From an uncultured Spirochaetota bacterium (GTDB lineage: Bacteria > Spirochaetota > Spirochaetia > SZUA-6 > DRHE01), in assembly GCA_963736785.1 (NCBI GenBank), contig CAVTQG010000053.1, positions 64,039-128,038 on the forward strand: a DNA stretch of 64,000 nt, in the 5' to 3' direction. The notes under the pieces were generated by a model. The model ran no database searches. It worked only from the letters and a program-made list of their open reading frames with translations, and had not been told where the DNA came from. Position 1 is the first letter of the stretch. Each line of letters starts with the position of its first letter. Below, one piece after another: positions 1 through 64,000 of this stretch. The translations under genes and the position numbers were made by a program.

Positions 1-281
1 TGAGGGGCAGGAAGCCCTGCAGGCGCTGCAGGCCGTAGACGACGCAGCAGCCCGGCGAGGTTGAACAGCAGCATGCCCGCGGCGTAGCTCTTCCAGCCCA
101 TCTCCTGGGCCGGGTCCACCCCGGCCAGCCGGTAGATCAGCCGCTCCACCGGCCCGAGCACGGCGTCCAGGAAGGTCCGCCGCCCTTCGTACACGCGCGC
201 CATGTAGGCGCCCAGGGGCCGGACCAGCAGGGTCAGGAGCACCAGGTACAAGGCGATCTGCAGGATCCCGCTGAGATTCAT
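1..281 (-). CDS. kdpA: Potassium-transporting ATPase subunit KdpA, N-terminal part (runs off the window; one frame break near 45-50)
   Basis: Minus-strand ATG at 281 behind GGAGG. Translation is MNLSGILQIALYLVLLTLLVRPLGAYMARVYEGRRTFLDAVLGPVERLIYRLAGVDPAQEMGWKSYAAGMLLFNLAGLL, then VVYGLQRLQGFLPL after a 1-nt frame change. This is the conserved KdpA N-terminus, and it follows kdpF as in kdpFABC operons. Confidence 0.85.
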   Translation of the reverse strand, partial: MNLSGILQIALYLVLLTLLVRPLGAYMARVYEGRRTFLDAVLGPVERLIYRLAGVDPAQEMGWKSYAAGMLLFNLAGLLRRLRPAAPAGLPAP

Positions 282-303
282 GGACAGCACCTCCTTGGCG
301 AGC

Positions 304-396
304 CTATTCGAACCACTCCGGCTTCATCAGGGCCAGGAGCAGGTAGACCAACAGGCCCAACGAGATCAGGCCGGCGATCAGGTATAGTGCGTTCAC
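304..396 (-). CDS. kdpF: K+-transporting ATPase subunit F (30-aa single-TM peptide)
   Basis: GTG at 396 behind GGGAGG. Product VNALYLIAGLISLGLLVYLLLALMKPEWFE has KdpF-like size and hydrophobicity and lies 22 nt upstream of kdpA. The 136-aa track ORF 304..714 is an over-extension. Confidence 0.75.
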   Translation of the reverse strand: MNALYLIAGLISLGLLVYLLLALMKPEWFE

Positions 397-491
397 TTCT
401 TGCCTCCCAGAAGCTTCGTGAAAAGCACCAGCAGGCCCCAGGTCGCCACGGCAAAAACGGCGACGATTCCCAGATAAATCAGGTCGCGCAT
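393..491 (-). CDS. Hypothetical 32-aa hydrophobic micropeptide, translationally coupled to kdpF
   Basis: ATG at 491 behind GGAGGG. Product is MRDLIYLGIVAVFAVATWGLLVLFTKLLGGKK. Its TGA (393-395) overlaps the kdpF GTG (394-396). It is too short for the ORF track. Confidence 0.45.
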   Translation of the reverse strand: MRDLIYLGIVAVFAVATWGLLVLFTKLLGGKK

Positions 492-616
492 ACGCCCTCC
501 GTTCCCTGTCAATATGGGCGAAGCCGGCCCGGAATGGGTCTAAAAATGCAGTCAGAGTGCATAAAAAAGGAGTAAAAGCTGCGAAACCGCCATTAGGGCT
601 CGTTATATTCTCACTA

Positions 617-1816
617 ATGAATGTCCTGATCATCGGGAACGGGATCGCCGGCGTCAACGTTGCGGGAGCACTGCGAAAGCTGGAAGCCGACCCGGATCGC
701 CTCTCTATCGACATCTACACCAAAGAGCCTTACGAGCTTTATTCCCGCATCCGGCTGCCGGAGATCTTCCGCTCGCGACTGGATTTCTCCGATATCGAAA
801 TGTATCAGCCCGGCTGGTACGAGCAACGCCACATCCGGGTGCACAAGAGCCAGGAGGTCGTGCGCCTCGAGAGGGGCGATAGGCGTGTCGTGATGGGGGA
901 CGGCCGTGAGCTCCCCTACGACAAACTTGTGCTCTGCATGGGCGCCGACAGCGCCTGCCCGCCAATTCCCAACGCCGGCCTGGAAGGGATTTTTACCATT
1001 CGGGAGTACGGGGACGCCGACGCCCTGCGACGCTACCTGCAGGCCGGCACCCGCCAGCTGGTAGTGGTCGGCGGAGGCCTGTTGGGGCTGGAGGCGGCGT
1101 CCAACCTCCGTTCCCCGGCGCTGGAAAAGCTGACGATCATCGAGCAGGCGCAGCGTCTGCTTGCCCGCCAGTTGGACGCGACGGGCGCCGCCATGCTGAA
1201 ACGCCTGGTCGAAAAGTGGCCCTGCGAGGTGCTGACGGGCAATAGCATCTCCTCGTTCCTGGGCCGCGGCCGGGTGGGCGGTGTGCGCCTGGCCGACGGG
1301 CGGGAACTTCCGGCGCAAACCGTGCTCATCTCCGCAGGGATCCGGCCCCGGGTCGAGCTGGCACGGGAGGCGGGGCTGGTGGTAAACCGGGGGATCGTGG
1401 TCGACTCGCACCTGCGCTCCAGCGACCCGCACATCTACGTGGCCGGGGATCTGGTGGAGTTCGAGTGGGTGGTGTGGGGAATCATTCCCGCGGCCCTGGA
1501 CCACGCCCCGGTGGTGGCCCACAACCTGCTCGGGGCGCAGGGAGAGCTGGCCTACCGGCAAACCATCCCTCAGAACAGCCTCAAGGTGGCCGGCATCGAG
1601 CTCACCAGCATCGGTAACGTAAACCTGGAGGACGAACCGGGGTATCCGGTGGTTCGTCGACAGGATGAGCCGGGCGAACGCTACGAAAAATGGGTGTTCC
1701 AGAACGGGAGGCTGAGTGGCTGCATCTTGCTGGGTTCGCGGGTTAACCTGGCCTTCGCCCGCCGTTCGGTAGGCCGTGAGGTCGATCCGGCCGAGGTGCA
1801 TTCTCTTCCCTGGTAG
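617..1816 (+). CDS. NAD(P)/FAD-dependent pyridine nucleotide-disulfide oxidoreductase (NirB/rubredoxin-reductase-like)
   Basis: Track ORF 557..1816. The Rossmann start MNVLIIGNGIAGVNVA argues for the ATG at 617. A second dinucleotide fold is present (QLVVVGGGLLGLEAA), as is the GD motif (IYVAGD). Confidence 0.85.
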   Translation: MNVLIIGNGIAGVNVAGALRKLEADPDRLSIDIYTKEPYELYSRIRLPEIFRSRLDFSDIEMYQPGWYEQRHIRVHKSQEVVRLERGDRRVVMGDGRELPYDKLVLCMGADSACPPIPNAGLEGIFTIREYGDADALRRYLQAGTRQLVVVGGGLLGLEAASNLRSPALEKLTIIEQAQRLLARQLDATGAAMLKRLVEKWPCEVLTGNSISSFLGRGRVGGVRLADGRELPAQTVLISAGIRPRVELAREAGLVVNRGIVVDSHLRSSDPHIYVAGDLVEFEWVVWGIIPAALDHAPVVAHNLLGAQGELAYRQTIPQNSLKVAGIELTSIGNVNLEDEPGYPVVRRQDEPGERYEKWVFQNGRLSGCILLGSRVNLAFARRSVGREVDPAEVHSLPW

Positions 1817-1824
1817 GCCCCGCT

Positions 1825-2460
1825 TCAGTCGAATAATAAGCCCTGGCTGCCCCGCAGGCGCTCCTCCACGATGGCCACGATTTTCCGCAAATCGTCCCTT
1901 TCCCGCACGAAATCCAGACGGTCGGAGGGGACCTTCAGCACAGGTGCCAACGTGAAGCCGGCGATCCATTCCTCGTACAGGGCGTTGAGCTGCCCGAGGT
2001 AGTCGTCGCTGATGCCCGCCTCGAAGCCGCGGCCGCGCTGGGCGATCCGGCGGCGCAGGGTCGGGACCGAGGCCCGCAGGTAGACCACCAGGTCCGGAGG
2101 CGGCAGGAGGGTGGTGAAGGTGCGGTACAACCCCTGGTAAGTCTGCCAGTCCCGGTCGCTGATGCAGCCCTGGCGGTAGAGGTTCCTGGCGAAGACCTCG
2201 GCGTCTTCATACAGCGAGCGGTCCTGGACCACCGAGTACGGGTCATCCATCAGGGCCCGGTGGGAGCGCACGCGGTGGGTCAGAAAGAAGACCTGCGAGT
2301 GGAAGGCCCAGCTCCCCATATCCTTGTAGAAGTCCACCAGGTAGGGGTTTTCGGCCACCGGCTCGAAATAGGGTTTCCAGCCCAGCGCCTCGCACATCAG
2401 GCTGACGAGCGTGGTCTTGCCGGCGCCGATGTTGCCGGCCAGCACGACGTACTTTTTCAA
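1825..2460 (-). CDS. Deoxynucleoside kinase (dAK/dGK/dCK family)
   Basis: 211-aa ORF with P-loop LAGNIGAGKTTL and typical dNK blocks (FEPVAENPYLVDFY, FHSQVFFL, DRSLYED). Confidence 0.9.
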   Translation of the reverse strand: MKKYVVLAGNIGAGKTTLVSLMCEALGWKPYFEPVAENPYLVDFYKDMGSWAFHSQVFFLTHRVRSHRALMDDPYSVVQDRSLYEDAEVFARNLYRQGCISDRDWQTYQGLYRTFTTLLPPPDLVVYLRASVPTLRRRIAQRGRGFEAGISDDYLGQLNALYEEWIAGFTLAPVLKVPSDRLDFVRERDDLRKIVAIVEERLRGSQGLLFD

Positions 2461-2474
2461 TTGCGGGATCGTGC

Positions 2475-2774
2475 CTACAGCAGGTCTTTCAGCCCCTGCG
2501 AAGCCGTGTACAGCGTTCCGACCCCGGCCAGGTGATAGGCCACCCTCAAAGACTCGGCGAGTTCCTGGGTGGTCGCCCCCGACTGCATTGCCGCAGCCGC
2601 CAGGGCCCGAACGCCGGCTGCGGCGCCATGCGCCGCGTCGAAAGCCATGGCGATCAGCAGCTTGATCTTCCTGGGCAGGGCTCCGTCCCCGTAGATCAGC
2701 GCGTCGCTGTCCTTCAGGTGCTGCACGATGGACGGATCGATTTTCCCGAGTGCGGCCAGCGGATTCTCTGCCAT
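2475..2774 (-). CDS. Carboxymuconolactone decarboxylase (AhpD-like) family protein
   Basis: ATG at 2774 behind GGAGG. The 99-aa product MAENPLAALGKIDPSIVQHLK...LLIAMAFDAAHGAAAGV...YHLAGVG fits the CMD/AhpD fold. The track ORF start at 2879 is an upstream extension. Confidence 0.8.
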   Translation of the reverse strand: MAENPLAALGKIDPSIVQHLKDSDALIYGDGALPRKIKLLIAMAFDAAHGAAAGVRALAAAAMQSGATTQELAESLRVAYHLAGVGTLYTASQGLKDLL

Positions 2775-2925
2775 GGTCTGCCTCCTTCCGGATATTAGAA
2801 TTCCTCCGATTCCGATGCCCTTATAGCCGGGTGGTGACGAAGGATTTTCCATTGGCAATCCTGCCGTCATGGTGCCCACCGTGGGCCGCCAGCCCTCGGG
2901 GGCACCCGCGTTTTCTTCCGGCCTG

Positions 2926-4998
2926 TCAGCTCAGGGCCTTCAAACAGTCCTCGATTATCGACAAGCCCTGGTTGATCTGGGCCTGGGTGATCACCAGGGG
3001 CGGGGCCAGGCGGATGGAGCACTCCCCGGCGCCCAGTAGAAGTAGCCCTTTCTTGAAGGCCTCTTCCAGCAAGCGATTGCGCTTGTCCTTGGCAGGAGTT
3101 TTTTTCGCGTCGGCCACCAGTTCGATGCCCACCATCAACCCCAGGCCGCGCACGTCCCCGATGAGGGGGTACCTCTGCTGCATCCCCTGCAGCTGGGCCT
3201 TGAGGTACTCGCCCTGGACGCGGGACTTCTCCACCAGCTTCTCCTCGGCGATCACTCGCAGCACTGCCTTGGCCGCCTCCAGGATGATCGGCCCGCCGTT
3301 GAGCGTGCCCTCGTGCGCCCCCTCCTCCCAATCCATGACCTCGGCGCGGGCCACCGCCGCGCCGGCGGGCAGCCCGTGGGCGAAGGCCTTGGAGATGGCC
3401 ATGATGTCCGGCGCTACCCCGGAGTGCTCGCAGGCCCACATCTTCCCCGTGCGCCCGAAGCCGCTCTGCACCTCGTCCACGATCAGGACGATCCCGTGCT
3501 GCCGGCAGATGGCCTGCAGGCGCGGCAGGAACTCCTTGGGCGGCACGATGTAGCCGCCGGCCCCCTGCACGGCCTCCACCAGCAGGAAGGCCACCTCGTC
3601 GGGCGGGGTGATCTTCTTCAGCGTGATGTCGCTCAGGTAGTTCAGGCAGTGCAGGTCGCAGGAGGGGTACTCCCGGTTGAACAGGCAGCGGTAGCAGTAG
3701 GGGTAGGGCACGAAGTGCCCGATCGGGTACATGGGGGCGAAGCCGCGCCGGGCCGAGACGCCCGTGGTGGTGAAGCTCACCGCGCCCATGGTCCGTCCGT
3801 GGAAGCCGTTGATGAAGCCGATCCCGTAGGGCCGTCGGGTGTGCCACTTGGCCATCTTGATGGCCGTGTCGATGGCCTCGCTGCCGGAGTTGGAATAAAA
3901 CACCCGCTTGGGGAAGTCCCCCGGGGTGGCGCGGAAGAGCATTTCCGCGTACTCGATTTGCGGCACGGTGTAGTAGTCCAGGCTGTTGAGGAACACCAGG
4001 CGGTCCAGCTGGGCCTTGATGGCCGCGATCACCTCCGGGTGGCGGTGACCCAGGGAGTTCACGGCGATCCCCGAGCCGAAGTCCAGGAACACGTTGCCGT
4101 CCGCGTCCTCCACGTACACCCCTTCGCCCTTCACGCCCACCAGCGGCGAGCTGCGGCTCAGGGAAGGGGAGAGCAGCTGGTTGTCCTTACGGATCCACTC
4201 CATGGCCTTGGGGCCGGGCGGGGTCACGACGATCTTCGGCGCGCTGTAGGCCATGCGGCATTGGGGCACGGCCGGCGCGGCTTTGTGCGAATGCGCGGGG
4301 TCCAGCTCCAGCTCGATGCGCTTGTTGATCCGGCCCTTGCTCTTGTAGCCGGCCACCCTCACGGCGCCCACCTCGCGCGTGTTGGCCACATGGGTGCCGC
4401 CGTCGGCCTGCAGGTCCAGGCCCTCGATCTCCACGGTGCGGACGATGGTGATGTCCACGGGCAGCAGGTTGATCTTGGTGCGGATCAGGTCGGGGATGCG
4501 GAAGGCTTCATCCCTGGCGAGGTGGCGCACGGTCACCGCGCGGGCGGCGGCCACTTCGGCGGCCAGGCGGGCCTCGATCTCGTGCACCAGGTCCCCGTGC
4601 AGTGTCTGGAACTCGAAGTCCATGCGCCCCTTCAGCGGCTCCATGTTGCCGCCGGTGACCTGGGCCTGGTAGTCGCGCCAGACCACCCCGCAGAGGATGT
4701 GGAAGGCGGTGTGGGTGCGCATCAGGGCGTAGCGCCGCTCCCAGTCCAGCACGCCGTGCACGGCGGTCCCCGGCGCGGGAGGGTCCCCCTCCAGGACGTG
4801 CCAAATCCATTCAGCCCTGCGCTGCACCTTGCGCACCGGGAGCCCCGCCAGCGACCCCAGGTCGCACGGCTGTCCGCCGCCGCCGGGGTAGAAGGCCGTG
4901 CGGTCCAGGGCCACGGCGCGCTCGGCCGCGTCCGTCCCGGTCACCACCGCGTCGAACTCGCGCAGGTAAGCGTCGGTCTGGGCCAACAACTCGGTCAT
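2926..4998 (-). CDS. Single-ORF fusion: AlaX-type alanyl-tRNA editing domain (aa 1-~235) plus class-III PLP aminotransferase (aa 249-690)
   Basis: Uninterrupted 690-aa ORF. The N-terminal part carries THTAFH...DGGTHV (tRNA-synthetase second additional domain / AlaX zinc motifs). From the internal ATG at 4254 it reads MAYSAPKIVVTPPGPKA...NSGSEAIDTAIK...DEVQSGFGRTGKMWA...ISKAFAHG (GabT/ArgD-like, PLP lysine). No stop in the junction and no SD before the internal ATG. Confidence 0.85.
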   Translation of the reverse strand: MTELLAQTDAYLREFDAVVTGTDAAERAVALDRTAFYPGGGGQPCDLGSLAGLPVRKVQRRAEWIWHVLEGDPPAPGTAVHGVLDWERRYALMRTHTAFHILCGVVWRDYQAQVTGGNMEPLKGRMDFEFQTLHGDLVHEIEARLAAEVAAARAVTVRHLARDEAFRIPDLIRTKINLLPVDITIVRTVEIEGLDLQADGGTHVANTREVGAVRVAGYKSKGRINKRIELELDPAHSHKAAPAVPQCRMAYSAPKIVVTPPGPKAMEWIRKDNQLLSPSLSRSSPLVGVKGEGVYVEDADGNVFLDFGSGIAVNSLGHRHPEVIAAIKAQLDRLVFLNSLDYYTVPQIEYAEMLFRATPGDFPKRVFYSNSGSEAIDTAIKMAKWHTRRPYGIGFINGFHGRTMGAVSFTTTGVSARRGFAPMYPIGHFVPYPYCYRCLFNREYPSCDLHCLNYLSDITLKKITPPDEVAFLLVEAVQGAGGYIVPPKEFLPRLQAICRQHGIVLIVDEVQSGFGRTGKMWACEHSGVAPDIMAISKAFAHGLPAGAAVARAEVMDWEEGAHEGTLNGGPIILEAAKAVLRVIAEEKLVEKSRVQGEYLKAQLQGMQQRYPLIGDVRGLGLMVGIELVADAKKTPAKDKRNRLLEEAFKKGLLLLGAGECSIRLAPPLVITQAQINQGLSIIEDCLKALS

Positions 4999-5028
4999 GC
5001 CTTCATTATATTACATTTATGAACGCGC

Positions 5029-6156
5029 ATGGAGCACGATGGTAGGAACCGCCGGGCCCCGAGGAAGTCCGGGCAGTACTACAGAAAGGCCTCCCGGAGG
5101 AGTCGGTCCGCGGCAAGCGGGTCCTGGTGATCACTCCCGACGGGACCCGGACCTGCCCGCTGCCCCTGCTGGTCCGGGCCCTCGGCCAGACCATCGGCGC
5201 GCCGGCGGCGCGGCTGGATTTCATGGTCGCGCTGGGCTCGCACCCGGTGATGGGCGAGGCGGAAGTCCTGCGGTTGTATGGCCTGGCGCCGGACGAGCGC
5301 GAGCGCCTGTTTCCCCGGTCGCGCTTCCTCTGCCATCGCTGGGACCTTCCCGGAACCCTGACCTCGCTGGGCACGATCGGCGCTGGCGAGGTCGAACGGC
5401 TGACCGGCGGGAACAAATACCTGTTCCCCGGCATCTCCGGCGGGGCGTTCCTGCACTTCACGCATTGGCTGGGGGCCGTGATCACCTGCCGGGAGATTAT
5501 CGGGCGCAAGGACACCCCCGTCCGCCGCCTGCTGGACCGCGCCGCGACCCTGCTGCCGGTCCCCCGGCTGGGCGTCAGCCCGGTGGTCGAGGAAGGCGGA
5601 GCCCTGGCCGGCCTGTTTGCCGGCCCGGTGGAGCAGGCCTGGTCGCAGGCCGCGGATCTGGCCTTCGCGCTGCACGTCCGCCTCCTGGAGCGCCCCTGCC
5701 GCACCGTGCTGGGCGTGGCCCCGCGGATGTACGACGAGCTGTGGGTGGGCGGCAAGGTGATGTACAAGCTGGAGTCGGCGGTCGCCGACGGCGGCCGCCT
5801 GATCATCTATGCCCCGCACTTGCGCGAGGTCAGCCGCACCTGGGGCGCGCTGCTCGAGGGGGTCGGCTACCACGTGCGCGACTATTTCCTGCGGCAGTGG
5901 GAGCGCTTCCGCGATTTTCCCTGGGCGGTGCTGGCCCATTCCGCGCACGTGAAGGGGGCGGGCAGCTCGGACGGAGTGGACCCCGCGCATCGAGGCGGTG
6001 CTGGCCGCGGGACTTCCGGAAGGGCTCTGCCGCAAACTGAACCTGGGCTACCTGGATCCGGCCGGCGTGCGCCTGGAGGATTACCGCGGCCGCGAAGCCG
6101 AGGGGATCCTGCTCGTGGATCAGGCAGGGGAAACCCTGTACCGGGTCGGGAAATGA
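5029..6156 (+). pseudogene. LarA-like (lactate racemase N-terminal domain, DUF2088) protein, frame broken twice
   Basis: Core is track ORF 5127..6161 (VLVITPDGTRTCPLP, YLFPGISGGAF). The N-terminus MEHDGRNRRA sits in another frame (break near 5055-5060). The C-terminus RIEAVLAAGLPEGLCRKLNLGYLDPAGVRLEDYRGREAEGILLVDQAGETLYRVGK* sits in a third frame (break near 5960). Confidence 0.6.
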
Positions 6157-6183
6157 GCTGAGCAGCGGGGGCGCCCGTAGCGC

Positions 6184-6627
6184 CTATTCTTTTCCCGGAA
6201 TCAATGGATTGAGCGTCTTGAGCTCGGGGAAGCGGCTGAAATCGCGGTCCGCCGTCCACAGTACCGAGATGCCGTTATGGAGGCAGATCGCCGCTACGCG
6301 CGCGTCGTGGATCAAGCCGCCGACTACCCGACCTTTGGACACCAGTCGGCCGAGCACTCTGAAATAGCCGGGTCCCTCGCCGATGGGTACGCACCCCTGG
6401 GATCCGAGCCAGGCTGCCAGACTGGCCAGGGCGGTTTCCCTGGGAGACGGCGGAGCGTAGATCCGCGGGTGCGTGACGATGGCCAGGAACTCGTGAAGGC
6501 AGGGCCACGGAATGGCCCACTGCGACCGCCCCTCCGCCAGGGCCACCAGTCTGCTCAGGGCAGGAGCGTGCCACTCGCTTTCCGCGCGATGGGCGTAAAC
6601 CAGTAGATTGGTGTCCACGGCGATCAC
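6184..6627 (-). CDS. vapC: PIN-domain type II toxin VapC
   Basis: 147 aa with MIAVDTNLLVYA...IHDARVAAIC...TADRDF, carrying the PIN acidic residues. 4-nt ATGA overlap with the upstream antitoxin. Confidence 0.9.
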   Translation of the reverse strand: MIAVDTNLLVYAHRAESEWHAPALSRLVALAEGRSQWAIPWPCLHEFLAIVTHPRIYAPPSPRETALASLAAWLGSQGCVPIGEGPGYFRVLGRLVSKGRVVGGLIHDARVAAICLHNGISVLWTADRDFSRFPELKTLNPLIPGKE

Positions 6628-6869
6628 GAGCCGTACCCCCTGTAGATCTCATCGCGCAGCTCGGCCCAGGATTTGCCGTGGAAGGCGGGGGAAAGGCCCC
6701 GGCCCTGGAAGACCACTGGCTTCACCTTTCTGGTGGAGCCTTCCTCTCGTCGCGATAGTACAAGCTGCAGACCTTCCTCCGTGAGTTCCTTCAGGCTGGT
6801 CTTTTCCCGGCGGGCCAGTGCCTTGGCGCTAGCGAGCAGATTGTCCGCAATGTTGATCGTGGTCTTCAT
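6624..6869 (-). CDS. vapB: Type II antitoxin, VapB-like
   Basis: 81 aa starting MKTTINIADNLLASAKALARREKTSLKELTEEGL, overlapping vapC by 4 nt. Confidence 0.8.
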   Translation of the reverse strand: MKTTINIADNLLASAKALARREKTSLKELTEEGLQLVLSRREEGSTRKVKPVVFQGRGLSPAFHGKSWAELRDEIYRGYGS

Positions 6870-6875
6870 AAAATG

Positions 6876-6904
6876 AGATTAATATGTATAGAAATATTAG
6901 TCAA
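6876..6904 (-). promoter_or_regulatory. Candidate sigma-70 promoter of vapBC (TTGACT-17-TAATCT) only 6 nt from the ATG
   Basis: AT-rich island. Minus-strand reading is TTGACTaatatttctatacatatTAATCTcattttATG, with no SD. Confidence 0.35.
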
Positions 6905-6909
6905 TATGG

Positions 6910-8275
6910 CTAGCCATACAACCCGCCCCTCCGGATGACCCCGCGGTACCACAGGGCGCTGGACTTGGGCGTGCGCTTCTGGGTGGCGAAGTCCACGTGC
7001 ACCAGGCCGAAGCGCCGGTCGTAGCCGCAGGCCCACTCGAAGTTGTCCAGCAGCGACCAGACCTGGTAGCCGCGTAGGCGCACGCCCGCGGCCAGGGCCC
7101 TGCCGGCCGCCTCCAGGTGGCCGCGCAGGTACTCCACCCGCTCCGGGTCGTCGATCCGGCCGTCGACGCGCCGCTCGTCCGGGAAGGCCGCGCCGTTCTC
7201 GGTCACGATCAGCTCCGGGTGCCCGTATTCCCGGTCCAGGCGCGCGAGTGACCGGAACAGGCCCTCGGGCCAGACCTCCCAGCCCATGGAGGTGAAGCGG
7301 GCGCCGGGATGGTCGGGCTGGACCACCTCGAACAGCTCCTCCGGGTCCTCAGGCCGGCGCGCGAACTGGCGGAAGTAGTAGTTCACCCCCAGGAAATCGA
7401 TCGGCGCCTCCGCGAAGGTTTCCAGGTCACCCGCCCGGATGCGCGGCGTCCCATGACGGCGGAGGAAGTGCGCCAGCAGCTCCGCGGGGTAACGGCCGCG
7501 GAACACCGGGTCGAGGAACCAGCGGTTGTGGTAGGCGTCGTACCGCTCGGCGGCGGCGCGGTCGTCGGGGTGCTCGGTCGCCGGCTGGACCCAGGGAAGG
7601 TCCAGGCTGATGCCTATTCGGCCGCCGATTTTTCCCCTGCCCGCCGGCTGCGCCCGGAACGCCTTCACGGCCAGGGCGTGGGCCAGCAGGAGGTGGTGGG
7701 CCACCTGCACGGCCCGGCCTTCGTCCCGGAAGCCCGGTGCGTGCTCGCCGGTGCGGTATCCCAGGTGGGCGGCCACGTAGGGCTCGTTCAGGGTGATCCA
7801 GTGCCGGACGCGGTCCCCCAGGCGCTCGAACAGGAGCGCGGCGTAATCGGCAAAACGCGAAGCCGTGTCCCGTTCCTCCCAACCGCCCAGGTCCTGCAAG
7901 GCTTGCGGCAGGTCCCAGTGGTACAGGGTAGCCAGGGGGGCGATGCCGGCATCGGCCAGCTCGTCCACCAGGCGACGATAGAAGTCCAGACCGGCGGGGT
8001 CCGGGCGGCCCCTGCCTGCGGGGAGCACGCGCGCCCAGGCGATCGAGAAGCGGTAGGAGCTCAAGGACAGCTCCCGCATCATCGCGACGTCCTCGCGCCA
8101 GCGGCGGAAATGGTCGCAGGCGCTCCGGCCCGTGTGTCCGCCGAAGATCTTGCCGGGCGTGTCGCAGAAGCGGTCCCAGATCGTGGGGCCGCGTTCGTCT
8201 CGACGCCCCTTCGACCTGGTAGGAGGAGGTGGCCGCCCCCCAGAGGAAGTCCGGCGGGAAGCGGGGCCCGCCCAT
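6910..8275 (-). pseudogene. GH1 beta-glucosidase, one frame break near 8215
   Basis: N-terminus [24 protein letters not shown] is in the frame of ORF 7427..9670. The rest ([18 protein letters not shown]...[12 protein letters not shown]...TLNEP...IVTENGAAF...) is track ORF 6910..8082. Both GH1 catalytic Glu motifs are present. Confidence 0.85.
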
Positions 8276-8286
8276 TGCGCCCCCGC

Positions 8287-10769
8287 TCACCGGTAGGTCG
8301 CCCGCAGGTGCCGGACCCGCAGGGCCTGGCCCAGCTGCGCCTCGTCGACCGGCCTGCCGGCGGCGGGCAGGAAGTCCACGACGCGCGGGCGGCCGGGAAG
8401 CAGCGTGAAGCAGGAGTCGGCGAAGCGCCCCGCCAGGCCGGGTGCTTCCAGGTGCACGTAGAAGGCCGGGCGCTCGGCGGAGAGCTCGACCTGCGGCCCT
8501 TTCGCTGAACGCCGCACCGCGGCCCGCAGCCCCGGGTCCTGCAGCTCGCAGCGCTTGGGCGCGCAGAGGAACAGCTCGTTCTCCGACACCCCCCCTTCGT
8601 GGGCCAGGCGCAGGCTGAGGAAGAGCTCCTCGGGCCGCGCGGGCAGGGACGCCAGGGAGCGGGAGCCCAGCGGCGGTAGCCGCTTCCGCGGGCAGGGTGA
8701 CCTCGCGCGCCTCCTCCAGGCGTGGCCGGCCGGAAAAATCCAGGAAGCCCGCCTCCAGCCGCGCCGTAACCGCGCGACGCGTGTCGTTGACCCCGTGCAG
8801 CTCCACGTTGGCACCGTCGCGGCAGAAGGCCAGGACGTGCACCGGCTCGTAGAAGCGCCGGGCGGCGTAGTGCAGCGGCTTCCAGCGGTCCGGGTACTCC
8901 AGCGAGGACCAGGAGGCCGCCGGCCAGCAGTCGTTCAGCTGCCAGTAGAGGGTGCCCATGCACGTCGGGCGGCGGCTGCGCCAGTACTCCACGGCGGTCC
9001 GGATGGCCGCGGCCTGCTGCACCTGGCTCAAGTACAGCAGGCTCTCGAAGTCCTCGGGGAAGCGGAAGTAGCGGGTCAGGGTCTCGGCGATCACGGTGTT
9101 GCCGCGGGGGTGGCGCTGGTGGTGCTCCATCACCGGCGAGGTGAGGTTGGCCTGCGAGCCGGCGGCGAAGCCGCGCACCGCCTCCGGGGAGGGCAGGGAC
9201 TGGAAGCCGAACTCTGAAGCGAAGCGGGGGGTCACCTCGTAGTAGGCCTCGAAGGGTTTGCCCTCGTGCCACACGCTCCAGTAGTGCATGTCCCCCTTGC
9301 CGTCCTCGTGCCAGTTGTCCGAGTAGTCCCCCGGCCCCGCGGAGGGGGAGCTGGGCCACCAGGCGCGGCCCGGGTCCAGCTCCCGCACGACGCGTCCCAC
9401 CACCCCCTCGTTCAGGCGGTCGTAGTCCACCAGGTAGCGGTCGCGGCTGGCCCGGGTCTCGGGGTACCAGGTGAGCGCCCCCAGGTCCTCGTTGTTCCCG
9501 CACCACAGGGCCAGGCAGGGGTGGTCCTTCAGGCGCTTGACCTGGTGGCGCACCTCCGCCTCCGCCTCGGCCAGGAACTCCGGGGTGGCGGGGTAGCAGC
9601 GCGCAGGAGAACATGAAGTCCTGCCAGACCAGCAGGCCCTTGCGGTCGCACAGCTCGTAGAACTCGTCACGCTCGTACTGGCCTCCGCCCCACACGCGCA
9701 GCATGTTCATGTTGGCCTGGACCGCCGCCTCCAGCAGCGCCTCGTAGCGCTCGGGGGTCTGGCGCGAAGGCAGGGCGTCGCAGGGGATCCAGTTGGCCCC
9801 CTTGCAGAACAGGTCGACCCCGTTGACGCGGAAGACCAGGCTGCGGCCCGCCGCGTCGTCCTGCGAGAGCACCTCCAGGCGGCGGAAACCCAGCAGCCGG
9901 CGCGCGCTCTGCCCGCCGATGCGCACGGAAAGCTCGTGCAGGGTCTGGGGCCCGTAGCCGGCGGGCCACCACAGCGCGGGCGCGTTGACGAGCAGCGTGC
10001 GGCGCTCGGCGTTGAGCCCCGGGGCCACCTGCCACCTGCCGGCGTGGCGGGCGCCGGCCACTTCGATCTCCAGGGGAAGCTCGGCCGCGCGGCAGGCGAA
10101 GTACTCCAGGGTGATGGTCAGCTCCACGTCGTCTCCGGCGAAGCGCTGCTCGGTGTGCAGGTGCTCCAGGCGGCCCTCCGCGCTGGCGGCAATGAAGGCG
10201 GGACCGTAAATGCCGCTCACCATCAGGCAGGGCCCCCAGTCCCAGCCGGCGTGGCACTGGACCTTGCGCAGCAGGTTGCGGTGCGGGGACTGCACGGGGT
10301 AGGTCGAATGGGGGACGGGGTAGGGCAGGCGCCGGCTGCGCTCCAGGGCCTCCCGTTCGGGAGAGCGCAGGCGGATCTCGAGCAGGTTCTCCCCCGCGTG
10401 CAACGCCTCTCCTACCTCCGCCCGCACGGGCACGAACAGGCTCGTGCCGGTGGCGACCAACCTGCCGTTGAGCAGGACCTCGGCGACCGAGTCCACGCTG
10501 TCCAGGTGCAGGAACGCCCGCCGGCCCTCCAGGAAGCCCCGCTCCACGGTGAAGCGCCGGCTGAGCAGCCAGTCGCTGCGCCCGATCCACTGGAGGTCGA
10601 GCTCCCGGGTTCCTTCGTACGGGTCGGGGATCAGGCCGGCCTGGAGGAGCGCGGAGATGTTGTCCCCCGGGATGCGCATGGGCACGGGACCCGCGAGGCG
10701 CGGGGTTTCCTCCCCCGTTTGCCGCAGCTCCCATTCGCCCGTCAGGTCGATAGTTTTCATTATCAACAA
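8287..10769 (-). pseudogene. GH2 beta-mannosidase, two frame breaks (near 9600 and 8690)
   Basis: Three collinear pieces from track ORFs 8079..10769 (MKTIDLTGEWEL...[33 protein letters not shown]), 7427..9670 ([36 protein letters not shown]...YWQLNDCWP) and 8287..8814 (C-terminal domain ending RATYR*). Confidence 0.85.
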
Positions 10770-10798
10770 ACCCAGTATGATCCGGGAGCTCCTGCCAC

Positions 10799-10843
10799 GT
10801 CAAGCGAATTTCGCTGCCATAAAAGCGGCAAATTTCGCTTGAC
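10799..10843. promoter_or_regulatory. Imperfect inverted repeat GTCAAGCGAA(A)TTT ... AAATTTCGCTTGAC, candidate ROK operator
   Basis: Lies in the divergent region between the GH2 gene and the ROK gene. The right arm overlaps the -35 of the ROK promoter. Confidence 0.4.
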
Positions 10844-10867
10844 ATTCCGCAGGAATATGGCTTATAA
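10839..10867 (+). promoter_or_regulatory. Candidate sigma-70 promoter TTGACA-17-TTATAA for the ROK gene and downstream operon
   Basis: TTGACAttccgcaggaatatggcTTATAA read directly from the sequence. Confidence 0.5.
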
Positions 10868-10875
10868 GAGGTTAG

Positions 10876-12180
10876 TTGGTTCCTAATCCAACCAACCCCC
10901 GAGATCCTGGGGATAATGCGAATGGCGAAAGGGCAAAAGGGCGGAATGCGGTGATCCAGCCGAAGCGAAGCCGTGCGGTCAACACCTCCCGCGTGATGCG
11001 CGAGATTTGGGTCCACAAGGAGATCAGCCGCATCCAGATCGCCAAGAACCTCGGGCTGGACAAGTCCACCGTGACCAGCATTGCCTCCGAGCTCCTGCGC
11101 GCGGGCCTGGTCCAGGAGACCGCCCAGGGGGAGGCCGGGCCCCTCGGGGGGCGCCGGCCCGTGCCGCTCACCCTGAACCGCCGCTACGGCTGCGTGCTGG
11201 GCCTGGAACTGCGCCCGGAGTCGTACACCGCCGTGGCCACCGACCTGGAAGGCAGCATCCTGTACTCCAAGTTCGAGCGGGCGCAGCTCACCGGCGCCGG
11301 TTTCCGGGACGGGTTCATGGAAATTGCCGCAAGGGTACGCGAGGAGCTGCGGCGCAGCGAGGTGCCGCTGCTGGGAGTGGGGGTCGGCGTGTCGGGGGTC
11401 GTGCACCCCGAGAAGGGGCTGATCCGCTACTCCATCCCCCTGCAGATCGAGAAGCCGTTCGATTTCCGCGGCCAGATCGCCGAGGGCTACGACCTGCCCC
11501 TGTTCCTGGAGAACGACGCCAACGCCTGCGCCTGGGGGGAGCTGGCCTTCCACCGCGGCAAGCGCCTCCGCGACTTCCTGTTCGTCCTGGCCGAGTTCCG
11601 GGACGTGCGCGACCGCAGCCGCCACCACGAGAAGATCGCCGTGGGCATGGGCATCGTGATCGGCGGCCGGGTGCACTACGGCCACAGCCACTCCGCCGGG
11701 GAGTTCCGCAGCGTCTTCTGCACGCCGGAGTGCCGGGGTCAGTTCTCCCTGAGCGGCGATGAGGCCTTCCGCATCGAGGAGGACCCCGCGGTCCTCTCGC
11801 GCTTCATCCGGGAGCTTTCCCGGAACATCGCCATGCTGACCAACACCTTCAACCTGGACCAGGTATTCCTGGGGGGCGACATCGAGCGTTACCGCAAGGA
11901 GGTGCAGGCGGTGCTGGCCGAGGAGATCCAGCGCAACTGGCCTTATCCGGACGAAGTGCATTGCCGCATCCACTTTTCATCGCTGGGCGAGAAGGCCGTG
12001 GCGTACGGGGCCGCCGGCATGGTCCTGCATCGCCTGTTCGCCGGGACCCACTCCTCCTCCGGCTTCGAGCGGGCTTTGACGGAACTGGCGGCACCCGAGA
12101 CCCAGGAGTTTTCATCGGTAGACAGCCCCTTCGTCGAAGGGGAGAAAGACGTAAGTGTACGCAAGGAGGCTTTTTCATGA
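10876..12180 (+). CDS. ROK-family transcriptional regulator (NagC/Mlc-like)
   Basis: N-terminal wHTH (ISRIQIAKNLGLDKSTVTSIASELLRAGLV) and ROK sugar-kinase-like body (GVGVGVSGVV, ENDANACAWGE). The start may be TTG 10876 or GTG 10951. The stop overlaps the next ATG. Confidence 0.85.
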   Translation: MVPNPTNPRDPGDNANGERAKGRNAVIQPKRSRAVNTSRVMREIWVHKEISRIQIAKNLGLDKSTVTSIASELLRAGLVQETAQGEAGPLGGRRPVPLTLNRRYGCVLGLELRPESYTAVATDLEGSILYSKFERAQLTGAGFRDGFMEIAARVREELRRSEVPLLGVGVGVSGVVHPEKGLIRYSIPLQIEKPFDFRGQIAEGYDLPLFLENDANACAWGELAFHRGKRLRDFLFVLAEFRDVRDRSRHHEKIAVGMGIVIGGRVHYGHSHSAGEFRSVFCTPECRGQFSLSGDEAFRIEEDPAVLSRFIRELSRNIAMLTNTFNLDQVFLGGDIERYRKEVQAVLAEEIQRNWPYPDEVHCRIHFSSLGEKAVAYGAAGMVLHRLFAGTHSSSGFERALTELAAPETQEFSSVDSPFVEGEKDVSVRKEAFS

Positions 12181-13442
12181 GAAAAGCAACGGTGATTCTG
12201 GCAGTGCTGCTCCTGCTGTCGGCGGCCGTGGTGGTGATGGCCGCGCCCAAGGTCGTCGTGAAGACCATGGCCTACGGCGACAACTCGAACCCGGAAGGCG
12301 TGAACTGGCTGCGCATCGTGGCCGCCTTCGAGAAGGCCAATCCGGACATCGACATCGATTTCGAGCTGCTCTACGACGAGGCCTACCACCAGAAGGTGGT
12401 CGCCCGACTGGCCGCCGGCGACGTTCCGCACCTGGCGTACATGGGGGCGGACGCCCGCTGGGGCGCCCCCTGGAAAGAGGCGGGCCAGCAGTTCAACCAC
12501 AAGCCCTTCATGGACCCCAAGTACTACGACCTCAAGCTGATCCCCCCCATGGGACCCAAGGGTGAGATCTGGGAGATCCCCCTCGGGACCTCGAACATCT
12601 GCACCGTGCTGTACATGAACGAGAAGCTGGTGAAGTCCCTGGGCTTCGCCGCCCCCAAGAGCTACCAGGACATCGCCGCCATGGCGCCCGCGGCCAAGGC
12701 CAAGGGCCTGGACGTGGTCTCGATCGACGGCGCCGACGGCTGGGCCTGGGGCTCGTGCCTGATGTCCATGGTCATCGCCCGGATGTCCGGCGACCCGAAC
12801 TGGGTCTCCAAGGCGGTGGCGGGGAAGGGCAAGTTCTCCGACCAGGTGTTCGTCGATTCCCTGGCGTTCATCGAGAGGTTGCTCAACGACGGGGTGGTCG
12901 CCTCGAAGTCCGTGCTCGTGGACTACGGCGCCAACCTCTCCAACTTCAGCAACGAGAAGGCCCTCTTCATGGTCCAGGGCCAGTGGATCGCCGGCAGCAT
13001 CGAGAACCCGGAGGTCGCCAACAACACCGTCATGATGGCCTGGCCCAAGCTGCCCGGGGAAAAGGCCGCCACGGCCGGGTCCGTGGCCGCGGCGATCTCG
13101 GTCGGCTACGGGGTCACCAAGGCCGGCGCCGCCGATCCCAAGGTGCGCGACGCCGCCCTCAAGTTCCTGCAGTATTTCTACAGCCACGAGGAGACCACGC
13201 AGCGCCTGCGGGACGGCGCCATCGTGGCCCCCGTGCTGAAGAACTTCAAGGTCCCCGACGACCTGCCTTCGTTGGTGAAGCAGAAGGTCGGCCTGGCGCA
13301 GACGGCCAAGAACACCGACGTCATCGACGCCTTCCTCAGCGGCGCGCCCAACGACGCCCTGAACGCCGGCATGCAGAAGATCGCCTCCGGCCAGGCCACG
13401 GCGAAACAGGTGGCCGAGGAAGTGGAAAGCTTGCGGAAATAA
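12177..13442 (+). CDS. CUT1-type ABC sugar substrate-binding protein
   Basis: ATG 12177 behind GGAGG. Signal peptide MRKATVILAVLLLLSAAVVVMA and a family-1 extracellular solute-binding body. Confidence 0.9.
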   Translation: MRKATVILAVLLLLSAAVVVMAAPKVVVKTMAYGDNSNPEGVNWLRIVAAFEKANPDIDIDFELLYDEAYHQKVVARLAAGDVPHLAYMGADARWGAPWKEAGQQFNHKPFMDPKYYDLKLIPPMGPKGEIWEIPLGTSNICTVLYMNEKLVKSLGFAAPKSYQDIAAMAPAAKAKGLDVVSIDGADGWAWGSCLMSMVIARMSGDPNWVSKAVAGKGKFSDQVFVDSLAFIERLLNDGVVASKSVLVDYGANLSNFSNEKALFMVQGQWIAGSIENPEVANNTVMMAWPKLPGEKAATAGSVAAAISVGYGVTKAGAADPKVRDAALKFLQYFYSHEETTQRLRDGAIVAPVLKNFKVPDDLPSLVKQKVGLAQTAKNTDVIDAFLSGAPNDALNAGMQKIASGQATAKQVAEEVESLRK

Positions 13443-13464
13443 CTCCAGTCCTGACGTATCTACC

Positions 13465-13495
13465 GTGACGAAGGGGGACCTTCCCCCTTCGTCAC
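13465..13495 (+). terminator. Intercistronic GC-rich stem-loop after the binding-protein gene (13-bp stem, no U-tract)
   Basis: GTGACGAAGGGGG-acctt-CCCCCTTCGTCAC. Confidence 0.45.
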
Positions 13496-13501
13496 TTCCG
13501 G

Positions 13502-14426
13502 GTGAGAAGCGTGAAGAAGAAGAGACTACCAGGCTCTCTGGGCCTACGTGGGACTCGTGGCTCCGGGCTTGATCGTGTATCTGGCGATCGTCGCCTATCC
13601 GATCCTGTATTCCGTCTGGCTCAGCCTGACGGATTTCAATCCCAACCGCGGCGGCTCGTGGAGCCTGGTCGGCCTGCTCCAGTACCGGACCATGCTCCGG
13701 GATCCGGATTTCTGGCACGCCCTGAAGAACAACATGATCGTCGTGGCCGTTTCGGTGTTCGGACAGATCCCGCTCGGCTTCGCCCTGGCCTACATCCTGT
13801 ACCGCAAGCTGGTGCGGGCGGGCAGGTTCTACCAGTCCATGGTCTTCTTCCCGAACTTCCTGTCGACGATCGTCATCGGCACCATGTGGAAACGGCTGTT
13901 CCAGGCCGATGGTCCGGTGGCCCGGCTGCTGCAGTGGCTGTCGGGCGACCCCACCTCGCAGTTCGACCTGATGCTCAAGGCCCAAACGGTCATGTACCCG
14001 ATCGGCTTCGCCTTGATCTGGATGTACACCGGGCTGTACATGATCGTCTTCCTGGCCAACATGCAGAAGATCGACGCCAACATGATCGAGGCCGCCAAGA
14101 TCGACGGCGCCAGCGAGCCGCAGATTTTCTTTCGCGTCATCGTGCCCCTGTTGTCCGGCACCATCCTCGTCTCCGCGACCCTGGCCATCGCCGGCTCGCT
14201 GCGGGGTTTCGACCTGATCTTCGCCATGACCACGCAGGGGCTGCAGAGGATGAACGCGGAGGTGCTGCCCATCTTCATGTACCGCAAGGCCTTCCAGGAC
14301 TACAGCAACGTAATGCGCTTCGCCTACGGCTCGGCCATTTCCAACATCATCGTGGTCATCAGCATGACCCTCATTCTTCTGAGCAACTTCATCGGCCGCA
14401 GGCTGCACGCCGGGGAGGAGCACTGA
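13502..14426 (+). CDS. ABC sugar permease (MalF/UgpA-like), probable N-terminal frame break near 13520-13530
   Basis: Track ORF 13548..14426 is an intact permease. The upstream in-frame codons RRRDYQASWAYVGL lack a start codon, while GTG 13502 (VRSVKKKR) is in another frame. Confidence 0.85.
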
Positions 14427-14427
14427 G

Positions 14428-15539
14428 GTGGCGCGCGCAGTTCGTAGGGCCGGGGGGCGGCCGCCGGGCTGGCGGGCAGGGCGGTTTCGTACACGGTGTT
14501 CACGGCCTGGGCGCTGATCACCGTGCTGCCGCTGGTCTGGATGTTCTACTCCTCGTTCAAGTCCAACGACGAGCTCATCCGGAACACCTTCTCGTTTCCG
14601 CATGACCTGTTCGTCAACCGGGAAGACGAGTACCTCGTCATCCCGCCCGCCTTGAACGTCATCCTGCCGTACGATCCGGAGGTTGACAAGCGCGAGCGGC
14701 TGATCATCGAGTCGGCCACGATTTCGCCGGGCCGAAGGCTGATGGTGCAGTTTCTCCTGAAAGACGAGCTTCCCCCGGAGCTGCGCCGGCTTCAACCCGG
14801 CGACCGGCTGAGAGTATCGCAGCTGCCGCCTGCGCTGCGGCTGAAGGTCAGCCTGGGGACCGTCTGGTTCAACTACCTCGCGGCCATCACCCGCGGCACC
14901 CTCGGGCTGAAGTTCTTCAACAGCATCGTCTACACCGCGGTGTCGACCTTTCTCATCGCCTTCCTGTCGCTGATGATCAGCTTCGCCCTCAGCAAGCTGC
15001 CGTTCCGCAGGCTCTCGACCTTCATCCTGGGACTGATCGGGTTGGGGTACCTGCTCTCCATCCAGTCGGTGATCATCCCGTTGTTCCTGCTGCTCAGCAG
15101 GGCGAAGCTCACCGACACGCGCGCCGGCATCATCCTGGTCTACACGGCCTTCGGCCTGCCCCTGGCCGTGTTGTTGATGACCCAGTTCATGCGCGGGCTT
15201 CCGGACAGCCTGATCGAGTCCGCCTACATCGACGGGGCGTCGGTGTTCAGGACGTTCAGCAGCATCATGGTGCCGATGTCCGTTCCGGTGATCGTCACGG
15301 TGAGCATCATCAGCGCCCTGGGGATCTGGAACGAGTTCCTGCTGGTCCTGGTATTCGCCAGCTCGGAGGCCACGAAATCCCTTCCCGTGGGCGTGTTTTC
15401 CTTCAGCAGCCTGATGGGCACCCAGCTGGGCTGGCAGCTGGCCGCCCTGGTCATCGCCACGGCGCCCGTGATGGCGGTCTACCTGGTCTTCAACAAGAGC
15501 ATCACCAAGGGCGTGGTCGCCGGCGCGCTGAAGGAATAA
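14428..15539 (+). CDS. ABC sugar permease (MalG/UgpE-like) with a long periplasmic insert; N-terminal frame break in a G-run near 14452-14457
   Basis: Track ORF 14496..15539. The start GTG 14428 ([10 protein letters not shown]) is in another frame. The EAA-loop region ([20 protein letters not shown]) is present. Confidence 0.85.
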
Positions 15540-15549
15540 CGGTCGCGGT

Positions 15550-18060
15550 ATGGACTACGGCTACTTCGACGACCCCGCCGGCGAGTACGTCATCACCACG
15601 CCCCGGACCCCCTACCCCTGGATCAACTACCTGGGCTGCGAGGACTTCTTCGGACTGATCTCCAACACCGCCGGGGGGTACTGCTTCTACCGCGACGCCC
15701 TGCTGCGCCGCCTGACCCGCTACCGCTACAACGGCGTGCCCCTGGACTCGGGGGGCCGCTACTTCTACCTCCGCGAGGGCCGGGACTTCTGGAGCCCGGG
15801 CTGGAAGCCCGTGCGCGCGGAGCTGGACGCCTACGAGTGCCGCCACGGCCTGGGCTACACCCGCATCCGTTCGCGCCGGAACGGCCTGGCGGCCGAGCTG
15901 CTGTTCTTCGTCCCGCTGGGGGTGAACGCCGAGGTGCACCAGGTGACCCTGGAGAACCGCGGCCGCAGGCAGCGCGAGCTCAGCTTGTTTTCGCTGGTGG
16001 AGTTCTGCCTCTGGAACGCGCAGGACGATGCCACGAATTTCCAGCGCAACTTCAACACGGGCGAAGTGGAGGTGGAAGGCCCGGTCATCTACCACAAGAC
16101 CGAGTACCGCGAGCGCCGCAACCACTTCGCCTTCTATTCGGCCGGGGAGTCCGGGGGCGCGGCGCTGGCCGGCTTCGACACGGACCGGGAGGCCTTCCTG
16201 GGTCTCTACAACGGCTTCGACGCCCCGCGCGCCGTGACCGAAGGCCGCAGCGGCAACTCCCTGGCCCAGGGATGGTCGCCGATCGCCTCTCACCACCTGT
16301 CGCTGAACCTGGCCCCCGGAGAGCGCAGGACCCTGGTTTTCCTGCTGGGCTACGCGGAGAATCCGCCCGGCGACAAGTGGGAAACCCCCGGGAAGATCCG
16401 CAAGGACCCGGCCCGCGCGCTGATCCGGCGCTTCGCCGAGCCCGGGGCCGTGGAGAAAGCCTTCGCCGAACTGGCCGCCCACTGGCGGGGACTGCTCTCC
16501 CGCTTCCGCCTGGAGGGCGTTGATGAGCGCCTCGCGCGCATGGCCAACACCTGGAACCAGTACCAGTGCCTGGCCGCCTTCAACCTGGGCCGCAGCGCCT
16601 CGCTGTTCGATTCGGGCATCGGGCGTGGCCTGGGCTTCCGGGACACCAACCAGGACCTGCTGGGCTGCGTGCACCAGGTCCCGGAGCGCGCCCGCCGCAG
16701 GATCCTGGAGGTGGCCTGCACCCAGAAGCAGGACGGCAGCGCGTACCACCAGTACCAGCCGCTGACCCGGCGCGGCAACGCCAACATCGGCGGGGACTTC
16801 AACGACGACCCCCTGTGGCTGATCCTCTCGGCCAGCGCCTACCTGAAGGAGACGGGGGACTGGGAAATCCTGGACGAGCGCGTGCCCTTCGACCACGACC
16901 CGGCGCACGCCGACAGCCTGTTCGAGCACCTGCGTCGCTCCTTCCGGCACGTGGTCGACAACCGGGGGCCGCACGGCCTGCCCCTGATCGGTCGGGCGGA
17001 CTGGAACGACTGCCTGAACCTGAACTGCTTCTCCGAGAACCCGGACGAGTCCTTCCAGACCACGGCGAACAAGGACGGGCGGGTGGCCGAGAGCGTGCTC
17101 ATCGCCGGCATGTTCGTGTTCATCGGCCGGGAGTTCGCGGAGATTTGCCGGCGCGCCGGCCGTCCCGAGCTGGGCGAGGAGGCAGGGCGGGCGATTGCGA
17201 ACATGGAGCGGGCCGTGCTGGAGCACGGCTGGGACGGGGACTGGTACCTGCGGGCTTTCGACGACGCCGGCGCCCGCATTGGCAGCGCCGCCTGTGAGGA
17301 GGGAAGGATCTACATCGAGCCGCAGGGGTTCTGCGCCATGGCCGAAATCGGCAGGGAGAGGGATTACCCGCGCCGGGCCCTGGACGCGGTGCGGAAGCAC
17401 CTGGACTGCGAGCAGGGCTTGGTGCTGCTCTGGCCCGCCTACTCCCACTACCGGCTGGAGCTCGGGGAGATCACCTCCTACCCGGAGGGCTACAAGGAAA
17501 ACGGCGGCGTGTTCTGCCACAACAACCCCTGGGTCATGATCGGGGAGGCCCGCCTCGGGCGGGGGGAGCGGGCCTTCGAGTACTACCGCAAGATCTGCCC
17601 TTCCTATGGAAAGGATGCGGAGCTGCGCCGGACCGAGCCCTACGTGTACGCCCAGATGATCGCCGGGAGGCAGGCCGCGCGGCCGGGGGAGGCCAAGAAC
17701 TCCTGGCTGACCGGCACGGCGGCCTGGAACTTCGTGGCCCTGTCCCAGTGGATCCTGGGCATCCGGCCCGAGTACGACGGCCTGCGCATCGACCCCTGCA
17801 TCCCCCCCGACTGGGAGGGCTTCACCGCGGAGCGGGCCTTCCGGGGCAGCCGCTACCGCATCGAGGTGCGCAATCCGCAGCGCGTGAGCCGGGGGGTCGC
17901 CTCCCTGCGGGTCGACGGCCGGGAGGTCGGCGGAAGCCTGGTGCCTCCTGCCGGGGATGGCGGCCTGCACCGGGTCGAGGCGGTCCTGGGCGAAGGCCGG
18001 CATGACGGCCGGGTTGCACCCCGGCACGGAGGCCGGCGCCGGGACGGGCGCGAGGGGTAG
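15550..18060 (+). CDS. GH94 disaccharide phosphorylase (chitobiose/cellobiose phosphorylase family)
   Basis: Intact 836 aa starting [26 protein letters not shown], with RADWND and the other GH94 blocks. Confidence 0.9.
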
Positions 18061-18062
18061 GG

Positions 18063-19858
18063 GTGGAGCCGTTCGCACTGGCGCCGGTGCCGCGGCGCCT
18101 GCGCACCGCGCGGGGAAGCTTCCCCGTGCCGCCGGGCCTGGCCGAGCGGCTGGACGGCTACACGGTGGGTGCGGCCGTTCCGGCCGGCATCACCGCGCAA
18201 GTGGACCGCGCCCGGGTGCGCCGTGCCCAGGGCTACGATCTGCTGGTGCGGCCCGGGGAGGTGCGCCTGCTGGCCGCGGACCCCGCTGGGCTCTACTACG
18301 GGGTGGCCACGCTGCGGCAGCTGCTGCGCCAGGCGGCAAGGACCCTGCCCTGCGTGCACGTCGAGGATTGGCCGGCCTACCCGGTGCGCGGGATCCTGCT
18401 GGACATCAGCCGCGACCGGGTCCCGACCATGGAAACGCTCCGACGGCTCATCGACCTGTGGGCCGGGCTGAAGTACAACCAGGTCCAGTTCTACACCGAG
18501 CACACCTTCGCCTACCCCGCGCACGAGGAGGTGTGGCGGGAGGCCTCGCCGCTCACGCCGGCGGAAATCGAGGAGCTGGACCGCTACTGCCGTGAGCGGG
18601 CCGTCGAGCTGGTGCCCAACCAGAACTCCTTCGGGCATATGGAGCGCTGGCTGCGTCACCCGCGCTACAGGCACCTGGCCGACGCCACGGAGGGCTTCCC
18701 GGACCCCTGGGGGGGGTGGCGCACGGAGCCCACCACGCTCAATCCCCTGGACCCGGGCTCGCTGGAGCTGCTCTGCGGGCTGTACGACGAGTTGCTGCCG
18801 CATTTTTCCAGCCGCCTGCTCAACGTCGGCGGTGACGAGCCCATCGACCTGGGCCACGGCCGCAGCCGCGAGGCCTGTCAGCGGCTGGGGGTGGGCCGGG
18901 TGTACCTGGACTTTTTATCGCAAGGTCCACGAACAGGTCACCCGCCGCGGAAGGCGGATGCAGTGCTACGCGGACGTGCTGGTGCATCACCCGGAGCTGG
19001 TGCGCGAGGTCCCGCGGGACCTGCTCGTCCTGGACTGGGGGTACGAGGCGGACCACCCCTTCGCCGCGGAGTGCAGGACCATCGCCGAGGCGGGATTGCC
19101 CTATTACGTGTGTCCGGGGACCTCCTCGTGGAACTCGCTGGGCGGCCGCTGGAGCAACGCGCGCGCCAACATCCGCGCTGCCGCCCGCGCAGGGCTGGAA
19201 GGCGGCGCGGAGGGGTTCCTGCTCACCGACTGGGGCGACAACGGGCACTGGCAGCAGCTCCCGATTTCGTATCCCGCCTGGGTCTACGGCGCCGCCGCCG
19301 GCTGGGACCCGGGCAGCGAGGAGGGGCTGGACGTGGAGCGCTTCCTGTCGGCCCAGGTGTTCCTGGACCGCAGGGGCGGCGCCGCGCGGGCCCTGGCCCT
19401 CCTGGGGGAGGTCGGCGAGAACCCCGCGGCCGGGCTCCCCAACGCCACCGTCCTGGCCGTACTGCTCCTGCTGACGCTGGAGCCCTACTACCGCGAGGCG
19501 CTGGAGCGCTTCCGGGGCCAGGCCTTCGAGAGGGAGCGGGCTGTGCTCGACGAGGCCCGGCGCCTGCTGGCCGCTTCCGAACCGCGGGCCGACGACGGAG
19601 GGTTGGCGCGCGAAGAGCTGGAGCTCACCGCCGACCTGCTCCTGCACGCGGCCGGCCTGGGGCGGGCGCGTTTCGCCACCCCCGGACTGGCGACCCGCGA
19701 AATCCCGCGTCCGGAGCGCCGGCGCCTGGCCGAGGAGCTGGACGGCCTGACGGCGAGGCTATCGCCGGCTCTGGGCGGCCCGCTCGCGGCCCGGCGGCCT
19801 GGAGGACAGCGCCGGCCGGCTGCTCGCCCTGAAAGGCAGCTATGCGGATCCTGGTTAG
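18063..19858 (+). pseudogene. GH20 beta-N-acetylhexosaminidase, two frame breaks (near 18920 and 19770)
   Basis: Frame 0 piece: ILLDISRDRVP, LNVGGDEPIDLG. The frame 1 piece comes from ORF 18592..20331 (YRKVHEQV...LVLDWGYEADHP...LLTDWGDNGHWQ). The frame 2 tail is RYRRLWAARSRPGGLEDSAGRLLALKGSYADPG*. Confidence 0.8.
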
Positions 19859-21605
19859 CCACGTCGGCTACGACGCGGGCGAGCCCAAGCGGGCGGTGCT
19901 GCAGGCCGACAGGGCCGAGCCCTTCTCCACCGCGCCGCTGGCCTTCCGCCTGGTGGATGCCTCCACCGGCGCCCGGGTCTTCCACGGGCTGGCGCGGTTC
20001 GTGGGGCCCGTGCCCCGCTGGCGGGATTGGGTGTTCTGGACCCTGGATTTCTCCGAGCTGCGGCGGCCGGGGCGCTTCGTGGCCGAGCTGGGTGGCGGCG
20101 GCGGCGTCCTCTCCAAGAGCCAGGCCGGCCGCTCCGAGGCCTTCGAGATCGGGCAGGGCCTGCTGCTGTCCCGCACGGTCCCGGCCGTGCTGGGATACTT
20201 CCGCTCCCAGCGCTGCTCCGGCGCGTTGGACGAGGCGGACCGGCGGGCGCCCTTCTTCGGCGGGCGCGCCGACCGGGTGGACGTGCACGGGGGGTGGTAC
20301 GACGCCTCGGGGGACTGGAGCAAGTACCTGAGCCACCTTTCCTACGCCAACCACCTGAACCCGCAGCACGCCCCCCTGGCCGTCTGGGCCATGCTGGCCG
20401 CCGCCGGGCTGCTGCAGGGCAAGAGCGCGGCCCCGCGGCCGGAGCTGCGGCAAGAGCTGCTGGACGAGGCGCGCTACGGGGCGGAGTTCCTCCAGCGCAT
20501 GCAGGACCCGGCCGGCTATTTCTACATCGGGGTGTTCGACCGCTGGACCCACGAGCCGGCCGAGCGCCGGATCAGCACCTTCCGCGGCCAGCAGGGCGAG
20601 CGGGGCGCGGACTACCAGGCCGGCTACCGCCAGGGCGGGGGCCTGGCCATCGCCGCACTGGCGCGCGCCGCGCGCGACCTGGCCGCGGGCGGGAGCGCCG
20701 GCGGAAGCGAGGACGGCTTCCTGCGGGCCGCCGGACGGGGCTTCGAGCCACCTGGAAGCGCACAACCGCGAGTACCTGGACGACGGCCGCGAGAACATCA
20801 TCGACGACTACTGCGCGCTGCTGGCCGCCGCGGAGCTGTACGCGGCCGCGGGCCGGGGGACGCACCTGCGGGCCGCGCGCCGGCGCGCCCGCCGCCTGGC
20901 CGGGCGCCTGTGCCGGGACGGATCTGCCGCGACTTCTGGCGCGCCGACGCGCGGGGGCGCAGGCCTTTCTTCCACGCCGCCGACGCGGGCCTGCCGGTGG
21001 TCGCCCTGCTGCGCTACGCGGAGGTGGAGCCCTCGGCCGAGCGGGCGGCCGCGGCCAGGCGGGCGGCGCGCCGCTCCCTGGAGTTCGAGCTGGCGATAAC
21101 GGGCCGCACGGCCAATCCCTTCGGTTACGCCAGGCAGTACGTGCAGCCGGTGGACGGGCCGCGGCGGGAGGCCTTCTTCTTCCCGCACCGCAACGAGAGC
21201 GGCTACTGGTGGCAGGGGGAGAACGCCCGCCTGGCCTCGCTGGCGGCCGCCGCGCGCCTCGGCCGCGGCGCGCTGCCCGGCCGAGGAGCGCCTGGCCGCG
21301 CGCCTGGCGGTCTACGCCGCCGACCAGCTCGGCTGGATCCTCGGCTGCAACCCCTTCGACGCCTGTTTCCTGCACGGTTTCGGGCGCAACAACCCGGAGT
21401 ACGAGCCGCCCGTTACCCCAACGCCTACGGCGGCATCTGCAACGGCGTCACCGGCGGCTTCGCCGACGAGGAAGACATCGATTTCCTGCCCTCCCCTTAT
21501 GCGGAGAGCGGGACGCACCGCTGGCGCTGGAGCGAGCAGTGGCTGCCCCACGCGGCCTGGTACCTGTTGGCGGCCTGCGCCGCGAGTGATAGAATCACGG
21601 AATGA
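19842..21605 (+). pseudogene. GH9 glycoside hydrolase with N-terminal Ig-like domain, four frame breaks (near 20748, 20920, 21270, 21408)
   Basis: GH9 signature DVHGGWYDASGDWSKY. The out-of-frame stretches read cleanly in frame 1 (HLEAHNREYLDDGRENIIDDYCALLAAAELY; ARLAVYAADQLGWILGCNPFDACFLHGFGRNNPEY). Confidence 0.75.
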
Positions 21606-21904
21606 AGAAAGTTCTGCTGTTCGCCGGCGTGGCGCTGCTCTGCGCCCTGCTGGCCGGCTGCGCGGCCGGTCCCAACCAGCTGACCAGGACCGCCAACGCC
21701 GAGGGCAAGGTCGGCAACTTCTGGCTCGGGCTGTGGCACGGCCTGATCGCGCCGGTCACCTTCGTCATCTCGCTGTTCTCCAAGTCCGTGACGATGTACG
21801 AGGTGCACAACAACGGCGGCTGGTACAACTTCGGCTTCCTGCTGGGGATGATCATCATCCTGGGAGGCGGGGGCGGCGGGGCCGCGCGGCGCCGCCGGCA
21901 ATAA
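21602..21904 (+). CDS. Small lipoprotein / membrane protein, hypothetical
   Basis: Lipobox LLAGC after MKKVLLFAGVALLCA, two hydrophobic segments, Gly-rich basic tail. ATGA overlap with the GH9 stop. Confidence 0.6.
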   Translation: MKKVLLFAGVALLCALLAGCAAGPNQLTRTANAEGKVGNFWLGLWHGLIAPVTFVISLFSKSVTMYEVHNNGGWYNFGFLLGMIIILGGGGGGAARRRRQ

Positions 21905-21928
21905 GGGGCGCTGGGAGGCGTTTGAGGG

Positions 21929-22147
21929 TCAGGCCCGCAGGGTCAGTTTGTACCGCGCTTCGAGCTTCGTCTTGAGCGCCAGCCCTTCGCAGTCCAGATA
22001 AGGCTCGTCGTCCAGCCTCATCTGGTATTCCATCGCCCGCAGGCAGCCGAGGATGATCCTGAGCTCGTTGGCCGAGAGCTCCAATCTGACTCGCCGGTCG
22101 AGCGCTTTGAGGCTTCTCTCGACGTTTCTGGATACTGTTTGCTGCAC
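21929..22147 (-). CDS. Small hypothetical protein (72 aa from GTG 22147; track ORF extends to 22183)
   Basis: The first 12 codons of the track ORF coincide with a sigma-54 promoter. GTG 22147 has AGGAG 8 nt upstream. No recognisable domain. Confidence 0.4.
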   Translation of the reverse strand: MQQTVSRNVERSLKALDRRVRLELSANELRIILGCLRAMEYQMRLDDEPYLDCEGLALKTKLEARYKLTLRA

Positions 22148-22171
22148 GGCCTGTACTCCTGCTCTTATTAT

Positions 22172-22187
22172 CGCAAGATGCATGCCA
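22172..22187 (-). promoter_or_regulatory. Sigma-54 (-24/-12) promoter TGGCATgcatcTTGCG
   Basis: Exact GG-N10-GC spacing. Lies between the activator gene stop (22236) and the small ORF. Confidence 0.55.
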
Positions 22188-22235
22188 AAGGAATAGGTTT
22201 TTACGGAAAAAGGTATTTTATTTCGTGGTAAGGCA

Positions 22236-23693
22236 TTAGAGAACAGTAACTGGCGCGGGAGAATCAGAATCCCAGCGGAGTGTACCCTTTATTCGACAGT
22301 TTCTGCTTGGAATTATCTGATTCAGCTTCCAGCTGGGGTGGGTCATCCCGAAGCGTTTGATCTTGTAGTTGAGCACGCGGCTGGAAACCCCGAGCAGTTT
22401 CGCCGCCTCTTTCTGGACCCAGCCGGAGCGTTCCAGGGCCTGCTGAACGAAGCTCCGCTCCACCACTTCCAGGTTCACGCCTCCCGGCGGGAGCGTGAGC
22501 TGCCTGTCCCCGTCCGCGGTCGGCTTGCGGTCGAACGTCCGCCCCAGTCCCCCCAGGGTCACGTTTTCCCCTTCGCACAGCAGGACCGCCCTCTCCACGG
22601 TGTTTTCCAGCTCGCGGATGTTGCCCGGCCAGTGGTAGCTCAGCAGCGCCTCAAGCGCCGCGGAGTCCATCCCTTTGATTTTTTTGTTCAGGGCCACGGC
22701 GAACTTCTTCAGGAAAAACTGGATCAGCAGACGGAGATCGTCGCCGCGCTCGCGCAGGGGAGGCAGATGTATCGCCACCACGTTCAGGCGGTAATAGAGG
22801 TCTTCCCGGAACTTCCCCTGCTCGATCTGCTTCAACAGATCCTTGTTGGTGGCGGACAGGATCCGGACGTCGGTCTTCACGGTCTGGCTGCTGCCCAGCC
22901 GCTCGAACTCCCGCTCCTGCAGCACCCTGAGCACCTTGGCCTGGGTGTAGAGGCTCATGTCGGCGACTTCGTCCAGAAAAATCGTCCCGCCCGAGGCCTG
23001 CTCGAAGCGTCCGATCCGGAGCTTTTCCGCCCCGGTGAAGGCGCCCTTCTCGTAGCCGAACAGCTCGCTTTCCAGGAGCTGTTCCGGCAGCGCCGCGCAG
23101 TTCACCCGCACGAACGGGCCCTTGCTCCGGTCGCTGTTGTAGTGGATCGCGCCGGCGACCAGCTCCTTGCCGGTGCCGGTTTCGCCGGTGATGAGGACGC
23201 TCGAGTTGGTGTTGGCCACCAGGTTGACGATCCTGAAGGCCGCTTTGATCTCCGGGCACTCGCCGATGAAGTTGTACGGCTGGTAGACGTTGCGGAAGCG
23301 GTCGGTGACCGCCTCTTCCTTGCGCGGCTCCTGGTGTTTTTCAAGAGCCTTCTTGATCTGGAAGGCCAGTTCCGGCAGGCTGAAAGGCTTCTGGATGATC
23401 CCGAACGCCCCCTCTTTTACGGCGCGCACTCCTTCCTGCACCGTGTCGATTTCGGAGTTTACGATGACGAGGGTGCTGGGATTCTTATCCTTCACCGCCG
23501 CCACCAGGGCTCGAATGGTTCCCCCCGGAATGCTGACGTCGCTGATGATAATGTCGAATTCTTCCTTCCTGATCAGCTCGAGGGCGGCGGAATAGTCGGA
23601 GGCCTTTTTCGCCAGATTGCCGGTGCTGTGCAGATAGTTGCAGACGTCTTCGCACAGGCTCGTGTCTTTGTCGACTACCAGGAGTTTTCGCAT
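22236..23693 (-). CDS. Sigma-54-dependent response regulator (NtrC family: REC + AAA+ + Fis HTH)
   Basis: Start MRKLLVVDKD at 23693. Motifs VLITGETGTGKE, ESELFGYEKGAFTGA, HTH KEAAKLLGVSSRVLNYKIKRFG. The track ORF start 23873 is an extension. Confidence 0.9.
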   Translation of the reverse strand: MRKLLVVDKDTSLCEDVCNYLHSTGNLAKKASDYSAALELIRKEEFDIIISDVSIPGGTIRALVAAVKDKNPSTLVIVNSEIDTVQEGVRAVKEGAFGIIQKPFSLPELAFQIKKALEKHQEPRKEEAVTDRFRNVYQPYNFIGECPEIKAAFRIVNLVANTNSSVLITGETGTGKELVAGAIHYNSDRSKGPFVRVNCAALPEQLLESELFGYEKGAFTGAEKLRIGRFEQASGGTIFLDEVADMSLYTQAKVLRVLQEREFERLGSSQTVKTDVRILSATNKDLLKQIEQGKFREDLYYRLNVVAIHLPPLRERGDDLRLLIQFFLKKFAVALNKKIKGMDSAALEALLSYHWPGNIRELENTVERAVLLCEGENVTLGGLGRTFDRKPTADGDRQLTLPPGGVNLEVVERSFVQQALERSGWVQKEAAKLLGVSSRVLNYKIKRFGMTHPSWKLNQIIPSRNCRIKGTLRWDSDSPAPVTVL

Positions 23694-23772
23694 AGTCCGC
23701 AGCGCGATTTCCTGTACTTGCCCCGCTATTCCACGCGCGATTATACTAGAAATAGCCCCTTTTGTCGTTGCC

Positions 23773-24826
23773 CTGGAGGATATTACGGAGCTCTCGAAGG
23801 TCGAAAAACTCAAGAAACTCTCCTTTTTCGCCGGTCTTTCCGAGTACGACCTCCACCAGATCGACCAGATCACGGTGGAAAAGCACTATGCCGCGGGAGA
23901 GTCGATCGTCGAGGAGAACGCCACGGCGGAGCGGTTCTTCATCATCGCCAAGGGGAAGATCCAGATCGTCAAGCGCTTCGAGAACGGGGAGCAGCTCGTC
24001 CTGGGCGTGCACAGCGACGGGGAGTTCTTCGGCGAGATGGCGCTGCTGGATGAAGGTCCGCGCTCGGCGACCGTCCGGGCCGTGGATTCCACGACGGTCG
24101 TGGAGATCGCCCGGAAGGATTTCGAAACGCTCATCTACAAGTCGCCGGTCCTGGCCTACAGCATCATGCGGGAGCTCAGCTCGCGGCTGCGCGAGACGGC
24201 GGCCCTGCTGATTTCCCACCTGCAGCGCAGGAACCGCGAGCTCTCCCAGTCCTATCTCGACACCGTCAACATCGTCATGCAGGCCATCGAGGCGCGGGAC
24301 TCCTACACCCGTGGGCACACGGAACGGGTCACCGATCTGGCCAAGGCGATCGGCGAACAGCTGAAGCTCTCGGAAGAGCAGCTCTTCAACCTGGAAATCG
24401 GATCACTGCTCCACGACGTGGGCCAGATCAGCGTTCCCGCCGCCATATTGCAAAAGCCAGGTCCGCTGGAGCGAGGACGAATTCGCCCGGGTCAAAAAGC
24501 ACCCGGAGGAGGGGAAGAAGATCGTCGAGCCGATTCCCTACCTCGAGGAGGCGGTCTCCACGATCCTGTATCACCACGAGCGTTTCGACGGTTCCGGCTA
24601 CCCCGAAAAGCTCCAGGGCCAGCAGATCCCGCTGGCCGGGCGGATCATCGCAGTAGCGGACGTTTTCGATGCGCTGACCAACGATCGCCCCTATCGTGAC
24701 CGTTTGCCCGCGGAGCAGGCGATCCAGCTGATAATAGAAGGAAAAGGAAGCAAGTTCGATCCCGTAGTGGTCGATGTGTTCCTTAAGGTCGTAAAAACCT
24801 ACAAGCCGAGACCGGCGAGACAGTAG
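23773..24826 (+). pseudogene. cNMP-binding domain + HD-GYP phosphodiesterase, one frame break near 24468; start codon unresolved
   Basis: cNMP domain FFAGLSEYDLHQI...GEFFGEMALLD...RSATVRA. HD-GYP motifs TRGHTERV, LLHDVGQ, and after the shift SEDEFARVKKHPEEG...HHERFDGSGYP...ADVFDALTNDRPYR, ending at TAG 24824-24826. Confidence 0.8.
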
Positions 24827-24842
24827 GAATACGTGTAAGATA

Positions 24843-24858
24843 GTTACAGTATTGTAAC
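24843..24858. promoter_or_regulatory. Palindrome GTTACAgtatTGTAAC, candidate activator or operator site
   Basis: Perfect 6-bp arms about 100 bp upstream of the PilZ sigma-54 promoter, in a low-GC spacer. Confidence 0.3.
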
Positions 24859-24956
24859 GGGAAAGCCAGCTTCCCTGCGTTCCGGGGAGGGGCTGTCGTT
24901 TCACTAATATTCGATGGATTAAGGAATTAGCGAAAAAAACTCCTCGTTTCCATGCT

Positions 24957-24972
24957 TGGCATGAGGTTTGCA
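24957..24972 (+). promoter_or_regulatory. Sigma-54 (-24/-12) promoter TGGCATgaggtTTGCA
   Basis: Near-consensus match with correct spacing, 26 nt upstream of the PilZ ATG. AGGACGAGGG lies between them. Confidence 0.65.
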
Positions 24973-24997
24973 TGCTTGATGATAGAAGGACGAGGGT

Positions 24998-25303
24998 ATG
25001 GACGAAAGAGAAATGCAGCAGGAAAGAAGAGACCTTTCGCGGTTTGACTTGAGACTGCGTTCCATGCTCAAGAAGCTGCAGGACGGCGAGAGCCTGGAGC
25101 TCTTCACGCGCGATGTTTCCTCCAAGGGAGCATACTTCTACACGGGCAGCCCTCTTCCGATCGACACGGGCCTCGCCATGACCCTGTTTCTGCCCGTCGG
25201 GCAAACCACCAGCAAGATCAGCGTGGCCGGAAAAGTGGTTCGAACCGAAGACGACGGCATGGCGGTCCGGTTCGATCCCAGCTACACCCTCGTCTCCGCT
25301 TGA
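24998..25303 (+). CDS. PilZ-domain c-di-GMP receptor
   Basis: 101 aa with RRDLSR (RxxxR) and DVSSKG (DxSxxG). Confidence 0.8.
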   Translation: MDEREMQQERRDLSRFDLRLRSMLKKLQDGESLELFTRDVSSKGAYFYTGSPLPIDTGLAMTLFLPVGQTTSKISVAGKVVRTEDDGMAVRFDPSYTLVSA

Positions 25304-25310
25304 GCCTTTC

Positions 25311-26138
25311 CTAGTCCCCTTGCCCCGCGGGCAGCTCCGCCAGCGCTTCCATGAGGCGGCGGCGGTAGCGCTCCTGCGCGGCGGCGTTGCGCCGTTCGGC
25401 CAGGCGACCGGCGTTGCCGATGTTGCCGATGTAATAGCGCCGCAGCGGGAAGAGCACCAGCAGCACGGCCTCCGGGTAGTAGCCGTACACGGCGGCCGCG
25501 GCGGCCAGGACCGTGATCCCGCCGTTCACCGCCAGGGCGTTCAGCGCGTCCGGGACCTCCCCGCCGTAGGCCTGGCCCGCTCCCGGTAGAAACGCCGACA
25601 GCAGCCGGGCCGCGCGCGGGGACTTGCGCCTGCACCGCCGGGCCTCGGCCAGGAGCTCCCGCAGGGGCTGCAGCTCCGCGTCCGGGAAGGCCTGCCCCAG
25701 GGCCTCTTCGGCCTCCGCCCAGCGGCCCTGGTCGATGCGCAGCACGGCCAGGTACAGGAAAAGACCACCCTCCCGTTCCCCGAAGAAGGCGCGCAGGCGC
25801 AGCAGCTCCAGTTCGGCCTCCGTGTCCTTGCCGGCCTCCAGCAGGGCCCGCACCAGGTCCAGCCGGCGCTCCAGCCTCTCCGGCTCCTCCCCGGCGGCCG
25901 CCTGGCGCAGCGCAGCCAGCCCCTCGCCGTACCGCCCCTCGGCCAGGAGGCAGAAACCCAGCCGGGACCGGACCTCGCCCGCGCGGGCATCCTCCGGGTT
26001 GAAGAACAGGAACCGCTTGTACTCGGTCACCGCCTCGGAGAAGGCCCCGGAGCGCTGGAAGGCCTCGCCCAGGACCAGGGCCGGGTCGGCGGGGGACCCA
26101 CCGGTCAGCAGCAGGGCGAGCGCCAGCTCAGGGAGCAT
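25311..26138 (-). CDS. TPR-like repeat protein with C-terminal membrane segment, hypothetical (paralog A)
   Basis: 275 aa. Helical repeats, then SAFLPGAGQAYGGEVPDALNALAVNGGITVLAAAAAVYG. Clearly homologous to the next gene. Confidence 0.6.
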   Translation of the reverse strand: MLPELALALLLTGGSPADPALVLGEAFQRSGAFSEAVTEYKRFLFFNPEDARAGEVRSRLGFCLLAEGRYGEGLAALRQAAAGEEPERLERRLDLVRALLEAGKDTEAELELLRLRAFFGEREGGLFLYLAVLRIDQGRWAEAEEALGQAFPDAELQPLRELLAEARRCRRKSPRAARLLSAFLPGAGQAYGGEVPDALNALAVNGGITVLAAAAAVYGYYPEAVLLVLFPLRRYYIGNIGNAGRLAERRNAAAQERYRRRLMEALAELPAGQGD

Positions 26139-26985
26139 CCGCTGAACCTCCAGGCGGACAGGCGGGCAGCAGGGTCAAGACGTCCTCGCGCAGGGCCTCT
26201 TCCTGCTTCTGGTTGTAGCGCCGGGCGGAGACCGCGGAGCCGTAGATGTTCCCCGCGTGCATCAGCCCGCCCAGCGAGGCGTACAGCCAGCCGCGCCACG
26301 AGTCCACCCCGTCGGCGTGGAAGCTCACGGCCGACAGGACGGCCAGCGCCCCGACCAGGATGAGGGACTGGACGCCGTCCCCGGCCTCCCCCGCGTACAT
26401 CTTGCCCGTTCCGGGCACGACCGCGGAAATCACCGCCGCCAAGGCCGGGCTCCTGCGCCGCAGGGAAGCGCCGCGCTGCGCCAGGGCCCGCAGCTCGCCC
26501 GCCTCGACGCCCGGCTGGTCGACGACCGTGCCCAGGGCCTCCTCCCAGCGCCCCAGCAGGATCAGGTCCGCGGCCGCCAGGCGGCTGAGAGGGCCGCTGG
26601 ACTGCCAGCCGGGCTCGTCCTGCAGGAAGCTCAGGGAGCCGGCGGCGTCACCCAGGTGCAGGTAGCTCAGCCCGATCTCGGCCGCCGCCCGCTCACGACC
26701 TCCAGTCGCCGCTGCGTGCATCCGGCGGAAGTGCTCCAGGGCCCGCTCGAAGTCCCCGCCGCAGCGGAAAGCCCGTCCCGCCAGCTCGTGCGCCGCCGCC
26801 AGCTCGTCGCCCTCCAGAGGCCGGGCGAACAGGTAGCGCTCGTACTCGTAACCGGCGCGCAGGTAGTCCCCCTCGGTGAACAGGTGGGCGGCAAAGGCCG
26901 CGACCGACTCCGGCGCGAAGTAGTCCGGCTCGGCCCCGGCCAGGCAGGCGGCCAGCAGCAGGGCCGCGCAGCAGGGCAGCTTCAC
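26128..26985 (-). CDS. TPR-like repeat protein with signal peptide and C-terminal membrane segment, hypothetical (paralog B)
   Basis: 285 aa starting MKLPCCAALLLAACLAGA. Equivalent motif SAVVPGTGKMYAGEAGDGVQSLILVGALAVLSAV. Overlaps paralog A by 11 nt. Confidence 0.6.
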   Translation of the reverse strand: MKLPCCAALLLAACLAGAEPDYFAPESVAAFAAHLFTEGDYLRAGYEYERYLFARPLEGDELAAAHELAGRAFRCGGDFERALEHFRRMHAAATGGRERAAAEIGLSYLHLGDAAGSLSFLQDEPGWQSSGPLSRLAAADLILLGRWEEALGTVVDQPGVEAGELRALAQRGASLRRRSPALAAVISAVVPGTGKMYAGEAGDGVQSLILVGALAVLSAVSFHADGVDSWRGWLYASLGGLMHAGNIYGSAVSARRYNQKQEEALREDVLTLLPACPPGGSADAP

Positions 26986-27404
26986 GGCTGCCCGCTCCTC
27001 GCCGTGGACTCCGGCGGCGGGTCCAGACGCTTGCCGGTGCGGGGGTCCAGGGGGTAGCGCTCCCGCTGCAGGCCATTGCAGCGCTGGTAGCGGTCCGAGG
27101 CCATCAGCATTCCCGCCAGCAGGCCGTGCCGGCGGATGCAGATCCTGGCGTAGTCGGAGCAGGAGGGCGTGAACTGGCAGCGGGGGCCGTCCTGCGAGGA
27201 AAGGAAAACCTGGTACGCGCGCAGCAGCAGCGAGGCGGCCATCTCCAGCTCGCTGGTCGATTGGCTCAGGTCCAACCGGGGCCGGGGCGCCGGTTCCAGC
27301 CGTCGCGGCCGCAGCCGCGGCAGCGGTACCGGTTCGGCGACGGCGAGCGTGCAGGCCAGGAGCAGCAGCCAGGCCGCCGGCAGCGTTCCGCGGTGCGCTA
27401 CCAC
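26982..27404 (-). CDS. YidD-like (DUF37, membrane protein insertion efficiency factor family) protein with N-terminal hydrophobic anchor
   Basis: YQVFLSSQDGPRCQFTPSCSDYARICIRRHGLLAGMLMASDRYQRCN matches the YidD core. GTG 27404 adds LPAAWLLLLACTLAVA. A shorter form from ATG 27242 is possible. Confidence 0.7.
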   Translation of the reverse strand: MVAHRGTLPAAWLLLLACTLAVAEPVPLPRLRPRRLEPAPRPRLDLSQSTSELEMAASLLLRAYQVFLSSQDGPRCQFTPSCSDYARICIRRHGLLAGMLMASDRYQRCNGLQRERYPLDPRTGKRLDPPPESTARSGQP

Positions 27405-28105
27405 TGCAGCTCCTGGACCGGGACGTCCTCCGGCAGGCGGAAGTCCGCCGCTTCGAAGGGCAGGGGGGCGTTGACCCGGTGGTTGGTGTAGAGGCTCTCC
27501 TCGCGGCTCTCGTCGTCCCCGGTGCGCTGCACGACCGTGATCCTGCCCGGAAAGGTCAGGCCGCCGACGGTGGTGCGGCGCGGTGTACTCGGTCCTGCTG
27601 ACCGTCCGGCCCTCGCGGTCCTCGAGTTCCAGGAACACGGGCCCGCCCCGGTCCGTGCCCACCAGTGCCTGGCCGACGTAGCTGCGCAGGGCGCGCGGCG
27701 GCTCCCAGACCGTGACCAGCAGGTCCCCCCGCTTGCGGTTCTGCTTCAGGGTGAACCCGGCGTCGGCCAGGCCGAAGTCCGGCCGCAGGAAGCCGAGGAA
27801 GGAGCGGGCAAAAGGGACGAGCAGGCGGTTGCGGCTGATGAAGCGGAAGGCCCGGCGCTCCTCGGGGTAGTAGATCAGCAGGTTGCGGCCCGCGAACTCG
27901 CTCCACTGCAGCGTGGGCTCGCTGACCCGGATGAGCACCCGCTCCGGCGCCTGGAAATAGAGCGTGCCGCGCACCTCCTCCTGGTCCTGCCCCGAGCCGC
28001 TGCGCCGCACGAAATCGACGGACAGGGTCTGCAGGCCCTGGGCGGCGGCGCCGGCCGCGCAGAGCAGCAGGCCGAGCCGCAGCAGGAGCCGCGCCGGGCC
28101 CCCCG
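27398..28105 (-). pseudogene. LolA-like / lipoprotein-sorting-fold exported protein, one frame break near 27580; start unresolved
   Basis: Signal-like ARLLLRLGLLLCAAGAAAQG, then VRGTLYFQAPERVLIRVSEPTLQWSEFAGRNLLIYYPEERRAFRF. The C-terminus TTVGGLTFPGRITVVQRTGDDESREESLYTNHRVNAPLPFEAADFRLPEDVPVQELQW* is in another frame. No canonical start codon is visible. Confidence 0.5.
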
Positions 28106-28117
28106 CCGCCGCGCTGC

Positions 28118-28621
28118 CTACCGCAGGGAGAGCTGCGGGGAGCAGGTGCTGGTGGAGCAGGAGTCGCTCAACCAATTGCTGAAGGCGTCGCTGCAGCTGT
28201 CGTTGCAGGCGTCGCCGCAGTCGTTGGCCGTCTCGTTGGCCGCGTTGGCCAGGCCCACCGTCAGGGCCACGGCCGCCGCCGTCCAGACGGCGAAGCCGAC
28301 CAGGGAGTACAGGAAGTTCTTCGGCTTGGCCTCGTGCCGGTAGCCGTCCATGTAGCCGGTCACGTACTCCGCGGACTTGCCGATCAGGTTGGCCCCCGGC
28401 ACGCGGGGGTTGATGACCCAGGGGAGGATGAGACCGATGGGGCCGAGCAGCAGCCCGGACAGGATCCAGACGGCCTGCCCCCTGGCGTCCACTTCTCCCT
28501 GGAGCTTGCCCTGTTCGTACTCGGTCTGCTGGGCGAAGGCCGGAGCGGCGACCAGGCACAGGACCAGCGCGACGGCGAGAGCTCTTCGCAGCGGCGCCCG
28601 AAAAACAAAGGTTTCGCTCAT
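28118..28621 (-). CDS. Hypothetical membrane protein with signal peptide, two TM segments and a Cys/Ser/Asp-rich tail
   Basis: ATG 28621. 167 aa starting MSETFVFRAPLRRALAVALVLCLVAAPAFA and ending ...NDCGDACNDSCSDAFSNWLSDSCSTSTCSPQLSLR. The rest of track ORF 28118..29071 is PFK read out of frame. Confidence 0.55.
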   Translation of the reverse strand: MSETFVFRAPLRRALAVALVLCLVAAPAFAQQTEYEQGKLQGEVDARGQAVWILSGLLLGPIGLILPWVINPRVPGANLIGKSAEYVTGYMDGYRHEAKPKNFLYSLVGFAVWTAAAVALTVGLANAANETANDCGDACNDSCSDAFSNWLSDSCSTSTCSPQLSLR

Positions 28622-28631
28622 GGCGGTACCT

Positions 28632-28660
28632 AGTATAGTACCCGCCGAGGGCGCCCGCAA
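28632..28660 (-). promoter_or_regulatory. Candidate sigma-70 promoter TTGCGG-17-TATACT, 10 nt from the ATG of the envelope cluster
   Basis: Minus strand reads TTGCGGgcgccctcggcgggtacTATACTaggtaccgccATG. The -10 sits inside the palindrome GGTAC-N8-GTACC. No SD. Confidence 0.4.
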
Positions 28661-28671
28661 GCTCGGGGCGG

Positions 28672-29964
28672 CTACCGGTGCTTCTGCGGCACGTAGGGCG
28701 GGAGCTTGCGGTCGATGAAGCGGATGTCCAGGCGCGCGAAGCGCGGCACCCCGTTCTCCAGAGGGACCGGCGCCCAATCGTCCCCGATGAGCGGACGGGC
28801 GTAGCGCAGGAAGTCGTCGGTCACGTCCAGGCCGTCCGCGGCTGAGCCAGTGCCGGGGGAGCTGCCGGGCCGAGGCGGCCACCTTGCCCAGCTCGCACCT
28901 TGTCGTAATAGGCCTGGTAGGAGGCGCCGGGCCGGCGGAGGATCGTGGCCATCCAGCCGCGTGCCCTGCTTGCACGCCGACCTCCACCGCGTGGCGGCCC
29001 ACCTCGTAGGCCTCCTCGATGTCCACCGGGGAGGCGTGGATCGAGGTGGAGCGCTGCAGCACGCCCGGCACCTGCCCGGTGGCGTAGCCGCGCGACTTCA
29101 GCCCGGCCTCGGTTCAGGTAGTTGACCACCACCTGGGCCACGGTCGCCTGGCTGGCGCCGTACTCGATGTGCCCGAAGCCGTCGTGCGTCTCGCCGAGGG
29201 CGCCCACGTCGAAGCCCTCGCTCACCACCACGATGCAGCGGCCGCTTCTCTGCGAGCTCGCGGTTCACGTTCTCGGCCATGCTCTCCAGGGTGTGGCCGC
29301 CTTCCGCCAGGTAGAGCTGCAGGGGCATCCGCCGCTCCGGGTCGGCCAGGCGGGCCGCGGCCGGGATGAAGCCGGCCTTGCGCCCCATGGCCTGCAGCAC
29401 GGCGACGCTCTCGGAGGGGCTCATGCCGCGGTTCTCCTCGTCCACGTCCTGGATGATGCAGGCCCAGTAGCGCGCCGCGCTGCCGTAGCCGGGGGTGTGG
29501 TCGATCAGGCGTGAAGCGCTCGTCGCCCACGTCGTTGTCGATGGTCTTGGGCACGCCCGTGCACACCAGGTCCACGCCCTGCGCCGGGCCAGGTCGGCCA
29601 CCTTCCGGGCCGTGTCCATGGAGTCGTTGCCGCCGATGTAGAAGAACCAGCCCACGTCGTGCGCCTTCATCACCTCCACGATGCGCTCGAAGTCCTCGGT
29701 CTGGTCGCTCTTCAGCTTGTAGCGGCAGGTGCCGATGGCCCCGGCCGAGGTGGTGGTGCGCAGCAGCTCCAGCTCGCGGCGGTCCTGCAGGGACAGGTCG
29801 AGCAGCTCCTCGCGCAGGATCCCTTCCACGCCGTGCCAGGCGGCGTAGAGCCTGCCGATGTGTTCCGGGAAGTCCCGGCAGCCGTCGATGACCCCCAGCA
29901 GCGAGGAGTTGATGACCGGCGAGGGGCCGCCGGACTGGGCGACGATGGCGTTGCGCTTCTTCAT
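28672..29964 (-). pseudogene. PPi/ATP-dependent 6-phosphofructokinase (long PfkA/Pfp type), about seven frame breaks
   Basis: Pieces spread over three frames: IVAQSGGPSPVINSSL, FFYIGGNDSMDTA, VCTGVPKTIDNDVGDERF, IDHTPGYGSAARYW, VVSEGFDVG, GYATGQVPGVLQRS, GWMATILRRPGASYQAYYDKV, and ADGLDVTDDFLRYARPLIGDDW...PQKHR*. Confidence 0.8.
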
Positions 29965-29970
29965 GATGGT

Positions 29971-31212
29971 CTACATCGCCTCCAGGGTCTTGAGCGCCAG
30001 GGCGGCCAGGGCCGTGATTCCCGGCTCCAGCGCGCGGTCGTTGAAGTCGAACTCCGGGTTGTGCAGGGCGGGCCAGCCCTCCCCCTGCCCGAGCAGGAGC
30101 AGGGCGCCGGGGACCTTTTGTAAATAAAAGGCGAAGTCCTCCGCCCCCATGGTGCGCTGCAGGCCTTCGTGCCAGGCCTCCGGCCCCAGGCAGGCCTCGA
30201 CCGCGGCGCGGGCCAGGGAGACGCGCTGCGGGTCGTTCACCACCGGGGCGTAGCCGTCCTCGTAGTCAAACTCGTGCTCCGCCCCGGCCGCCTCGCAGAC
30301 GCCGCGCACGACCTCCTCCAGGCGGGTGCGCAGCAGGTGCTTCAGGTCCGGGTCGAAGTAGCGCACGGTGCCTTCCAGGCGGGCCTCCGCGGGGATGACG
30401 TTCGCGGCGCTGCCCGCCCGCACGATGCACACGGAGACCACCGCCGGTTGGAGCGGGTCCACGTTGCGGGCCACGATGGACTGCAGGCTCGTGATCAGCT
30501 GGGCGGCGGTCAGGATGGGGTCGATGGACAGGTGGGGATTGGCCCCGTGGCCGCCGCGGCCGTGCACGACGACCGAGAAACCGTCGGCGGCGGCCATGGC
30601 CGCCCCGGGCAGGGCGGCCAGGCGCCCCTCCGGGATGCCCGGCCAGCAGTGCAGGGCGAAGGCCGCCTGCGGGCGCGGCTCGGCCTCCAGCAGGCCCCGC
30701 TGGACCAGGCGCAGGCCCCCGCCGATCTCCTCCTCGCCGGGCTGGAACACGAAGCGCACGGTGCCGGCGAAGCGCTCGGAAAGCCCGGCCAGCACCTCCA
30801 CCGCCCCAACGAGCATGGCCGTGTGGCCGTCGTGCCCGCAGGCGTGGGCGAAGCCGGCGTGTTCCGACTTCCAGGGCCGCTCCTTTTTTTCCTCTATTGG
30901 CAGCGCGTCGATGTCCGCCCGCAGGAGCACGCAGGAAGGCGCGGCGAAGGCCGACATCCGCGTCGGGCTTCGCGCCGACATCCGCGTCGGGCTTCGCCCG
31001 CGCACCAGGCCGGTCACGTCGGTCTCCAGGTACGGCGGCAGGAGCGTCACGCGCTCGGAGGCGAGCGTGGCGCGCAGCAGCTCCGCGGTGCGCCGCTCCT
31101 GCAGGCCCGCCTCCGGCATGCGGTGCAGCCGGTGGCGCAGCTCCTGCGCCCGCGGCAGGACCCGACGGACCCTTTCGCGAAGCTCCTCCGGCTCGATCGC
31201 CCTGGCGCTCAT
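29971..31212 (-). CDS. M20-family amidohydrolase (N-acyl-amino-acid amidohydrolase / hippuricase-like)
   Basis: 413 aa intact. Motifs LRADIDALPIEE, HACGHDGH, FQPGEEEIGG. Confidence 0.85.
   Translation of the reverse strand: MSARAIEPEELRERVRRVLPRAQELRHRLHRMPEAGLQERRTAELLRATLASERVTLLPPYLETDVTGLVRGRSPTRMSARSPTRMSAFAAPSCVLLRADIDALPIEEKKERPWKSEHAGFAHACGHDGHTAMLVGAVEVLAGLSERFAGTVRFVFQPGEEEIGGGLRLVQRGLLEAEPRPQAAFALHCWPGIPEGRLAALPGAAMAAADGFSVVVHGRGGHGANPHLSIDPILTAAQLITSLQSIVARNVDPLQPAVVSVCIVRAGSAANVIPAEARLEGTVRYFDPDLKHLLRTRLEEVVRGVCEAAGAEHEFDYEDGYAPVVNDPQRVSLARAAVEACLGPEAWHEGLQRTMGAEDFAFYLQKVPGALLLLGQGEGWPALHNPEFDFNDRALEPGITALAALALKTLEAM
30950..30997. repeat. Perfect 24-bp tandem duplication (GCCGACATCCGCGTCGGGCTTCGC x2) inside the M20 gene
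   Basis: Read directly from the sequence. In frame, it duplicates RSPTRMSA in the protein. Confidence 0.9.
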
Positions 31213-31278
31213 CCGTTGCCCCCCTCTTGCACAACCCTCGGCGGGGATTCTACTCTGGGCTCACTCGAAAGGATAGCC

Positions 31279-32638
31279 ATGGGGGACAGGCGGGGCAAGC
31301 GGTTCGCGGGTTTCGGGTTCGGGCCGATCCAGAGCGCCCTTTTCCTCTACGAGGCCTACCGCTCCGGCAACTTCGCCGCCTACGACGCGGCCGACGTGGA
31401 CGGGGAGCTGGTGCAGGCGGTGCGCGAGAGCGGCGGGCGCTACACGGTGAACATCGCCCGCCCCGACCGCATCGACCGCTTCACGGTCGAGGGCGTGCGG
31501 CTGCACGACTCCCGGTCCCCGGATGGCCGGCGGGCCATCGTGGAGGCGGTGGCCGCCGCCGACGAGCTGGCCACCGCGCTGCCCAGCGTGGCGTTCTACG
31601 CCGCGGGCGGGGAGTCCAGCGTCGCGGACCTGCTGGCCGCGGGCCTGCGGGCGCGCCCGGACCGGCGGGGCATGGCGAAGGCCGGCGCGGCATCCGGCGC
31701 GGCGCCCGGCCCGGCGCCACTGCTCGTGTACACCGCCGAGAACCACAACCACGCCGCGGAGATCCTGGAGGAGCACCTGCGCGCCCGGGTCCCCGCCGCC
31801 GCCCTGGAAGGCGTCCAGCTCCTCAACACCGTGATCGGCAAGATGAGCGGGGTCGTCACGGATCCCGCGGTCATCGAGCGCCTCGGCCTGGCCACCCTCA
31901 CGCCGGCGCTCCCGCGCGCGGTCCTGGTGGAGGAGTTCAACCGCATCCTGATTTCCCGGGTGCGCCTCCCCGGCTACCGAGCGGGGCATCGAGGTGTTCC
32001 AGGAGAAGGAGGACCTGCTGCCCTTCGAGGAGGCCAAGCTGTACGGGCACAACGCCATCCACGCCCTGATCTGCTACCTGGCCGAGCTGAAGGGCTGCCG
32101 CACGATCGCCGAGGCGGGCAAGGAGCGCTGGATCATGGACGTGGCCCGCCGGGCGTTCATCGAGGAGTCGGGCGCCGCCCTGATCCGGCGGCACGCCCGC
32201 CTGGGCGACCCCCTGTTCACCCCCGCGGGCTACGCGGAGTACGCCGACGACCTGCTCGCGCGCATGGTCAACCCGCGGCTCTGCGACCAGGTGGAGCGGG
32301 TGGGGCGCGACCACGCCCGCAAGCTCGGTCTGGAGGACCGGCTGTACGGCACCATGGCCCTGGCCCTGGAGGCGGGCATCGAGCCGCGCCACCTGGCCCT
32401 GGGCGCCGCGGCCGGCGTGGTTTCGCTGGTCCGCCGCCGGGCAGCGCCGGCCGGCGTGGTCCTGCCCGCCGGCGAGGAGGCGCTGGAGCCCGGGAGCCTG
32501 GGCGCTCTGCTGCGCGCGCTGTGGGGGGAGGCCGCTTGGCGGCCGCGAGCCGACCGCTCGGCCGCGCCGGTACAGCGGCTCATCAGTCTGACGGCCGGCG
32601 GCCTGGAGCGCCTGCGCGCGGAAGGGCTGGCGCGCTGA
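31279..32638 (+). pseudogene. Mannitol-1-phosphate 5-dehydrogenase (MtlD)-family protein, one frame break near 31975
   Basis: Collinear with MtlD: FGFGPIQSALF, TAENHNHAAEIL, VLVEEFNRILISR, then in frame 2 LLPFEEAKLYGHNAIHALICYLAELKGCRTI and VNPRLCDQVERVGRDHARKLGLEDRL. Confidence 0.7.
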
Positions 32639-32672
32639 TACGCTTTAAGCTACTATCTGCATCGGAAACGCC

Positions 32673-33227
32673 ATGAGGCTCCTGCTGGTCTACAATCCGC
32701 ACGCCGGACACGGCCGCGCGGGCGCCCTGTACCCCGAGGCGGCGGCCCTGTTCCGGGAGAAAGGGCTCGTGGTCGATCCCGTCCTCACCGCAGGCCCGGG
32801 GCACGCGGGCCGGATCGTGCGCGACGCGGATTTCAGCGCCTACGACGGCGTGGTGGCCGCCGGGGGCGACGGCACGCTCTACGAGACGGTGGACGGCCGG
32901 GTCATCGAGAAGGAGAACCTGTTCACCGAGATCTCCAACACCCGCTACACCTCCAACTTCCTCATGGCCCCCAGGGCGCGCATCGACGACGGCCTCCTGG
33001 ACGTGACCCTGCTCGGGGGGATGAGCCGCCGGCGCCTGCTGAAGTGCTTCCCGTCGATCTTTACCGGCGAGCACGTCAGCCTGCCGGAGGTGGAGCAGTT
33101 CCAGGCCCGCAGCCTGGCCGTCAGCACCCCGGCGCCCAAGCTGCTCACCCCGGACGGGGAGCTGGGCGGGACCACCCCCGTGGAGGTGGAGTGCCTGAAG
33201 CAGGACATCGAGGTGTTCTGGCGATGA
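32673..33227 (+). CDS. Diacylglycerol/lipid kinase-family protein (YegS/DagK-like) lacking the central ~120 residues
   Basis: 184 aa. MRLLLVYNPHAGHG...AAGGDGTLYETV runs straight into the C-terminal sandwich (FLMAPRARIDDGLLDVTLL...PDGE). The GT.NDFAR segment is absent. Confidence 0.7.
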   Translation: MRLLLVYNPHAGHGRAGALYPEAAALFREKGLVVDPVLTAGPGHAGRIVRDADFSAYDGVVAAGGDGTLYETVDGRVIEKENLFTEISNTRYTSNFLMAPRARIDDGLLDVTLLGGMSRRRLLKCFPSIFTGEHVSLPEVEQFQARSLAVSTPAPKLLTPDGELGGTTPVEVECLKQDIEVFWR

Positions 33228-33931
33228 GCGCCCTGGTGTCGGCCTACATGTGGACCGCGGGCCTGGTCGTGTTCGCCTGGTTCTGCCTGAACACCATCGT
33301 GGCTTCCCTGTTCCTGCCCCCCGGAAGCTACGACCCGTACATCAAGCGCATCCTGCGCCGGATTTTCCAATTCCTGTTCATCCCGGTGCGGGTGGAGGGC
33401 AGGGCCGGCCTGGACCCGCGCCGGCCCTACCTGTACATGTCCAACCACGTGAGCATCTTCGACATGCCGCTGCTGGGAGGGTGGGTGCCGGGCGTCCTGC
33501 GCTCGGTGGAGGCGGAGCGGCAGTTCCGCTGGCCGCTGTACGGCCTGGCCGTGCGCCGCCTGGGCAACATCCCCATCCGGCGGGAGGAGGTCTTTTCCTC
33601 GGTGGCCAGCCTGCGCAAGGCCGTGCGCCACCTTGCCCGGCGCCGCAGCCTGCTCATCATGCCGGAAGGCCACCGCACCCTGGACGGGCAGCTCGGGCCG
33701 TTCAAGCGGCTGCCGTTCCTGCTGGCCAAGCAGGCGGGCGTGGACCTGGTCCCGGTGGGCATGTCCGGGCTGTTCAGCCTGAAGAGCAAGCGCTCCTGGC
33801 ACATCCGTCCCGGCCCGCTGAAGCTCAAGTTCGGCGAGGCCATCCCGGCCGCCGCGGTGGCGCGCCTGTCCATCGACGAGCTGCGCGACCTCACCCGGGA
33901 GCGAATCCTGCGACTGGTCGAGTGGCCGTAG
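33224..33931 (+). CDS. plsC: 1-acyl-sn-glycerol-3-phosphate acyltransferase
   Basis: HX4D motif NHVSIFD and PEGHRT block. ATGA overlap with the preceding gene. Confidence 0.85.
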   Translation: MSALVSAYMWTAGLVVFAWFCLNTIVASLFLPPGSYDPYIKRILRRIFQFLFIPVRVEGRAGLDPRRPYLYMSNHVSIFDMPLLGGWVPGVLRSVEAERQFRWPLYGLAVRRLGNIPIRREEVFSSVASLRKAVRHLARRRSLLIMPEGHRTLDGQLGPFKRLPFLLAKQAGVDLVPVGMSGLFSLKSKRSWHIRPGPLKLKFGEAIPAAAVARLSIDELRDLTRERILRLVEWP

Positions 33932-33947
33932 GCTCCAGCGCTTCAGC

Positions 33948-35176
33948 TCATGCGGGTAGCGTCCCGCCTCGCGGGCCGTGTCGAAGGCGGCGGCGATGTT
34001 CTCCGGCGGCGTGCCCTGCTGCACGTTGTGGATCGGGTTGAACACGAAGCCGCCGCCCGGGGCCAGGAGGCGGACACGCTCCCGCACCTCGGCTGCAACC
34101 TGGCCGGCCGTGGCGAAGGGCAGCGTGCGCTGGGTGTCCACCCCGCCGCCCCAGAACGCGATCCGGCCTCCGAAGCTCCGCTTCAGCCAGGCGGGGTCCA
34201 TGCCCGCGGCGGAGGTCTGCACCGGGTTGAGGATGTCCACCCCCGCCTCGATGAGCTGCGGGATGATCCGCGTCACCGAGCCGCAGGTGTGCAGCCAGGT
34301 CTTCCAGCGCGTGTGCCGGTGCACCCAGTCGTTCTGGATCCTGAAAAAGGGCACGTACAGCTCGGCGAACAGCCCCGGGGAGAACAGCTCCGCGTTCTGC
34401 GCGCCGTAGTCCGTGCCGTCCAGGCCCAGCACGTCGATGTTGTCCCCGAGGTAGCGTCCCGCCTTCGCCAGGTTCTCGAGCGCCGTCTCGGTGCGCGCCG
34501 CGAACAGCTCGCGCACGTAGCCGGGGTCGCTCACCATCAGCACCAGGAAGTCGGGGATGCTGCCCACCCACGGCAACCCGAAGCTAGTCCCAGCAGCCCA
34601 GGAACAGGGCCTTGTCCGTGGTGCGGCGCAGGCTGCTCGGCGCGGGCCTGCAGGAACTCCAGCTCCGGCGACTGCAGGAGGTGCTCCCGTCGCACCTGCT
34701 CCAGCGGCGGCGGGGAGTAGTCGTCGTGGGCGGCGGTCAGGGCGGGCATGTCGAAGTAGAAGCCGTCCTTCGGCATGCGTCCTTCCACCGGCCGCGTCTG
34801 GGTCGCCTGCCGTGTGCAGCAGCCAGTCCCCTTCCGGCGAAACTTCCACGTCGAACGCACCCGGCACCAGCACCTCCGTGCCGTCCCACAGCCGCCACGG
34901 CTTCCAGCCTTCCCGCCTCAGCCCGAAGAACTGCACGGGCGGCTCCACCGGCAGCACGTCGATGCCCAGGCGCTCCACCACGTCCAGCTCCACCTCGCCC
35001 AGCATCTGGAACACCTCGTACACGCGCACCGGGCGGGTCTCCAGGCCCAGGTGCCGGCGCAGCCGGTCCAGGGGGTGGGCCATGATGCCGCTCATGATCG
35101 AGCCGCCCAGGTCCAGGGGCACCCGGTCCGGCTCCCGGAAATCGAGGGCCGCCAGCACGCGCTCGCGCGAGGTCAT
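33948..35176 (-). pseudogene. Uroporphyrinogen-decarboxylase-fold (URO-D/MtaA-like, COG0407) protein, paralog 1; about three frame breaks, stop unresolved
   Basis: MTSRERVLAALDFREPDRVPLDLGG...; middle part in ORF 34537..34860 (GRMPKDGFYFDMPALTAAHDDYSPPPLEQV); then HTRWKTWLHTCGSVTRIIPQLIEAGVDILNPVQ...FWGGGVDTQRTLPF...GGGFVFNPIHNVQQGTPPENI. ATG 35176 behind GGAGG. Confidence 0.7.
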
Positions 35177-35191
35177 ATGCCGCCTCCGTCC

Positions 35192-36019
35192 CTACTTGAT
35201 GGCGCCCGACGGAAAGGCCCCGGATGATCTGGCTCTGGAAGATGATGTAGACGATCAGCGCCGGCACGGCGGTGAGCAGCAGGCCGGCGAACTGCAGGGT
35301 CGGGGCGCCGGTGTACCGGCCCATGAGGGTGGCCAGGGCCACCATCACGGTGCGCTTGTCCATGCTCTGCAGGAAGATCATGGGCGTGAACAGGTCGTTC
35401 CAGGCGGTGATGAAGTAGAAGATGATCGACGAGGAAGATCGCGGCCCGGCCCATGGGCAGCACGACGTTCCAGACCTTCTGGAAGTAGCCGCAGCCGTCG
35501 ATCTCGGCGGCCTCCAGCAGCTCGTCGATGATGGCGCGGAAGTTGGCGGTCATCAGGAGGATGCACTCGGGCAGGAACAGGGCCAGGTAGGAGAGGACCA
35601 CCGACCAGTACGTGTTGACCAGCCCGAGCCTGGAGAACAGGACGTACAGCGGGAATGATCGTCACCTGGCGGGGATGAACATGGTCATCAGCACGGCCAC
35701 GTACACCACGCCCCGGCCCTTGAACCGGTACTTGGCGAAGATGTAGCTGGCGAAGGTGCCCACGACCAGCAGGAGCATCACCGTCAGGGCGGACACGATG
35801 AAGGAGTTCCTGAACAGGTTGAGGATCTTGAACTGGCTGATCATGGTCGCGTAGTTGGCCAGCTGCAGGGGCGCGCCGGGCAGGCTGAAGGGGCTGGTGA
35901 AGTACGTCGGCGCGGGTCTTGAGCGAGTTGTTCAGCATGTAGTACAGGGGGTAGAGGAACGACAGGGTCAGGACCGCCAGCAGCAGGGAGACCAGGATGC
36001 CCTTGAGCTTGCCGCGCAC
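35192..36019 (-). pseudogene. CUT1 ABC sugar permease (MalG-like), at least four frame breaks
   Basis: Fragments: RGKLKGILVSLLLAVLTLSFLYPLYYMLNNSLKT; ISQFKILNLFRNSFIVSALTVMLLLVVGTFASYIFAKYRFKGRG; LSYLALFLPECILLMTANFRAIIDELLEAAEIDGCGYFQKVWNVVLPM; MIFLQSMDKRTVMVALATLMGRY...IIFQSQIIRGLS. Confidence 0.75.
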
Positions 36020-36024
36020 GGACC

Positions 36025-36911
36025 TCAGCTCCAGTCGTCGGCCCGGTTGGCCACGCGCATCTCGATCAGGGTGAGGGCGAGCACGAGCAGGAGCAGCATC
36101 ACCGCGATGGCGCTGGCCATGCCGTAGTCGCAGCCGAAGCCCAGGCCGAAGGACTTCAGGTAGATCATGTAGTCCAGGGTGGCGGTCTCGTAGCCGGGGC
36201 CGCCGCGGGTCATGGCGTGCAGGAACGGGAACAGCTGGGTGAGGGTCCAGACCCCGGAGGCGATGATGCAGAACTCCAGCACCCGCACGAGCATGGGGAT
36301 CACGATCTTGAAGGCCCGCTGCCAGTAGTTGGCGCCGTCGATCACCGCGGCCTCGAACACCGACGGCGGGATGCCGACATGCCGCCCAGCAGCACGATGG
36401 CCTGCCAGCCGATGCTGAACCAGACGATGGCGAAGACGATCACGGCGAGGGCCGTGTAGCTGTTGCCGAACCACTCGATGGCGAGCTTGCCCAGCCCGAC
36501 CGCCTTGAGCACGGCGTTGAACGGGCCCGTTGTAGCCGAAGAAGATCTTGAACAGGAAGCCGATGATCACCGCGGAGATGATCTGCGGGATGTAGATCAC
36601 CGACCGGTAGAACCGCCAGCCCGTCACCGCTCGTACAGCAGCAGGGCCACCACCAGGCCGACGAAGACCTGCAGGGGCACGTTGAGCGAGGAGGAACAGG
36701 GTGTTGCGCAGGATCATCCAGAACGAGCCGCTGGATGACGAAGCGGACGTAGTTGCCCAGCCCGATCCAGTCGCTCCTGTACAGGCCGTCCCAGTTGGTG
36801 AAGCTCTTCGCGAGCGCGATGACGATGGGGTACAGCGCGGAAGACCGCGAGGATCAGGAGCACGGGAAGCAGGGAGAGTGAGATCTGCAGCGCGCTGCGG
36901 CGTCTGTTCAT
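36025..36911 (-). pseudogene. CUT1 ABC sugar permease (MalF-like), at least three frame breaks
   Basis: Starts MNRRRSALQISLSLLPVLLILAVF. Later pieces are WRFYRSVIYIPQIISAVIIGFLFKIFFGYNGP and PPSVFEAAVIDGANYWQRAFKIVIPMLVRVLEF...IEMRVANRADDWS*. Confidence 0.75.
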
Positions 36912-36930
36912 GGGCGGCCGGGCCATTGTA

Positions 36931-36964
36931 GCACACAAAAACACCGCGGCGGGAGGCCGCGGTG
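36931..36964 (-). terminator. Rho-independent terminator/attenuator between the binding-protein and permease genes
   Basis: Minus strand reads CACCGCGGC-ctccc-GCCGCGGTG followed by TTTTTGTGTG. Confidence 0.55.
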
Positions 36965-36992
36965 CCTGCAGGACTTCTTCGATGCTGCCGGC

Positions 36993-38290
36993 TCACTTGG
37001 GGACGGACTTGTCCATCTCCTGGGCGAACTGCAGGGGGGTCATCTTGCCGACCGCCACGAGCGCGCCTTGCGGGTAGTACACGTCGGCCGGGCCCGGGCT
37101 CGCTCAGCAGGTTGTCCACCCAGAAGTTGTAGGTTCTGGCATACTTGTGCAGCTTGGCGATGTTGGAGTTCGGCGCCCAGCCCAGCTCCTGGATGGTGAC
37201 GTCCGTGCGCACGATCGGGTAGATGTTGATCTTCTGCGAGGCCAGGTACTCCGCCTTGGAGTTCAGGAAGGACATCAGCTTGACCGCGATCTTGGGGTAC
37301 TTCCCGTTCTTGGGCATGACCAGGCTCTGGCCCGGCCCGCCGATGGTGGAGTTCTTGACCTTGGAGTTCGTGTCGAACTCCGGCGGCAGGAGGACGCCGA
37401 CGTCCGCGCCCAGGGTCTTCTCCGCGTCGGCCAGGAAGCTGGTTACCGCCGGCCAGAGGGCACCGTTGCCCTGCAGGAACTGGGAGAAAGAGTCGTTGGA
37501 GGTGGACAGGTCGGGGCGGAAGTAGCCGTTGGTGTACAGGCTGCGGTAGTACTCCAGGGTCGTCGAGCAGGCCCTTGTCGTCGGCGAACTTCTTCTTGCC
37601 GGCGTCCTGCTCGATGATCTGCTGGTTGCCGGTCATTTGCGCCCACCAGTAGTCACCGACCCAGCACAGGAACCAGGGCACGCCCTGGGCGGCCTCGTCC
37701 ACCAGGATCGGGGTCTTGCCGGTGGCCTTGATCTTGGCCAGCGCCGCGTCGAAATCCTTGATCGTCCGCGGCGGGGCGGCCTCGAAGTCCAGGCCGGCGG
37801 CCTTCACGATGGCCTTGTTGTAGAGCATGTGGCAGATCTGGTTCTGACCGGCCGGGTAGCCCAGCAGGGTGCCCTTGGGGTCGAAGTTGTAGCGCACGCT
37901 CTCCCAGCCCCAGATGCCCTTGAGGTCCTCCGCGGGGACCAGGTCGTCGATCGCCCGGATCAGGTTTTTCTTCGTGTAGATCGGCTGGCCGGTCCACAGG
38001 TTGGCCACGTCCGGCGCGTTGCCGGCCAGGACGGCGGTGTTGAAGTTCTGGTGGGAAGCGGTCTGGTCCGGCGGCACGACCAGCTCGACGGACACGCCCG
38101 GGTTGGCCTTCTCGAAGCGCCGCAAGGCCTGGGAAATGTACCACTGGTCCTGCGGGTTCTGCTGCTCGGTGGGGCCGATGAAGCTGTCGGCGCCGTGGAT
38201 CCAGACGGTCAGCTTGACCTTCTCCTGGGCGAACGCCAGCCCGACGGCGGCCACCAGGAGGAGAATTACCAGGAAGCGAATCTTGGACAT
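36993..38290 (-). pseudogene. CUT1 ABC sugar substrate-binding protein, two frame breaks (near 37565 and 37095)
   Basis: Signal peptide MSKIRFLVILLLVAAVGLAFA. Middle part STTLEYYRSLYTNGYFRPDL...SLVMPKNGKYPK. Tail ADVYYPQGALVAVGKMTPLQFAQEMDKSVPK*. Confidence 0.8.
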
Positions 38291-38317
38291 GGATACCCCC
38301 TCACTCTAGTTTTGACC

Positions 38318-38346
38318 AATCTACCCCAAATGACCGAAACCGTCAA
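38318..38346 (-). promoter_or_regulatory. Candidate sigma-70 promoter TTGACG-17-TAGATT for the CUT1/URO-D operon
   Basis: Minus strand reads TTGACGgtttcggtcatttggggTAGATT. A GAGGGGG SD follows before ATG 38290. Confidence 0.5.
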
Positions 38347-38360
38347 ACCTTGAGCGCTTG

Positions 38361-38389
38361 TTGCGCGGCGCGCCTTCCTGCACTATGCT
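38361..38389 (+). promoter_or_regulatory. Candidate promoter TTGCGC-17-TATGCT ending 6 nt before ATG 38396 (leaderless geometry)
   Basis: TTGCGCggcgcgccttcctgcacTATGCTgcggccATG, with no SD. Confidence 0.35.
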
Positions 38390-38395
38390 GCGGCC

Positions 38396-39762
38396 ATGGC
38401 GATTGCACGAGCCGCGTTTGCGTGTTTCGGGGAGGTCAACACCCCCCGCGAGATCATCGAGGCCAAGGCGCCGGAAGGCCCGGCAGCTGGCTGGAGCAGG
38501 CCGGGCTGGAGCTGATCGCCACCGAGCCGGTGAGCGACGACGCCGCGGGCAGCGACGTGCGCCGGGCGGTGGAGACCTTCCGCGGGCGGGAGTTCGACCT
38601 GGTGGTGGCCTGCGTGGCCGGCTGGATCCCCACCCACGCGGTGCTGGGGGTGCTGGACCCCTTCCGGCACAAGCCCGTGCTGCTGTGGGGACTGGCCGGC
38701 TGGACTCGAGGGCGGGCGCCTGGTGACCACCGCCGACCAGGCCGGCACCTCGGCGCTGCGCCGGCCCCTGGAGGACATGGGCTTCCGCTTCAAGTACGTG
38801 TACGAGATCGCCGGCGTCGAGCCCAGGATGGACAGGATCGCCGGTTTCGCCCGGGCCGCCCGCGGCCGCCGCCGAGCTGCGGCGCGCCAGGATCGGCATG
38901 ATGGGCTACCGGGACATGAAGCTCTACGGGACGCTGCTACGACGGGGTGTCCCTGAAGGCGCGCACTCGGCGTGGAGATCGAGTTCTTCGAGATGCTGGA
39001 GATGGTCCAGGCGGCTGAAAAGCATGGAGCCGGCGGCGGTCCAGGAGACGGTCGCGGCGACTGGGCAGGCGCTGGAAGTTCCTCAAGCCCGCCGAGCCTG
39101 CGACCCTGGAGAAGGGCGCGCGCTACTATCTGGCCCTGCGGGACAAGGTGCGGGAGCGCGGCTACCAGGCCATCTCGCTCATCGACGTGGACGGCATGAA
39201 GAAGCTGCTCGACTTCCCGCCGGCCATGGTGTTCATGCTGCTGGCCGAGGACCCGGGGGTCTGCGTGATCCCGGAGAACGACTGCCTGGGTGCGGTCACC
39301 CAGCTCCTCGTCCGCCACCTCACCGGCCAGGTCGCCGCCTACCTGGAGTTCTACGAGTTCATGGAGGACCGGGTGCTGATCGGCGTCCCGGACTTCGTGC
39401 CCGCCGAGGTGGTGGACGGGGCCGGTCCGGGTGCTGCCCAGCAGGTTCGGGCTGCTCGGCGAGGGGGTGCTGAACGTCTCCAAGGTGAAGACCGGCGAGC
39501 TGACCCTCTGCCGCCTCACCCAGCGCGGCGGCCGCTACGCCCTGCACGTCGGTGACCGGGCGAGGCGGTGGAGCCCCGCCGCTGGGAGGAGGCCGGCTGG
39601 GCCCAACCGGCGCCGCAGCTGCCCGGGCTGGAAGTGATCCTGGACACCCCGGTGGAGGAGTTCGCCCAGAAGGTCCTGAGCCAGCACTACATCCTGGCCT
39701 ACGGCAAGCAGAAAGAGGCACTGGCGGACTTCTGCCGCCTCACCGGAATCCAGCTCCTGTAG
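38396..39762 (+). pseudogene. L-fucose/L-arabinose isomerase-family protein (COG2407), paralog 1, about eight frame breaks
   Basis: Pieces collinear with the intact paralog at 56213: MAIARAAFACFGEV; LVVACVAGWIPTHAV; RIGMMGYRDMKLYGT; VEIEFFEMLEMV; GYQAISLIDVDGMKKLL...YLEFYEFMEDRVLIGVPDF; LNVSKVKTGELTLCRL; VLSQHYILAYGKQKEALADFCRLTGIQLL*. Confidence 0.65.
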
Positions 39763-40957
39763 CCGCGGCCGGGCGGGCACGGCGGGCGGCGGCCAGGCCG
39801 ATGAGCGCGCTGCAGGCGATCGCCGCCGCCAGGCCGATGGACAGGGAGGCCGGCAGGGAGGCCGGACCCAGCGGCTCGAAAAGCTGGCCGATCAGCCAAG
39901 GCAGGAACATCCCACCCAGTGAGGTGCCCACGAGGAACAGACCGGTGATGCGGCCGGTGAGGGTCATGGCGTCCCCCGCCAGGTTGAAGATGCCGGCGAA
40001 AAGGGGCCCGATGAAAAAACCGAACACGGCGGTGCCGGCCCACAGGGCCGCCGGCTGCCGCGGCCAGATCAGCAGCGTGGCCGTGGCGGCCAGGCAGCCG
40101 CCCAGGCTGGCCAGGATCATGGCCAGGGGCTTGAGGCGCGCCGCCAGCAGGGTCGCCGTCACTCGGCCGAGGGTGAAGGAGCCCCAGTACACGGAGGTCA
40201 GGTAGGCCGCCGCCACGTCGTCCGCCAGGCCGAGCGCCACGGCGTAGGTGTTGATCCAGGCTCCGTAGCCGGCCTCGACAGCCACCACCAGGAAGATCAA
40301 CGCGCAGCACAGGAAGACCCCCAGGGGCCAGAGGCGGAGGGTCTGCGGGGCGGTGGACTCGTGACGGCCCCGTACGGGCGGCAGCCGCAGCAGGAAAAGC
40401 GCCGCCGGCACCGCCAGCGCAGCCAGGCTCCAGTATTCCCAGGCGATCCCCCCGGTCAGGCGCACCGCCTGGGCCATGATCAGGAGGCAGAGTGCGGCGC
40501 CCGCGCCGAAGAACAGGTGCAGCGCGTTCATGCGCGTGCTGCGGCCCTCCGGCGGCGTCCAGAGGATCAGCACGTTCCCGCCCACGTCCACGATCCCCTG
40601 CTGGACACCCAGCAGGAGCACCACCGCCAGCAACAGGGCCAGGGAACCGACCAGCGGCAGCAGGGCCAGGGCCGGGATCATGGCCCAGATCGCGGCGGAC
40701 ATGAGGCGGGTACCGGCCAGACGGTCGTACAGCCGGCCCCCGAAGAAGGAGCCCAGCATGTAGCCCAGGTTTTGGGCGATGAACACGGCGCTGATGGCTC
40801 CCAGGGAGGAGCCGGTGGATCGGGCCAGGAATTCCTTGGCCGGTCCGAGCGCCGACACCGTCAGGCCCAGGTGGACGAACGCCAGGAAGGCGCCGGCGGC
40901 CATGCCGGCCGGGGAGCTGCGGGCAGGGAGAGTGCCGGGTTGCGCGGCGCGGGACAT
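39740..40957 (-). CDS. MFS transporter
   Basis: Start MSRAAQPG at 40957. About 12 hydrophobic segments and GGRLYDRLG-type loop motifs. 23-nt convergent overlap with the isomerase pseudogene. Confidence 0.8.
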   Translation of the reverse strand: MSRAAQPGTLPARSSPAGMAAGAFLAFVHLGLTVSALGPAKEFLARSTGSSLGAISAVFIAQNLGYMLGSFFGGRLYDRLAGTRLMSAAIWAMIPALALLPLVGSLALLLAVVLLLGVQQGIVDVGGNVLILWTPPEGRSTRMNALHLFFGAGAALCLLIMAQAVRLTGGIAWEYWSLAALAVPAALFLLRLPPVRGRHESTAPQTLRLWPLGVFLCCALIFLVVAVEAGYGAWINTYAVALGLADDVAAAYLTSVYWGSFTLGRVTATLLAARLKPLAMILASLGGCLAATATLLIWPRQPAALWAGTAVFGFFIGPLFAGIFNLAGDAMTLTGRITGLFLVGTSLGGMFLPWLIGQLFEPLGPASLPASLSIGLAAAIACSALIGLAAARRARPAAATGAGFR

Positions 40958-41093
40958 CGCCCAGGAGTTTCGCCTTTTCCGGGGAACAGCGTCAAGATAT
41001 CCGCCGGCACCGCGTTCGGCCGGCAGGTCGGGTTTTCCGAAGAGCCAGCCCGACCGGGTGGCTGGAATCGGGCGATTTTTTTTGATATTTCCA

Positions 41094-41129
41094 CTTGACA
41101 AATATTGTTTTATATGTAAAATGCTATAA
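41094..41129 (+). promoter_or_regulatory. Strong sigma-70 promoter(s): TTGACA-16-TAAAAT overlapping an extended -10 TGcTATAAT
   Basis: TTGACAaatattgttttatatgTAAAATGCTATAAT at the start of a low-GC 350-nt spacer. Confidence 0.55.
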
Positions 41130-41284
41130 TACGCTGCGGTTCAGAAGTCCGACAGCAAAGACGCATTTCTGCAAGGCAGCAAGAAGAAAACAGGCCTCGA
41201 TGACGGAAATCCTGCGTATTGAAGGGCATTTTCCCCGAAAAAGTCGCCAACCATCCTGCCGATTCATGGCAAACCAACAACGCC

Positions 41285-41301
41285 TGGCGGCTGGAGTGCT
41301 T
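41285..41301 (+). promoter_or_regulatory. Weak sigma-54-like element TGGCGGctggaGTGCTT
   Basis: GG-N10-GC spacing is correct, but both half-sites are degenerate. Confidence 0.2.
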
Positions 41302-41405
41302 AGCGAGGTTTTGTGGGACAAATGAGCTTTGATATGCAAAAAATGAGGCCAAAGGAGGCGATATCGGGAGAGAAAAAACGGCAGGATTCATACGGTGGTG
41401 AAAGA

Positions 41406-41421
41406 GTTTCTGAAACGTTTC
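41406..41421. promoter_or_regulatory. Interlocked palindromes GTTTC-t-GAAAC-GTTTC just upstream of the SD
   Basis: GAAACGTTTC is a perfect 10-bp palindrome 24 nt before ATG 41445. Could be an operator or alternative hairpins. Confidence 0.3.
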
Positions 41422-41444
41422 CAAGCAACCTAAGGAGGAAATGA

Positions 41445-42464
41445 ATGAAAAGAGCGGTTTTAATTCTCATCGCGCTGGCGTTGCTGGCGCCGGCAGCCTT
41501 CGCGCAGAAGGGCATGAAGATCGCTTTCTTCGTGTCCGACCTGGGCAACGTGTTCCACCAGGCCCAGTTCACCGAGGCCAAGAAGTACGCCATGGACAAG
41601 TACGGGGCCGAGGTGTTCGCCTTCGACGGCAAGTCCGACAGCGCGGTCATGACCCAGAACATCGACCAGGTCGTGGCCCAGGGCATGGACGCGGCCACCC
41701 TGCACATCTGGGACCAGGAAGCCGGCAGGCCCGGAGTACTGGATGCCCTCGACAAGGGCATCATCATGACCGCCTTCTTCAGCCCCTGCGTCGGCCCGGA
41801 TTGGGACACCGGTATACCCACGGCCCGCAGCGACGAGCCCGGCACCTCCTACGCCATGGGCGTGGAGATGGCCAAGCAGTGGAAGAAGGCCTTCCCGAAC
41901 AAGCCCATCGTGATGGTGCAGCTCGGCTGGCCCAACCACACCGAGGTGAAGTCCGGACGCACCGATCCCTTCGTAAAGGGCGTGCTGTCCGTGGACCCCA
42001 AGGCGACCAACCTGGGCTGCCAGGATGCCAGCAAGGGGCCTGACGCCGCCAAGCAGATCATCCTGGACCTGGTTACCCAGCGCCCGGATGTCAACCTGAT
42101 CTACTCCGAGGCCTCCAACCTGACCGTCGGCACGATGGCCGCCCTGGTGCAGGCCGGCAGGGGCAAGATGAAGAACGGCAAGCCGCTGACCGAGATCGTC
42201 TGCAGCGTCGACTTCGACGAGGTGGAGCTGAAGAGCGTGTACGACCCCAACAGCTCGCTGAAGCTCTCCATGGGCCTGCCCCCGAAGGAAACCGCCCGCG
42301 GCCGGATCGACCTGATCATGGACGTGAAGAGCGGCAAGGTGAAGATGACCTCGCAGCCGCACCAGGAGTTCTTCTACAAGACCTACAACATCTCCTACTA
42401 CACGATGAAGCGCGCCGACGCGGTGAAGTGGCTGAACGACCAGTTCGGGACCAAGCTGAAATAA
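41445..42464 (+). CDS. CUT2 (ribose/xylose-type) ABC sugar substrate-binding protein
   Basis: AAGGAGG SD and signal peptide MKRAVLILIALALLAPAAFA. Type-I periplasmic-binding-fold body, intact 339 aa. Confidence 0.9.
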   Translation: MKRAVLILIALALLAPAAFAQKGMKIAFFVSDLGNVFHQAQFTEAKKYAMDKYGAEVFAFDGKSDSAVMTQNIDQVVAQGMDAATLHIWDQEAGRPGVLDALDKGIIMTAFFSPCVGPDWDTGIPTARSDEPGTSYAMGVEMAKQWKKAFPNKPIVMVQLGWPNHTEVKSGRTDPFVKGVLSVDPKATNLGCQDASKGPDAAKQIILDLVTQRPDVNLIYSEASNLTVGTMAALVQAGRGKMKNGKPLTEIVCSVDFDEVELKSVYDPNSSLKLSMGLPPKETARGRIDLIMDVKSGKVKMTSQPHQEFFYKTYNISYYTMKRADAVKWLNDQFGTKLK

Positions 42465-42480
42465 GCCGAGGCTTGACGAC

Positions 42481-42505
42481 GGGGGGAGACCTCGAGTCTC
42501 CTCCC
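42481..42505 (+). terminator. Intercistronic stem-loop after the binding-protein gene (no U-tract)
   Basis: GGGGGGAGAC-ctcga-GTCTCCTCCC. Confidence 0.4.
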
Positions 42506-42532
42506 GTCCTTCGCAAGGGGGGCTGGAGAGCC

Positions 42533-44023
42533 ATGAAACCGACCGAGAACGTTCTGGAGATCCGGGAACTGGTGAAGGACTTCCCCAGCGTGCGGGCCGT
42601 CAACAACGTCAGTTTCGACATCAAGCGGAACACCGTCCACTGCCTGGTCGGGGAAAACGGCGCGGGGAAATCCACCCTGATCAAGATCCTGACCGGAGCC
42701 TACGCCAGGTCGGGCGGCCGGATCCTGCTGAACGGGGAGGACTACAATCCGCACAGCCCGCGCGACGCCAAGCAGAAGGGGATCAGCACCCTGTTCCAGG
42801 AGCTGAACGTGGTCGACCAGCTCTCCGTCGAGGAGAACCTCACCCTCGGCATGGAGGAAACCTGGTTCGGCTTCCTGCGCAAGACCGACAAGATCCAAAA
42901 GATGGTCAGCGTCATGAACAGCCTGGAGCCCTCCATCAGCCCGCGGCAGCTGGTGGGCTCCCTGAGCGTGGCCAAGAAGCAGATCGTCGAGATCGCCAAG
43001 GCGGTGGCCACCGAAAGCGACATCATCATCATGGACGAGCCGACGGCCGCCATTTCCGAGGGGGAGATCGCGCGCCTGTTCAAGATCATCAAGGCCCTAC
43101 GCGAGAAGAACGTCACCGTCATCTACATCTCCCACCGCCTGGACGAGATCTTCGAGCTGGGAGACTACGTGACGGTCATGCGCGACGGCCGGCACATCGA
43201 CACCAGGCCCCTGGCCGGGGTCAAGGACCGCGCCGAGCTGATCCGGATGATGATCGGCAAGACGGTGTTCGAAGAGTACCAGCCCAGGCAGGAAGCCGGC
43301 CGGGAGGTCGTCCTGCAGGTGCAGAACCTCGCCAACCACAAGCTGGGCGGCATCGGCTTCGAGATCCGCCGGGGCGAGATCGCCGGCTTCTACGGCCTGG
43401 TGGGCGCGGGCAAGACCGAGCTGGCCCGCGCCATCTACGGCCTGGACGACTACGAGGGGGAGATCCTCTTCAAGGGCCGGAAGCTCCCGCCCTCGCCGGA
43501 CAGGGTCATCCGGGCCGGCATCGCCCTGGTGCCGGAGGAGAGGCGCTCGCAGGGGCTGTTCACCGTGCTCACCATCCGGGGCAATGTGCCGGTCATGAAC
43601 ATGAAGAAGATTTCCCGCGGCGGGTTCGTCAACGCCGGCCAGGAGCGCAAGGTCACCCTGGAGTACATCGAACGCTTGCGCATCGCCACCAGCAGCACCG
43701 AGAAGGAGGCCGCCAAGCTTTCCGGCGGCAACCAGCAGAAGGTGGTTTTCGCCAAATGCCTGTTCGCGGACGCCGACCTGCTGATGCTCGACGAGCCCAC
43801 CCGCGGCATCGACGTGGGCGCCAAGAGCGAAATCTACAACATCGTGCGCCGCCTGTCCGCGGAGGGCAAGTCCATCCTGATCTTCTCCTCGGAGCTGCAC
43901 GAGATCTTGAACATCTGCGACACCATCTACCTACTGTACGACGGCTGCCTGAACGCGACCTTCCGCAACGGCAGCGACATCGACACCCACCAGATCCTCC
44001 ACATCGTCACGGGCGGAGAATGA
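42533..44023 (+). CDS. CUT2 ABC sugar ATP-binding protein (tandem ATPase domains)
   Basis: Walker A GENGAGKST, Walker B IIIMDEPT and LLMLDEPT, signature LSGGNQQK. ATG 42533 behind GGAG. Confidence 0.9.
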   Translation: MKPTENVLEIRELVKDFPSVRAVNNVSFDIKRNTVHCLVGENGAGKSTLIKILTGAYARSGGRILLNGEDYNPHSPRDAKQKGISTLFQELNVVDQLSVEENLTLGMEETWFGFLRKTDKIQKMVSVMNSLEPSISPRQLVGSLSVAKKQIVEIAKAVATESDIIIMDEPTAAISEGEIARLFKIIKALREKNVTVIYISHRLDEIFELGDYVTVMRDGRHIDTRPLAGVKDRAELIRMMIGKTVFEEYQPRQEAGREVVLQVQNLANHKLGGIGFEIRRGEIAGFYGLVGAGKTELARAIYGLDDYEGEILFKGRKLPPSPDRVIRAGIALVPEERRSQGLFTVLTIRGNVPVMNMKKISRGGFVNAGQERKVTLEYIERLRIATSSTEKEAAKLSGGNQQKVVFAKCLFADADLLMLDEPTRGIDVGAKSEIYNIVRRLSAEGKSILIFSSELHEILNICDTIYLLYDGCLNATFRNGSDIDTHQILHIVTGGE

Positions 44024-45049
44024 ACGTGGAAACCAATGAAGCGCGCAAGCGGACGTTGACCGGCGGGTTGAGCAACGAGTCGTTCATCTCGCTTTTCATG
44101 GTCGGGGTGCTCGTCTTCCTGTTCGCCGTGGCCTGCGTTTTCGTGCCGAACTTCTACCGGCTGCAGAACATCATCAACCTGTTCACGAACTACTGGTACC
44201 TCATCATCCTCGGCATCGGGGTCAGCTTTCTGCTGATCACCGGCAACTTCGACATGTCGGTGGGCGGGGTCATCGCCTTGAGCGGGGTGCTCTCCGTGTA
44301 TTTCTGCCAAGGCTACCGGGTGTCGCAGAACGCGCTGGCCAACGGCCTGGGCCTGCCCTACGGCGTCGCGCTGGCCCTGGCCCTGGCCGGGGCCCTGTGC
44401 GTCGGGGGGATCAACGCTTTCTTCATCGCCTGGCTGAAGGTGCCTTCGATCATCATCACCCTGGGCACGATGATGCTGTCGCGGGGCCTGGCCCAGGTCA
44501 TCACCCGCGGCGCGCAGCGCAACACCAGCCTGCCGGACGCCTTCGGGGTGCTGGGCAACACGGCCTTGCCGGGCACCTCCATCAAGGTGGCGGTGCTGAT
44601 CATGATCGGCTCTGGTGGTCGCCGCCCTGGTCATGGAGAAGCTCACGGTCGCCGGGCGCCGCACCTACCTGATCGGGGCCAACGCCGTGGCGGCCAGGCT
44701 CTCCGGGATCAAGGTGGAGCGGCACCTCACCTTGCTCTATCTTACCAGCTCGGCTCTGGCCGGCATCACCGGGATCCTGCTGGCCTCCGAGTTCAAGGCG
44801 GGGGTTTCCAGCCGGGCGATGGGCTACGAGTTCGACGCGCTGGTCATTTCCCTGCTGGGCGGGGTCAGCATCGCGGGGGGCTTCGGCTCGGTGCTCGGCA
44901 TGTTCGTGGGCGCTCTGATCCTGGCGGTGGTGACTTCGTCGGCCACGGGGCTGCTGCTTTCCCCCGACTGGCAGTTCACCCTGAAGGGGATCGTCACCTT
45001 CATCGCCATCCTGGCGCAGCGCTTCGCCCTGGACCGGAGGAAGGGGTAG
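44020..45049 (+). pseudogene. CUT2 ABC sugar permease, one frame break near 44605
   Basis: MNVETNEARK...ITGNFDMSVGGVIALSG... continues in ORF 44615..45049 (LIGANAVAARLSGIKVERH...). ATGA overlap with the ATPase gene. Confidence 0.8.
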
Positions 45050-45053
45050 AATC

Positions 45054-46093
45054 ATGAAAGCCGCTACCGAACAGACCTTGCGCGCGCAGCTGGAGCGGGC
45101 GGCCGCGACGCGGGCGAACATCAAGAAGGTGTACATCTTCGTCGTGCTGGTGCTGATCGTCGTCGTGTTCAGCGTGGTGAAGCTCGGCCAGGTGGAGTTT
45201 TTCGGCCGGGGGCATTTCCTGAGCCCCGCCAGCATCATCAACCTGCTGCGCACGGCGGTGCCGATCATGACCTTGAGCGGCTCCTTCACGCTGCTGATGA
45301 TCTCCGGCTACATCGACCTGTCCGTGGGCAGCGCGATGAGCCTGAGCGCGGTGGTCTTCGCGCTGATGATCCTGAACGGCTTCCCCTTCGCCGCGGCCCT
45401 GCCGATCACCCTGGTCCTGGGAGTCGCCTTCGGCGCGCTCAACGGCCTGCTGGTCGTGAAGCTGCGCATCACGCCCGTGATCGCCACCCTGGTCACGCTG
45501 AACCTTTTCAAGGGCATCGCGCTGCTCATCGTCCCGGACGGGGAGTCGGCCATCAAGAGCGTGGTGGGCAAGTCCATGCCCGCCTGGATCAACGACTACG
45601 CGCGCAAGAACGTCCTGCTGGGCCTGCCGTGGGCCTTCTACATCGCCATTCTGGTGATCGTGGTCCTGGTCATCGTCCAGCGCAAGACGATTCTCGGGCA
45701 AGTACGCCGCGGCGATCGGCGGCAACCGCACCGCGGCGGAGCTGTCCGGCATCAACGTCGTCCGGGTCGTGTGGGTCCTGTACATCATCGTGGGCTTCTT
45801 CGCCGCCCTGGCCGGCATGGCCCGGGCCAGCTACATGTCCCTGGGGGACCCGCTGTCGGGCGACGGCATGGAGCTGGACAACATCATCGCCGTGCTGCTG
45901 GGCGGGCACGGCCTTCTCCGGAGGAGAGGGGTCCGTGGCCAAGACGATCGTCGGCGCCCTCATCATCATGTGCGTGACCACCGGCCTGATGACGGTCATC
46001 CCCGCCTACTGGCAGTACGTGGCCAAGGGCAGCGTGCTGCTGTTGGCCGTCGTGCTCAATCACCTGCTGGTGAGGGAGAAGGTGAAGGCGTGA
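45054..46093 (+). pseudogene. CUT2 ABC sugar permease, two frame breaks (near 45700 and 45905)
   Basis: MKAATEQ...ISGYIDLSVGSAMSLS; then AAIGGNRTAAELSGINVVRVVWVLYIIVGFFAALAG; then FSGGEGSVAKTIVGALIIM...VREKVKA*. Confidence 0.8.
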
Positions 46094-47368
46094 AGCGCCT
46101 GTCGGGCAGAGAACGCGTGCGGGCGGCCCTGGACCACAGGCAACCCGACCGGGTGCCCCTGGACTTCGGCGGCTGCAACCAGACCACTGTGCACGTGGGC
46201 GTCATCGCCCAGCTGCGCGAATACTTCGGGCTGGAAAAGCGTCCCGTGCAGGTGGAAGAGCCCTATACGATGATGGGCCGCATGGACGAAGACTTGAAGA
46301 GCGCCCTGGGGGTCGACGTGGACGCCCTCCTGGGCCTGGGCACCTTCTTCGGGGTGGCCCGTGACGGCTGGAAGGACTACACCATGGAGGACGGCCTGGA
46401 GGTGCTGGTCCCGAAGGACTTCAACGTCACCCGCGACGAGGCCGGCAACATCTTCGCTTACCCCGAGGGGGACACTTCGGTGCCGCCCAGTGGAGTCATG
46501 CCCAAGGGGGGCTACTACTTCGACGCCATCATCCGCCAGGAACCCCTGCCGGCGGACGACGCCGACTTGCGGCTGGAAGACAACCTGGAGGAGTTTACCG
46601 ACATCTCCCAGGCGGAACTGGATTTCCTGGCCTCCCAGCTCCCGGCCAATCGCGAGAGCCAGCGCGCCCTGTTCGGGGTCGTGCCCGGCGCGGGGCTGGG
46701 CGACATTGCCTGCGTGCCGGGGCCGTGGATGAAGCGCCCCAAGGGCATCCGGGACATCACCGAGTGGTACGTCTCCACCGCCACCCGGCGAGACTTCCTG
46801 CACCGGCTGTTCGACCGGCAGACGGATGTCGTGCTGCGCAACCTCCGGAAGATGCACCGGGTGATCGGCCGGGCGGTGGACGTGGCCTGGGTCTGCGGCA
46901 CGGATTTCGGGACTCAAAGCTCCACCTTCTGCTCGCCCGCAGACCTACGCGGAGCTGTACCAGCCCTACTACCGGAAGGTCAACAACTGGATCCACAAGC
47001 ACACCCGGTGGAAGACCTTCAAGCACTGCTGCGGCTCCATCACGACCCTCCTGGAAGGGTTCATCAGTTCCGGCTTCGACATCATCAATCCCGTGCAGTG
47101 GACCGCGGCGAACATGGTCCCGCGGATGCTTAAGAGTAGGTTCGGCGACCGGATCGTCTTCTGGGGCGGCGGGGTGGACACGCAGAAGACCCTGCCCTTC
47201 GGGACTCCGGCCCAGGTGCGGGAGGAGGTGCTGCGGGCCTGCGAGATATTCGCCGATGGCGGCGGTTTCGTCTTCAACACCATCCACAACATTCAGGCCA
47301 GGACACCGCTGGAAAACGTGATCGCCATGCTCGACGCGGTCAAGGAATTCAACGGGCAAGCAAAATAG
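46090..47368 (+). pseudogene. URO-D-fold (COG0407) protein, paralog 2, one frame break near 46940
   Basis: VKRLSGRERVRAALDHRQPDRVPLDFGG... then YAELYQPYYRKVNNWIHKHTRWKTFKHCCGSITTLLEGFISSGFDIINPVQ...FWGGGVDTQKTLPF...GGGFVFNTIHNIQARTPLENV...NGQAK*. Homologous to 33948..35176. Confidence 0.75.
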
Positions 47369-47395
47369 AAGCAGCGAAAGAAGGAGAGTAAGCGA

Positions 47396-48564
47396 ATGAT
47401 CAATGAGTTCTTCTACTACAACCCGGTCAAGATCGTGTTCGGGGAGGGAAAGCTCCAGGAGGCGGGCAAGTACGCCCAGATGTACGGAAAGAAGGCGCTC
47501 ATCGTGACCACCGGCACGCTGTTCAAGGAAAACGGCCTGGTGGACCGGCTGCAGAAAATCCTGAAAGGGCAGCGGCGTGAGCTCGGTCTACTATCCGGAA
47601 GTCAGCGCCAACCCGCTGAACACGCAGATCGATAAGGGCGCCGAGCTGGCCCGGGCCAGCAGACTGCAAGCTGGTGATCGGCCTCGGCGGCGGCAGCGCC
47701 ATCGATGCGGCCAAGGGCATCGCCATCGTGCTGGGTCACAAGCGGCCGATCTGGGACTTCTGCATCGGGACCGACGTGGCCCCTATCACGGACAAGACCT
47801 ACCCGATTATCGCCATCACCACCACCTCCGGCACCGGCAGTGAATGCACCCAGTGGTCGGTGATCACCAATCCCGCCACCGAGGAGAAGCCGGGCATCGG
47901 CTCCGACCACACCTTCGCCAAGGTGGCGATCGTGGACCCGGAGCTCATGGCCAGCATGCCGCCCAAGGTCACGGCCTCCACCGGCTTCGACACGCTGGCG
48001 CACGCCATCGAGGCCTACACGGCGGTTCTGGCGACCCCCATCACGGACATGTGCTGCGAGCAGGCCATCCGCCTGGTGGGCAGGTACCTGCGGCGCGCGG
48101 TGAAGAACGGCCAGGACCGGGAGGCGCGCAACGCCATGGCCTACGCCAACTCCCTGGCGGGCATCGCCATCTCGGTGGGCATCGTGACCGTCTGCCACGG
48201 CCTGGCGCACTCGGTGGGCGGCCTTTCCGGGTCGACCCACGGCGAGACCCTGGCGGCCATGACCCCGCACACGATGCGCTTCTCGATGAAGTCCCATCCG
48301 GACAAGTTCCGCAAGGTCGCCATGTTCCTGCGCGACGAGTGCGGAGCCCCCGAGCAGTACTCGCTGGAGGACAGCATCAAGGAAGTGGAGGCCCTGATCC
48401 ACGACATCGGGCTGGGCGCGCCGCTTTCCCAGCAGGGCCTGAAGGAGAAGGACATCGAGCGGGCCGCCGACGGGGTGCTGCGCTACATGGGCGGCTCCAT
48501 CACCAACGACCCCGCCACGCCGAAGCGGGAAGACCTGATCGCGATCATCCGCAAGGCGTTCTGA
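47396..48564 (+). pseudogene. Iron-containing (group III) alcohol dehydrogenase, two frame breaks (near 47570 and 47660)
   Basis: MINEFFYYNPVKIVFGEGK; VYYPEVSANPLNTQIDKGAELA; then intact ORF 47674..48564 with GLGGGSAIDAAK and GLAHSVGG. Confidence 0.8.
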
Positions 48565-48575
48565 ACGTGATCACC

Positions 48576-49458
48576 ATGAGCCACGAGATCGAGCATGTGT
48601 TGAGCGTCCACAACGAGATCGGCGAGGCCCCCCTCTGGGTCCCCGAGGAGCAGCGGCTGTACTGGACCGACTACCGAAGCGAGAATTGTCTGGAGCTACC
48701 AGCCCCGGACCGCAGCCAAGGAGAGCTGGACCCTGAGCCTGCCGGTGATCTCGATTCTGCGGCGGGAAAACGGCGGCTTCCTGCTGGTCACCAAGACCGG
48801 ACTGGCATTCTGGGACCGGGACACCAACACCTGCGAGCTCGTGGCCAATCCCCTGGCCGACTCGAAGACGTTGTGGTTCAACGACGGGGCGGTGGACAGG
48901 CAGGGGCGCCTGGTGACCGGCACCATGAACTACCGGTCGCTTAGCTCGCCCGACGGCTGCCTGTACCGACTGGACCCGGACCGGGAAGTCACCTGCCTCG
49001 ATACCGGGCTGGCCGTGGCCAATGGCATCGGCTTCAGCCCGGACGGGACGACCATGTACGTCTCGGAGCAGTTTCGCGGCCGCATCCTGCGCTACGACTA
49101 CGACCAGGCAAGCGGGCACGCGTGAGCGGGCGCCGGGTGTTCGCCCAGCTTCCGGAGGCCGAGGGCTTGCCCGACGGCATCCGGCGTGGACAGTGAGGGA
49201 TACGTCTGGAACGCCCACTGGGGCGGGGGATTGATCACGCGGTACGCCCCGGACGGCAGGGTGGACACCCAGATCCTCATGCCCGTCCCGGTGGTGACCT
49301 GCCTGGCCTTCGCCGGCGAGCGGCTCGACGAGCTGTACGTGACGACCGGCTGGTACGGCATGAGCCTCAAGGAGCAGAAGAAGAAGCCCGGCTGCGGCGA
49401 CCTGTTCCGCATCCGCACCGGCTTCACCGGCCTGGTGGAGCCGCGCTTTCGCGGCTAG
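48576..49458 (+). pseudogene. SMP-30/gluconolactonase/LRE-family lactonase, three frame breaks
   Basis: MSHEIEHVLSVHNEIGEAPLWVPEEQRLYWTD; GFLLVTKTGLAFWD...NDGAVDRQGRLVTGTM...ANGIGFSPDGTTMYVSE; LPDGI; VDSEGYVWNAHWGGG...LYVTT. Confidence 0.75.
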
Positions 49459-49468
49459 GGGAGCTGGC

Positions 49469-50239
49469 ATGAGCGACATCGTGTTTGAGTTCAAGGGCAA
49501 GACGGCGATCGTCACGGGGGCGACCAAGGGCATCGGCCGCGACATCGCCCTCAGCTTCGCCCGGGCCGGCGCGAGCCTGGGCATCACGGGCCGCAATGAG
49601 GCAGGAGCTGCGGGAGGTGGCGGCGGAAGCCTGCGCGCTGGGCGCGCTGCGAGACGCGGAAGGCGGACCTGGCTTCGGCGGCGGACTGCGTCGCCATGGC
49701 CGAGCATTTCGCCGCGCTCTTCCCGGTCATCGACATCCTGGTGAACAACGCGGGCTTGAGCTTCCCGGAGAAGCTGGTGGACCTGGAGGTCGGGCACTGG
49801 GACACGACCCTGGCGGTCAACCTGCGCGCCCCGGCGCTCATCAGCAAGGTGATCGCCCGCAAGATGATCGCCGCCGGGCCACGGGGCGATCATCAACATC
49901 TCCAGCAACGCCTGCCTGGCGGGTATCGAAGAGCACGCCGCCTACTGCGCCAGCAAGTTCGGCCTGAACGGCCTGACCAAGGTCATGGCCGTGGAGCTGG
50001 GCCCGCACAACATCCGGGTCAACGCCATCGCCCCCACGGTGGTGCTCACGCCCATGGGCACCCAGGTCTGGGGCGACCCGAAGAAGGCCGACCCGGTGAA
50101 GGCCAAGATCCCCCTGGGCCGCTTCGCCCAGCCGCGGGAGGTCACCGCGGCGGTGTTCTTCCTGGCCTCCGAGGGCGCCGGCATGATCCACGGGGAGACG
50201 CTGGTCATCGACGGAGGAGTCAATGCCAAACTCTATTGA
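49469..50239 (+). pseudogene. Short-chain dehydrogenase/reductase, three frame breaks
   Basis: KGKTAIVTGATKGIGRDIA; ILVNNAGLSFPEKL; AYCASKFGLNGLTKVMAVELGPHNIRVNAIAPT; GETLVIDGG. Spread over four track ORF frames. Confidence 0.75.
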
Positions 50240-50969
50240 GGGCAAGACGGCGCTGGTGACCGGCGCGGCCGGGGTGATGGGCCAGGCGGTGCTCAAGGCG
50301 CTGCTGGCGGAGGGGGCCACGGTGGTAATGGTCGACCTGGCCGAAAAGCGCCTGCAGGATCTTGCGCGCGCACTGGGCGCACGGGCGGTCCCGGCCGTCT
50401 TCGACGTCACCGACCCGCCCGCCATCGAGCGGGAACTGGGGCGCCTGAAGGCGTCCATCGGAACGGTCGACATCCTGGTGAACAACGCCGGGATCCTGTC
50501 CAATAACAAGTCGCAGACCACCACGCCGGAGGAGTGGCGCAAGGTGGTGGAGATCAACCTCGGCGGCATGTTCTACCTGTCCAGGGCGGTGATCCCGGGC
50601 ATGAAGGCCAAAGGCTGGGGGCGGATCGTCAACGTCTCCTCACTGGCCGCCCAGACCGGCGGCCTGACCGCGGGCACGGCCTACGCCACTTCCAAGGGCG
50701 GGGTGATCTCGCTGACCCGCTCCCTGGCCGCCGAGACCGCCCCCTTAGGCATCACGGTCAACGCTATCGCGCCGGCGTACGTGAAGACGCCCATGATCAC
50801 CGAGCAGCTAACCGAGGAAGAGCGCCAGGGGGTGCTGAGGAAGATCCCCGTGGGGCGGTTTTGCGAGCCAGAGGAGTTCGCCCACGTGGTGCTCTTCCTG
50901 GTGAGCCCGCTGGCCGGCTTCATCACCGGCGATGTGATCAACCTAAATGGAGGGTTGTACTTTAATTGA
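50223..50969 (+). CDS. Short-chain dehydrogenase/reductase (intact)
   Basis: TGAAGVMG, NNAG, YATSKGG catalytic YxxxK. 248 aa. Confidence 0.9.
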   Translation: MPNSIEGKTALVTGAAGVMGQAVLKALLAEGATVVMVDLAEKRLQDLARALGARAVPAVFDVTDPPAIERELGRLKASIGTVDILVNNAGILSNNKSQTTTPEEWRKVVEINLGGMFYLSRAVIPGMKAKGWGRIVNVSSLAAQTGGLTAGTAYATSKGGVISLTRSLAAETAPLGITVNAIAPAYVKTPMITEQLTEEERQGVLRKIPVGRFCEPEEFAHVVLFLVSPLAGFITGDVINLNGGLYFN

Positions 50970-51810
50970 ACGCAGCGAGCAACTGGCAGTGACCATCAAG
51001 ACGAAAAGCGCCGAGAAATCCACCCGCACCTATTCCGCCCCGGCCGTGGACCGGGCCTTGGACATCTTGGAGTTCATGGCCGGGCACCCCCGGCCTTTCG
51101 GCGCGACCGAGCTGTCCCGCATCCTGGGCATCCCGCTCAACTCGGTTTTCCGCATCCTCAAGCGCCTGACCGAACGAGATTACACCACCCAGGATCCCGT
51201 CTCCGGGGGTTACCAGCTCAGCACCAGGGTGTTTTCGCTGGGCATGAGCCTGTACACCCGCTTCGAGCTGCGACAGCGGGCGCGGCCCCACCTGGAGTGG
51301 CTGTGCCGGGAGACCGAGGAGACGGTGCAGCTGCAGGTCCCCCACGGGGAAAAAGTGCTGGTGTTGGACACGGTCAGCCCGGAGGTTTCTTTCTACCTGC
51401 GGGTGGTCCCCGGCAGCCAGGTCTACTACCATCCCAACGCCTACGGCAAAGCAATGCTGGCTTTCATGTCCGAGGAGGAAATCAAGGAGATCCTGCCGCC
51501 CAAGCTTCCCGTCCTTACTCCTCGCACGATTACCCTGCTGCGGGAGTTGCTGCCCCAGCTGGAGGAGACCCGGCGTACCGGCCTGGCTTACGACAACGAA
51601 GAGTACACCAGCGGAATCGTGTGCATCGGCGCGCCGGTGTTCGACGTCCAGGGCAAGATTGCCGCGGGCCTGGGCATCACCGCCATCGCCAGCCTGCTGG
51701 ACAAAAAGAAGAGGTCCGCCTTCGAGCAGCTGGTCCTGGAGTGCGCCTCCAAGGTGTCCAAGGCCATCGGCTACTCGGGGGACTTCTTCCGCGACAAGCT
51801 GAAGAGTTGA
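50947..51810 (+). CDS. IclR-family transcriptional regulator
   Basis: N-terminal wHTH AVDRALDILEFMAGHPRPFGATELSRILGIPLNSVFRILKRL and an IclR effector domain. The start may lie slightly downstream. Confidence 0.85.
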   Translation: MEGCTLIERSEQLAVTIKTKSAEKSTRTYSAPAVDRALDILEFMAGHPRPFGATELSRILGIPLNSVFRILKRLTERDYTTQDPVSGGYQLSTRVFSLGMSLYTRFELRQRARPHLEWLCRETEETVQLQVPHGEKVLVLDTVSPEVSFYLRVVPGSQVYYHPNAYGKAMLAFMSEEEIKEILPPKLPVLTPRTITLLRELLPQLEETRRTGLAYDNEEYTSGIVCIGAPVFDVQGKIAAGLGITAIASLLDKKKRSAFEQLVLECASKVSKAIGYSGDFFRDKLKS

Positions 51811-51850
51811 ATCGGGAAGCATCCTACGACCATGACTCGCATCGGGCCGT

Positions 51851-53767
51851 TCAGCCGGCCGCGGTCTGCTTCGTCTGCATCGCCTCCCAGGCCCAGTCCA
51901 GGCCCAGCTCACGAAGCTTGACCTCGGTGGGGTTGCCCGTGACTGAGTCCCAGCCGTTAAGCCGGTAGTAGTTCTCGCGCTGCTTCAGGAAGTTAGCCCT
52001 GTCCACCACCGCGCCCTTGCGCGGGCCTTCCCCCTGCAGCGGGTCCTCATGCAGCCTCGGGGGCAGTATGTCGTCCTTGCTGGAGAAGCCCTCGCGGGCG
52101 TTGAAGGCCCGCATGAGGTTGATGCGCCGCTCGCCCAGCAGCATGAACTCGTGCAGTGTGTACTGCCAGCCGGTGGTCGCGTTGATCACTCGGACCAGAT
52201 CCTGCAGGCTGCAGATCGACCAGGCGTGGAAGGTGAACTGGCACACCGACCAGGAGTCGATGGCGCTCACGTAGCGCTGGGAATACGCCGTCATCTTGGT
52301 CTTGGCGAAGTCAAGCTCATAGGTCTTGGTCGTCTCGTAGATGCCTACGCCCTTGTTGACCTCGTTGGGCTCGACCGCGATGTCCCCGTCATGAGTGGTG
52401 GAGACGTGGTCCGGACCGAAGGGATTCACCGCGTAGATCAGCCCCATGGAGCCTTTGGAGGTCGGCATGTGCGCCGGGAACTCCTTGCTCTTCACGGTCA
52501 CCGCCAAGCGCTCGGCTTTGGGGCCCAGGAGTCTGGCCAGACGCGCAGTGCCCAGGGCCATCTTGTCCCCGAAGCCCTCCCGCTTCACTGCCATCTCCGC
52601 AAGGCGCACCAGGGCTTCGCCGCTGCCGAACGGCGCCTGGACCCCGCCCAACTCCTTCTGCGTGAGAATCCCCTTCTCGTAACATTCCATCACGAAGCCC
52701 ACCACCCCGCCTAGCGCGATGGTGTCCACCGCGTACTTGCTCGCCCACTCGTTGGCCTTGCAGATGGCGTTCCAGTCGCTGACCATGCAGTTGGTGCCCA
52801 TCATGCCCATGGTTTCGTACTCCGGCCCCCCGTAGCGGCATTCCACCGACCAGGGCGTGGTGATGCCCTTCTTCACGTCGCGCTTGCAGGCTTGCGCGCA
52901 GGCCCAGCAGGTCCCGGGACCGTCCATCCACTGGTCGGCGTACACGTACTCGGTCACCTTCTCCCGTTCCGGGAACAGGCCCATGGTCCAGTTGCGTGTG
53001 GGCAGTCCCCCGATGTCGCTGTTCCAGGTCACGTTCATCGTGGTGCCCAGGCGCTTGAAGTCCTTGAAGAAACCGTCGGCCGCGACCTTGGCCGCGCCCT
53101 TGCGGGCCAGTTCCTTGATCGTGTCCGGATCGGCGTACTCCGGTTTCATTTTCCCGCGCACGGCGATCGCCCGCAGATTCTTGGAGCCCATGACCGCCCC
53201 GAAGCCGCAGCGCCCGTTGAAGTGCTTCAGCTCGTTGGTGATGTTGGCGAACAGCACGCCCTTCTCGCCGGCCGGCCCGATCTGGGCCACCCGGATGTGC
53301 TCGTCGCCCAGCTCCTTGCGGATCGTGTCCTGCACCTCGCCGGTGATCCGGCCCCACAGGTGGGAGGCGTCCTTCAGCTCGTACTGCCCGTCGTGGACCC
53401 ACAGGTATATCGGCTTGGGACTCTTGCCCCTGAGTACGATCGCGTCGAAGCCGGCAAAACGTAGCTCCGGCCCCCAGAAGCCGCCACCCTCGCTGGAGCC
53501 GATGGTGCCGGTGAGGGGGCTCTTGGCGCTCACCGCATGCCGGGCGTTGCCGCTGATCGGCGCGCCGACCACGGCCGAAATGGCGAAAACCAGCACGTTC
53601 TCCGGGCCCAGCGGGTCAGCCCCCGCTTTCATTCCTTTGAACACGTAGTAGTTGCCGAGGCACGCGCCGCCCACGTACTGGCGGTAGAAGGACTCCGGGG
53701 GTTGTTCCACCTCGAAGGTCCCACTGGTTAGGTCGGCGTGCAGGATCTTTCCGCTGAAACCCTTCAT
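51851..53767 (-). CDS. aor: Aldehyde:ferredoxin oxidoreductase (tungstopterin AOR family)
   Basis: Intact 638 aa starting MKGFSGKILHADLTSGTF, with GGGFWGPELRFAGFDAIVL, GPEYETMGMMGTNC and the other AOR family blocks. GGAGGG SD. Confidence 0.9.
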   Translation of the reverse strand: MKGFSGKILHADLTSGTFEVEQPPESFYRQYVGGACLGNYYVFKGMKAGADPLGPENVLVFAISAVVGAPISGNARHAVSAKSPLTGTIGSSEGGGFWGPELRFAGFDAIVLRGKSPKPIYLWVHDGQYELKDASHLWGRITGEVQDTIRKELGDEHIRVAQIGPAGEKGVLFANITNELKHFNGRCGFGAVMGSKNLRAIAVRGKMKPEYADPDTIKELARKGAAKVAADGFFKDFKRLGTTMNVTWNSDIGGLPTRNWTMGLFPEREKVTEYVYADQWMDGPGTCWACAQACKRDVKKGITTPWSVECRYGGPEYETMGMMGTNCMVSDWNAICKANEWASKYAVDTIALGGVVGFVMECYEKGILTQKELGGVQAPFGSGEALVRLAEMAVKREGFGDKMALGTARLARLLGPKAERLAVTVKSKEFPAHMPTSKGSMGLIYAVNPFGPDHVSTTHDGDIAVEPNEVNKGVGIYETTKTYELDFAKTKMTAYSQRYVSAIDSWSVCQFTFHAWSICSLQDLVRVINATTGWQYTLHEFMLLGERRINLMRAFNAREGFSSKDDILPPRLHEDPLQGEGPRKGAVVDRANFLKQRENYYRLNGWDSVTGNPTEVKLRELGLDWAWEAMQTKQTAAG

Positions 53768-53848
53768 GGAATTCCCTCCTCAGGCTCGAATCCCGGCAGA
53801 CAATGATGTTTTCCACCTCACTGTCGCCCAGACTTTCGATCAATAGGC

Positions 53849-53876
53849 ATTTTACCTATAGAATCGCATTTGTCAA
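53849..53876 (-). promoter_or_regulatory. Sigma-70 promoter TTGACA-16-TAAAAT for aor
   Basis: Minus strand reads TTGACAaatgcgattctataggTAAAATgcc, nearly the same architecture as 41094. Confidence 0.5.
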
Positions 53877-54214
53877 GCAATATTGGGGTTGCAGGCGGCC
53901 GGGCTGCCAGGTATCCTGCCGCAGAAACCCAGATAGTCCCCAGGTGTACGCTTGCGTTGAGCGAGCGGGTCCGTCGCGATCAGCCTGAGGAGGGACTTCA
54001 TGTCTGCGCAAGATGACCAGCATCAGCTAGACCGCGCTGTGGAAGGACCGCATCGCGCAGATGATCCGCGAAATGCCCAGGGCCACGGAGGACGAGGTGG
54101 CCCGGAAGCTGGTGGAAGAGATGTCGGCCAAGGGGGCCGCGCTGCTGAAACCGGCCGGTTGACACTCCGCGCTTGAAACCAGTCCACCGACGGTGGATGA
54201 TGGAGTCATGAGGA

Positions 54215-54615
54215 ACGCCGCTGCCCGGGGTTAAGGTGGCGGGCGTGCACCAGAGCCTTCGCCTGCGAGGCCCTGTCCCGATTCATCGCCCGACCCTCTC
54301 TTGCTGAGGAAGATGAGCATCCAAGAGAACGGAGAGGCAACCTCGGTTTCCTGCTGAAACTGACATAATCTATCCCGCCTGCTGGCTTGCAGAATATCCG
54401 GCGGTCTGGATTGTATGCTTCCCGAATAAGCGGCCAGTGACCGGACATGCCCCATATGGTGCGCCTTGAAAGCCGCTACACTTGGGCTAGGCGCATCACT
54501 CGGTTCTCCGTAGTCAACCCCCTGGATTTTCCGCACTGCCGGTCATCCGCACAGGTGATTGCCGTGAGAACCCAGCCGGAGGAGGTCCGTAAGATCCTGC
54601 GGCATAGGAAACATT
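54215..54615 (+). mobile_element. Decayed 3' fragment of an IS91-family-like (Y2/HUH) transposase gene
   Basis: One frame reads ACEALSRFIARPSLAEE...LLKLT*SIPPAGLQNIRRSGLYASR...*...RYTWARRITRFSVVNPLDFPHCRSSAQVIAVRTQPEEVRKILRH. As I recall the family, its C-terminus reads RY..RPP.A.ERL / PPPR.H..RY.GV.A / WA.L..RVF..D.L.CP.CGG.M..IA.I..P.V...IL.HLGL. Contains in-frame stops and internal loss. Confidence 0.5.
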
Positions 54616-54686
54616 TCTATTTGGTCTTGACATGTCCGATTCCATCACTTGCCCTACCGGCGCCGCCATAGTAGGCTGTTGCCCGC

Positions 54687-56198
54687 ATGTACCTCTGCTT
54701 CGACGTCGGCACCACCTCCGTGAAGACGGCCCTGTTCGACCGGGAGGGCCGGCTGCGGGCCAAGTCCATCCGGAGCTACACGCTGGCCACCCCGCGGGCG
54801 GATTGGGTCGAGGCGGACCCCGGCGCCTACTGGACGGCGGTGCTGGCCGGCTTCCGGGAAACCCTGGGCGCCTCCGGCGCGGATCCTCGCGAGGTGCGGG
54901 CTATCTGCGGGTCCAGCCAGGGGGAGACGATCGTGTTCCTGGACTCCCGGGACCGGCCGGTGCGCCCGGCCATGGTCTGGCTGGACAACCGGGCGCGGGA
55001 GCAGGTGCAGGAGCTGAAAGCCCGCATCGACCCCGAGGAGTTCTACCGGACCACGGGCTGCACCGACATCGAGCCCACCTGGAGCGTGCTCAAGACGCTG
55101 TGGGTGAAGAAGCACGAGCCGGAGGTCCTGGCGCGCACGACCAAGATCCTGCTGCTCGAGGACTACGTCGATTACCTGCTCACTGGCCGCTTCTGCTCCA
55201 CCCCGACCCTGCTGCATTCCACCGGCTTCCTGGACATCCATGCCCGCCGGTACTGGCCCAAGACCGCCGGCTACGCCGGGGTCGAGGGCCTGCTGCCCGA
55301 GATCGTCGAAGTGGGCAGCGTCGCGGGCCGCCTCAAGCCGGCCCTGGCCGACGAGCTGGGCCTTTCCCGCGAGACGGTCGTGGTCAAGGGGGCCATGGAC
55401 CAGACCCTGAGCGCCATCGGCGCCGGGAACCTCTCCGCCGGCATCGTGACCGAGACCACCGGCACCGCCATGGCCATCGGCGTGACTGCCGACTCGGTGG
55501 AGGGCATCCACGCCAACCGCCTGCCCTACCAGCCGCACGCCCTGCCGGGCAGGTACCTCATCCTGCCCTACGCCCAGACCTCCGCGATCATCTACAAGTG
55601 GTTCCGCGACCAGTTCGGGGAGGAGGAGGTCCGGCGGGCCGGGGATCCCGAAAAGGCTTTCGACGGCCTGAACGGGCTGGCCGCCGCGGTGGCCCCCGGC
55701 TGCGACGGGTTGGTGCTGTTGCCGTTCTTCGCCGGGGCCAACGCGCCGGAGAACGACATGTACGCCCGGGGAGTCTGGTACGGGGTCACCCTCAAGCACG
55801 GCAAGGCGCACTTCGCCCGGGCCATCCAGGAGGCGGTGGGTTTCATGCTGCGCGGGATCCTGGGCCTGATCCGGGAGGCGGGCCTGCCGATCCGCGAGGT
55901 CCGGTGCATGGGCGGGGCGGCGCGCTCCGATCTGTGGCTGCAGATCAAGGCGGACATCTGCGGCCTGCCCATGGTGCGCATGCAGGAGGAGGAGACCACG
56001 GCCCTGGGCGGCGCGCTCTTGAGTGCGGTGGCCGTGGGGGACTACCCCGACCCTGCTCAAGCCGCGCGCGCCATGGTGCGCCTGGGCCGGCGCTTCGAGC
56101 CCCAGGACGCCAACGCCCGCGTCTACGGCCGGCAGTTCGAGCTGTACCGGGAGCTGTACCAGGCCCTGAAGCCGGTTTTCCGGAAATACACCGCCTGA
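54687..56198 (+). CDS. FGGY-family carbohydrate kinase (xylulokinase-like)
   Basis: Intact 503 aa starting MYLCFDVGTTSVKTALFD, with GETTGTAMA and GGAARSDLWLQIKADI. Confidence 0.9.
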   Translation: MYLCFDVGTTSVKTALFDREGRLRAKSIRSYTLATPRADWVEADPGAYWTAVLAGFRETLGASGADPREVRAICGSSQGETIVFLDSRDRPVRPAMVWLDNRAREQVQELKARIDPEEFYRTTGCTDIEPTWSVLKTLWVKKHEPEVLARTTKILLLEDYVDYLLTGRFCSTPTLLHSTGFLDIHARRYWPKTAGYAGVEGLLPEIVEVGSVAGRLKPALADELGLSRETVVVKGAMDQTLSAIGAGNLSAGIVTETTGTAMAIGVTADSVEGIHANRLPYQPHALPGRYLILPYAQTSAIIYKWFRDQFGEEEVRRAGDPEKAFDGLNGLAAAVAPGCDGLVLLPFFAGANAPENDMYARGVWYGVTLKHGKAHFARAIQEAVGFMLRGILGLIREAGLPIREVRCMGGAARSDLWLQIKADICGLPMVRMQEEETTALGGALLSAVAVGDYPDPAQAARAMVRLGRRFEPQDANARVYGRQFELYRELYQALKPVFRKYTA

Positions 56199-56212
56199 GG
56201 AGGAGCGCGATC

Positions 56213-57565
56213 ATGGAAGCATTGCGGGCCGGGTACGTGAGTTTCGGCACCCAGTACTACAAGCCCGAAAACCTCAAGATGATCAGCGCCCGGGCGGAGA
56301 AGCAGCTGGAGGCGGCCGGGATCCGGCTGCTGCGCACCGACCCGGTCACCGGCGAGGGACCGGAGCCGGAGCGGGCGATCGCGGAGCTGAAGAAGGGGGA
56401 CTGGGACTTCCTGATCGCCAACATCGTGAACTGGATCGAGGTGCGCGGCGTGATGCGGGTGCTGATGGAGTTCCGCGACCGGCCCATCCTCCTGTACAGC
56501 ATGGGCGGCTTCACCGAGGGGGACACCCTGATCTGCCCGGCCGCGGGAGCGGGCGTGGCCGCCATCCGCTATCCCCTGGAGCGCTGGGGCTTCCGCTTCA
56601 AGCACCTGTTCAACGCCCCGGACACGCCCGTGGACGTGGAGGGGATCGTCAGGTTCGGGCGGGCCGCCCAGACCGCGCGCCGGCTGCGGCGGGCCCGGGT
56701 GGGCATGATCGGCTTCAACGACATGGGGCTGTACACCACGGATTTCTCGGCGGTGAAGCTGCGCGACAGGATCGGCCTGGAGGTGGAGAGCCTGGACATG
56801 CTGCAGCTCCTGCGCCGCATGGAGGCCCTGGACGCCGGCGAGGTCCGCGAGGAGATCGAGCGGGTCACCCGGGACTGGGAATACCCGCTGGGCAGGCCCA
56901 GGGAGGAGGTGCTGGAGCGGGCGTTCCGCCTGTACCTGGCCACCGTGCAGCTGTGCCGGGAGAAGAACTTCAGCGGCTTCTCCTACAAGTGCGTGGACGG
57001 GGTGGATGCGGAGCTGGGCCTGACCCACGCGGTGCCTTCCGCCCTGGTGGCCTCCGCGGGCATCCCCTACGTGGACGAGAACGACGTGGGCAACCTGGTG
57101 GCCGAGCTGATGCTCAAGTGGCTGACCGGCCGGGAGCCGATGTTCCTGGAGCACTACGACCACCACCCGGAGTGGATCCTGCTGGGCGAGGACGGCTACA
57201 TCCCCGACGCCTTCATCGACGGCAAACCGCAGATCAAGAGTGTTTCCACCGCGCTGCTGGGCGGCATCGCCCACTGCTCGCGCCTGAAGCTGGGGCGCAT
57301 GACGTTATGCTGCCTGGCCGAGGACGCCGAAGGCTACCGGATGCACATCGTGAGCGGGGAGGGGCGCAAGCCCCCGCAGTGGGTGGAGATGGGTGTGCCG
57401 CTGCCTTCCTGGCCCAGCGTGAAGTTCCACACCGACGTGCCGGTTCGCCGGATCCTGGACCACGTTCAGTCCCAGCACTTCGCCGCGGTGCCCGGCGACT
57501 GCGTGGAGGAGCTGAAGGACCTCTGCTTCCTGCTGGGCATCAAGGTCGTGGACGACGCCAGGTAG
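56213..57565 (+). CDS. L-fucose/L-arabinose isomerase-family protein (COG2407), intact paralog 2
   Basis: 450 aa behind a GAGGAGG SD. Collinear with the fragments at 38396..39762. Confidence 0.75.
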   Translation: MEALRAGYVSFGTQYYKPENLKMISARAEKQLEAAGIRLLRTDPVTGEGPEPERAIAELKKGDWDFLIANIVNWIEVRGVMRVLMEFRDRPILLYSMGGFTEGDTLICPAAGAGVAAIRYPLERWGFRFKHLFNAPDTPVDVEGIVRFGRAAQTARRLRRARVGMIGFNDMGLYTTDFSAVKLRDRIGLEVESLDMLQLLRRMEALDAGEVREEIERVTRDWEYPLGRPREEVLERAFRLYLATVQLCREKNFSGFSYKCVDGVDAELGLTHAVPSALVASAGIPYVDENDVGNLVAELMLKWLTGREPMFLEHYDHHPEWILLGEDGYIPDAFIDGKPQIKSVSTALLGGIAHCSRLKLGRMTLCCLAEDAEGYRMHIVSGEGRKPPQWVEMGVPLPSWPSVKFHTDVPVRRILDHVQSQHFAAVPGDCVEELKDLCFLLGIKVVDDAR

Positions 57566-58968
57566 TGCCGGCGGAGCCTGGCGGCCAGTGGCCGGGCCAT
57601 GAGGTGCCAGCCGGCCAGGGTCACCAGCGAGACCGGGCGCGGCAGCTCCGCGCGGCATCCGCCCGGCGCCGGCAGCAGGCCGAGGCGCTCCAGTCTCTGC
57701 CGCAGGTTGCGCCGCAGCGAAAAACTTCCGTAATACAGCCGCAGGAAACGGGTGAGGAAGCGTTCCGGTTCCAGGCGGGTGGACACGATGGCGTGCAGGA
57801 AATCGTAGTGCTCGTAGGGTGAGCGGATCCGGCCGCGTTGCTCTTCGAACAGGATCGTGCCGGGAAGCGGGGTCAGGACCACGAAGAAGGGGTGGCTCAG
57901 GTTGGTACGGGCCACGAAGTCCGCCAGCGCGTCGAAGTCCTCTTCCGTGAAGTCCGGGTCCACCAGCAGGTGGGCCAGCGGGTTGATGTCCAGGCGGTGC
58001 AGGATGCGGATGGCCTCCTCGTTGACCCGGGTGTCGGTGCCCTTGGCCAGCCGGGCGAGCTGGCTGTCCCGGGCCGCCTCCACCCCGATGGTCAGGTCGC
58101 GCAGGCCGGCCGCTCGCCAGCGCTCGAAGAGCGCAGGGTGCCGGACCACCGTGTCGCACCGGGCATAACCGGCGTAGCGCCTGCCGGCGTCCTCCCGGCG
58201 GATCAGGCTGCAGAGCTCCTCGGCGCGCGAGGTGTCGGAGAAGGTGTGGTCGTCGGCGAAGAACACCCGCACCGGACCCCGCGGCAGGGCAGCCAGCTCC
58301 GCGGCCACATCCGCGGCCGGCCGCACGAGCACCCGGCCTCCGGCCGCCTTCCAGCAGGCGCAGAAGGTGCAGCGGTGGGGGCAGCCGCGGGCGGTGTTCA
58401 CCAGGTAGGTGGGGCGGCCCTTCTCGTCGCGGTAGCGGCGCCGGTAGCGGGCGGCCAGCTCGCGGCGGGGCAGGGGGATGTCCCGCGCCTCCGCCGGGGC
58501 CAGCGCGGTGTCCGCGCTCACCGGCCGCCCCTGGCGCAGGACGCTGACTCCGGCCAGGCGGCTGCCGTCGCCTCCGCTTTCCAGCTCGCGGATGTACCCG
58601 GGGAAGCTCCTGTCCGCCCAGCCCCGGAAAACGGCATCCACGTCGGGAGAGTGGAAGTCCTCCGGGACCAGCGTGGGGTGGTGCCCGCCCACGATGCGTT
58701 TGGCGGAGGGCAGGGTCCGGCGGACGCGCCGCAGGAGGTCCTGGGCAGCCCGGACGTGGATCGTGTTGTTTACGCTGACTCCCGCCAGGTCCGGCCGGAA
58801 CTCCTGCAGGCAGTGCGGCAGCTCCTCCTCCGGCTCGAAACGCAGGTCGAGAATGCGGACCTCGTGCTCCGGCACCGTCGCGGCCAGGACCTCCAGGGCC
58901 AGAGGCTCCATGGCGTCAGGGGCGATCGCTTCGGGATTTTTCGGCGGCTGGATCAGCAGGATCTTCAT
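57466..58968 (-). CDS. B12-binding-domain radical SAM protein (class B), function unknown
   Basis: MKILLIQPP... Rossmann-like cobalamin domain, CPHRCTFC (CxxxCxxC) cluster motif, 500 aa. The last ~33 codons are antisense to the isomerase gene. Confidence 0.85.
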   Translation of the reverse strand: MKILLIQPPKNPEAIAPDAMEPLALEVLAATVPEHEVRILDLRFEPEEELPHCLQEFRPDLAGVSVNNTIHVRAAQDLLRRVRRTLPSAKRIVGGHHPTLVPEDFHSPDVDAVFRGWADRSFPGYIRELESGGDGSRLAGVSVLRQGRPVSADTALAPAEARDIPLPRRELAARYRRRYRDEKGRPTYLVNTARGCPHRCTFCACWKAAGGRVLVRPAADVAAELAALPRGPVRVFFADDHTFSDTSRAEELCSLIRREDAGRRYAGYARCDTVVRHPALFERWRAAGLRDLTIGVEAARDSQLARLAKGTDTRVNEEAIRILHRLDINPLAHLLVDPDFTEEDFDALADFVARTNLSHPFFVVLTPLPGTILFEEQRGRIRSPYEHYDFLHAIVSTRLEPERFLTRFLRLYYGSFSLRRNLRQRLERLGLLPAPGGCRAELPRPVSLVTLAGWHLMARPLAARLRRHYLASSTTLMPSRKQRSFSSSTQSPGTAAKCWD

Positions 58969-58979
58969 GGTCCCGGTAC

Positions 58980-58995
58980 TGCAAGCGCCGTGCCA
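58980..58995 (-). promoter_or_regulatory. Consensus sigma-54 promoter TGGCACggcgcTTGCA
   Basis: Minus strand reads ccgccTGGCACGGCGCTTGCAgtaccgggaccATG. Full match to TGGCACG-N4-TTGCW. Only 12 nt separate the TTGC element from the ATG, and there is no SD. Confidence 0.75.
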
Positions 58996-59013
58996 GGCGG
59001 GTGTGTTCCTCTT

Positions 59014-59043
59014 ATTGCTTGGCAGGGGACGAATTGCTTGCAG
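59014..59043. repeat. Direct repeat ATTGCTTGGCAG ... ATTGCTTGCAG upstream of the sigma-54 promoter (candidate activator sites)
   Basis: Two copies 19 nt apart, 20-50 bp upstream of the -24 element. Confidence 0.3.
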
Positions 59044-59111
59044 CCGGGCTTGTCGGCAGGCCCGCGGCCCTGCAACGGGGGTTGCGGGCTGGAGTCGAAG
59101 GTTGCCGGCAG

Positions 59112-60527
59112 CTACGTCCCGGACTTGAGCCGCTTGTTCAGGGCCTGGTGGGAGATCCCGAGTAGGCCGGCGGCGATGCTCTGATTCCCGCCGGACCGCT
59201 TGAGGGCCTCCGCGATCAGCAGCTCCCGGACCTGCCGCAGGGTGGGGAGGCGGGCCGGGAAGACCGCGCTTTCGGCGGGCGAGGCCGCCGGAGCCGGCAA
59301 GCCGGGCGATGCCCCGGGCCTGGCCCGGTCCATCAGCTCCTGGAACGGGGCCAGGAGAAGCTCTCCCGCCGGGCTCATGGCCAGGGAATTGATCACCGCC
59401 TGGCGCAGCTCGCGGATATTGCCCGGAAACTCGCAGGCCTGCAGTTGCCTCACCAGCTCCGCGGGCACGGGCGGAATTTCCTTGCCCAGCTTCTCGGCCG
59501 CGTCACGGAGCAGGTCGGCGAGCAGCAGGGGCAGGTCGTCCGCGCGCTCCCGCAGCGGCGGGACGTGCAGCCGGTGGGTCGAGATCCGGTAGTAGAGGTC
59601 GTGGCGGAACTTCCCCTCGGCCATCCGCGCCTCCAGGTCCCGGTTGGTGGTGGCCACAATCCGGGCGGTGCTGCGCTTCGGCAGGTCGGCGCCGAGGGGC
59701 AGGTACTCGCCGGAGTCCAGCAGGCGCAGCAGCTTGACCTGGGAGGTCGGGCTCAGGTCCCCGATCTCGTCCAGCAGGAGCGTCCCGCCGTCCGCCTGCT
59801 GGACCATGCCGCGCAGCGCCTCCAGGGCGCCGGTATAGGCGCCCTTGTAGTGCCCGAAAAGGGTGTTGGCGAACTGCTCGTCGTCCATGCCGGCGACGTT
59901 GGCGGGGACGAACAGCCCCGCCCGCCCGCTCGACCGGTGCACGGCCCGGGCGATGCGCTCCTTGCCCACGCCCGTTTCCCCGGTGATCAGCACCGGTTCG
60001 CCGGAGCCGGCGATGGCCTCGATGATCAGGAAGACGGCGTGCATGGTCCGGTTGTTCGTGGTGATGTCCGCGAAGGCCTGCGGGTTGGACAGGGTGGGGG
60101 AGAGCAGCTTGCCTTTCAACCGGCTGCAGGTTCGCTCCAGCTGCCGGGCGGACAGGGCCTGCTTCACCCCGCCGGCCAGCCGGCTCTCCTCCACCGGCTT
60201 GACCATGTAATCGAAGGCCCCGGCGCGCATGCAGTCCACGGCCGCCCGCACCTCGTCCCTGGCGGTGACCACGATCACGGGGACCTGGGGGAAGCCGGCG
60301 CGGAGGTCCGCCAGCAGCCGCTCTCCGGGGATGTGGGGCAGCCCCAGGTCCAGCAGCACCGCCTCCGGATGGCGCGCGCCCACCAGCTCCAGCGCCTGCC
60401 GCTCGTCCGCGCAGCCCAGGACGTTGCCCAGGCCGTTGGCCTTGAGCATGGCGGTCAGGCTGGTCAGCACTGTCGGCTCGTCGTCCACGATCAGGATCAG
60501 CTCCTCGGAAACGGGAAGGGCGCTCAC
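59112..60527 (-). CDS. Sigma-54-dependent response regulator (REC + AAA+ + Fis HTH)
   Basis: LILIVDDEP...LLDLGLP receiver, VLITGETGVGKE, GAYTGA loop, HTH QSIAAGLLGISHQALNKRLK. The GTG start is 1 nt after the kinase stop. Confidence 0.9.
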   Translation of the reverse strand: MSALPVSEELILIVDDEPTVLTSLTAMLKANGLGNVLGCADERQALELVGARHPEAVLLDLGLPHIPGERLLADLRAGFPQVPVIVVTARDEVRAAVDCMRAGAFDYMVKPVEESRLAGGVKQALSARQLERTCSRLKGKLLSPTLSNPQAFADITTNNRTMHAVFLIIEAIAGSGEPVLITGETGVGKERIARAVHRSSGRAGLFVPANVAGMDDEQFANTLFGHYKGAYTGALEALRGMVQQADGGTLLLDEIGDLSPTSQVKLLRLLDSGEYLPLGADLPKRSTARIVATTNRDLEARMAEGKFRHDLYYRISTHRLHVPPLRERADDLPLLLADLLRDAAEKLGKEIPPVPAELVRQLQACEFPGNIRELRQAVINSLAMSPAGELLLAPFQELMDRARPGASPGLPAPAASPAESAVFPARLPTLRQVRELLIAEALKRSGGNQSIAAGLLGISHQALNKRLKSGT

Positions 60528-60528
60528 G

Positions 60529-63463
60529 CTACACCTCCGCGGGCAGGCTGACCGTGACCCGGGTGCCCTTGCCCGGCTGGGATGAGAAATCCAGCGTTCC
60601 CCCGTGCTCGGTCACGATCGTCTTGACGATGAACAGGCCCAGGCCCGTGCCGCCGGCCGCGCGGCGGGTGGTGAAGAAGGGCTCCTGGAGCCGGTCCAGG
60701 TGCTCGGGGGGGATGCCACAGCCCTCGTCGCTGACCTCGAGGCGCGCCTGCCGGCGGTCCCGCGCGCCGGCGGTGCGCACGGCGATCGCGCGCCCGCGGT
60801 CCGGCAGCGCCTGGCAGGCGTTCAGGATCAGGTTGATGACCACCTGCTCCAGCCGCTGGGCGTTGCCGGTGACCGCCGGCAGGTCCGGCTCCAGCTCCAG
60901 GGTGAAGCGCTCCGTGGCTTGCCGGACTTGCCTTCCGGTCAGCTCCACGGCGGAACGCACCACCCCGTTGACCTCCAGGCGGCCCATGACGGGGAACGGG
61001 TCCTCCCTGGCGAACGAGCGCAGGTTCTGCACGATCCCTTCGATCCGTCGCGCGCAACTCTGCAGGTCCTCCAGCAGCCGGGGGAAGATTTCCCGGAACT
61101 CCCGGTCGTCCAGGCCGGCGATTAGAAAGCCGCCATTGGCCAGCTGGTACTGCTCGAGCACCGCGATCAGGTCCGGGCAGGCCCGGGCCAGGAGGGCGGC
61201 GTTGGCCACGATCGCCTGGTTGGGACTGACGATCTCGTGGGCCATGGCGGCGAGCAGCACGCCCAGGGTGGTGAGCTTGTCGGCCTGCATCAGGCGCTGC
61301 AGGGCCTGGCGGTCCTTCTCCTCGCTCTTCCTGCGCTCCGTGATGTCGCGCAGGATGGCCACCTCGGCCGGCTGCCCGTGCCACACGGTCTGCGAGAAAC
61401 CCAGCTCCACCGGCACGCCGGGGCCCGCTTTGGAGCACAGCAGGACCTCAGCCGTGGCTGCTTCCCGCGGAAAGGCGGCGGGGTCCACCAGCCGGGAGAG
61501 CTCGAGGGCCAGCAGCTCCGCCCTGCCGTAGCCGGTGAGCTCGGCGGCCCGCCGGTTGGCGTACACCGGGACCCCCTTCCGCAGTATGAGGATGCCGTCC
61601 CGGGCGTTCTCCGCCAGCATCCAGAAGCCCGCCTCGGCGCGCTGGATGGCCTGGAGCATGCGGTTGAAGGCGCGGGCCAGGAAGCCGATCTCGTCGTGGA
61701 ACTGCGGGGCCACGCTGGCCTGCAGGTCCCCCGCTTCGGCCCGGCGCATGCCCTGCTCCAGCGCCCGCAGCGGCCGGAGCAGGTTGGTGCGGAACAGACG
61801 CGGAAAGGCGAACAGGATGAACAGGGTCGAGGCGGCGAGGATCACGGCCAGCAGGGACATGCGGTCGTGGAGGTAGCGCTGGTAGCCGGCCTCGTAGGAC
61901 TCGAAGACGACTGCCGGTCCGTCGCAGGAACAGGGGAGGCCGGCGGTGAAGCTCACTTCCTGCAGGGGCGCGTCCGGCAGGCCGGGATGGATTCCGGTCA
62001 GCCGCGGTCCGTAGGCGACCGCTTTTCCCTTGGAGCCGGGGTGGCGGCCCGTGGTCGTGGCCGTAGTGAAGTTGTACATCTGCACGGCCTGGTAGCGGCC
62101 TTGCGGGTCCAGCTCGGCAAAGGACATGCTGAAGGAACCGTCGCCGCGCAGCACAAGCTGCACCGTGTTGGAGTTCCGGTAGCCCAGTTCGGGCAGGCGG
62201 TACCAGGTCACCATCAGGGTGGCAGGCTCGGTTTTCACGAAGATCCCCCCGCCGGCCGCGGGATCCAGGTTCAGCAGGAGCGGGGCAATGGCCGGGTTCG
62301 GCCGGTAGCCGCCCCAGCCGTCCTCCTCAATCCTGTCCCCGAGATAGAGCATGGGGCAGTGCAGCACGTGAACCCGGGAATGCAGGCGTCCGAAAAAAGG
62401 AAAGGAGAACTCCAGGGGGATGCGCCCTCCGCTGGGGATGTCCAGCCGCTCGCCCAACTCCCTGTCGAAGCGCAGCGCCTGGCTCGCGATATCGTACCCG
62501 CCGGAGCCGTGTCCGGAGCCCCGGGGCGTGAAGACCAGCGTCCTCCCCAGGGGAAGCCGGCCCTGGGCGGAGTAGTCGGTTTCGGTGGCCTGGCCGGTGA
62601 GCAGCGCCACCAGTCCCAGGACGCTCAGCACCGGGAGCAGGGCCAGCCCCACCAGCTTCACCTGGATGCTGGAGGGTTCGGAGGTGTGGTTGAGGTAGGT
62701 GACGACGAAGCCGAAGTCGAACAATAAAAAAACCAGCCAGATCAGGTAGGTGGCCACCGGCAGGGGCAGGAAGCCGTAGGTCAGGAACACGTAGCCGGCG
62801 ACCGCCGCCACCGGCAGCAGCAGGAGCACGGCCAGGGAGCGAGCCGCGCGGGAGTCCTTGCCGTGCGGGTGGAGCAAGGCGGCCCACCATGGGCGCGACT
62901 TGCCGCCGGACAGGAGCACCGCCCGCCGGAACAGCAGGGTCACGATCAGGATCACCTTTCCGCCGGCGCTGGCGTACAGCAGCAGGTAGTAGGTCATCGT
63001 GAAGCGGAAGATGCTCCGCAGGCGCTCGAGGAACACGAAGTTGTAGACCGTCAGCGCCAGCATCGCCAGGTCCACGAGGAGGACGGCGGCCAGCACCCTC
63101 CGAAATTCGCGCTTCTGCGCCGCGGGCAGCCGGGGGAAGGTATAGGTGAACGCGAGCAGGGACAGGAGAGTGAGCGATGGGCCGATGTCCTGTAAGCAGC
63201 GGCACGAGGAGATTTTTCAGGTTGCGGGGTTGCCAGTACCAGGTCCCCGCGAACTCCAGCAGCGAGGGGAGCTGGAAGATCGCGGTGCCGCAGAAGGTCA
63301 GCCCCAGGCACAGGGTAGCCCGAGACCTGCTGGGGCGGCTGAGCAGGTAGACCGCGATGCAGAGGGACAAAACCACCGTCGCCAGACGGATGATGGAGCA
63401 GGAGTCCAGGTTGAGCCAGTAAGGCAGGAGCGCGATAAGAGCCTCCTCACCAGTATAAGGCAT
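60529..63463 (-). pseudogene. Sensor histidine kinase with a multi-TM N-terminal region, ~240-aa extracytoplasmic domain, HAMP, PAS, HisKA and HATPase; one frame break near 63195
   Basis: The N-terminus MPYTGEEALIALLPYWLNLD... (ORF 62327..63463) joins ORF 60529..63096 after the shift. HAMP DEIGFLARAFNRML, H-box MAHEIVSPNQAI, G-box GTGLGLFIVKTIV. Confidence 0.85.
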
Positions 63464-63522
63464 CGCGAGCGCGGCCGCCAGGGCAGACGGCGCGGGGCTT
63501 GACCGCGGAGCTGTGTTCGTTT

Positions 63523-64000
63523 ATGATCGATTTTAACAAAAACGAAGAAGGCGGTGCGGTGCTCCAGGCAAGGCGGTTCCGGGACATCCTGAAAACCCTC
63601 GAGAAGCAGGACTTCGTGCAGGTGGGCGACCTGGCCCGGCGCTTGGAGGTCTCGCCCATGACCGTCCGGCGCGACCTGGCCGAGCTGGAGCGGAAGGGCC
63701 TCCTGCTCCGCACGCACGGCGGGGCCTGCAAGGGGGAGGCCATCGAGAGCCTGTTCAGCTTCGACCGGCGCCTGCAGCGCGCCAGCGCCCAGAAGCAGGC
63801 CATCGGGAGGGCGGCCGCCCGCTTCGTGGAGGACGGGGACATCCTGTTCGTGGACTGCGGGACCACGCCCTTCAGCCTGTGCGCCCACCTGCGGCAGCGG
63901 AAGCGCCTGCGGGTCATCACCACCTCGCTGCCGGTGGCCGCCGCGCTGCTGCACGCTCCCGGCATTCGCCTCAGCCTGATCGGCGGGGAGGTGGTGGGCG
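63523..64000 (+). CDS. DeoR/GlpR-family transcriptional regulator, 5' part (runs off the window)
   Basis: FVQVGDLARRLEVSPMTVRRDLAELERKGLLLRTHGGA and the sugar-binding domain start DILFVDCGTT. The start is ATG 63523 or in-frame GTG 63559. Not in the track because it lacks a stop. Confidence 0.8.
   Translation, partial: MIDFNKNEEGGAVLQARRFRDILKTLEKQDFVQVGDLARRLEVSPMTVRRDLAELERKGLLLRTHGGACKGEAIESLFSFDRRLQRASAQKQAIGRAAARFVEDGDILFVDCGTTPFSLCAHLRQRKRLRVITTSLPVAAALLHAPGIRLSLIGGEVVG

Follow-up and report, generated by a model that had tools for sequence, protein, structure and literature searches.

An NtrC-type activator gene with a sigma-54-like promoter on either side, one ahead of a PilZ gene and the other ahead of a small ORF, raises the question of whether these genes form a regulon and which signals it would serve. 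The window, that is, the whole stretch of DNA analysed, covers 64,000 nucleotides from an uncultured Spirochaetota bacterium; G000 denotes the genome under study and C-numbers its contigs. From the conserved features described below, the locus is likely part of a conserved sigma-54 regulon of spirochaetes that serves second-messenger proteins.

The activator gene and its divergent neighbor

The activator gene, termed bEBP-A, occupies positions 22313–23693 on the minus strand, as delimited by Pfam profiles, orthologues and sister contigs. Its product carries the Response_reg, Sigma54_activat, AAA_lid_14 and HTH_8 domains. The receiver (PF00072) scored 54.4 bits, the sigma-54 AAA+ domain (PF00158) 242.8 bits and the Fis-type HTH at the C-terminus (PF02954) 47.7 bits, and the GAFTGA, Walker A GETGTGKE and FLDEV motifs are all readable in the translation. 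Orthologues are 69–72% identical. Among NCBIfam models the closest are AtoC and NtrC, with no equivalog cut-off reached (423 bits for AtoC against 714). A preliminary description of this DNA had named an NtrC-type response regulator without an adjacent kinase; the Pfam domains bear this out, and no kinase gene adjoins the activator gene at the window locus or in any relative inspected.

Alignment with a CheY sequence showed equivalents of D57 and K109 to be present in bEBP-A, while the D13 and T87 equivalents are K/S/R/T and N/Q/D, respectively, across the activator clade. In place of the phospho-acceptor Asp (D57), the paralogous B-type clade has Q and the G002 orthologue has N. Because the acidic pocket of the receiver appears degenerate, a phosphorylation input to the circuit is doubtful. 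The preliminary description had coupled phosphorylation to cyclic mononucleotide sensing, c-di-GMP degradation and a c-di-GMP receptor; the comparison strongly supports its activator, promoters and enhancer, but phosphorylation, with D13 and T87 equivalents that are never conserved, looks to be its weakest link.

Divergent from the activator gene, a gene for a cNMP-binding/HD-GYP phosphodiesterase lies at 23773–24826 on the plus strand. It was recognized by Pfam on two halves (PF13487, 37.3 and 111.4 bits) and by its HD and HHExxDGxGYP motifs, seen as LLHDVG and YHHERFDGSGYP, and the protein is predicted from these to degrade c-di-GMP. A +1 frameshift at about 24472 breaks the gene and splits the HD_5 profile at positions 63/72. 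The gene is present as first described, but its broken reading frame in the assembly had been overlooked. No canonical in-frame start codon was found ahead of the cNMP domain in this assembly. A consensus scan, the sole basis for both assignments, placed two sigma-70-like promoters back-to-back in the divergent region (23718–23768): TTGCCC-18-TATACT (23718–23747, plus strand) toward the HD-GYP gene and ACGACA-17-TATAAT (23768–23740, minus strand) toward the activator gene. The relative L022 carries a similar TTGCCA-17-TATAGT. The two genes are apparently read from these back-to-back sigma-70-type promoters.

The frameshift at about 24472 is one of two single-base insertions in the assembly, the other being at 22319. 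As a result of the extra base at 22319, the assembled ORF of the activator runs on to 22236. The earlier ORF assignment of 22236–23693 thus contains the activator gene but over-extends its 3' end by 26 codons. In sister contigs the activator ends SWKLNR*, with its stop corresponding to window positions 22313–22315, and the true length of bEBP-A is probably 459 aa, as in those contigs. If both frameshifts were real, the HD-GYP gene would be a pseudogene, the activator would have a 26-residue tail and the circuit would be decaying in this strain. The extra bases do stand in the assembly as given, and neither falls in a homopolymer run. Nevertheless, such decay is unlikely: six independent sister contigs, one of them otherwise identical over that stretch, do not have the 22319 base, and the HD-GYP gene is intact (368 aa) in sister contig L040 and reads in a single frame in all relatives. 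Moreover, at least three further activator genes of the same MAG are split into adjacent frames, and glycosidase genes at 18063–21605 are visibly frame-broken. These other split genes suggest that indels affect the assembly as a whole, and both frameshifts are most likely assembly errors. With single-base indels this frequent, any frameshift or unusual gene end found elsewhere in the MAG calls for caution.

Putative target genes and their control regions

The PilZ gene (24998–25303, plus strand) encodes a single-domain protein of 101 aa that matches PF07238 with 33.8 bits (cut-off 22.5). Its RxxxR and DxSxxG motifs, correctly given as intact in the preliminary description, are invariant across 12 orthologues, and the protein would be expected to act as a c-di-GMP receptor. 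The sigma-54 −24/−12 promoter proposed for this gene, TGGCATGAGGTTTGCA, is present at 24957–24972 on the plus strand. The element is found before 11/11 PilZ orthologues examined, and the PilZ112 genes of L061 and L062 have it as well. The perfect palindrome placed about 100 bp upstream was likewise located, at 24843–24858 (no strand assigned). This candidate enhancer (UAS), GTTACAgtatTGTAAC, has the core TTAC-N6-GTAA, lies 98 nt upstream of the PilZ promoter and is strongly conserved in relatives: 10 of 11 loci have it at a constant spacing ahead of PilZ. On its own the palindrome is not significant in the window, where 21 of 100 shuffles yielded a site with two or fewer mismatches.

Many activators use two or more sites, and the single palindrome ahead of PilZ counts against the main reading.

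The small ORF (21929–22144, minus strand) encodes an uncharacterized protein of 71–72 residues and was delimited by a GTG start, an AGGAG Shine–Dalgarno sequence and orthologues. The suggestion that the 5' codons of the longer predicted ORF are in fact promoter proved right: the start is the GTG at 22144, homologues begin there too, and start and length match eight orthologues and the JGI gene calls on seven sister contigs, which give 72 residues. The protein has no Pfam or NCBIfam match, and every one of its 289 homologues is hypothetical. Its AF2 model (pLDDT 84.5, three helices) predicts a three-helix bundle, for which Foldseek returned no PDB fold match with E < 2 (best E = 2.4).

A sigma-54 −24/−12 promoter, TGGCATGCATCTTGCG, was found at 22172–22187 on the minus strand, where it had been claimed, just downstream of the activator gene on the same strand and ahead of the small ORF. 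A GG-N10-GC element occupies the same position before 7/7 small-ORF orthologues examined, one of which reads TTGT; sister strains read TGGCAC, and the element is also kept in the distant contigs L061–L064. Both window elements show GG at −24 and GC at −12 with the fixed spacing of the consensus TGGCAC-N5-TTGCW. Conservation of the promoter motifs in relatives, whose absence the preliminary description had named as a refutation, is found at both sets of loci.

Upstream of this promoter, the candidate quasi-enhancer GTTACTGTTCTCTAAT (22235–22250, minus strand) departs from the core TTAC-N6-GTAA at one position. It is separated from the −24 TGG by 62 nt and is unchanged in six sister contigs. Alignment with G002 and other genomes identified GGTACACTCCGCTGGGAT (22269–22286, minus strand) as a putative remnant of the ancestral small-ORF enhancer. 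Relatives have (A/G)TTACA-N4-TGTAA(T/G) at this position, G002 reading ATTACACTCCTGTAAT, and by this alignment the small ORF's own ancestral enhancer is degenerate in this species, a point that the preliminary description had missed. The sole remaining site has one mismatch and an unusual, closer position, an observation that also counts against the main reading.

Comparative tests and alternative readings

The genome encodes rpoN (PF04552, 185.9 bits; C20:55143–55613) and about 17 activator genes. The promoter pattern TGGCA-N6-TTGC has three matches in the window, where 0.52 would be expected. Genome-wide it has 29 matches, approximately the chance number, and for ten of these an activator gene, one of 17, is no more than 3 kb away (about 0.75 expected). 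The exact enhancer core occurs just seven times in the 3.97 Mb of G000. A core with at most one mismatch lies within 160 nt upstream of 6 of 117 sigma-54-like sites, where about 0.5 would be expected, and these six pairs include those of PilZ, the small ORF and the MPYQ gene, which encodes a cNMP-binding protein. A composite motif (UAS, N80–110, promoter) was searched in 21 family genomes with the reversed pattern as control, giving 14 matches against 0. All matches stand ahead of PilZ, the small ORF or a member of the MPYQ family (about 215 aa), and the total span is 119–128 nt, though 109–139 was allowed. The extended site RTTACA-N4-TGTAAY stands ahead of PilZ in eight genus-g2 genomes as well as in G000 and its sister strain, and G002 has a version with one mismatch there. 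At least five genomes have the site ahead of the small ORF. The intergenic DNA around the conserved −24/−12 elements is not alignable.

These results bear on the reading that the −24/−12 matches and the palindrome arose by chance in AT-richer intergenic DNA and that the genes are served by ordinary promoters. The near-chance genome-wide promoter count and the insignificance of the palindrome by itself would suit it, but position-specific conservation over more than 15 loci within unalignable DNA, the empty reversed control and the enrichment of sigma-54-like sites beside activator genes make it hardly credible. Judged by this conservation, the features listed in the preliminary description appear functional rather than due to chance. 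That the palindrome is instead the operator of an OmpR-family (CopR/CusR-like) response regulator is suggested by the position of the two further perfect TTACA-N4-TGTAA sites that G000 contains (C20:150121 and C20:152249, no others), which flank an OmpR-type regulator/kinase pair, and by the GTAAT half-site palindromes that CopR/CusR/CzcR-type regulators recognize (PMC11195947). Nevertheless, ahead of PilZ, the small ORF and MPYQ a conserved −24/−12 element follows the site at a constant spacing of about 100 nt, site and activator gene stay together in different genera, and no conserved sigma-70 promoter stands beside the site. An OmpR-type operator is very improbable on this evidence.

Gene order separates a conserved core from a variable part. 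The core consists of the cNMP-HD-GYP gene, the divergent activator gene and, downstream of the latter, the small ORF: the activator–small ORF order is kept in G002, G005, G014, G017 and G018, and the divergent HD-GYP–activator arrangement in L022, L023 and L040. All four genes stand side by side in G021 and in the distant contig L062. PilZ is on another contig in most relatives, and in G002, of the same genus, it has no activator block beside it. The gene linkage and small-ORF conservation expected in relatives accordingly hold for the core, but adjacency of PilZ is not general.

Other contigs of the same genome carry a paralogous activator module and the third target family, with the same kind of enhancer. 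The paralogue, bEBP-B (contigs C9/C40), is 59% identical to bEBP-A with a near-identical HTH and may read the same site. MPYQ is found in 17 of the 21 family genomes; its enhancers tend toward TTACG/TTTCA...CGTAA tandem pairs, while those of PilZ and the small ORF are single TTACA...TGTAA sites.

The PilZ promoter could then be driven mainly by bEBP-B, with bEBP-A serving the small ORF only and its adjacency to PilZ incidental. The adjacent activator is indeed not the sole candidate, because PilZ is kept behind a perfect enhancer and promoter in G004, G019 and G020, which have no A-type activator and no small ORF. Their sole clade activator belongs to a B-type module, in which the MPYQ gene faces that of a cNMP protein and the activator gene diverges from the latter. 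The nearly identical recognition helices of the two activators and the separate PilZ of G002 point the same way. Against this, PilZ and the A-type module became adjacent independently in the G000 lineage, G021 and L062, and the enhancer differences between MPYQ and the other two targets hint at some discrimination. A main role of bEBP-B at PilZ is rather unlikely, though readings with bEBP-A and with bEBP-B are not mutually exclusive. We infer that the palindrome is bound by bEBP-A rather than by the paralogue.

Proposed regulon and comparison with known systems

The regulon reading builds on the domain content of the proteins, the presence of rpoN, the conserved promoters, enhancer and spacing, and a linkage that recurs across genera and in distant contigs. 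In the proposed mechanism, a dimer of the NtrC-class activator (REC, AAA+, HTH_8) would bind the TTAC-N6-GTAA palindrome some 100 bp ahead of the −24/−12 element. DNA looping and ATP hydrolysis by the activator would then convert sigma-54 RNA polymerase into open complexes. The activator would serve the genes of the single-domain PilZ protein and the 72-aa three-helix protein, together with that of the 215-aa cNMP-binding protein at a separate place in the genome, and transcription of these genes is expected to be sigma-54 dependent. The activator itself is encoded divergently from the cNMP-binding HD-GYP phosphodiesterase.

For an uncultured high-GC spirochaete lineage, this provides a testable regulon with a defined enhancer, TTAC-N6-GTAA, and two or three promoters. 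The target set is very small and consists almost entirely of second-messenger proteins. It also gives a first functional context to two unannotated families, the 72-aa helical protein with its 289 homologues and the MPYQ protein.

NtrC-type (group I) activators such as NtrC/glnAp2, ZraR and AtoC are likewise built from REC, AAA+(GAFTGA) and a Fis-type HTH. They too have a palindromic enhancer some 100 bp ahead of GG-N10-GC and a target gene adjoining the activator gene. Unlike these systems, the present one has no adjacent kinase, its receiver lacks the CheY D13/T87 equivalents, the paralogous clade also lacks the acceptor Asp, and a single enhancer site precedes PilZ. To our knowledge, TTAC-N6-GTAA is not the enhancer core of any described activator.

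A cNMP-binding protein, which may lack a live HD-GYP domain, is encoded beside the activator in both A- and B-type modules, and such a conserved sensory-protein gene next to an activator gene recalls NifL–NifA. By this analogy, the activator would not be a two-component regulator, its receiver having lost the acidic pocket. The divergent cNMP protein would be its signal partner and gate it by cyclic nucleotide, with PilZ, the three-helix protein (acting with PilZ or in activator feedback) and the MPYQ cNMP-binding protein as outputs. The genes here are divergent rather than co-transcribed, the sensory domain is cNMP-binding rather than PAS/GHKL, and the partnership is putative; we regard this version as unlikely. 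If true, free-living spirochaetes would have a module, undescribed so far, in which cAMP/cGMP, c-di-GMP and sigma-54 are wired together.

Among spirochaetes, Borrelia burgdorferi reportedly has a REC-AAA+ sigma-54 activator in its Rrp2–RpoN–RpoS pathway, with rpoS as the target. The PlzA/PdeB c-di-GMP system of the same species shows that both a PilZ receptor and a phosphodiesterase of the HD-GYP type occur in spirochaetes. The likeness to the present locus, which extends to activator, receptor and phosphodiesterase, is one of description. The PilZ gene here stands behind a predicted sigma-54 promoter; we know of no description of the Borrelia PilZ gene as sigma-54 dependent. FleQ, FlrA, VpsR and BerB are sigma-54 activators that bind c-di-GMP themselves. 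The activator described here is similarly tied to c-di-GMP signaling, but it has no recognizable c-di-GMP site and the link runs through its targets and its neighbor. The proposed switch is conserved yet of an ordinary, already known kind, and it is this spirochaetal instance that is new.

Components of the locus and their reading frames

The locus at 21929-25303 lies in a window spanning C53:64039-128038 and belongs to a metagenome-assembled genome (G000) of 3.97 Mb in 63 contigs, 70% complete and with a GC content of 67%, whose relatives are labeled 'uncultured Spirochaetaceae bacterium' in public collections. G000 carries rpoN and about 17 sigma-54 activator genes. The parts of the locus named in the preliminary description were recovered. 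The orphan activator (ORF 22236-23693, minus strand) contains Response_reg, Sigma54_activat, AAA_lid_14 and HTH_8 domains with GAFTGA and Walker motifs; it reaches no NCBIfam equivalog cut-off, the best match being AtoC (423 bits vs 714). In the product of the divergent gene (23773-24826, plus strand), a cNMP_binding domain precedes an HD_5 (HD-GYP) domain in which the HD and HHERFDGSGYP motifs are present. The single-domain PilZ gene (24998-25303, plus strand) scores 33.8 bits and has the RxxxR and DxSxxG motifs; an exact-sequence look-up of its product returned no record. Sigma-54 -24/-12 elements precede PilZ (TGGCATGAGGTTTGCA, 24957-24972, plus strand) and a 72-aa small ORF at 21929-22144 on the minus strand (TGGCATGCATCTTGCG, 22172-22187, minus strand), and a palindrome, GTTACAgtatTGTAAC, lies upstream of the PilZ promoter at 24843-24858. 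An Rfam scan of 21500-25600 gave no riboswitch or other credible RNA, and a terminator scan gave nothing exceeding the shuffled background.

A third good sigma-54 promoter, TGGCACGGCGCTTGCA, is located at 58980-58995 (minus strand), just downstream of a different activator gene whose AAA+ domain is at 59568-60062 (minus strand); an ORF starting MKILLIQPP comes next. The layout of an activator and then a promoter recurs elsewhere in the genome, at C1:12549, C13:19973 and C47:20037.

The activator ORF had been drawn too long at its 22236 end. The base at 22319 is absent from 6/6 sister contigs covering the position, and when it is removed the protein ends SWKLNR* at 459 aa, the same as in relatives. 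The 26 extra codons are therefore an artefact, and the control region of the small ORF is intergenic. In the HD-GYP gene an extra base near 24472 splits the HD_5 domain, and the gene is a single frame in the sister-strain contig L040 and in all relatives. No in-frame ATG, GTG or TTG was found upstream of its cNMP domain in the window (23694-23790). L040 has an in-frame TTG corresponding to window position 23718, which in the window is one base out of frame, and the more distant relative L022 has a clear ATG (MAKGSKIPKLKR). The missing start codon could be explained by a third indel or by a non-canonical start. Single-base indels seem to be frequent in this assembly. Because three other activator genes are split into adjacent frames (C15:1730-2217, C62:43272-43770 and C53:3989-4472) and glycosidase genes are frame-broken at window 18063-21605, the indels at 22319 and near 24472 are probably assembly errors.

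Conservation of the promoters and of gene order

Orthologues of PilZ (41-65% identity) were found in 13 of 40 related genomes, and those of the small ORF (47-54% identity) in 8 of the 40. A GG-N10-GC element is positioned 36-79 nt upstream of the start codon in 11/11 PilZ orthologues examined and also precedes 7/7 small-ORF orthologues examined, the -12 being TTGT in one. The expected conservation of the promoter motifs was thus borne out. Four more distant contigs (L061-L064), reached via small-ORF homologues, likewise have a sigma-54 promoter before the small ORF, and two of them also before a 112-aa PilZ gene. Alignments of the upstream regions show almost nothing invariant apart from the enhancer half-sites, the promoter TGG and TTGC, and a short AT-rich block midway. 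This block (TA.T ... TTA; window ~24895-24935) is conserved at all PilZ loci, halfway from the enhancer to the -24, and may bind a DNA-bending protein or be intrinsically bent.

Counts of the motif were compared with chance. The window holds three TGGCA-N6-TTGC matches (0.52 expected) and the genome 29, which is close to the chance number; 10 of the 29 are less than 3 kb from an activator AAA+ domain (~0.75 expected). Significance of the palindrome from window statistics alone was rejected, and its support comes from conservation. Since neither the genome-wide count nor, within the window, the palindrome by itself stands out from chance, the case rests on the comparative data.

Gene order is conserved in part. 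The activator is followed by the small ORF in the related genomes G002, G005, G014, G017 and G018, where activator identity is 69-72%, and the HD-GYP gene remains divergently paired with the activator in L022, L023 and L040, but PilZ is on a separate contig in most genomes with conserved activator linkage. G021, from another family, and the contig L062 likewise have all four genes side by side, though arranged differently; L062 also has a second activator and a homologue of MPYQ, a ~215-aa protein family with the N-terminus MPYQLKNG and a C-terminal cNMP_binding domain. The gene order of G000 is repeated in seven contigs from JGI metagenomes that share 91-96% identity with the window. In other lineages (L021:6476-7132, L024:7485-8141 and L061-L064), additional genes for PilZ-domain proteins of 218 aa and ~345 aa are repeatedly found no more than a few kb from the activator/small-ORF pair, and in another genus of the comparison set, g2, FN3-like lipoprotein genes come after the small ORF.

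G002 belongs to the same genus, and its PilZ has the two neighbors seen in G000, genes for a 100-aa membrane protein and a TPR protein, but the activator block is missing there. The module was therefore moved beside PilZ in the G000 lineage. The GC content of the four locus genes is 0.58-0.61, compared with 0.67 for the genome, 0.70-0.76 for the flanks and 0.64-0.72 for a paralogous module in G000. Horizontal acquisition of the 3-kb block as an island is not relied on, as similarly low GC occurs elsewhere in the window; it is further weakened by G002, where PilZ occupies the same syntenic position with no block beside it and is low in GC too. A rearrangement that placed the activator module next to PilZ is a better description of the block.

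The enhancer and the activators that may read it

The palindrome (A/G)TTACA-N4-TGTAA(T/C) is found upstream of PilZ in G000 and a sister strain and in eight genomes from a different genus, with 126-128 nt from the start of TTACA to the end of the -12 element; G002 has a copy with one mismatch at equal distance. At the small-ORF promoter it lies 120-124 nt upstream in the five genomes that keep the activator beside the small ORF. The composite pattern TTACA-N4-TGTAA-N(80-110)-TGGYA-N6-YTGC gave 14 matches in 21 family genomes and none with the reversed pattern as control, and all 14 precede PilZ (7), the small ORF (5) or MPYQ (2). MPYQ genes are present in 17 of the 21 genomes. All have TTGGTACRRCGATTGC promoters and tandem upstream sites resembling TTAC(G/A)-N4-(C/T)GTAA, which gives a common core of TTAC-N6-GTAA.

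The exact core occurs only 7 times in the 3.97 Mb of G000. Among 117 relaxed sigma-54-like sites, six have a core with at most one mismatch within 160 nt upstream (~0.5 expected): those of PilZ, the small ORF and MPYQ (on two contigs), and candidate extras at C41:2712 and C54:1152. At C41:2712 (minus strand) the promoter-like sequence TGGCATGCCCGTTGCA precedes a 62-aa protein (MEKIDILVKGLPVPTHNMFKG...), and a one-mismatch core, ATGACGTTTTTGTAAC, begins 118 nt upstream of the TGG. From its sequence, this site is a possible extra member of the regulon or a chance match.

Only two other perfect TTACA-N4-TGTAA sites exist in G000, C20:150121 (CATTACAGATTTGTAATG) and C20:152249 (CTTACAAACGTGTAAT), and between them lie the genes of an OmpR-type response regulator and its histidine kinase. 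Both sites resemble a CopR/CusR-class box unrelated to sigma-54, and CopR/CusR/CzcR-type regulators use GTAAT half-sites (PMC11195947). On these grounds the palindrome at the sigma-54 promoters might itself be a box for an OmpR-family regulator of this type. Nevertheless, its fixed spacing and the activator linkage at those promoters argue against this reading.

As to which activator is involved, G000 has a paralogous module at C9:2900-6330 and again on C40:11000-13800 (98-100% identical); the doubling is either a true duplication or the product of two co-binned strains. The module consists of MPYQ, a cNMP-binding protein gene with a degenerate (dead) HD-GYP remnant in the opposite orientation, and a second activator, bEBP-B, oriented as MPYQ. 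Two tandem sites, GTTTCAGTTTTGTAAC and ATTTCACTCTTGTAAT, lie upstream of the MPYQ sigma-54 promoter at C9:3255. bEBP-B is 59% identical to the activator of the locus, bEBP-A, with nearly the same recognition helix. Three genomes (G004, G019 and G020) have no small ORF, and their sole activator of this clade is within a B-type module; at their PilZ both the enhancer and the promoter are still perfect. This implies that the activator clade as a whole reads the enhancer, and PilZ in G000 could be driven by bEBP-A, bEBP-B or both.

The phosphorylation input proposed for the circuit is doubtful. No kinase gene adjoins the activator in any locus, and in alignment with CheY the receiver position equivalent to D13 is K, S, R or T, and that equivalent to T87 is N, Q or D, in every member. 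By the same alignment, the phospho-acceptor Asp is present in most A-type receivers but replaced by N in G002 and by Q throughout the B type. Both paralogues consistently have a cNMP-binding protein as neighbor, which makes it a reasonable idea, from gene context, that this protein might serve as the activator's sensor partner.

The small ORF and the relation to known circuits

In the G000 lineage the ancestral enhancer position of the small ORF reads GGTACACTCCGCTGGGAT (22269-22286), its G002 counterpart being ATTACACTCCTGTAAT. A one-mismatch core, GTTACTGTTCTCTAAT, is found at 22235-22250, merely 62 nt upstream of the -24 TGG. The -24/-12 element and the Shine-Dalgarno site are intact.

Conservation of the 72-aa ORF was confirmed by its orthologues and by 289 homologues, all 'hypothetical'. 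The protein has no match in Pfam or NCBIfam. An AlphaFold model predicts a three-helix bundle (pLDDT 84.5), and a Foldseek comparison with the PDB gave only noise (best E = 2.4). In G021 and L062 the small ORF immediately precedes a ~100-112-aa PilZ orthologue, while longer PilZ-domain genes are near it in L061, L063 and L064. Such recurrent proximity to the activator and to PilZ-domain genes puts the protein in this signaling module, where we infer that it could be a PilZ partner or provide feedback on the activator.

No description of the spirochaetal regulon, of its enhancer or of either unnamed protein family was found in literature titles and abstracts. The finding is real and well supported. 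The architecture of the locus is the same as that of classical NtrC-class enhancer/sigma-54 circuits; the kind of circuit is already known, and the spirochaetal regulon is a new instance of it.

Follow-up and report, generated by a model that had tools for sequence, protein, structure and literature searches.

Near one end of the window, the 64-kb stretch of DNA analysed here, three genes run in the same direction on the minus strand: a sensor kinase, an NtrC-family response regulator and a class-B radical SAM enzyme. The regulator gene (59112–60527) starts 1 nt past the kinase stop codon (TAG, 60531–60529) and is preceded by GGAGG, and a gap of 143 nt (58969–59111) separates it from the radical SAM gene (57466–58968). 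As originally predicted, no precursor-peptide, lipid or cofactor genes accompany the cassette. The gene that follows the radical SAM gene is convergent (FucI-like, 56213–57565, plus strand; its Fucose_iso_C match is sub-threshold, 28.3 bits against 29.3), so the radical SAM transcript would be monocistronic; the last 100 nt of the gene overlap the 3′ end of this neighbor.

The kinase, described in the original prediction as one ORF of about 975 aa, is not intact: the frame from ATG 63463 breaks off near 63193, and another frame contains the long ORF (60529–63096, 855 aa). The first 90 codons (63194–63463) encode the first TM helices and agree with the N-terminal parts of the kinases at two orthologous loci, L001 and L155. 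With these kinases as queries, tblastn changes frame at ~63193, where we place one extra base (CTGCTT[A]CAGGACATC, 63184–63199), and deletion of one base at this position yields a 977-aa ORF that is collinear with both orthologous kinases (called at 981 and 946 aa). The frameshift may have arisen by mutation or in the assembly, and a further frameshift is present in the window, in an unrelated HD-GYP gene (~24455–24465). Since the kinase is frameshifted in the window, the cassette may be inactive in the source genome.

The main kinase frame (60529–63193; the listed ORF starts at GTG 63096) encodes, as judged by Pfam and hydropathy, TM helices, an extracytoplasmic domain, a further TM helix, HAMP, PAS (PAS_8/PAS_9), an H-box and HATPase_c (96 bits). 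HisKA remains sub-threshold (18 bits against a cut-off of 26.9), with the H-box MAHEIVSPN visible, and a hydropathy scan of the repaired kinase places about seven TM helices ahead of residue 293 and another at 533–558. The 240-aa extracytoplasmic domain (61864–62583) has no Pfam match at E ≤ 0.01, and the 440-aa sensor region has none at E ≤ 1. A phmmer search with the domain against 1.84 billion representatives returned 589 matches at 1e-3, 139 at 1e-10 and 13 at 1e-30; three distant matches (P0284, P0288 and P0306, 1e-17 to 1e-21) bear Pfam NIDO (nidogen-like, PF06119), and through these transitive links only the domain appears to be a divergent NIDO-like one. Direct membership of PF06119 was rejected, no Pfam match exceeding the gathering score, and the AF2 model of the domain is unusable (pLDDT 43).

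The response regulator (471 aa, GTG start) combines Response_reg (88 bits), Sigma54_activat (173 bits), AAA_lid_14 and HTH_8 (Fis-type HTH) Pfam domains with Walker A (GETGVGK), Walker B (LLLDEI) and, at residue 229, GAYTGA in the position of the GAFTGA loop. It thereby has the domains and motifs of an NtrC-class bacterial enhancer-binding protein, as the original prediction held; GAYTGA is a natural and functional GAFTGA variant in HrpS (PMC3105312). The best NCBIfam matches are AtoC and NtrC, and the protein reaches no NCBIfam equivalog cut-off (304 bits for AtoC, which requires 714). Use of sigma-54 in the source genome is indicated by a second sigma-54 activator (22236–23873) and a second −24/−12 site (24957–24972) in the window; no rpoN gene is found within the 64 kb.

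The class-B radical SAM enzyme

The 500-aa enzyme has the class-B organization, an N-terminal Pfam B12-binding domain (PF02310, residues 20–123, 58 bits) followed by a Radical_SAM core (PF04055, residues 190–352, 63 bits). The CX3CX2C motif of the [4Fe-4S] cluster is formed by C196, C200 and C203 (GCPHRCTFCACW, 58360–58383), and its columns are invariant in 38 aligned sequences; binding of both cobalamin and the cluster is predicted. The AF2 model (pLDDT 89.9, pTM 0.88) returns AprD4, TsrM, MgmA, OxsB, CysS and TokK as top Foldseek matches, with TM-scores of 0.62–0.67. Family profiles and structure prediction, which had been proposed as a check, place the fold confidently in class B and the sequence in no named subfamily. 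The best profile match, the hopanoid C-3 methylase HpnR (TIGR04367), reaches 170.7 bits against a cut-off of 650, and the anaerobic cyclase BchE (TIGR02026) 130.2 against 481; both assignments were rejected. The same two families are the top-scoring named ones for all 38 aligned members, none better than ~1e-76. Residues ~463–500 (57466–57582) form a non-conserved C-terminal tail that is variable in the 38-sequence alignment and disordered, with pLDDT below 50 at 476–500.

Most likely, the enzyme acts by methylation or another modification on an unactivated carbon, in a molecule that is hydrophobic or belongs to the envelope; the substrate class is speculative. This proposal is based on the 170-bit similarity to HpnR, a lipid methylase, and on what paralogous regulators would control: the predicted targets of related kinase/activator pairs are a CsgG-like gene and a small, lipoprotein-like one, which together with the HpnR match suggests a link to the envelope.

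Conserved elements of the gap and distribution of the cassette

The gap upstream of the radical SAM gene contains a full-consensus sigma-54 type −24/−12 promoter, TGGCACGGCGCTTGCA (58995–58980), which matches TGGCAC-N5-TTGC exactly. The window has no other exact match to TGGCAC-N5-TTGCW; by chance 0.06 are expected per window, and 6 of 100 shuffles contained one. The GG and GC dinucleotides of the promoter are one helical turn apart and the site is intergenic, ahead of a gene, as in sigma-54 promoters. A simple scan of the gap found no sigma-70-like promoter, and no terminator-like site was found on the minus strand between the activator and radical SAM genes.

We aligned five orthologous gaps, those of the window and of four further loci, a small and mutually related set from one narrow clade, in which the gaps are ~65% identical outside the invariant elements. 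All five keep, in order: GCAAC and GCAA-N6-TTGC just past the activator stop codon, AATT with an A-rich element, TGGYAY-N5-TTGC, and ATG. The promoter counterparts are TGGCATGCATCTTGCA (L155), TGGCACGGGTCTTGCT (L151/L152), TGGTACGGATCTTGCT (L086) and TGGCACGCTATTTGCT (L001). The first distal site, TGCCGGCAACC (59100–59110), is a candidate activator half-site with an invariant GCAAC; the second (59072–59085) is the palindrome GCAAC-CCCC-GTTGC, a candidate upstream activating sequence in which GCAA...TTGC is invariant. The palindrome is not repeated elsewhere in the window, where it is the only GCAAC-N5-TTGC site; as far as 64 kb can show, the pair may serve the radical SAM gene alone, as was originally inferred. 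The original prediction had pointed instead to proximal direct repeats, and ATTGCTTG does occur twice, 19 nt apart (59014–59021 and 59033–59040, within CTGCAAGCAAT and CTGCCAAGCAAT of the minus strand, 59014–59043). The repeats are only partly conserved, however: the AATT core of the first is invariant, and the second retains only scattered A positions of the A-rich element. They may be extra activator sites or a site for a bending protein. Among the candidate activator sites, conservation is best at the distal elements GCAAC and GCAAC-N4-GTTGC (59072–59106). A related kinase/activator pair at L157, with a ~49% identical sensor region and the same HTH helix, also has the GCAAC element after the activator gene and the palindrome as GCAAC-TTCC-GTTGC, ahead of a different target.

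A neighborhood survey bore out the linkage of the three genes, which recur between different flanks at four more distinct loci, but confined it to a narrow clade. L001 encodes a kinase (981 aa), an activator (465 aa) and the radical SAM enzyme; L155 encodes all three as well (946, 465 and 499 aa); and L151/L152 and L086 have activator and radical SAM genes on short contigs. This recurrence, with neighbors that differ as far as the short contigs reach, agrees with the earlier view that the genes act as a unit. By tblastn across 154 loci, only orthologues at 70–80% identity have the activator beside the radical SAM gene, and none of about 140 radical SAM homologues at ≤51% identity is linked to a kinase and activator. 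Clustering of neighbors across the homologue loci gave no conserved neighbor or partner for the distant homologues. A 66% identical orthologue, L154, has neither an activator nor a sigma-54 site in the available 1 kb upstream, so the enzyme can do without such control, and in L153 the promoter and ATG are missing.

Promoter-to-start geometry and its interpretation

The promoter abuts the start codon: only 12 nt lie from the C of TTGC (58981) to the A of the ATG (58968), and this spacer (with the ATG, 58966–58980) has no Shine-Dalgarno sequence; other genes in the window have strong GGAGG sites. The spacing is 12, 12, 13, 12 and 14 nt in the five loci; the spacer sequence is not conserved, and the start codon is ATG in all five. 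From the −12 geometry, transcription is predicted to start at ~58971–58968; in C. jejuni, mapped starts lie 8–13 nt past the sigma-54 motif (PMC3847290). The gene would thus have the AUG start and lack of Shine-Dalgarno typical of leaderless mRNAs. Across the fetched DNA, about eight more sites are plausible for sigma-54 (two in L020, one each in L104, L117, L143, L156 and L157, and the window site at 24957); they lie at least 26 nt from the ATG, and a GGAGG-type Shine-Dalgarno can be seen at most of them. The geometry is therefore specific to the radical SAM gene. A transcription start 1–3 nt ahead of the ATG could make leaderless translation inefficient. Full-text literature searches found no described case of a sigma-54 leaderless mRNA, and one may still exist.

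Based on these observations, we propose, with a probability of roughly 60%, that the locus is a clade-specific regulatory cassette of uncultured, probably Spirochaetia, bacteria that controls a sigma-54-switched, leaderless class-B radical SAM gene. The membrane sensor kinase, with its seven or so TM helices, NIDO-like domain, further TM helix, HAMP, PAS and kinase core, would detect an envelope or outside signal, which is speculative, and phosphorylate the NtrC-family regulator. The regulator would then assemble on GCAAC and GCAAC-N4-GTTGC, a few bases past its own stop codon and ~90–135 bp upstream of the start, and its GAYTGA loop would open the sigma-54 holoenzyme at TGGCAC-N5-TTGC. Transcription would begin at the radical SAM ATG or within ~3 nt of it, and for this reason the monocistronic mRNA would lack a Shine-Dalgarno and be translated as a leaderless message (leader of ≤5 nt), giving a product of an unnamed family beside HpnR and BchE. 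The original observations largely hold, apart from the kinase as one ORF; of the original interpretation, the unit, the promoter, the lack of a named enzyme subfamily and the lack of accompanying precursor-peptide, lipid or cofactor genes stand. The architecture, however, is a known one, the linkage is confined to a narrow clade, and the repeats are only partly conserved.

Among the alternatives, the one we take most seriously, while considering it clearly less probable than the proposed cassette, is that the locus is a decaying remnant in this genome, with a real frameshift and a radical SAM gene that is silent or uninducible here, even if the cassette works in relatives. The 1-nt indel at ~63193 splits a kinase that stays in one frame at this point in L001 and L155, and the deletion of promoter and ATG in L153 provides a precedent for decay. 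Nevertheless, the second frameshift, in the HD-GYP gene, points to indel errors in the assembly, both kinase halves keep coding-like sequence, and the promoter, candidate activator sites and radical SAM ORF are all intact. It is rather unlikely that the mRNA has a leader after all, because transcription reads through from the operon of kinase and activator or comes from an upstream promoter that escaped recognition, or that the sigma-54 start lies inside the ATG and translation begins at Met20. Such readings draw on the lack of a terminator-like site, on the conservation of Met20 in the close clade (F, L, G or Y in outgroups) and on the variation of mapped sigma-54 starts by several nucleotides (PMC3847290). 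Yet the ATG would have no Shine-Dalgarno even under read-through, Met20 has none either, and L154, which lacks a sigma-54 site, has Met20 as well. The N-terminus is moreover conserved as protein: MKILLIxPP is kept family-wide, codons 2–19 differ by synonymous changes, and residues 2–7 are modelled as strand β1 of the B12 domain (average pLDDT 96 for the first ten residues). That the 12–14 nt spacing is kept and the spacer sequence is not also argues for the leaderless arrangement.

A third reading, which we regard as improbable, has the enzyme serving neighboring sugar or aminosugar genes, as an aminosugar C-methylase or AprD4-like dehydratase, with the two-component system regulating one step of the pathway. 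DegT, epimerase, Aminotran_3 and GHMP-kinase genes adjoin the cassette in L001 and L155, FGGY kinase and FucI-like genes lie downstream in both the window and L155, and AprD4 is the top Foldseek match. Its lead over TsrM, MgmA and OxsB is negligible, however, at 16% identity; the position of the cassette relative to the sugar genes differs between L001 and L155, and the flanks differ in L153, in L154 and, upstream, in the window (DeoR regulator). The genomes are also related, so that simple synteny may account for common neighbors; the radical SAM gene is the only one that the promoter serves, and distant homologues show no association with sugar genes. Finally, that the −24/−12 match is a chance sequence devoid of promoter function is very hard to credit: shuffled windows do occasionally contain an exact match, but this one lies in the cassette's only non-coding gap, directly downstream of a sigma-54 activator gene, and four more distinct loci preserve its GG and GC dinucleotides as well as its spacing and position.

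Comparison with known systems

The three-gene architecture was originally said to be unrecognised, but a two-component sigma-54 activator beside a single target is a textbook arrangement, and 23 of 30 sigma-54 units in C. difficile adjoin their activator gene (PMC7438776). Like the cassette, NtrBC, AtoSC-atoDAEB, ZraSR-zraP and DctBD-dctA pair a sensor kinase with a REC-AAA+-HTH_8 activator, have activator sites ~100 bp from the −24/−12 promoter, and have a target that adjoins the activator gene. The cassette differs from them in a sensor with about seven TM helices and a NIDO-like domain without a Pfam match, and in a target that is a single orphan radical SAM gene whose promoter abuts the start codon. 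The regulatory architecture is accordingly ordinary; what is new lies in the sensor, in the gene that is targeted and in the leaderless geometry predicted for a sigma-54 promoter.

With HpnR (TIGR04367) and BchE (TIGR02026) the enzyme shares the N-terminal B12-binding domain and radical SAM core, but no hopanoid or bacteriochlorophyll genes are among the genes annotated here. The solved class-B enzymes AprD4 (6fd2), TsrM (6wtf), MgmA (9ccb), OxsB (5ul4), CysS (9n1b) and TokK (7kdx) have in common with it a Rossmann-like cobalamin domain and a partial TIM barrel (TM 0.62–0.67), and sequence profiles match as well (OxsB, 1e-24). Identity to them is only 14–19%, the C-terminal region of the enzyme differs and ends in a long helix (448–472), and none of the six points to a substrate.

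Leaderless mRNAs of Deinococcus-Thermus, mycobacteria and Leptospira resemble the predicted message in having a promoter element immediately upstream of the ATG and no Shine-Dalgarno. In the spirochaete Leptospira such messages are common, about 440 having leaders shorter than 10 nt (PMC5243855). These cases rely on sigma-70-type −10 boxes (PMC12340547), whereas the promoter here would be an enhancer-dependent sigma-54 promoter.

A sensor kinase, activator and radical SAM cassette

The activator is encoded by a 471-aa ORF with a GTG start (60527 to 59112, minus strand), which is preceded by GGAGG and opens 1 nt past the kinase stop. The originally predicted set of three co-oriented genes was borne out, all of them lying on the minus strand, as was the 1-nt gap between kinase and activator. 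Pfam assigns REC, sigma-54 AAA+, AAA-lid and HTH_8 domains to the activator, which carries Walker A (GETGVGK), Walker B (LLLDEI) and GAYTGA-loop motifs, GAYTGA being a natural functional variant in HrpS (PMC3105312). The regulatory logic is that of a standard two-component sigma-54 unit. Elsewhere, the window encodes a second sigma-54 response-regulator activator with the canonical GAFTGA (22236–23873, minus strand), and an acetylornithine-aminotransferase-family ORF (2926–4998, minus strand) whose domain spans residues 252–688 of 690 aa; its 250-aa N-terminal extension is probably an over-long call in GC-rich DNA. No tRNA or Rfam family was found in the window.

The kinase gene is split over two frames: the frame of the ATG at 63463 is lost near 63193, and a long ORF spans 60529–63096 in the other frame. 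Each half aligns with the kinases of two orthologous loci (981 and 946 aa as called), the frame switching at ~63193, and removal of one base there (an indel within 63184–63199) gives a 977-aa ORF like those of the orthologues. The predicted ~975-aa sensor kinase therefore holds in its domains (HAMP, PAS and HATPase_c by Pfam, HisKA only weakly, plus an H-box that can be made out in the sequence) and in its repaired length, but not as a single intact ORF; overall, the original prediction described something real, with a broken kinase.

In the repaired kinase, ~7 predicted TM helices lead to an outer domain of 240 aa; one further TM helix separates this from HAMP, PAS and the kinase core. Pfam returned no match for the outer (periplasmic) domain at E ≤ 0.01, nor for the sensor region at E ≤ 1, and an AF2 model of the sensor region from 8 sequences reached a pLDDT of 43. 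An exhaustive phmmer search with the outer domain recovered 589 representatives at 1e-3, 139 at 1e-10 and 13 at 1e-30, many of which hold the domain at an equal position (~residues 280–450) in kinases, hybrid kinases and cyclases. Since Pfam assigns to NIDO those distant matches in which the domain is repeated, the outer domain is, as judged by sequence, a divergent NIDO-like module. Proteins P0145 and P0292 exemplify the joining of the 7TM and NIDO-like module to adenylate/guanylate cyclase outputs and hybrid kinases, and fusion to several output types suggests a reusable sensor without its own Pfam model. The kinase also represents a sensor type shared by all three protein classes.

We gathered ~155 loci from exact-protein look-ups and collection scans, the metagenome scan contributing just two close loci and exact-protein look-ups the others. 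The radical SAM relatives form a tight group at 65–86% identity and then fall to ≤48%; the close clade is absent from species-representative genomes, where the best relative is 45% identical. A gene-neighbourhood survey by tblastn (154 loci) supported the linkage in part. The cassette recurs in orthologues of 70–80% identity, the only ones in which the activator (60–68% identical) immediately precedes the radical SAM gene (L001 (= L002 = L087), L151/L152, L086 and L153), but the kinase/activator pair is beside the radical SAM gene in 0 of ~140 homologues at ≤51% identity. All three genes are in the called-gene table of L155, a locus fetched later, and the kinase is also present where the contig is long enough (L001, L155). 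No activator was found within the 1 kb available upstream in L154 (66% identity). The flanks differ. Downstream, L155 and the window both have a FucI-like gene and an FGGY kinase, L001 has Aminotran_3 and L153 has defence-like genes; upstream, there is a sugar-amine cluster in L001 and a DeoR regulator in the window. Differing flanks and linkage limited to close orthologues indicate a three-gene unit that is conserved, and apparently moves as a block, only within a narrow clade.

Promoter elements and spacing to the radical SAM start codon

The gap between the activator and radical SAM genes (58969–59111, 143 nt) contains a sigma-54 type -24/-12 promoter, TGGCACGGCGCTTGCA (58995–58980, minus strand), an exact TGGCAC-N5-TTGCW, and two direct repeats, ATTGCTTG, at 59014–59021 and 59033–59040, 19 nt apart; gap length, consensus motif and repeats all agree with the original prediction. 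Five orthologous gaps align with a mean column identity of 65%. Invariant in all five are a GCAAC right after the activator stop (59101–59105), a second GCAA...TTGC palindrome 20 nt on (59072–59085), which in the window reads GCAAC-CCCC-GTTGC, the promoter TGG.A and TTGC, and the ATG; within the two repeats, an AATT core and a few of the A positions are likewise invariant. The promoters of the orthologues read TGGCATGCATCTTGCA (L155), TGGCACGGGTCTTGCT (L151/L152), TGGTACGGATCTTGCT (L086) and TGGCACGCTATTTGCT (L001). When the window was scanned for GCAAC-N5-TTGC, the sole match was 59072–59085.

The paralogous kinase/activator pair of locus L157 has a sensor region ~49% identical to that of the window and an HTH helix, GNQS.AAG.LGISHQAL.KRLK, common to both activators. 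A GGCAACC-N13-GCGCAAC-N4-GTTGC element follows its activator gene, as in the window, and a TGGCACGGTGTTTGCA promoter precedes a CsgG-like gene. Retention of both the helix and the element argues well for the distal GCAAC sites as the sequence that the activator recognises. The proximal repeats (59014–59043), which contain GCAA and are less conserved, may be extra activator sites or a bending site; no WATCAA-N4-TTR match to an IHF site was evident in them by eye. Read as its reverse complement, the -12 region GCTTGCAG (58979–58986) matches exactly a stretch of the first proximal repeat, CTGCAAGC (59036–59043), 49 nt away, possibly by chance, since TTGC/GCAA occurs in both. At L153 (1290–1400), ~100 nt holding the palindrome, sigma-54 promoter and ATG are absent, and site 1 runs almost directly into codon 2 (CTA AAG ATC), reflecting either a decayed copy or an assembly artefact.

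The predicted distance of 12 nt from the last base of TTGC to the first of the ATG, with no Shine-Dalgarno in it, was confirmed in the window, and genes neighbouring the cassette have strong GGAGG sites. The distance is 12 nt in L155 and L086, 13 nt in L151/L152 and 14 nt in L001, so that a spacing of 12–14 nt is kept over five loci though the spacer sequence is unconserved. With the C of TTGC at -12, +1 falls at 58969 and the A of ATG at +2; mapped sigma-54 starts in C. jejuni lie 8–13 nt past the tTGCTt motif (PMC3847290), a range corresponding to 58971–58966 in the window. From this geometry we predict a leader of 0–3 nt, within the definition of leaderless as a ≤5-nt leader (quoted in PMC12754779). 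The MKILLIxPP start is conserved family-wide, codons 2–19 carry synonymous changes, and in the model residues 2–7 form strand beta-1 of the B12 domain (mean pLDDT of 96 over the first ten residues); the ATG is therefore the right start codon. Met20 was rejected as the true start; no Shine-Dalgarno precedes it, and it also occurs in L154, where the sigma-54 site is absent.

The radical SAM enzyme

Some of the most difficult reactions in biology fall to class-B radical SAM enzymes, and substrates are known for a minority of their families. The 500-aa protein (58968 to 57466, minus strand) has Pfam B12-binding (residues 20–123) and Radical_SAM core (190–352) domains, and its cluster motif GCPHRCTFCACW (C196, C200, C203) does not vary among 38 relatives. 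The nearest NCBIfam families are HpnR (170.7 bits, cut-off 650) and BchE (130 bits, cut-off 481); all 38 aligned relatives are likewise nearest to these two, no member going beyond about 1e-76. Scores under the curated cut-offs rule out true HpnR or BchE identity. The AF2 model is confident (pLDDT 89.9, pTM 0.88) and matches the solved class-B enzymes AprD4, TsrM, MgmA, OxsB, CysS and TokK with TM 0.62–0.67 at 14–19% identity; PDB sequence matches are equally remote. The HMM and structural placement thus led to no characterised subfamily, and together the scores and modelled fold argue for a genuine class-B member outside any named family.

The C-terminal ~38 residues are unconserved and residues 476–500 disordered. 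The gene shares its last 100 nt (57466–57565) with the 3' end of a convergent FucI-like gene (56213–57565). Its orthologues show similar overlaps with the convergent gene beside them, of 26 nt in L155/L151 and 86 nt in L001, and in every case the unconserved tail is the part involved.

Alternatives, proposed mechanism and known systems

The cassette may have decayed in this genome, with the split kinase a real pseudogene. However, an unrelated cNMP-binding/HD-GYP-type gene (23638–24826, plus strand) also looks frameshifted at ~24455–24465, with its conserved HD-GYP continuation in another frame, and two frameshifts within 64 kb suggest assembly indel errors, which makes an assembly error plausible for the kinase too. 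The -24/-12 match could instead be a chance motif, but TGGCAC-N5-TTGCW has one exact match in the 64 kb versus 0.06 expected. If the promoter is real, the transcript might still not be leaderless; a simple scan of the gap found no sigma-70-like promoter. Across the fetched DNA, some eight further strict sigma-54 motifs are plausible (L020 (twice), L104, L117, L143, L156, L157 and window 24957), a set that takes in both paralogous kinase/activator systems; they lie ≥26 nt before an ATG, most with a visible GGAGG-type site. This comparison, the kept spacing and the start-codon support make the geometry more than a single-sequence curiosity.

In the region 24957–25303 (plus strand), the second, near-consensus -24/-12 site of the window, TGGCATGAGGTTTGCA (24957–24972), precedes by 26 nt an ORF of 101 aa that resembles PilZ by eye, and an AAGGA Shine-Dalgarno stands between the two; this gene, in contrast to the radical SAM gene, would have a short leader of the normal kind. 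Related NIDO-like kinase and sigma-54 activator pairs with -24/-12 promoters and adjacent targets occur at L157 (9973–12384) and L156 (8001–12481), on contigs with many split genes. Their targets, a CsgG-like gene and a 95-aa lipoprotein-like gene, have normal Shine-Dalgarno leaders.

As to substrate, a role in the neighbouring sugar/aminosugar genes has to be weighed. L001 and L155 (1–5400 in each) both carry, beside the cassette, a cluster of DegT aminotransferase, epimerase, Aminotran_3 and GHMP/galactokinase genes, arranged differently in the two loci; this may be plain synteny or a functional link. Members of the enzyme family occur widely among uncultured bacteria and in some archaea, most of them solitary in variable contexts, and neighbour clustering of ~150 homologues, and of the 37–52% identity group separately, found no conserved partner gene hinting at a substrate. 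An envelope or lipid substrate is weakly favoured, because the related pairs drive CsgG-like and small lipoprotein-like genes and the nearest named enzyme, HpnR, is a lipid methylase.

We propose that a signal acting at the envelope would be answered by the kinase, which would phosphorylate the activator; bound at the GCAAC sites, the activator would remodel sigma-54 holoenzyme at -24/-12 and so yield a monocistronic, leaderless radical SAM mRNA. The full reading, in which the sigma-54 promoter evolved to fire onto the start codon, coupling a tight off/on switch under a previously undescribed 7TM/NIDO-like sensor to leaderless translation of an inducible, new-family, envelope-lipid-remodelling cobalamin radical SAM enzyme, is a tentative one, to which we give about one chance in four. 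The evidence base is five distinct loci from uncultured organisms. What appears new is the combination: a 7TM sensor with a NIDO-like domain, a promoter set on the start codon in a conserved geometry, and an orphan class-B radical SAM enzyme as the predicted sole target. A dedicated, conserved sensor and switch would offer a way into the substrate of a class-B radical SAM family.

A limited full-text literature search, which found TSS atlases, returned no description of a sigma-54 leaderless example; if confirmed, the 12–14 nt spacing would mean that sigma-54 transcription can feed leaderless translation, a combination not found in the literature searched. In the spirochaete Leptospira, leaderless transcripts are frequent (PMC5243855), and the geometry in the window also predicts one, but from a sigma-54 promoter. 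The enzyme, for its part, falls far below both curated cut-offs of its nearest named families, and shares with the solved class-B enzymes a common fold but little sequence identity.
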